Below are positions 1 through 18,773 of a DNA stretch of 18,773 nucleotides, in pieces (within the stretch, counting starts at the first letter, position 1; every line of letters begins with the position of its first letter). Under the pieces are notes generated by a model that was given only the letters and a program-made list of their open reading frames with translations, made no database searches and was not told the origin of the DNA. This DNA is from an uncultured Gammaproteobacteria bacterium (GTDB lineage: Bacteria; Patescibacteriota; Patescibacteriia; UBA2591; UBA6264), in the NCBI GenBank assembly GCA_964507075.1, contig CAZDOL010000004.1, forward strand, positions 39,133-57,905, written 5' to 3'. The translations under genes and the position numbers were made by a program.

Positions 1-2
1 AA

Positions 3-881
3 TTATTTTTTTCTTTTAAACAAAAGGAATTGGCTGGCAATGGCAATTGAAGACCAAGTACCAGTCACAATGCCCACCATCATGGCCAAAATAAAATTTT
101 GGGTTGACACTCCGCCGAACAAATAAATTGCCAGAAGGACGAAAATGGTAGTTAAGGACGTATTCAATGATCTAGTTATGGTTTCGTTAAGGCTTAAATT
201 AATTGTGCCAATCATATCTTTAGAGCGATGAAGTAAAAAATTCTCACGAATACGATCATAAATAACAATAGTGTCATTAACAGAGTAGCCCAAGACAGTC
301 AAAATAGCCGTGACAAAATAAACATTAATCTCCACTCCCTTAAAATAACCTAAAATAGCAAAAAATCCCAATAAAATTAAAACATCATGCGCTAAGGCAA
401 TGGTTGCTCCAATACCATATCTCCAAGATTCACCTTTCTTTAAAACACGAGACAATTTCCTAAAAGCCCAAGTAACATATAAAATAATGGCAATCAAAGA
501 TAAAATAATGGCATATCTAGCTTTGCGAGAAGCATCTCTTCCAATAACAGGTCCTACTGATTCATATCTCTCTTCTTGAACATCTCCTAAATTATTTAAA
601 ATTTGTTGATGAACATCTTCAGTAACTTCTACAAATCTCAAAATAATAGAACTTGTCCCAGTAGACCGAATATTAATTTCTCCTAAATCTAAAGGGCTTA
701 ATTGTTCAATAATTTCAGAATTAACTGGCTTTTCTCCGGGATACGCAACTTGTAATATTGACCCTCCCTTAAAATCAATTCCTAATTTTAAACCAAAAAT
801 AGACAAAGCTAAAATTGATATTACCAAAAAAATACCTGATATAAGTAGAAATTTTTTTCCGTGCGAAACAAAGTCAAACAT
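3..881 (-). CDS. secF: protein translocase subunit SecF
   Basis: 292-aa ORF with ATG at 879-881 and TAA at 3-5. It has an N-terminal TM helix, an external loop (GIDFKGGSILQV) and a C-terminal multi-TM block with the SVNDTIVIYDRIRE motif typical of SecF. It lies 21 nt downstream of secD on the same strand. Confidence 0.9.
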   Translation of the reverse strand: MFDFVSHGKKFLLISGIFLVISILALSIFGLKLGIDFKGGSILQVAYPGEKPVNSEIIEQLSPLDLGEINIRSTGTSSIILRFVEVTEDVHQQILNNLGDVQEERYESVGPVIGRDASRKARYAIILSLIAIILYVTWAFRKLSRVLKKGESWRYGIGATIALAHDVLILLGFFAILGYFKGVEINVYFVTAILTVLGYSVNDTIVIYDRIRENFLLHRSKDMIGTINLSLNETITRSLNTSLTTIFVLLAIYLFGGVSTQNFILAMMVGIVTGTWSSIAIASQFLLFKRKK

Positions 882-902
882 AAAATCAATATTATTTTAA
901 AA

Positions 903-2525
903 TTATCTGGTAGTAATCCTCAAAAATGTTCTTGTAACAACAATAGCAGTCAACATACTTAAAAGAACTCCTATTCCTAATGTGAGCCCGAAACCACGTA
1001 CTAGTCCAGAACCAAACTGATAAAGAATGAAGCAAACGATAAGAGTGGTTATATTTCCGTCTCGAATAGCTGTCCATGCGTGACGGAAACCGTCATCAAT
1101 GGCCACAGACAATGGCTTACCTAAACGCCTTTCATCCTTAATACGTTCAAAAATCAAAATATTAGCATCAACCGCCATTCCTAAAGAAATAATAAAACCA
1201 GCCACGCCCGCTAAAGTTAGGGTAACTGGTATTAGTTTATATAAAGCTAAAACAATTAAAGCATAGATTGATAAAGCCACTATTGCTAACAATCCCCTCC
1301 ATTTGTAAAAACCTATCATGAAAATAGCTACCAACAAAAATCCTAAAAGGCCAGCTATAACACTCTTCTCCACTGAAATTTTGCCCAAGCTAGGACCAAT
1401 GTTTTGTTGCCCAACTAATTTAATAGGAACAGGCAAAGCTCCAGCTGACAAACGACGAGCTAATTCTTTGGCTTCAGTTAATTTAAAATCACCGCTAATA
1501 ACTGCTTGGCCACTGGTTATCTTTTCCCGCACTACAGGAATACTCAAGGGATAGTTATCTAAAAAAATAGCCACTGGTTTGTTTATGTTACGACCAGTAA
1601 TTTCTCCGAAAAGCTTTGCGCCTTCTTTATCAAATTCTAAAGAAACCTCTGGTTCTCCGCCCTGAGAACTAAAAGTAACCGAAGCTCTTTGAAGTTGTTT
1701 GCCAGTTAGTCCTGTATATTGCCATTGCCCATTTTGCCTAATCATTTCTTCTGACTGAGTAATAAATAAAATATGACTAGCCATCACTTCTGTAATCTCT
1801 CCTTGGTCATCTATTTTTTCATCTGTCTTTTTAATAATATGATAACCAATATTTGTGGTCACTAATTCTGGAGTAATTTGACCTACTATTAAATCCTCAA
1901 AAACTGCTTTCTCAAACTCCGGAATCATCATTCCTTTTGGAAACCATCCCAAATCTCCACCATTAGTTTTAGACCCTGGGCCCTCTGAATATTCTTGAGC
2001 TAAAAGAGAAAAATCAGCATCTGAAGCCAAGGCCTTTTCCAAAATGTCTTGCGCTCTTTCTTGAGCTTGTGAATTATATTCTGCAATCGCATCTTTTTCT
2101 GATTGACTTAACTCATGCGGAGGAGCCTGTTCTTTGAATTCCAATATTGGTGTTTCTCCAATCATATTCACTGCAGAATGAACATCTTCAATGCCAGGCA
2201 ATTGAATAATCAAATTCCACTCATTTTCTAATTTAGCGGTTTGAATAATAGATTCGGTAACGCCAAAAATATTTACCCTACGCTCAATAACATCTCGAGC
2301 ACCTTCTACTGCAGAAACCTTTTGCCCAGATGGAATATCGCTAGTATCTGTTCTATATGTTAATTGAGTGCCTCCCTGTAAATCAAGGCCCAAATGAACT
2401 TTGTTATTAGAAAACCACTGATGACCAGGGACCCATTCCGGAAGTTGAGGAATATCAATCAACAAAGCTAAAAGAGTAAAAGCAATTATCAAAACAAAAG
2501 TTGTCCAAAGTTTATTGCGATTCAT
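903..2525 (-). CDS. secD: protein translocase subunit SecD carrying an inserted parvulin-type PPIase domain in the P1 loop
   Basis: 540-aa ORF with ATG at 2523-2525. SecD hallmarks are present: LGLDLQGG, VAIFLDN...ISG.F...EA..LA..L..GALP, and a C-terminal 6-TM block with VDANILIFERIKDE. Residues ~150-260 read as a parvulin rotamase (GGDLGWF, IPEFEKAVF, GYHIIKK, ASHILF). Confidence 0.9.
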   Translation of the reverse strand: MNRNKLWTTFVLIIAFTLLALLIDIPQLPEWVPGHQWFSNNKVHLGLDLQGGTQLTYRTDTSDIPSGQKVSAVEGARDVIERRVNIFGVTESIIQTAKLENEWNLIIQLPGIEDVHSAVNMIGETPILEFKEQAPPHELSQSEKDAIAEYNSQAQERAQDILEKALASDADFSLLAQEYSEGPGSKTNGGDLGWFPKGMMIPEFEKAVFEDLIVGQITPELVTTNIGYHIIKKTDEKIDDQGEITEVMASHILFITQSEEMIRQNGQWQYTGLTGKQLQRASVTFSSQGGEPEVSLEFDKEGAKLFGEITGRNINKPVAIFLDNYPLSIPVVREKITSGQAVISGDFKLTEAKELARRLSAGALPVPIKLVGQQNIGPSLGKISVEKSVIAGLLGFLLVAIFMIGFYKWRGLLAIVALSIYALIVLALYKLIPVTLTLAGVAGFIISLGMAVDANILIFERIKDERRLGKPLSVAIDDGFRHAWTAIRDGNITTLIVCFILYQFGSGLVRGFGLTLGIGVLLSMLTAIVVTRTFLRITTR

Positions 2526-2571
2526 ATCAATAAAAAAATTTAAGATTTAAGAATATTTAAATAATTTTAAT

Positions 2572-2599
2572 ATTCTAACAAATAAAAAAAATAAGGCAA
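2572..2599 (-). promoter_or_regulatory. candidate sigma70-type promoter for secDF (TTGCCT-16 nt-TAGAAT on the minus strand)
   Basis: Read on the minus strand: TTGCCT (2594-2599), a 16-nt spacer, then TAGAAT (2572-2577). It sits just downstream of the secA terminator and ~45 nt upstream of the secD ATG. The AT-rich background makes chance matches likely. Confidence 0.3.
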
Positions 2600-2600
2600 G

Positions 2601-2633
2601 ATTAAAAAGTTTGGAGACTAAGTCTCCAAACTT
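2601..2633 (-). terminator. rho-independent terminator after secA
   Basis: 12-bp perfect stem AAGTTTGGAGAC / GTCTCCAAACTT (2607-2633) with a 3-nt loop. It overlaps the secA stop codon and is followed on the minus strand by TTTAAT, which continues the T-run begun by the stem end (CTTTTTAAT). Confidence 0.7.
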
Positions 2634-5325
2634 ATTCGTATTTAGGATAACAGCATTTTTTATATTTTTTATTAGAACCACAAGGACATGGGTCATTCCT
2701 CCCCACTTTTGTTTCTCCTTTTTTGCGAGCTCCCACAAATTTTACTTCTGCTTGTTTTTGAGGTGTAAAATTTTTAACTAAACCAATCTTATAGACAGAA
2801 TATATTATCTGCATATCCATAGCCTGCATTAATTCACTAAATTTTCCGCGAGACTCTTTTTTATATTCCACCAGAGGATCATGCTGGCCGTAAGCGCGCA
2901 AACCAATACCGCCTTTCAAATTATCAATTATCTGCAAATGGGATAACCAATAACGATCAATTGTTTGTAAATAAATTGACAAAAGAAGTCTATTTATTAG
3001 GGGTTTGCCTACCTTAGGATTCTCAATTTCCTTTTCTTTGCTGTTAATTTCATTCTCCAAATTCTTATACTCTTTTTTAGCAACATTAGATATATGTTCC
3101 ACAATATCACTAGCCTTAATAATAGATTTTAATTCTTCCTGCAAACTATCTGGAACTGGAAATATTTTTTTAATAATTTCTATAATAGCCAAAACATCTA
3201 TTTTATCATTTAATGTTTTAGCTTGCACAATTTTCTCTATTTCTTTTTTTATCTTTTCTAAAAAATTTTCTTTTAAGCTTTGATAATCCATCTTCAGAAC
3301 TCTTCTTCTTAAGCGATAAATTGTTTCCCTATGTTTACTTAAAACATCGTCATACTCTAAAAGGTGTTTACGGGTATCAAAATTAAATCCCTCAATTTTC
3401 TTTTGTGCTGACTCCATTGAATGGGAAACTATCTTGCTCTCAATTGGAATATCGTCTGGTATTTTAAATCCCTGCATTAAACTAGCCAAACGACTACCGC
3501 CAAAAATCCTCATTAGATCATCGTCCAAGGATAGAAAAAATTGACTTGAACCATCATCTCCTTGACGACCAGCTCGTCCTCTTAATTGATTATCAATCCT
3601 TCTTGATTCGTGACGTTCGCTACCAATAATATGCAATCCTCCGAGTCCAATAATCTCTTTTTGTTTTTCTAAATCAAAAGGATTGCCTCCCAAAACAATA
3701 TCTACTCCCCTTCCTGCCATATTAGTAGCCACAGTAACTGAACCCAGACGTCCTGCCTGAGCGATAATTTGCCCTTCCTTTTCATGATTAGTGGCATCTA
3801 AAACTTTGCAAGGAATTCCTTCCTTTTCTAAAAGATCTTTGATTATCCTATTCTTTTCTATAGCTCCCACTGTTTTTTCTCCAATAGTAAATCCTCCTGT
3901 GCCAATTAAAATTGGTTGACCATGGGAATGCCTTTCTTTGACGTCTTCAATAATAGCATTGAACTTAGCATCCTTGGTGCGGTAAATCCGATCAGCCAAA
4001 TCCTTTCTAATATTTGGTTTATTAGTTGGAACCGACACTACTTCTAAATTATATATTTTCTGGAATTCTTCGGCCTCTGTTTCTGCTGTACCAGTCATCC
4101 CGGATAATTTTTTATAAAAACGAAAATAATTCTGAAAAGTAATCGTCGCTAGGGTTCTAGATTCTTGTTTAACATCCACATTTTCTTTGGCCTCAATAGC
4201 CTGATGCAAACCATCAGAATAACGACGACCTTCCATTAAACGACCAGTGAATTCATCAATAATTATTATCTCTCCCTTTTGGATAACATAATCGCGATCT
4301 TTCTGAAAAAGAACCGTGGCTTTAAGCGCGGCATCAATATGATGCACTAAATCAAGATTATTGGTGGCCCAAGGGTCCTCGCCCAAGAGAGAAGCCGTCC
4401 TATCTATTCCCTCTTCGCTCAAAATTACTGTTCTTAATTTTTCATCTACCAAATAATCTTTACCGCTTTTTAAACTCTTGACTATATTAGCTAATTTATA
4501 ATAAAGGTTTGCTGACTCACCAGATGGAGCAGAAATAATTAAAGGGGTTCTGGATTCATCAATCAGAATGCTATCAATCTCATCAACAATAGCATAATTT
4601 AATTCCCTTTGTGCGCAATCTTTAAGGTCATGAACTAAATTATCCCTTAAATAATCAAAACCAAATTCATTGTTAGTGCCATAAGTAATATCACATTTAT
4701 AGGCCTGTTGGCGGGATACTGGTCGTAGGTAAGTTTGCTCAACCTTAAAACTTCCAGTTTTGTCTCTTTCTTTATCGCGCTCAGATCCCTGCTCATCTTG
4801 TCTATATGGTTCTGGGTCTATATATTCTGGATCATAAACAAAGGCTCCATCATGAACCAAACAAGCCACATTCAATCCTAAGGCTCTATAAATCTGTCCC
4901 ATCCAAACCGTATCTCTTCGCGCCAAATAATCATTAACGGTTATAACATGAACGCCTTTGCCATCCAGAGCATTTAAATAAATCGGGCAAGTAGAAGCTA
5001 GGGTTTTTCCTTCTCCAGTTTTCATCTCTGCAATTTTGCCTTGATGTAAAACAATGCCACCAATCAACTGCATATCGAAATGCCTTTGTTTTAAAGTTCT
5101 TTTGGCGGCCTCTCTAACCAAAGCAAAGGCCTCGGTTAAAATTTCATCCTTGGTCTGACCTTTAGATAATTTTTTTTGAAAATCAGCGCTTTTTGATTTT
5201 AAATCTTCCGCGCTTAGGTTTTGAAATTTATCCTCAAAAGCATTAATAGCATCAAGCAAAGGCTGAAGTTTCTCAATTTCTTTTTTATTAGAACCACCAG
5301 AAAACAATTTAGACAAAAAACTCAT
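2632..5325 (-). CDS. secA: preprotein translocase ATPase SecA
   Basis: Full-length SecA. It has Walker A (MKTGEGKTL), DEAD-like VDEIDSILIDE, the TGTA and GRAGRQGD motifs, and a C-terminal zinc finger CPCGSNKKYKKCC. The ORF-track start at 5340 is a TTG, so I prefer the ATG at 5323-5325 (MSFLSKLF...). Confidence 0.95.
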   Translation of the reverse strand: MSFLSKLFSGGSNKKEIEKLQPLLDAINAFEDKFQNLSAEDLKSKSADFQKKLSKGQTKDEILTEAFALVREAAKRTLKQRHFDMQLIGGIVLHQGKIAEMKTGEGKTLASTCPIYLNALDGKGVHVITVNDYLARRDTVWMGQIYRALGLNVACLVHDGAFVYDPEYIDPEPYRQDEQGSERDKERDKTGSFKVEQTYLRPVSRQQAYKCDITYGTNNEFGFDYLRDNLVHDLKDCAQRELNYAIVDEIDSILIDESRTPLIISAPSGESANLYYKLANIVKSLKSGKDYLVDEKLRTVILSEEGIDRTASLLGEDPWATNNLDLVHHIDAALKATVLFQKDRDYVIQKGEIIIIDEFTGRLMEGRRYSDGLHQAIEAKENVDVKQESRTLATITFQNYFRFYKKLSGMTGTAETEAEEFQKIYNLEVVSVPTNKPNIRKDLADRIYRTKDAKFNAIIEDVKERHSHGQPILIGTGGFTIGEKTVGAIEKNRIIKDLLEKEGIPCKVLDATNHEKEGQIIAQAGRLGSVTVATNMAGRGVDIVLGGNPFDLEKQKEIIGLGGLHIIGSERHESRRIDNQLRGRAGRQGDDGSSQFFLSLDDDLMRIFGGSRLASLMQGFKIPDDIPIESKIVSHSMESAQKKIEGFNFDTRKHLLEYDDVLSKHRETIYRLRRRVLKMDYQSLKENFLEKIKKEIEKIVQAKTLNDKIDVLAIIEIIKKIFPVPDSLQEELKSIIKASDIVEHISNVAKKEYKNLENEINSKEKEIENPKVGKPLINRLLLSIYLQTIDRYWLSHLQIIDNLKGGIGLRAYGQHDPLVEYKKESRGKFSELMQAMDMQIIYSVYKIGLVKNFTPQKQAEVKFVGARKKGETKVGRNDPCPCGSNKKYKKCCYPKYE

Positions 5326-5341
5326 AAAATTAAAATACAAA

Positions 5342-5680
5342 CTATTTCCTTCTTTTTAGAAATTTTTGCGCCAAACGGCGACGCAACAAACGAAAATTTT
5401 TATATCTTCTTAATTGCCTTTGTAATATTTTTTCTATATCTATAACAGCTGCCCGAAAATGTGAAGCCCTAGAAACAGCCCTTAATATCTTGTTTTGCAT
5501 ACGTAAGTTGATCTCTACCCTGAATAATTGATTTTTGCTATGACTAGGATTATAACTTAAATCAACCTTAGCTTCCCAAATTTTATCAGAAAAATGTGTT
5601 AATTTTTGAATTTTCTCTTCCAAAAAATTTTTATCTTCATCAGATAAAGTAAAATTTTGAACAAAATATTTTATTTCCAT
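5342..5680 (-). CDS. hpf: ribosome hibernation promoting factor / RaiA-family ribosome-associated inhibitor (short form)
   Basis: 112-aa ORF with ATG at 5678-5680 and a GAGGG Shine-Dalgarno 4 nt upstream. The size and sequence pattern (MEIKY....F.L.D..K.F.E.KI.KL..F...I..A.V.L......) match the sigma-54 modulation/YfiA/HPF family. It has a basic C-terminal tail. Confidence 0.8.
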   Translation of the reverse strand: MEIKYFVQNFTLSDEDKNFLEEKIQKLTHFSDKIWEAKVDLSYNPSHSKNQLFRVEINLRMQNKILRAVSRASHFRAAVIDIEKILQRQLRRYKNFRLLRRRLAQKFLKRRK

Positions 5681-5699
5681 AAACCCTCATTTTTTTATA

Positions 5700-5729
5700 T
5701 TTGGACACCGAGTGTCCAAACTTTTTTTT
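5700..5729 (+). terminator. hairpin plus T8 tract, canonical only in the plus-strand orientation
   Basis: 9-bp stem TTTGGACAC / GTGTCCAAA (5700-5720) with loop CGA, followed on the plus strand by C then T8. On the coding (minus) strand the same hairpin is preceded by A8 and followed by TATAAAAAAA. Confidence 0.5.
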
Positions 5730-5733
5730 AAAG

Positions 5734-7308
5734 CTAAATTAGAGAAATGCCACCCATTTCTACGGGTTTATGCAATCCCATAATTTTTAAAATAGTAGGC
5801 GCGACATCAGCTAAAATTCCACTTGGAGTAACAGAATCCAAATTAGCCAACCCTGCAGAAAAAGTCCTATCGCCCACTCCTTTTTTGGTCACAATAAAAG
5901 GAACTGGGTTCGTAGTGTGCTCTTTGTTTATTTCTCCGCTCCTAATATTTATCATTTGTTCACAATTGCCATGGTCGGCAGTAATCACACTTACCCAATT
6001 TTCTTTTAAACACAAATTAACAATTTTCCCCAGTAAACCATCCAAAAATTCTAAGGCCTTAATAGCAGCTGACAAATTGCCAGTATGGCCCACCATATCT
6101 GGATTAGCAAAATTAACCACTACTAACTTATATTGACGTGAGCCAATCGCCCAAAGAACCTGATTAGTAATTTGACTAGCTGACATTTCTGGTTTTTGGG
6201 CATAAGAATCAACTCGAGGAGATGGAATTAAAATTCGTTTTTCATAAGGAAATGGATTCTCTCTACGACCATTAAAGAAAAAAGTCACATGGGCGTATTT
6301 TTCTGTCTCAGCTATATGAACTTGTCCCAACTTTTGAGCGCTAACAACTTCTCCTAAAGTATTATTGATATCTTCCGACAAAAAAGCAACCTTAACTGGC
6401 AAATCTTTTTCATATTCAGTAAGAGTAGCAAAGAACAAGTTTTTTATCTTTTCTCTTTTGAATTTGTCAAATTTGTCTGAAACCAAAGCTTTGGTCAACT
6501 GACGGGCTCTATCCGGACGAAAATTAAAAAATATGACAGCGTCATTGTTTTTAATAGACATGGATTCCTGTTCATCAGATTCTTTAATTACGACAGGAAT
6601 AAATTCTTCATCATATATTCCGGCCTGATGAGAGGATTCAATGGCTTCTAAGGGGCTAGCAAATTCTTGCTCAGCAAAACCTTTAACCATAGCCAAATAA
6701 GTTCTTTCTATTCTTTCCCAGTTATTGTCCCTATCCATAGCATAAAAACGTCCAGAAAGCGTTGCTATCTTGCCTATCTTTAATTCTTCCATTCTCATTA
6801 TTAAGTCAGAAATAAAACCATGAGAGCTATCTTTGGGGGAATCTCTACCATCTAAAAATGCATGAATATAAACATTCTTTATGCCTTTTTTGGCGACTAA
6901 TTCTAAAAGAGCATGTAAATGATTAATAGAGGAATGAATAGCACCACTGGAGATTAAACCTATTAAATGTAAATCTGATTGATTTTTTTTGGTATGTTCA
7001 ATAGCTTGTAAAAATGCTTGATTATCAAAAAAACTATTATCCATAATAGCTTGCGTAATGCGAGGCAAACTTTGCCAAACAATACGACCTCCCCCCAAAT
7101 TCAAATGCCCTACTTCCGAATTTCCCGGCTCGCCCCAAGACAAACCCACCGATTCTCCCGAAGCCTGAATAGTGGTAGCAGGATAATCAGTTACTAATTG
7201 GTCTAAGATAGGTAAACGCGCTGAAGTAACAGCATTGCCGTTGCCAGCTGTGGCCACCCCAAAACCATCCAAAATAATTAGAAGAACTGGTTGAATATTT
7301 TCAGACAT
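5734..7308 (-). CDS. gpmI: 2,3-bisphosphoglycerate-independent phosphoglycerate mutase (copy 1)
   Basis: iPGM hallmarks are present: LDGFG, PGNSEVGHLNLG (catalytic Ser), FLDGRDS, GRFYAMDRD, AETEKYAHVTFFFNGG-like, NPDMVGHTG and TADHGN. The ORF-track start at 7386 is a TTG that overlaps the upstream gene and reads through a GC palindrome. I prefer the ATG at 7306-7308 (MSENIQPVLLIILDGFG). Confidence 0.9.
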   Translation of the reverse strand: MSENIQPVLLIILDGFGVATAGNGNAVTSARLPILDQLVTDYPATTIQASGESVGLSWGEPGNSEVGHLNLGGGRIVWQSLPRITQAIMDNSFFDNQAFLQAIEHTKKNQSDLHLIGLISSGAIHSSINHLHALLELVAKKGIKNVYIHAFLDGRDSPKDSSHGFISDLIMRMEELKIGKIATLSGRFYAMDRDNNWERIERTYLAMVKGFAEQEFASPLEAIESSHQAGIYDEEFIPVVIKESDEQESMSIKNNDAVIFFNFRPDRARQLTKALVSDKFDKFKREKIKNLFFATLTEYEKDLPVKVAFLSEDINNTLGEVVSAQKLGQVHIAETEKYAHVTFFFNGRRENPFPYEKRILIPSPRVDSYAQKPEMSASQITNQVLWAIGSRQYKLVVVNFANPDMVGHTGNLSAAIKALEFLDGLLGKIVNLCLKENWVSVITADHGNCEQMINIRSGEINKEHTTNPVPFIVTKKGVGDRTFSAGLANLDSVTPSGILADVAPTILKIMGLHKPVEMGGISLI

Positions 7309-7334
7309 AATAATGCTTCGCTTAATTTCTAATT

Positions 7335-7354
7335 CCTGCCTGCCGGCAGGCAGG
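7335..7354. repeat. perfect 20-bp GC-rich palindrome CCTGCCTGCCGGCAGGCAGG between the two gpmI genes
   Basis: Read directly from the sequence. It is self-complementary over all 20 nt and lies in the 67-nt gap between the gpmI-2 stop (7376-7378) and the gpmI-1 ATG (7308). No T-run follows on either strand. Confidence 0.85.
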
Positions 7355-7375
7355 CAATCCCCAAGCACCTGTCCT

Positions 7376-8956
7376 CTATGTTCCAATGAGGCTCTGTCCC
7401 TTCATTTCAGGGGGTTCTTTTTGATTTAAAAGACGTAAAACAGTTGGCGCTACATCTGCCAATTGTCCATCGTTTCTTAATTTTACGGATTTAAATTCTG
7501 AGCTCACTAAAATAAAAGGAACTGGATTAATGGTGTGAGTGGTTTTAATTTCTCCTGTTCTTAAATCAATCATTTCTTCGGCATTACCGTGGTCCGCAGT
7601 AATAATTATAGAATATTTTTTTTTCTGAGCTAGATTAACTAATTTTTTTAAATTATTATCTACGCATTCCACGGCTTTAATAGCGGCCCGAAGATTACCA
7701 GTATGCCCTACCATATCTGTGTTAGCAAAATTAAGAGCAATAAAATTTGGTTGATTAGAATTAATTTCTTGACAAATCTTTTGACAAATCTTATTCGCGC
7801 TCATTTCTGGACGCAAATCATAAGACTGAACATCAAGAGAAGGAACAATAATCCTTTTCTCGTTAGATACTATATGGTCATGTCCTCCGTTAAAAAAGAA
7901 AGTAATATGAGCATATTTTTCAGTCTCCGCAATATAAACCTGTTTAGCGCCATTTAAAATAATGGGCAATGTCTTTTCAATATCTTGACTAGGATAAGCT
8001 GTTCTAATGTTATCTAAATCTGGGCCAAAGTCTGTCAATGCTACAAAAAATAAATTAGAAAGACACTTTTTTCTTTTAAAAGATTGTGGATTATTTTTAT
8101 TAAAATCTTTTTGAATAAAAGCCTTGCTAAGTTCTCTTGCCCTGTCAGACCTTAGGTTCATAAAGAAAAGCAAATCATTATCTTCCATTAATCCTATTGG
8201 TTTTTCTTTAGAGTCAACAACTAGCGTAGGACTAATAAACTCATCTGTTTCTTTGCGGTTATATGCGCGCACAATTGCTTCTTGAGCGCTAGAAACTTTA
8301 AGACCTTGTCCGGAAACTAAAAGATGATAGGCCTTTTCAATATTATCCCATTTCTTAACTCTATCCATGGCGTAAAAACGCCCGATTATACTTGCAATAT
8401 GCACTTTTAAAAAACGATGATTATTAATTTTGTCCTGAAATCTTTCTAAAATTCTAATTGCCGCATGCTGAGCAGAATCACGACCATCAGTAAAAAGATG
8501 TAAAAAGACCTTCTCTACTCCCTGGGTCTCCAAAAAATTAATCATAGCCAACCAATGCTGAGGAGAAGAATGCGCGCTATTCTCTTCTGTGACCAAACCC
8601 ATAAGATGAATCTGAGATTTATATTTTTTCCAATGAGAAATTCCCTCTAAAAAAGCGGGGTTTTTGGAAAATCTACCGTCTTGAATAGATTCATTAATGT
8701 CAAGAGCGTCATCACGAACAATTCTGCCAGCCCCTAAATTTAAATGGCCAGCTTCAGAATTTCCTGGTTGACCTGATGGTAACCCTACTCTGCGACCATG
8801 AGCGCAAAGTTCAGTATAAGGATATTTTTGTTTTAAGCTATCAAAAAAAGGCTTTTGAGCCAGCTCAATAGCATTGCCTTCATTAGCTGACGCTACGCCC
8901 CAACCATCTAGAACAACCAACATTGTTTGTTGATTGCATTGATTTTTATTAATCAT
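7376..8956 (-). CDS. gpmI: 2,3-bisphosphoglycerate-independent phosphoglycerate mutase (copy 2, divergent paralog)
   Basis: 526-aa ORF with ATG at 8954-8956. It has the same iPGM motif set as copy 1 (LDGWG, PGNSEAGHLNLG, FTDGRDS, GRFYAMDR, AETEKYAHITFFFNGG, NTDMVGHTG, TADHGN), but the sequence between motifs is clearly diverged. Confidence 0.9.
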   Translation of the reverse strand: MINKNQCNQQTMLVVLDGWGVASANEGNAIELAQKPFFDSLKQKYPYTELCAHGRRVGLPSGQPGNSEAGHLNLGAGRIVRDDALDINESIQDGRFSKNPAFLEGISHWKKYKSQIHLMGLVTEENSAHSSPQHWLAMINFLETQGVEKVFLHLFTDGRDSAQHAAIRILERFQDKINNHRFLKVHIASIIGRFYAMDRVKKWDNIEKAYHLLVSGQGLKVSSAQEAIVRAYNRKETDEFISPTLVVDSKEKPIGLMEDNDLLFFMNLRSDRARELSKAFIQKDFNKNNPQSFKRKKCLSNLFFVALTDFGPDLDNIRTAYPSQDIEKTLPIILNGAKQVYIAETEKYAHITFFFNGGHDHIVSNEKRIIVPSLDVQSYDLRPEMSANKICQKICQEINSNQPNFIALNFANTDMVGHTGNLRAAIKAVECVDNNLKKLVNLAQKKKYSIIITADHGNAEEMIDLRTGEIKTTHTINPVPFILVSSEFKSVKLRNDGQLADVAPTVLRLLNQKEPPEMKGQSLIGT

Positions 8957-8983
8957 TTTTTTCTAAAAAAATATTAAATTGTG

Positions 8984-9002
8984 GTTGACCCCAGGGGTCA
9001 AC
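8984..9002 (-). terminator. GC-rich hairpin with a downstream T-rich tract on the minus strand (eno-proximal attenuator/terminator)
   Basis: GTTGACC(CC) / (GG)GGTCAAC stem. On the minus strand it is followed by CACAATTTAATATTTTTT, immediately before the gpmI-2 ATG. Confidence 0.45.
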
Positions 9003-9023
9003 TGGAGGTCATAACCAACCATC

Positions 9024-9048
9024 ATGACTAACCCGTCGGGTTAGTCAT
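9024..9048 (-). other. 11-bp perfect hairpin directly after the eno stop codon
   Basis: ATGACTAACCC / GGGTTAGTCAT stem with a 3-nt loop GTC, 6 nt from the eno stop. No U-tract follows on the minus strand. Confidence 0.6.
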
Positions 9049-9054
9049 CTTATG

Positions 9055-10338
9055 TTATTTTCTTTCTGGCCATTGAGGGATATGAAATAATTCGTCCTCT
9101 ATTTCCGTTAAACGATTGTATTTGGCGACTCTTTCTCCCCTGTTGGGAGCGCCAGCTTTAATAAAATCAGCATTTACTGCAACTGCCAAATCAGAAATAA
9201 AAGTATCATTGGTTTCTCCTGAACGATGAGAAATGATAATTTTATAATTATTTTTTCTGGCCAAAGCAATACATTGCATTGTTTCTGTTAGTGTTCCGAT
9301 TTGATTCAATTTAATCAGAATTGAATTGGTTGATTTATCCTTAATCCCCCTTTCTAATCTTTTAATATTAGTGGTAAACAAATCATCTCCCACTACCAAT
9401 ATTTTCTGCTCTAATTCTTCAACTTTTTTAGTTAGTGATGTCCATGGGGTCCAATCATCTTCAGCAAAAGGATCTTCTAAAAATAGGAGGGGGTACTTTT
9501 TTATCCAACTCCAATAAATTTTAGCCATATCATCACTAGATCTTTTTTTCTTTTCAAAAATATATTTCTTTATTTTTTCATTATAAAAAACCGAAGCAGC
9601 CACATCAACTCCGAAGAATATCTCTTCTCCTAATGTATGTTTTGTAAATTCGGTCACAGCAACCAAAAGTTTAAATGCCTCATGAGTATTTTTAAGCTTA
9701 GGGGCAAAACCACCTTCATCTCCCACAGCAAAAGTTAAACCTCTTTTCCTTAAAATTTCTTTTAGGGCTTCAAAAACTTCTGTGCCTACTCTCATTTTCT
9801 CCTTTAATGTTTTCGGGCTAACTGGAATAACCATAAATTCTTGAATATCCAATCCAGAATCAGAATGAATCCCACCATTTATAATATTAAATAAAGGAGT
9901 TGGCAAAATATATTCAGTAGAAGGAATATCATAAATTTCTCTGATATATTTATACAAAGGTTGTCCAGCATCTTGAGCGGCTACGCGAGCTATAGCCAAA
10001 GAAACTCCTAAAATTGCATTAGCCCCTAAACTACTTTTGTTTGGAGTATTATCAATGGCCAACATCTTTTGATCCATTTTTATAACATCTATTTCTTGTC
10101 CGATCAATACAGGCGCAATTATCTTTTCTACATTCTGACAAGCATTAAGAACTCCCTTGCCTGAATAGCGATTATCGTTGTCTCTTAGCTCCAGGGCCTC
10201 ATATTTGCCAGTAGAAGCGCCAGAAGCTACGGCTGCCTTAGCCTGAATATTATTTTCTAAAATAACCTTAACCTCAATTGTAGGATTACCACGAGAATCT
10301 AAAATTTCTCTAGCCTTGATTTCTTTGATTTTTGTCAT
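9055..10338 (-). CDS. eno: enolase (phosphopyruvate hydratase)
   Basis: 427-aa ORF with ATG at 10336-10338. The N-terminus IKAREILDSRGNPTIEV, the SGASTG, GDEGGFAP, VGDDLFTTN and IKLNQIGTLTET motifs, and SHRSGETNDTFISDLAVA are all canonical enolase signatures. Confidence 0.97.
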   Translation of the reverse strand: MTKIKEIKAREILDSRGNPTIEVKVILENNIQAKAAVASGASTGKYEALELRDNDNRYSGKGVLNACQNVEKIIAPVLIGQEIDVIKMDQKMLAIDNTPNKSSLGANAILGVSLAIARVAAQDAGQPLYKYIREIYDIPSTEYILPTPLFNIINGGIHSDSGLDIQEFMVIPVSPKTLKEKMRVGTEVFEALKEILRKRGLTFAVGDEGGFAPKLKNTHEAFKLLVAVTEFTKHTLGEEIFFGVDVAASVFYNEKIKKYIFEKKKRSSDDMAKIYWSWIKKYPLLFLEDPFAEDDWTPWTSLTKKVEELEQKILVVGDDLFTTNIKRLERGIKDKSTNSILIKLNQIGTLTETMQCIALARKNNYKIIISHRSGETNDTFISDLAVAVNADFIKAGAPNRGERVAKYNRLTEIEDELFHIPQWPERK

Positions 10339-10384
10339 ATAAATATTTTATTAACTTTATTGTTTTATTACTATAACATTTTTA

Positions 10385-12397
10385 TTACTTTTTTTCAATT
10401 AAAAACTTTTCTAAATCAGAAACTAAATCAGAATTATTTTCTTTAAGAATTTTTAATACTATTTCCAAGTTCTTGCGAGACAATCCAACTTTCGGCTCTA
10501 ATGTATACGCTTCTTTAAAAATTTCTACAGCTTTCTCATATTCTTTAGCTTCTAAATATGCCCTACCTAAAGCATAATGCACCTGCTGACGCTCAGGAGA
10601 TAATTCATAAGCTTGTAATAAAATATTCTTTGCATCATCAATATACTCTCTGTTGTATCCTGTAGCCAAATTATATAACTGCCCTAAATATAAAAAATGA
10701 CGAACATCCTGAGAATGTTCAATAACACTCTTTTTAAATTCATTAATTGTCAACTCTGTGGCTTGAGCTAAGACTTGTAAATCTATGTCGGAAGTATCAG
10801 CGTTGATTTTTTTGTATTCTTCGTTAATCTGTTTTGCTAGTTGCGTCCTGACTTCTGTGTTTGTGAAACAAGGTTTGTCTAATGATTTGCCATACCAATG
10901 TAGTCCAGATATTAAATCAACTTTAGTGGCATGAACTGCGCGTACTCCAAATTGACTTTTTTGCCATGGTTCAATATTAAATTTATACATTGCAAAAGGA
11001 ACAAAAAGGACAATTAAAAATATTAAAACAGGTAAAGGGAATTTAGACTCCTGATGAGGTGGGACCTCATCATGGGAATCGGACCTCCATTGGGTAATAA
11101 AACAAATGAAGGATAAACTGAAATAAAAAAGAATCAAAGAAGCAGGAGTGTCAAAAACAAACAAATTTTGAATAAAATATGCCAAGAACATACCAACCAA
11201 AAGCATAAAGCCAAATGGCCTCAAAGATTCAGCGTCTTCTCTGGCAACTGTGTTTGCATACTTCTTTCTCAATAACCAAAAAAGAATAAAGAAAATAGCC
11301 AGATATGAGAGAGTTCCCAAAATCCCAGTTAAAGCCAATAAATCAATGATCTGATTGTGAGTTTGGTCAAACCAGGTCGCTTGCTCCCCTTTTGTTAAAT
11401 ACCAAGGGTCATAATATTGATTAAAAACTATATTATAGTTTCCAGTCCCCCAGCCAAGAATAGGCCTTTCTTTAAATCCTTGTAATCCAATGCCCCAAGA
11501 CCTTAATCTCGCTTGATTAGATGTGGGTGTAATTGCTACTAATCGCCGGATAACAAGAGGGGCTTTTTTCATCCAATCCTCACTTCTATTTGCATACAGA
11601 AATATGCTACTACTAATTGTTATCAACAAAAAGGTTAGTAATAATATTTTTAAATATTTTTTTGTTTTTTTTCTAAAAATTAAAAAGAAAAAAAGGACAA
11701 AAATACTAATTCCAAAAGCAACAATAGCTCCTCTGGTAGCAGTTAAAAATAAAACAACTAAATTAAAAATCAAAAGAAAAAAAGATAAAATCTTCAAAAT
11801 CTTTTTCTTTGACCAAAATATCAATACACCTGCCAAAAATATATGCATTAAAGAATATACACCAAGAAAATCTGGGTTTCCCAATGTAGCGCTCATTCTA
11901 GCTGCTCCATCTTTTAATAAAAAAGACAATCCTATTTTTTGACCCAAGCCGTAAAGACCCAACAAAAAAGAACAAGATAATGTTGTCCAAAGAAAAAGCA
12001 TCCAATCTTTTTTCTTTCTAAATAAAGTAGATAAAATGATAAACCATAAATAAAAATGGATTATAGTTATAACCCCAGTCATCCTTTCTTGGGTGCTGAA
12101 AAAACTTTTTCCAACATCAATCCCAGTAAGAGATGTTAGAATTAAAAAACCCATAAATATTGTAAGAGATAAAACCAAGGGATTTTTGAAATTAGGACGA
12201 TATTTTTTTCCACCATAAATCATTAAAAACAACCAAGCAATAAAAATAATTTCTACTATGATTTGAAAAACAAGAATCTTAGAAAAAATATAAGGATAGA
12301 GAACTGGCTTGTAAACAAAGAGCGGCAAAAATAAAATTGCCACTATTCCAATTCTAATTATCCATTTTAGAATCTTTTCTAATCTTGCGCTCATCAT
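10385..12397 (-). CDS. polytopic membrane protein, O-antigen ligase/polymerase (Wzy_C)-like with C-terminal TPR repeats
   Basis: 670-aa ORF with about 12 hydrophobic segments. It has a Wzy_C-like core (TATRGAIVAF...; QTHNQIIDLLALTGILG). The soluble C-terminal ~170 aa contain TPR-like repeats (LGQLYNLATGY...AKNILLQAYELSPERQQVHYALGRAYLEAKEYEKAVEIFKEAYTLEPK). Confidence 0.75.
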   Translation of the reverse strand: MMSARLEKILKWIIRIGIVAILFLPLFVYKPVLYPYIFSKILVFQIIVEIIFIAWLFLMIYGGKKYRPNFKNPLVLSLTIFMGFLILTSLTGIDVGKSFFSTQERMTGVITIIHFYLWFIILSTLFRKKKDWMLFLWTTLSCSFLLGLYGLGQKIGLSFLLKDGAARMSATLGNPDFLGVYSLMHIFLAGVLIFWSKKKILKILSFFLLIFNLVVLFLTATRGAIVAFGISIFVLFFFLIFRKKTKKYLKILLLTFLLITISSSIFLYANRSEDWMKKAPLVIRRLVAITPTSNQARLRSWGIGLQGFKERPILGWGTGNYNIVFNQYYDPWYLTKGEQATWFDQTHNQIIDLLALTGILGTLSYLAIFFILFWLLRKKYANTVAREDAESLRPFGFMLLVGMFLAYFIQNLFVFDTPASLILFYFSLSFICFITQWRSDSHDEVPPHQESKFPLPVLIFLIVLFVPFAMYKFNIEPWQKSQFGVRAVHATKVDLISGLHWYGKSLDKPCFTNTEVRTQLAKQINEEYKKINADTSDIDLQVLAQATELTINEFKKSVIEHSQDVRHFLYLGQLYNLATGYNREYIDDAKNILLQAYELSPERQQVHYALGRAYLEAKEYEKAVEIFKEAYTLEPKVGLSRKNLEIVLKILKENNSDLVSDLEKFLIEKK

Positions 12398-12450
12398 AAT
12401 TATATATTATCATAAATTAAAGATAATAACAATTAAAAAAATAATTAAAC

Positions 12451-13182
12451 ATGAAAGGAATAATTTTAGCAGCCGGCAAAGGTACGAGGCTTTTGCCCTG
12501 CACAAAAGTAACCAACAAAACCCTTCTGCCTATTTACGACAAACCTATGATTTGTTATCCAATAGAAACCTTGCGTTCAGCGGGCATTAAGGAAATTATG
12601 ATTGTAGTTAACAAAAGAGATGCCGTTGCTTTTAAGCGTCTTTTGGGAAATGGCAAAGAATGGGGCTTGAATAACATTGAATATATTATCCAAAAAACTA
12701 TGTTAGGGTCAGCAGATGCGCTTAGAATAACTAAAAAGTTTGCCAATAAAGAAAAAATTGTTTTGATGTTTGGGGATAATATTATAGAAGAATCTATTAA
12801 GAAAGATGTTAAAATTTTTGAGAAACAAACCAGTGGAGCGCGTTTCTTTTTAAAAAAAATGGATAATCCTAGTAGATTTGGTATAGCTGAAATAAAAAAT
12901 AACGAGATTATCAATATTGAAGAAAAGCCAGAAAATCCAAAATCTAATTTAGCTATAATGGGTATTTATATGTACGACCAACAAGTTTTTGATATTATAC
13001 GAACAATTAAACCATCAGCCCGTGGCGAATACGAAATTACAGATATTAATAATTTCTATATAAAAAACGATACAGTCACATATAAAATATTAGATGGGTT
13101 TTTTAGCGATGCCGGCACATTTGAATCATTGCATGAAGCCGCTTGTTTTGTGGCTAACAAAAAAGACAACAATTCAATATAA
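12451..13182 (+). CDS. NDP-sugar pyrophosphorylase, glucose-1-phosphate thymidylyltransferase-like (short form)
   Basis: 243-aa ORF. The N-terminal MKGIILAAGKGTRLLP signature, LGSADAL, FGDNI and EKPENPKSNLAIMGIYMY match the RmlA/RfbA-type nucleotidyltransferase fold. The substrate assignment is not certain. Confidence 0.75.
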   Translation: MKGIILAAGKGTRLLPCTKVTNKTLLPIYDKPMICYPIETLRSAGIKEIMIVVNKRDAVAFKRLLGNGKEWGLNNIEYIIQKTMLGSADALRITKKFANKEKIVLMFGDNIIEESIKKDVKIFEKQTSGARFFLKKMDNPSRFGIAEIKNNEIINIEEKPENPKSNLAIMGIYMYDQQVFDIIRTIKPSARGEYEITDINNFYIKNDTVTYKILDGFFSDAGTFESLHEAACFVANKKDNNSI

Positions 13183-13205
13183 TTAAAAAAATAATAGGAT
13201 AAATT

Positions 13206-13907
13206 ATGCTTAAAGCACTTTTCAACAACATTACAAGTGGTGACAAAAACCAAATTATTAATGATCTTATTGAAAATAGTTCCCCAAGAAGAGATTTTTT
13301 TATGATGACTGGATTGTCAGCTTTAATGGCTACATTCGGTATTATATTAAATAATACGCCAATTTTAATAGGCGCCATGTTAGTGGCTCCTCTACTTTAT
13401 TCAATATTAAGCTTAGGGCTTGGAGTTGTAATTTTAGACAAAAAATTAATTCTTAGATCCCTTATAACCATTGGCAAATCTTTTGCCCTTTGTATAGCTT
13501 TAAGCGTGGGCGTAGGATTAATATTCAAAGAAAAGGCTCAAAACATAGGGAACTTTTTTCTTTTTGAGAAAGGCATATCTACGGGATATTTTATAGTAGC
13601 CATAATTTCTGGATTAGCGGGCGCTTTAGCTACCATTAAACCAAATATGAATGAGGCAATGCCAGGCATTGCCATATCAGTAGCCCTTGTCCCTCCTATA
13701 AGCGCACTGGGGATAGCTTTGTCTATTTTAGATCCTGCAATTATCCAACAATCTTTTGATATTTTCATAATAAACGTAATTGGAATTTTAATAGCTTCTA
13801 TATTTATATTCGCTACTTCTAGTTTTGCTACATATAGAAAAACAATAAAAAAAGCAGTTAAAAAGGATGACAAAATTGTAGCAAAAGAAGCAGTAGATGC
13901 AGAATAA
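13206..13907 (+). CDS. DUF389-family integral membrane protein
   Basis: 233-aa ORF with an AGGA Shine-Dalgarno ~10 nt upstream. The motifs ILIGAMLVAPLL and PGIAISVALVPPISALG, plus the repeated TM pattern, match the DUF389/TIGR00341 hydrophobic domain. Confidence 0.75.
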   Translation: MLKALFNNITSGDKNQIINDLIENSSPRRDFFMMTGLSALMATFGIILNNTPILIGAMLVAPLLYSILSLGLGVVILDKKLILRSLITIGKSFALCIALSVGVGLIFKEKAQNIGNFFLFEKGISTGYFIVAIISGLAGALATIKPNMNEAMPGIAISVALVPPISALGIALSILDPAIIQQSFDIFIINVIGILIASIFIFATSSFATYRKTIKKAVKKDDKIVAKEAVDAE

Positions 13908-13929
13908 ATTTTAATCAAAAACAACATTT

Positions 13930-14640
13930 ATGAACTTTCCAATAAAAAAAGCTATTATCTTGGCCGGAGGAAAAGGAACTAGACTATATCCACTAACATA
14001 CGATATCCCGAAATCACTAATCCCTATGCAAGGCAAAACATTAACTGAACTTGTTTTAGATATTTTGAAAAAGTATAAAGTAAAAGACATTATTTTAAGC
14101 GTTGGCTGTTTGTGGGAAAAAATGCAAGAGCACTTTAAAGATGGAAAAAAATTTGGAGTTAATATTAGTTATTGCGTAGAAAAAGAACCAAAGGGAACCG
14201 CTGGTCCCCTTATTCTTTTGCCCAAATTCAAAGAAACATTTCTAATGATGAATGGCGATAATCTTTTTAATATTGATTTTGAAAAATTCTATAAAACACA
14301 TAAAGACAATAAGGCTATGGCGACCATCGCTTTAACAGAAGTTGAAGACACTTCTCAGTACGGAGTGGTTAAATTAGAAGGAAAAAAAATCACAGGCTTT
14401 GTAGAAAAGCCAAAAGCAGAAGAAGCTCCTTCTCATTTTATAAGTGGCGGTTACTATATATTAGAACCTGAAGTTTTTGATTTAGTGAAAGATAAAAAGT
14501 TTGCTATGTTAGAAAAAGACGTCTTCCCCCAATTAGCTCAACAAGGAAAACTATTTGGTTATTATGATTCTGGGCAATGGTTTGACACTGGCACTCTGGA
14601 AAGATATGAACGAGCTAATAGAGAATGGCACTTGAAATAA
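13930..14640 (+). CDS. NDP-sugar pyrophosphorylase (mannose-1-P guanylyl / glucose-1-P nucleotidyltransferase family)
   Basis: 236-aa ORF. KAIILAGGKGTRLYPLT, KGTAGPL, MNGDNLF, EKPK and SGGYYILEPEVF are typical of the NTP_transferase family. Confidence 0.8.
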   Translation: MNFPIKKAIILAGGKGTRLYPLTYDIPKSLIPMQGKTLTELVLDILKKYKVKDIILSVGCLWEKMQEHFKDGKKFGVNISYCVEKEPKGTAGPLILLPKFKETFLMMNGDNLFNIDFEKFYKTHKDNKAMATIALTEVEDTSQYGVVKLEGKKITGFVEKPKAEEAPSHFISGGYYILEPEVFDLVKDKKFAMLEKDVFPQLAQQGKLFGYYDSGQWFDTGTLERYERANREWHLK

Positions 14641-14684
14641 AAAAATTTTACAAAGAGCGAGTCTCTATTTTTTTAATTACCCCC

Positions 14685-14709
14685 TTTTTGGAGACTTAGT
14701 CTCCAAAAA
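14685..14709. repeat. palindromic hairpin element TTTTTGGAGAC-TTA-GTCTCCAAAAA (second copy of the element at 2607-2633)
   Basis: 11-bp perfect stem. Its 21-nt core, TTTGGAGAC-TWA-GTCTCCAAA, also occurs at the secA terminator. Here no T-run follows on either strand. Confidence 0.8.
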
Positions 14710-14817
14710 TCTCAAGAATTGCAAAATCGTGCCATTTCTAAATTTCAGTCCTGAAACACGCATCAACAACAAGTTTGTGGAGCACACAAAACAGGGACAG
14801 TCCCCTTTAAAAAGACT

Positions 14818-14873
14818 AAAAAATACGGACCCTTGAGGTTCGTATTTAGTTTTGCACATAAAACTCCTTGACA
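14818..14873 (+). repeat. ~56-nt terminator-plus-motif cassette, copy A
   Basis: AAAAAATACGG...hairpin (AATACGGACC / GGTTCGTATT, 14822-14846)...ATTTAGTTTTGCACATAAAACTCCTTGACA. It aligns with 15903-15959. The flanks are 11 and 20 nt identical, and the hairpin arms are diverged but still able to pair. Confidence 0.8.
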
Positions 14874-14896
14874 GTATTATTGTAATAATATACAAT
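14868..14896 (+). promoter_or_regulatory. sigma70-type promoter of the NTase/HEPN operon
   Basis: TTGACA (14868-14873), a 17-nt spacer, then TACAAT (14891-14896), 28 nt upstream of the ATG at 14924. Confidence 0.6.
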
Positions 14897-14921
14897 GATT
14901 ATTGTAAATAAATACAATAAT
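14876..14921 (+). promoter_or_regulatory. two tandem 22-nt palindromic operator-like units overlapping the promoter
   Basis: ATTATTGTAA-N5-TACAATGAT (14876-14899) and ATTATTGTAA-N5-TACAATAAT (14898-14921). The same inverted repeat appears twice in tandem, spanning the -10 box to the start codon. Confidence 0.5.
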
Positions 14922-14923
14922 TT

Positions 14924-15469
14924 ATGTTCCAATTCCGCTCAAAAATAACTATAAAAGTTTTAGGATATTTCTTTCTTAATCCTCAGAAAACTCACTATGT
15001 CAATGATTTAGCTATTGTTTTAGGTTTAGATGTTGGCAATCTTTTTCGCAAGCTAAAAGAGCTTGAAAAAGAAGGTATCCTCTGTTCAGAAAAACGTGGT
15101 AATCAAAAATATTATAGACTAAACAAAAATTATTCTTTATTGAAAGAAGCGAAACGAATGTATAACGCCAAATATGGAATTATTGAGATACTTAAAGAAA
15201 AATTAAAAGGAATTAAAAAATTGAAAGAAGCATATATTTTCGGATCTTATGCCAAAGGAAATTTTCAACAAGAAAGCGACATAGATATCTTGTTGATTGG
15301 AAATCACTCTTCACTTGAAGCAAAAAGAAAAATTTTGCCATTAGAAAAAAATATTGGACGGGAAATAAACATTATTGACATTTCAACAGAAGAAATGAAA
15401 TCACGCCAGAAAAAAAATGATGATTTTACAAAAAACATCTTCTCTCAAAAAACTATAAAAATTTATTAA
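14924..15469 (+). CDS. winged-helix DNA-binding domain fused to a minimal (MNT/MntA-type) nucleotidyltransferase
   Basis: 181-aa ORF. The N-terminal ~70 aa read as a wHTH (YVNDLAIVLGLDVGNLFRKLKELEKEGILCSEKRGNQKYYRLN). The C-terminal half has the minimal NTase motif G-S-x9-11-D-x-D (IFGSYAKGNFQQESDIDILLIG, nt 15242-15286). Confidence 0.8.
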   Translation: MFQFRSKITIKVLGYFFLNPQKTHYVNDLAIVLGLDVGNLFRKLKELEKEGILCSEKRGNQKYYRLNKNYSLLKEAKRMYNAKYGIIEILKEKLKGIKKLKEAYIFGSYAKGNFQQESDIDILLIGNHSSLEAKRKILPLEKNIGREINIIDISTEEMKSRQKKNDDFTKNIFSQKTIKIY

Positions 15470-15471
15470 AA

Positions 15472-15879
15472 ATGTTTGAACATTTTAACTTTTCTAAAAA
15501 ACAAATAGACAAATATTATAAATCTGCTAAAAGAGACTTTAAAATTGCGCTTGATTCTAGTGTGCCAGAAGTTTCTTTTCGTTTTTGTTATGACGCCATA
15601 TTGAAATTGGCTATTACAATATGTGCCGAAAAAGGATTAAGGGTAAAAGCGAGAAAAGGGCATCATATAGAATTAATAAAAAAATTATCTTTCTATTTTA
15701 ATGATCCGGAAATTAAGATATTAGCAAACGAGATGAGGGCAAAAAGAAACTTGGATTTATATAGTGGTGGCTTTTTGATTTCGATTAAAGAAGCTAAAAG
15801 TTATGTCCAGTGGACAAAACAAATTTTTCAGAAGACTGAAAAACACTTTAAGGGCAAACAATCAAAATTAATATTATAA
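15472..15879 (+). CDS. HEPN-domain protein, putative partner of the upstream nucleotidyltransferase
   Basis: 135-aa helical ORF starting 2 nt after the NTase stop, in the classic MNT-then-HEPN order. It contains R57-x6-H64H65 (RVKARKGHH, nt 15640-15666), which fits the Rx4-6H HEPN motif. It also has KRNLDLY where DUF86/HepT proteins carry RNxxxH. Confidence 0.6.
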   Translation: MFEHFNFSKKQIDKYYKSAKRDFKIALDSSVPEVSFRFCYDAILKLAITICAEKGLRVKARKGHHIELIKKLSFYFNDPEIKILANEMRAKRNLDLYSGGFLISIKEAKSYVQWTKQIFQKTEKHFKGKQSKLIL

Positions 15880-15902
15880 TCACATTAGTAAGTATATAGA
15901 AC

Positions 15903-15959
15903 AAAAAATACGGGCCTCAGGGGTCCATATTTAGTTTTGCACATAAAAACTCCCTGACA
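15903..15959 (+). repeat. ~56-nt terminator-plus-motif cassette, copy B
   Basis: AAAAAATACGG...hairpin (AATACGGGCC / GGTCCATATT, 15907-15931)...ATTTAGTTTTGCACATAAAAACTCCCTGACA. It lies 24 nt after the HEPN stop codon. Confidence 0.8.
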
Positions 15960-15963
15960 CCTA

Positions 15964-15991
15964 TTGACACCTTTAATAAGGGTTGTAAAAT
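15964..15991 (+). promoter_or_regulatory. sigma70-type promoter of the small HTH gene, probably giving a leaderless mRNA
   Basis: TTGACA (15964-15969), a 16-nt spacer, then TAAAAT (15986-15991). The ATG at 15998 begins only 7 nt after the -10 hexamer, and no Shine-Dalgarno sequence can fit. Confidence 0.5.
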
Positions 15992-15997
15992 TATAGT

Positions 15998-16243
15998 ATG
16001 GACAAAATAAAACCAGACAAAATATATAATACTGCCGAGACAATGAATTTTCTGAGAATCAGTAAAAGCACGATTAAACGCTGGCTAAAAAGCGGGATTA
16101 TTCGTGCTAATAAGATAGGTGGAAGATACAAAATTTTGGGTTCTGAAATTTTAAGATTGATATCCCCTGCCCTAGAAAAAGATACTCGCCAAGCCTACCG
16201 AGATTTAAAAGAAAAAACCAAAAAAAGAATTAAGAGTTGGTAA
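15998..16243 (+). CDS. excisionase-family (HTH_17 / MerR-like) helix-turn-helix DNA-binding protein
   Basis: 81-aa ORF. IYNTAETMNFLRISKSTIKRWLKSGIIRANKIGGRYKI matches the excisionase-family DNA-binding domain pattern. It has a lysine-rich C-terminal tail. Confidence 0.75.
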   Translation: MDKIKPDKIYNTAETMNFLRISKSTIKRWLKSGIIRANKIGGRYKILGSEILRLISPALEKDTRQAYRDLKEKTKKRIKSW

Positions 16244-16317
16244 AAACTATTTCGCTTTACTTAACTCTTAATATGGTATGACTAAAAAATAGAGATAAAC
16301 CATATTAAAAATCACTT

Positions 16318-16345
16318 TTGACAACCATTCAATTTTAGGTATATT
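16318..16345 (+). promoter_or_regulatory. upstream candidate promoter P1 in the HTH-fic spacer
   Basis: TTGACA (16318-16323), a 16-nt spacer, then TATATT (16340-16345). Confidence 0.4.
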
Positions 16346-16412
16346 GCAACGCCATTATAATATATTTATGCACAAAACTTGAACAATCTCTGTTAAATTG
16401 GCCCCCACTAAG

Positions 16413-16440
16413 TTGACAATCGTATACTATCGTATATAAT
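16413..16440 (+). promoter_or_regulatory. consensus sigma70 promoter P2 of the fic gene, with a 2 x 10-nt direct repeat in the spacer
   Basis: TTGACA (16413-16418), a 16-nt spacer, then TATAAT (16435-16440). The spacer is ATCGTATACT ATCGTATATA (16419-16438). The perfect palindrome TATAGCTATA (16445-16454) sits at the expected transcription start. Confidence 0.6.
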
Positions 16441-16488
16441 CATATATAGCTATAAATATATGATTAAATAAATTTTATTTTATATTAT

Positions 16489-17544
16489 ATGGAAAATAGA
16501 TTTAAAAAACGAATTAAAATAACCACAAATTTTTTAGAAAAAATTTCAAGAATAGATGAGTTTAAGGGTTTTTGGCATGGTGGCCTGCAACTAAACCCAC
16601 AAATTCTAGGCCGATTAAAATCTTCAGTTATTATTACCAGTAGTGGTGCGTCTACCCGCATTGAAGGGGTAAAAATGAGTGATGAAGAAGTGTCTCGCTT
16701 ATTGCGTGGATTAAAATCAAAACCACCAAAGGGCCGTGATGCAGAGGAAGTAGCTGGCTATGCTGATTTATTGGGAAGAATTTTTGATAATTATAAAACC
16801 CTTAAATTAACAGAGGGACAAATCCTTCAATTTCATAAAATATTACTTAACTTTTCTACTAAAGATAAAGAACACAAGGGTAAATATAAAACCGTTGATA
16901 ATATAGTTGTGGCTAAAAATGAAAAAAATGAACAAGTTGTTTTATTCAGGCCAACTCCACCATATTTAGTCAAAAAAGAAATGGATGATGTTCTTTTTTG
17001 GATGAACCATGCCCTTGAAAAAGAAGAAACTCACCCGTTACTAATTATCGCTAATTTTATTTTTGAATTTTTAGCAATCCATCCTTTTGACGATGGCAAT
17101 GGTAGACTTTCACGTGCTCTAACTAATTTATTACTTCTTAAAAGTAATTATTCTTACATTCCCTATGTTTCGCTAGAAGAAATCATTGAAGAACAAAAAA
17201 TAGAATATTATCTTGCCCTTCGAGCAACGCAAAAAAATCATAAGACCAAAAACGAAAACATTACGCCCTGGGCAAATTTCTTTTTAGATGTCTTGGTTGA
17301 ACAGGCCAATCGAGCAAAAAAGCTTATGGGGGCAGAGCAATCCGAAAAAATGCTTTCCGAAAAACAATTAAAAATTTATCGTCTTTTTGATAAAAAAAAC
17401 ACCCTAAGCGTGTTAGAAATAGATAAGTTTCTTAAAGGTAAAATTCCCAAAGTAACCATTAAGCAAGGGTTGTCTCGATTGATGAATTTAAAATTCGTAG
17501 AGCGTTTGGGACTTGGAAGGAGCACAAGGTATAAAAAAATTTAA
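16489..17544 (+). CDS. Fic-family protein (class II, self-inhibited AMPylase type) with a C-terminal winged-helix domain
   Basis: 351-aa ORF. It has an intact Fic active-site motif HPFDDGNGRLSR (nt 17080-17115, HxFx[DE]GNGRxxR) and an N-terminal inhibitory-helix motif STRIEG ([ST]xxxE[GN], nt 16651-16668). The C-terminal ~70 aa are wHTH-like (LSVLEIDKFL...VTIKQGLSRLMNLKFVERLG). Confidence 0.9.
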   Translation: MENRFKKRIKITTNFLEKISRIDEFKGFWHGGLQLNPQILGRLKSSVIITSSGASTRIEGVKMSDEEVSRLLRGLKSKPPKGRDAEEVAGYADLLGRIFDNYKTLKLTEGQILQFHKILLNFSTKDKEHKGKYKTVDNIVVAKNEKNEQVVLFRPTPPYLVKKEMDDVLFWMNHALEKEETHPLLIIANFIFEFLAIHPFDDGNGRLSRALTNLLLLKSNYSYIPYVSLEEIIEEQKIEYYLALRATQKNHKTKNENITPWANFFLDVLVEQANRAKKLMGAEQSEKMLSEKQLKIYRLFDKKNTLSVLEIDKFLKGKIPKVTIKQGLSRLMNLKFVERLGLGRSTRYKKI

Positions 17545-17583
17545 ATATATCACACACACAATGCCCCTTACTGACCGAAACTG

Positions 17584-17610
17584 AAAAAATTCGGAGGTTC
17601 GGCCTCTGAA
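17584..17610 (-). terminator. minus-strand-oriented rho-independent terminator with no annotated minus-strand gene
   Basis: Minus-strand reading: TTCAGAGG-CCGAA-CCTCCGAA (8-bp stem including one G-U pair), followed by TTTTTT. On the plus strand the hairpin is flanked by A6 on both sides. Confidence 0.5.
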
Positions 17611-17697
17611 AAAATACTGCAGACTAACTAAATCCTTAATATGATATAACTCAAAAACAGAAATAAACCTAAAAAAACTTGAAGTAGAATAATAAAT

Positions 17698-17739
17698 AAA
17701 AAAGGAGTTACTAGCGAGCACATTAGCTACGTTCACTCC
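17698..17739 (-). terminator. second minus-strand-oriented hairpin plus T6
   Basis: Minus-strand reading: GGAGT...(interrupted stem AC/GT, TAGC/GCTA)...ACTCC, followed by TTTTTTATTTATT. On the plus strand the AAGGAG hexamer is paired with ACTCC. Confidence 0.4.
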
Positions 17740-17805
17740 ATAAATAAATATAACATACTCTAAAAAAACGTCATATAAACTGTGCAAAACTTTATCGTTA
17801 ACTCT

Positions 17806-18267
17806 ATGAATTATTTAAAAAATAAAAAAAGATTTTTTATATGGATTATCATCGGAATAATTGTCCTTATTGGTGTTTGGTTCACAAAACTTGAGCAACC
17901 CGATTTCAATGATCAATTTGTTCCCAAAAATGAAATAGAAATTCCCCAAGAAGAAATTAAAGAGGAAGTAGTCCTAATTATTAATAGTGATGAAGAAAAT
18001 ATAAAGACCTTTGAGATTGATTTTGAACTAGGAATGACAGCTTTTGGTTTATTAAAAAATAAAGCAGAAGAATTGGATTTAATATTAGAGACCAAAACTT
18101 ATGATATCGGCGTTTTAATTGAAGCTATTGGAAACAAAAAAAATGGAGACGAAAACAAATATTGGCTATATTATATTAATGATGAAATGCCCATGGTTGC
18201 GGCTGACAAAAAAGAAATTAAACCCAGAGACAAAGTTGAGTTTAAATTTGAAGAATCTAAATTTTAA
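17806..18267 (+). CDS. membrane-anchored DUF4430 (transcobalamin-like C-terminal domain) protein
   Basis: The ORF-track start at 17782 is a GTG, so I prefer the ATG at 17806 (MNYLKNKKRFFIWIIIGIIVLIG, a signal-anchor helix). The C-terminal pattern G..NKYWLYYINDEMPMVAADKKEIKPRDKVEFKF fits the DUF4430 signature W.Y.vNg......a......l..gD.v.f.y. Confidence 0.7.
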   Translation: MNYLKNKKRFFIWIIIGIIVLIGVWFTKLEQPDFNDQFVPKNEIEIPQEEIKEEVVLIINSDEENIKTFEIDFELGMTAFGLLKNKAEELDLILETKTYDIGVLIEAIGNKKNGDENKYWLYYINDEMPMVAADKKEIKPRDKVEFKFEESKF

Positions 18268-18270
18268 TCT

Positions 18271-18773
18271 ATGTTAAAGTTAAATAAAAAGGGCAAATTC
18301 TTGCAAATTGCCATTGCCATAACCTTTATTTTAATTGGAATTAGTTTGAGATTATTGCCTCACCCTCCTAATTTTACTCCAATTTTTGCTATTGCCCTAT
18401 TTGGCGGAATTTACCTCTCAAAAAAAATAGCCCTTAGCTTGCCTTTAATAATTATGTTTATCTCTGACATATTTATTGGTTTCTATGAACCTAAATTAAT
18501 GTTTTTTGTTTATGGTAGTTTTCTTTTGTGCGTAGGCATGGGGCTTTGGCTAAAAAAACATAAAAAATGGCAAACAGTCTTAGGGGGCTCTATCTTCTCT
18601 GCTCTTATATTTTTCTTTTTAACAAATCTCGCTGTCTGGGCGTTTACTCCATGGTATGCTAAAACATTTTCGGGAATAATTCAATGTTATACAATGGCTT
18701 TGCCGTTTTTCAGAAACACTTTATTGGGAAATATATTTTATGTAGCCGTTTTTTTCGGAGCTTATGAATTAGT
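18271..18773 (+). CDS. ECF-S-component-like / DUF6580-like polytopic membrane protein (3' end truncated by the window edge)
   Basis: This ORF is not in the track because it has no stop codon within the window. I translated it by hand from the ATG at 18271: MLKLNKKGKFLQIAIAITFILIGISLRLLPHPPNFTPIFAIALFGGIYLS...NLAVWAFTPWYAKTFSGIIQCYTMALPFFRNTLLGNIFYVAVFFGAYEL. It has at least 5 hydrophobic segments and starts 3 nt after the DUF4430 stop. Confidence 0.65.
   Translation, partial: MLKLNKKGKFLQIAIAITFILIGISLRLLPHPPNFTPIFAIALFGGIYLSKKIALSLPLIIMFISDIFIGFYEPKLMFFVYGSFLLCVGMGLWLKKHKKWQTVLGGSIFSALIFFFLTNLAVWAFTPWYAKTFSGIIQCYTMALPFFRNTLLGNIFYVAVFFGAYEL

What the first reader, a model, noticed from the sequence alone, without database searches (positions are those of the whole stretch)
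1746..2108. Parvulin PPIase domain, apparently circularly permuted, inserted in the periplasmic P1 loop of SecD
SecD residues ~150-260 read SQAQERAQDILEKALASDADFSLLAQEYSEGPGSKTNGGDLGWFPKGMMIPEFEKAVFEDLIVGQITPELVTTNIGYHIIKKTDEK...EVMASHILFITQ. These are the parvulin/PpiC signature blocks (helix, DF..LA..YS, GGDLGWF, MVPEFE.A.F, GYHIIK). The block sits between the SecD LEFKE segment and the conserved P1-base segment (VAIFLDN...GALP). In canonical parvulins such as E. coli Par10, the His-containing first strand (xHILV) is N-terminal. Here ASHILF (nt 1764-1781) comes after GYHIIKK (nt 1827-1847). That order suggests a circular permutation that would bring the insertion termini together, while both parvulin histidines are retained. 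A foldase built into the translocon accessory subunit would sit exactly where secreted chains emerge. That could replace a separate PrsA/PpiD/SurA-type chaperone in a reduced genome. I am not aware of a characterised SecD-parvulin fusion.
Basis: partly seen in the sequence, partly recalled or inferred. Interest (0 to 1): 0.72.

Follow-up and report, generated by a model that had tools for sequence, protein, structure and literature searches.

The report
SecD with built-in permuted parvulin foldase
The protein-export helper SecD of this small-genome (Patescibacteria-type) bacterium carries, in its outward-facing domain, a complete parvulin-type protein-folding domain whose first strand has moved to the end. 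This puts a folding helper where exported proteins emerge, and we found no paper describing it.

Summary
The 540-aa SecD (window 903-2525, minus strand) contains a parvulin/PpiC domain at residues 141-255 (nt 1761-2105). Pfam Rotamase gives E 3e-19 and the best solved relative is PrsA. The domain sits between the SecD_1st segment and the P1-head subdomain.

The circular permutation is supported by five lines of evidence:
- The canonical profile lacks its first strand at the N-terminus.
- That strand (ASHILF, H251) matches after beta4, and re-ordering gives one continuous match worth 10 bits more.
- The excised domain folds confidently (pLDDT 94, pTM 0.86) with elements in rotated order.
- H229 and H251 are kept in 121/121 and 120/121 fusion SecDs.
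- In two-parvulin variants, the first core and the trailing strand lose their histidines together.

The fusion is widespread. All 120 best SecD homologues carry it, all named sources are Patescibacteria, and at least 55 clusters at 50% identity include one-core, two-unit and SecDF-fused forms. No paper describes it.

Caveats:
- This allele has Gly at the catalytic Asp/Cys position, unique among 121 sequences but real (23 contigs).
- 3D contacts could not be inspected.
- Replacement of PrsA is untested.

It is a new variant of known kinds, of moderate to high interest.

The parts
903..2525 (-). secD gene, 540 aa, carrying the parvulin insert
   Evidence: ORF. TIGR01129 secD scores 377 bits against a cut-off of 244. 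Thermus SecDF 3aqp gives E 1.2e-77. The exact protein occurs on 23 contigs.
2454..2522 (-). TM1 of SecD (residues 2-24); everything up to about residue 375 is extracytoplasmic
   Evidence: Helix 2-24 in the AF2 model. Topology is taken from homology to TtSecDF.
2127..2306 (-). SecD_1st / P1 N-terminal segment (residues 74-133), ending in the strand PILEFKE
   Evidence: PF21760, E 1.2e-13. Strand 127-133 in the model.
1761..2105 (-). Whole circularly permuted parvulin domain (residues 141-255)
1812..2105 (-). Parvulin core alpha1-alpha2-alpha3-beta2-alpha4-beta3-beta4 (residues 141-238). Alpha1 is extended N-terminally (141-165) and carries the invariant N151.
   Evidence: Rotamase profile positions 6-97 map to residues 142-235. 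DSSP of both models. N151 is kept in 121/121.
1980..1982 (-). Codon GGC = Gly182, at the catalytic Cys113 (Pin1) / Asp74 (Par14) position
   Evidence: This position is D in 114, C in 5, E in 1 and G in 1 of 121 sequences; the G is the window protein. The allele is on 23 contigs.
1839..1841 (-). His229 (equivalent to Pin1 His157, on beta4)
   Evidence: 121/121 conserved.
1797..1811 (-). Hairpin loop 239-243 that joins the old C-terminus (beta4) to the old N-terminus (beta1); length is variable across the family
   Evidence: The K233-to-H251 distance is 12-42 residues across 121 sequences. The loop shows 28% mean pairwise identity.
1761..1796 (-). Relocated first strand beta1' (residues 244-255, ITEVMASHILFI), containing His251 (nt 1773-1775; equivalent to Pin1 His59)
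   Evidence: Matches canonical HMM positions 2-15 after the core. Adds 10 bits when re-ordered. pLDDT is 97-98. H251 is kept in 120/121.
1428..1712 (-). SecDF P1-head subdomain (residues 272-366)
   Evidence: PF22599, E 6e-29, profile positions 20-114. Aligns to Thermus SecDF from residue 160.
918..1409 (-). SecD transmembrane bundle TM2-6 (residues 373-536) with the conserved proton-path Asp453
   Evidence: PF02355. D453 aligns to the Asp of Thermus SecDF AAVDGNVL, which is D340 by my own numbering from memory. D453 is kept in 121/121.
3..881 (-). secF, the partner subunit, immediately downstream
   Evidence: ORF. PF02355 and Sec_GG on the identical gene in L081.
2632..5340 (-). secA, immediately upstream, giving a secA-secD-secF cluster
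   Evidence: ORF. SecA Pfam domains on the identical gene in L081.

Best explanation
This is a functional SecD subunit of the SecDF export motor that has a PrsA-like parvulin domain built into its extracytoplasmic P1 domain. The domain sits at the boundary between the P1 base strand (PILEFKE) and the mobile P1 head.

The parvulin is a natural circular permutant. The chain enters through an elongated helix alpha1, runs through the usual alpha2-alpha3-beta2-alpha4-beta3-beta4 elements, and turns back through a variable loop. It then supplies the strand that is normally first (ASHILF, with the first catalytic histidine) as a hairpin partner of beta4, before leaving into the P1 head.

Shown here:
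- the domain identities;
- the insertion point;
- the rotated order of elements;
- conservation close to that of SecD's own domains;
- the wide distribution in Patescibacteria.

Inferred:
- The domain rides on or next to the proton-driven P1 head.
- It captures unfolded chains as they leave SecYEG.
- In most family members it catalyses prolyl isomerisation. This would make it a covalent version of the PrsA, PpiD or Mycoplasma dome foldases that otherwise dock on the translocon.
- In this allele the catalytic Asp is Gly, so it probably acts mainly as a substrate-binding or holdase module with weak or no isomerase activity.
For: Domain identity:
- Pfam, NCBIfam and PDB sequence hits identify the parvulin.

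Permutation:
- The canonical HMM matches positions 12/13-93 on the core and positions 2-15 on residues 245-259.
- Re-ordering raises the score from 94.4 to 104.2 bits with a continuous match over positions 2-93. Shuffled strands reach at most 97.9.
- BLASTP of the re-ordered sequence against a PrsA domain gives 49% identity over 97 columns.
- phmmer aligns the trailing strand to the first strand of SurA's next parvulin domain.
- The excised model has pLDDT 94.2 and pTM 0.86, with the order a1-a2-a3-b2-a4-b3-b4-b1'.
- The full-length model shows the same hairpin.
- The fold matches solved PPIase 8hm3, E 6e-7, TMq 0.70.

Selection on the domain:
- S180 is kept in 121/121, T/S224 in 121/121, H229 in 121/121 and H251 in 120/121. 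The pocket residues L192, M200 and F204 are kept, and Asp or Cys occupies position 182 in 119/121.
- Mean pairwise identity is 59% for the core and 64% for beta1', against 68-71% for SecD domains and 28-41% for linkers.

Comparative test:
- All 22 assessable one-core representatives keep the trailing xHIL motif, and none has an upstream beta1.
- In two-unit forms the first core loses its His, or is degenerate beyond detection, in 23 of 24. The trailing strand loses its His in about 18 of 22. The inner beta1 keeps its His in all 15 assessable forms. The second core keeps its His in 14 of the 15 assessable among the 16 forms tabulated.

Distribution and context:
- All 120 best homologues carry PF00639 together with SecD domains.
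- 55 of the top 150 clusters at 50% identity are SecD fusions.
- The gene lies in a secA-secD-secF cluster.
- Parvulin foldases are known to work at SecDF/SecYEG: Mpn444/Mdp dome (10.1101/2024.09.05.611430; 10.1101/2025.04.25.650208), PpiD-YfgM (PMC9643414) and SurA-SecDF (PMC9987972).
Against: - No activity, binding or localisation data exist.
- Model coordinates could not be read, so His229-His251 contact and the beta2-beta1' pairing are inferred from DSSP strings and topology. The DSSP strand limits suggest the two histidines may be diagonal and not directly opposite.
- Foldseek found only one family of solved parvulins (8hm3/8hm4) and not Pin1, Par10 or PrsA. This is unexplained.
- The window protein lacks the catalytic Asp/Cys (Gly182), so this copy may not be an isomerase.
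- Whether these genomes lack a separate PrsA-like foldase was not testable.
- The orientation of the parvulin relative to the SecY exit is unknown.
Confidence: 0.72

Rival explanations
1. The inserted parvulin is a catalytically silent substrate-binding module, like the PpiD parvulin or SurA P1. It simply enlarges the substrate-gripping surface of the P1 head, and prolyl isomerisation plays no role in the family.
For: Gly182 replaces the catalytic Asp/Cys in the window protein, and this allele persists in nature on 23 contigs. Two-unit variants carry one clearly degenerate parvulin. Inactive parvulin domains are common in Sec-associated chaperones (PMC9643414).
Against: The full catalytic set is kept almost without exception across sequences only 54-91% identical to the window protein. 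That set is His251, Asp/Cys182, Thr/Ser224 and His229, plus the pocket residues L192, M200 and F204. In two-unit forms one unit always keeps both histidines. Such conservation is hard to explain without catalysis or at least an intact active-site groove.
Confidence: 0.22
2. There is no circular permutation. The parvulin is an N-terminally truncated domain lacking beta1, and the ASHILF strand is a structural strand of the SecD P1 head or base that only resembles beta1 by chance.
For: On its own the strand is short and scores weakly (independent E 0.06-0.28). The Pfam P1-head profile is matched only from position 20, so some head element is unaccounted for. 3D contacts were not inspected.
Against: - The excised domain, without the P1 head, models as one compact unit including this strand at pLDDT 97-98 and pTM 0.86.
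- Re-ordering adds 10 bits, more than 8 SD above shuffled strands.
- His251 is kept in 120/121 sequences.
- The strand keeps its His in all 22 assessable one-core forms but loses it when the first core is degenerate. That pattern is expected only if the strand completes the first core.
- A four-stranded parvulin sheet lacking its central strand would not be stable (established fold knowledge).
Confidence: 0.07
3. The fusion is an artefact, either an assembly chimera or a mis-called gene joining secD to a neighbouring prsA-like gene.
For: None beyond the metagenomic origin of the sequences.
Against: The ORF is a single continuous frame with SecD segments on both sides of the insert. The identical protein occurs on 23 contigs from at least 3 samples. 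More than 120 homologues down to 54% identity have the same architecture, and more distant cluster representatives (34-63% identical over the probe) share it.
Confidence: 0.01

Closest known systems
SecDF of Thermus thermophilus / Deinococcus radiodurans (PDB 3aqp, 5yhf, 5xan)
   Same: Same family and topology: TM1, P1 base and P1 head, six-helix RND-like bundle, and the conserved TM Asp. E is 1.2e-77 and Foldseek E is 2.5e-23. A separate secF lies next door.
   Different: Thermus has a 43-residue variable segment (117-159) between LEFR and LTG. Here that position holds 141 residues, including a complete parvulin domain. SecD and SecF are separate genes here.
PrsA foldase lipoprotein of Firmicutes (PDB 6vj6, 4wo7, 1zk6)
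   Same: Closest parvulin by sequence: E 2.3e-16, and 49% identity after re-ordering. It is an extracytoplasmic, membrane-tethered foldase acting on newly exported proteins in single-membrane bacteria. Its parvulin is also an inserted domain in a host scaffold.
   Different: PrsA has the canonical strand order (beta1 first). It is inserted in an NC chaperone domain, anchored by a lipid, forms dimers, and is a separate gene. Here the host scaffold is SecD itself and the order is permuted.
PpiD-YfgM and SurA contacts with SecYEG/SecDF in E. coli
   Same: Parvulin-containing chaperones positioned at the periplasmic face of the translocon to receive emerging chains (PMC9643414, PMC9987972).
   Different: Those associations are non-covalent and dynamic. 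The PpiD parvulin is inactive, and the chaperone domains (SurA-N type) are absent here.
Mycoplasma pneumoniae dome complex (Mpn444/Mdp lipoproteins on SecDF)
   Same: A genome-reduced, single-membrane bacterium couples a parvulin-type PPIase directly to SecDF above the SecYEG exit (10.1101/2024.09.05.611430; 10.1101/2025.04.25.650208).
   Different: There the PPIase sits in large separate trimeric lipoproteins that cross-link to SecDF. Here a single small domain is part of the SecD polypeptide.
Tandem parvulins such as SurA P1-P2
   Same: The linear order core-beta1-core occurs in them. phmmer aligns the SecD core plus trailing strand to the SurA P1 core plus the first strand of P2, which suggests how the permuted segment could have arisen.
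   Different: In SurA each domain has its own preceding beta1. In one-core SecD no beta1 precedes the core.

Membership tests
SecD (protein translocase subunit, RND superfamily) | Family HMM above curated cut-off | tested here: met
   TIGR01129 scores 377.4 bits against a cut-off of 244.4. PF21760, PF22599 and PF02355 are all above their cut-offs.
SecD (protein translocase subunit, RND superfamily) | TM1, large extracytoplasmic P1, then a five-helix bundle, with fold similarity to solved SecDF | tested here: met
   AF2 model helices at 2-24 and 381-539. Foldseek matches 5yhf, 5xan and 3aqp at E 1e-21 to 1e-23.
SecD (protein translocase subunit, RND superfamily) | Conserved proton-relay Asp in the TM4 motif (Thermus D340 by my own numbering from memory) | tested here: met
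   D453 in MAVDANIL aligns to AAVDGNVL of 3aqp. It is kept in 121/121 sequences.
SecD (protein translocase subunit, RND superfamily) | Adjacent SecF partner | tested here: met
   secF lies at 3-881, directly downstream.
SecD (protein translocase subunit, RND superfamily) | PMF-dependent stimulation of translocation | not testable with these tools
   Needs genetics or biochemistry.
Parvulin / PpiC-type PPIase | Family HMM above curated cut-off | tested here: met
   PF00639 scores 70.2 bits (cut-off 21.7) and PF13616 scores 77.4 bits (cut-off 22.5).
Parvulin / PpiC-type PPIase | Parvulin fold: four-stranded antiparallel sheet plus four helices | tested here: met
   The excised model has pLDDT 94.2 and contains all eight elements. 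Foldseek matches solved PPIase 8hm3 with TMq 0.70 and rmsd 2.0 A. Caveat: other solved parvulins were not retrieved.
Parvulin / PpiC-type PPIase | Canonical order with beta1 at the N-terminus | tested here: not met
   Profile positions 1-5 (Pfam) or 1-11 (own HMM) have no match before the core, and beta1 follows beta4. It is therefore a permuted variant and not a canonical member.
Parvulin / PpiC-type PPIase | Dual-histidine motif (Pin1 H59 and H157) | tested here: met
   H251 and H229 are present and kept in 120/121 and 121/121 sequences. Their spatial contact is inferred only.
Parvulin / PpiC-type PPIase | Catalytic Cys/Asp (Pin1 C113, Par14 D74) and Thr/Ser (Pin1 T152) | tested here: inconclusive
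   T224 is present. Position 182 is Gly in the window protein but Asp or Cys in 119/121 homologues. The feature is met for the family and not met for this allele.
Parvulin / PpiC-type PPIase | Hydrophobic proline pocket (Pin1 L122, M130, F134) | tested here: met
   L192, M200 and F204 are present. F204 is kept in 121/121, M200 in 110/121 and L192 in 108/121.
Parvulin / PpiC-type PPIase | Measured cis-trans isomerase activity | not testable with these tools
   Needs a protease-coupled or NMR exchange assay.
Natural circular permutant | Same secondary-structure elements in cyclically rotated order, with the relocated element homologous to the canonical terminal element | tested here: met
   Rotated order in the model. 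Re-ordering adds 10 bits and gives a continuous HMM match. The re-ordered sequence is 49% identical to PrsA.
Natural circular permutant | Non-sequential 3D superposition on a canonical structure | not testable with these tools

The most novel reading that the evidence does not exclude
SecD of Patescibacteria is an energy-coupled extracytoplasmic foldase. The proton-driven swing of the P1 head would be mechanically transmitted, through the long alpha1 stalk and the beta1' exit strand, to a permuted parvulin. Capture, prolyl isomerisation and release of the emerging chain would then be timed by the SecDF power stroke. This would provide powered folding assistance outside the membrane, where no ATP is available, and would replace stand-alone PrsA/PpiD-type factors in these minimal genomes. 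It would also be the first natural circularly permuted parvulin, with nested two-unit derivatives.
Probability: 0.2. Interest if true: 0.85.

Novelty: new variant of a known kind. Interest (0 to 1): 0.62.

Why it matters
How exported proteins are handed from the Sec channel to folding factors is an open question. Current evidence rests on transient contacts (PpiD, SurA) or on large accessory complexes (the Mycoplasma dome).

A conserved covalent SecD-parvulin fusion is natural evidence that the SecDF P1 domain and a prolyl isomerase/chaperone act on the same substrate at the same place. It offers a minimal one-polypeptide system to test this.

It also adds a circularly permuted topology, and nested two-unit derivatives, to the parvulin fold. 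It flags a lineage-specific feature of Patescibacteria cell-envelope biogenesis that current annotation, which says only 'SecD', hides.

Tried and rejected
- **Model coordinates.** They are not exposed, so His-His distance and strand pairing could not be measured.
- **Genome-collection scan.** Only L001, L002, L003, L010 and L014 were SecD-related, so taxonomic breadth rests mainly on source names.
- **L052/L066.** I suspected these 1175-aa ORFs (Thermotogae, Bipolaricaulota) were SecDF fusions. Pfam shows SurA_N + 2 Rotamase + TPR + DUF3105 and no SecD, so this was rejected.
- **Sequence of PDB 8hm4.** I tried to read it through a Bacteroidales homologue. That protein is not its close relative, so this was abandoned.
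- **Covariation between beta1' and beta2/beta4.** Inspected by eye in the alignment; there is too little variation to be informative.
- **Literature.** Searches for a described SecD-parvulin fusion or a permuted parvulin found nothing.
- **Assembly artefact and chance resemblance.** Both were considered and rejected (see rivals).
Full report
**1. What is in the sequence**

The finding lies inside a single 540-aa ORF on the minus strand, window 903-2525. It is preceded by secA (2632-5340) and followed by secF (3-881). Nt 1746-2108 encode residues 140-260, GYHIIKK is residues 227-233, and ASHILF is residues 249-254.

Pfam assigns the following:

| Domain | Residues | Note |
|---|---|---|
| Sec_GG | 38-62 | |
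| SecD_1st | 74-133 | |
| Rotamase PF00639 | 142-235 | 70.2 bits, cut-off 21.7, E 3e-19; profile positions 6-97 of 97 |
| Rotamase_3 | 148-236 | |
| SecDF_P1_head | 272-366 | profile positions 20-114 |
| SecD_SecF_C | 373-536 | |

NCBIfam gives secD TIGR01129 at 377 bits (cut-off 244), plus PrsA, SurA and PpiC models on the insert. Against solved structures, the insert is closest to Bacillus anthracis PrsA (6vj6, E 2.3e-16), followed by SurA, other PrsA entries, Par10 and Pin1.

**2. Where the domain is inserted**

phmmer against Thermus SecDF aligns residues 15-131 to Thermus 13-116, and residues 273-535 to Thermus 160-422. The 141 residues 132-272 thus take the place of the 43-residue Thermus segment 117-159, between the strand LEFR/LEFKE and the LTG motif. 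This is the N-terminal boundary of the P1-head subdomain.

The full-length AlphaFold2 model (46-sequence alignment, pLDDT 80.6) has TM1 at 2-24 and the membrane bundle at 381-539. It matches SecDF crystal structures at Foldseek E 1e-21 to 1e-23. The insert is therefore on the outer side of the membrane. The proton-path Asp (D453) is kept, so the SecD part looks functional.

**3. Is the parvulin circularly permuted?**

Five independent lines say yes.

(a) *Missing N-terminal strand.* Both Pfam and a canonical-parvulin HMM that I built from 43 full domains found in loci L004-L080 match the core only from about position 12-13. The first strand has no counterpart upstream. The same HMM matches its positions 2-15 (eevkArHiLvktee) to TEVMASHILFITQS at residues 245-259, after the core.

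(b) *Re-ordering test.*
- Placing residues 244-256 in front of 152-240 gives one continuous match to HMM positions 2-93 at 104.2 bits.
- The core alone scores 94.4 bits, and 20 shuffled versions of the strand score 95.6 +/- 1.05, maximum 97.9.
- BLASTP of the re-ordered sequence against an Anoxybacillus PrsA domain runs end to end at 49% identity.
- phmmer also aligned core plus trailing strand to the SurA P1 core plus the first strand of P2.

(c) *Structure prediction.*
- The excised segment 134-262, modelled with a 25-sequence alignment, folds with pLDDT 94.2 and pTM 0.86.
- Its elements run alpha1 (long), alpha2, alpha3, beta2, alpha4, beta3, beta4, then a 5-residue turn, then a 12-residue strand at pLDDT 97-98. 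This is exactly the canonical beta1-alpha1-alpha2-alpha3-beta2-alpha4-beta3-beta4 order rotated by one element.
- The full-length model has the same hairpin.
- In canonical parvulins beta1 and beta4 are antiparallel neighbours and the termini lie together (established knowledge of the fold). A beta4-turn-beta1 hairpin is therefore the natural way to close them.

(d) *Conservation.*
- In 121 fusion SecDs, H229 is kept in 121/121, H251 in 120/121, and the ASHIL motif in at least 111/121.
- S180 is kept in 121/121 and T/S224 in 121/121. The pocket residues L192, M200 and F204 are kept, and Asp or Cys occupies position 182 in 119/121.
- Mean pairwise identity is 59% for the core and 64% for beta1'. 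SecD's own domains show 68-71%, and the linkers and hairpin loop only 28-41%.
- The loop varies from 12 to 42 residues between K233 and H251. This is expected for a linker that joins former termini.

(e) *Comparative test.*
- Among the top 150 clusters at 50% identity, 55 are SecD-like.
- All 22 assessable one-core forms keep the trailing xH(I/L/V)3 motif, and none has an upstream beta1.
- About 24 forms carry two units in the order core1 - beta1(a) - core2 - trailing strand.
- In these, core1 has lost its beta4 histidine or is degenerate beyond detection in 23 of 24.
- The trailing strand has lost its histidine in about 18 of 22.
- beta1(a) keeps its histidine in all 15 assessable forms.
- Core2 keeps its histidine in 14 of the 15 assessable among the 16 forms tabulated.
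- The trailing strand therefore shares the fate of the first core and not of the core it follows. This is what is expected if it completes the first core.
- The two-unit forms then read as a canonical parvulin nested in the hairpin loop of a decayed permuted one.

Foldseek of the excised model retrieved the solved Bacteroides PPIase 8hm3/8hm4 (E 6e-7, TMq 0.70, rmsd 2.0 A over 109 columns). It did not retrieve Pin1, Par10 or PrsA entries. I cannot fully explain this. The 3Di alphabet depends on sequence separation to spatial neighbours, which a permutation alters. 8hm4 is also the one solved parvulin whose sequence match covers the long alpha1.

**4. Distribution**

- All 120 best full-length homologues (54-91% identity) carry PF00639 together with the SecD domains. 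They are named only 'SecD' by their sources.
- Every source name that gives a taxon says Patescibacteria, Parcubacteria or Kuenenbacteria. Uhrbacteria, Magasanikbacteria and unnamed Patescibacteria appear among genome loci.
- One high-GC MAG labelled Binatia (L002) has a two-unit form.
- A fused SecDF of 905 aa with one permuted parvulin also exists (P0134).
- The exact window protein is on 23 contigs from at least three samples, so neither the fusion nor its Gly182 is an assembly error.

**5. The odd residue**

Residue 182 (codon GGC, nt 1980-1982) corresponds to Pin1 Cys113 and Par14 Asp74. It is Asp in 114 and Cys in 5 of 121 sequences, and Gly only here.

A Pin1 C113D substitution supports full activity according to 10.1101/2024.09.05.611430. 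From my own knowledge, Ala or Ser at this position lowers Pin1 activity by one to two orders of magnitude. This allele is thus likely a poor isomerase, while the family as a whole looks catalytic.

**6. Mechanism**

*Shown:* a SecD with an outward-facing, conserved, complete parvulin domain next to the mobile P1 head.

*Established background:* the P1 head swings between I, F and super-F forms and is proposed to pull substrates using the proton gradient (PMC5974789). Parvulin foldases act at the translocon exit, either non-covalently (PpiD-YfgM, PMC9643414; SurA-SecDF, PMC9987972) or as a dome on SecDF in Mycoplasma (10.1101/2024.09.05.611430; 10.1101/2025.04.25.650208).

*Inferred:* the built-in domain binds emerging unfolded chains and, in most lineages, isomerises prolyl bonds as they are released by the P1 head. 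It would be a covalent PrsA-equivalent for a lineage with very small genomes. Whether stand-alone parvulins are absent from these genomes could not be tested. None is encoded in this 18.8-kb window.

**7. Novelty**

Eight literature searches found no description of a SecD-parvulin fusion or of a permuted parvulin. The library is limited to open-access papers and preprints, and automatic Pfam annotation already shows both domains on these proteins.

Both parts belong to well-known families. The combination, the permuted topology and the nested two-unit derivatives are new variants. I rate it 'new variant of a known kind', interest about 0.6.

Noticed in passing
window 1980-1982 (-), SecD residue 182: Gly (GGC) sits at the parvulin catalytic Asp/Cys position. 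Of 121 fusion SecDs, 114 have Asp, 5 Cys and 1 Glu, and only this protein has Gly. The identical protein is on 23 contigs from at least 3 samples, so it is a real allele that has probably lost most isomerase activity.
   Followed up: yes
P0125, P0126, P0144, P0154 and others; L002:5575-7728 (+); L003:5644-7680 (+): These are SecD variants of 655-795 aa with two parvulin units in the order core1 - beta1 - core2 - trailing strand. Core1 and the trailing strand have mostly lost their histidines, while the inner beta1 and core2 almost always keep theirs. This suggests a canonical parvulin nested in the hairpin loop of a decayed permuted one.
   Followed up: partly
P0134 (905 aa, Logan contig): A single-chain SecDF fusion that also carries one permuted parvulin, with a 50-residue beta4-beta1' loop. 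Its composition looks high-GC and its taxon is unknown.
   Followed up: partly
L002 (DATJFD010000021.1, MAG labelled Candidatus Binatia): This high-GC contig has a two-unit SecD-parvulin and an adjacent secF. It is the only fusion found under a non-Patescibacteria label. It may reflect mis-binning, or the fusion may extend beyond that group.
   Followed up: no
window 5734-7386 (-) and 7376-8956 (-): Two tandem genes for 2,3-bisphosphoglycerate-independent phosphoglycerate mutase overlap by 11 nt and lie next to enolase (9055-10338). The upstream copy (7376-8956) matched the iPGM_N and Metalloenzyme models. The downstream copy was judged from its translation only. A duplicated glycolytic enzyme is unexpected in a small genome.
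   Followed up: no
window 14924-15469 (+) and 15472-15879 (+); 16489-17544 (+): A nucleotidyltransferase-domain protein is followed 3 nt later by a 135-aa protein with no Pfam hit. This looks like an MNT/HEPN-type toxin-antitoxin pair. A Fic-domain protein lies further on.
   Followed up: no
window 2073-2075 (-), SecD residue N151 in the extended alpha1 helix: This Asn is invariant in 121/121 fusion SecDs, within a helix extension (residues 141-153) that canonical parvulins lack and that is otherwise poorly conserved (40% identity). It may anchor the stalk helix to the domain or to SecD.
   Followed up: no
window 1776-1829 (-), residues 233-250; homologues: The loop between beta4 and the relocated beta1 ranges from 12 to 42 residues (counted from K233 to H251). 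The long versions are acidic low-complexity (E/V/G/I repeats).
   Followed up: partly
model mf4373872d83a against PDB: Foldseek retrieved only the Bacteroides PPIase 8hm3/8hm4 for the permuted parvulin model. It missed all Pin1, Par10 and PrsA entries that sequence search finds easily. This may be a blind spot of 3Di-based search for circular permutants.
   Followed up: partly
L066:5263-8787 (+) and L052 (Bipolaricaulota / Thermotogae MAGs): These are 1175-aa proteins combining SurA_N, two parvulin domains, a long TPR array and a C-terminal DUF3105. They are unrelated to SecD but are an unusual chaperone architecture.
   Followed up: partly
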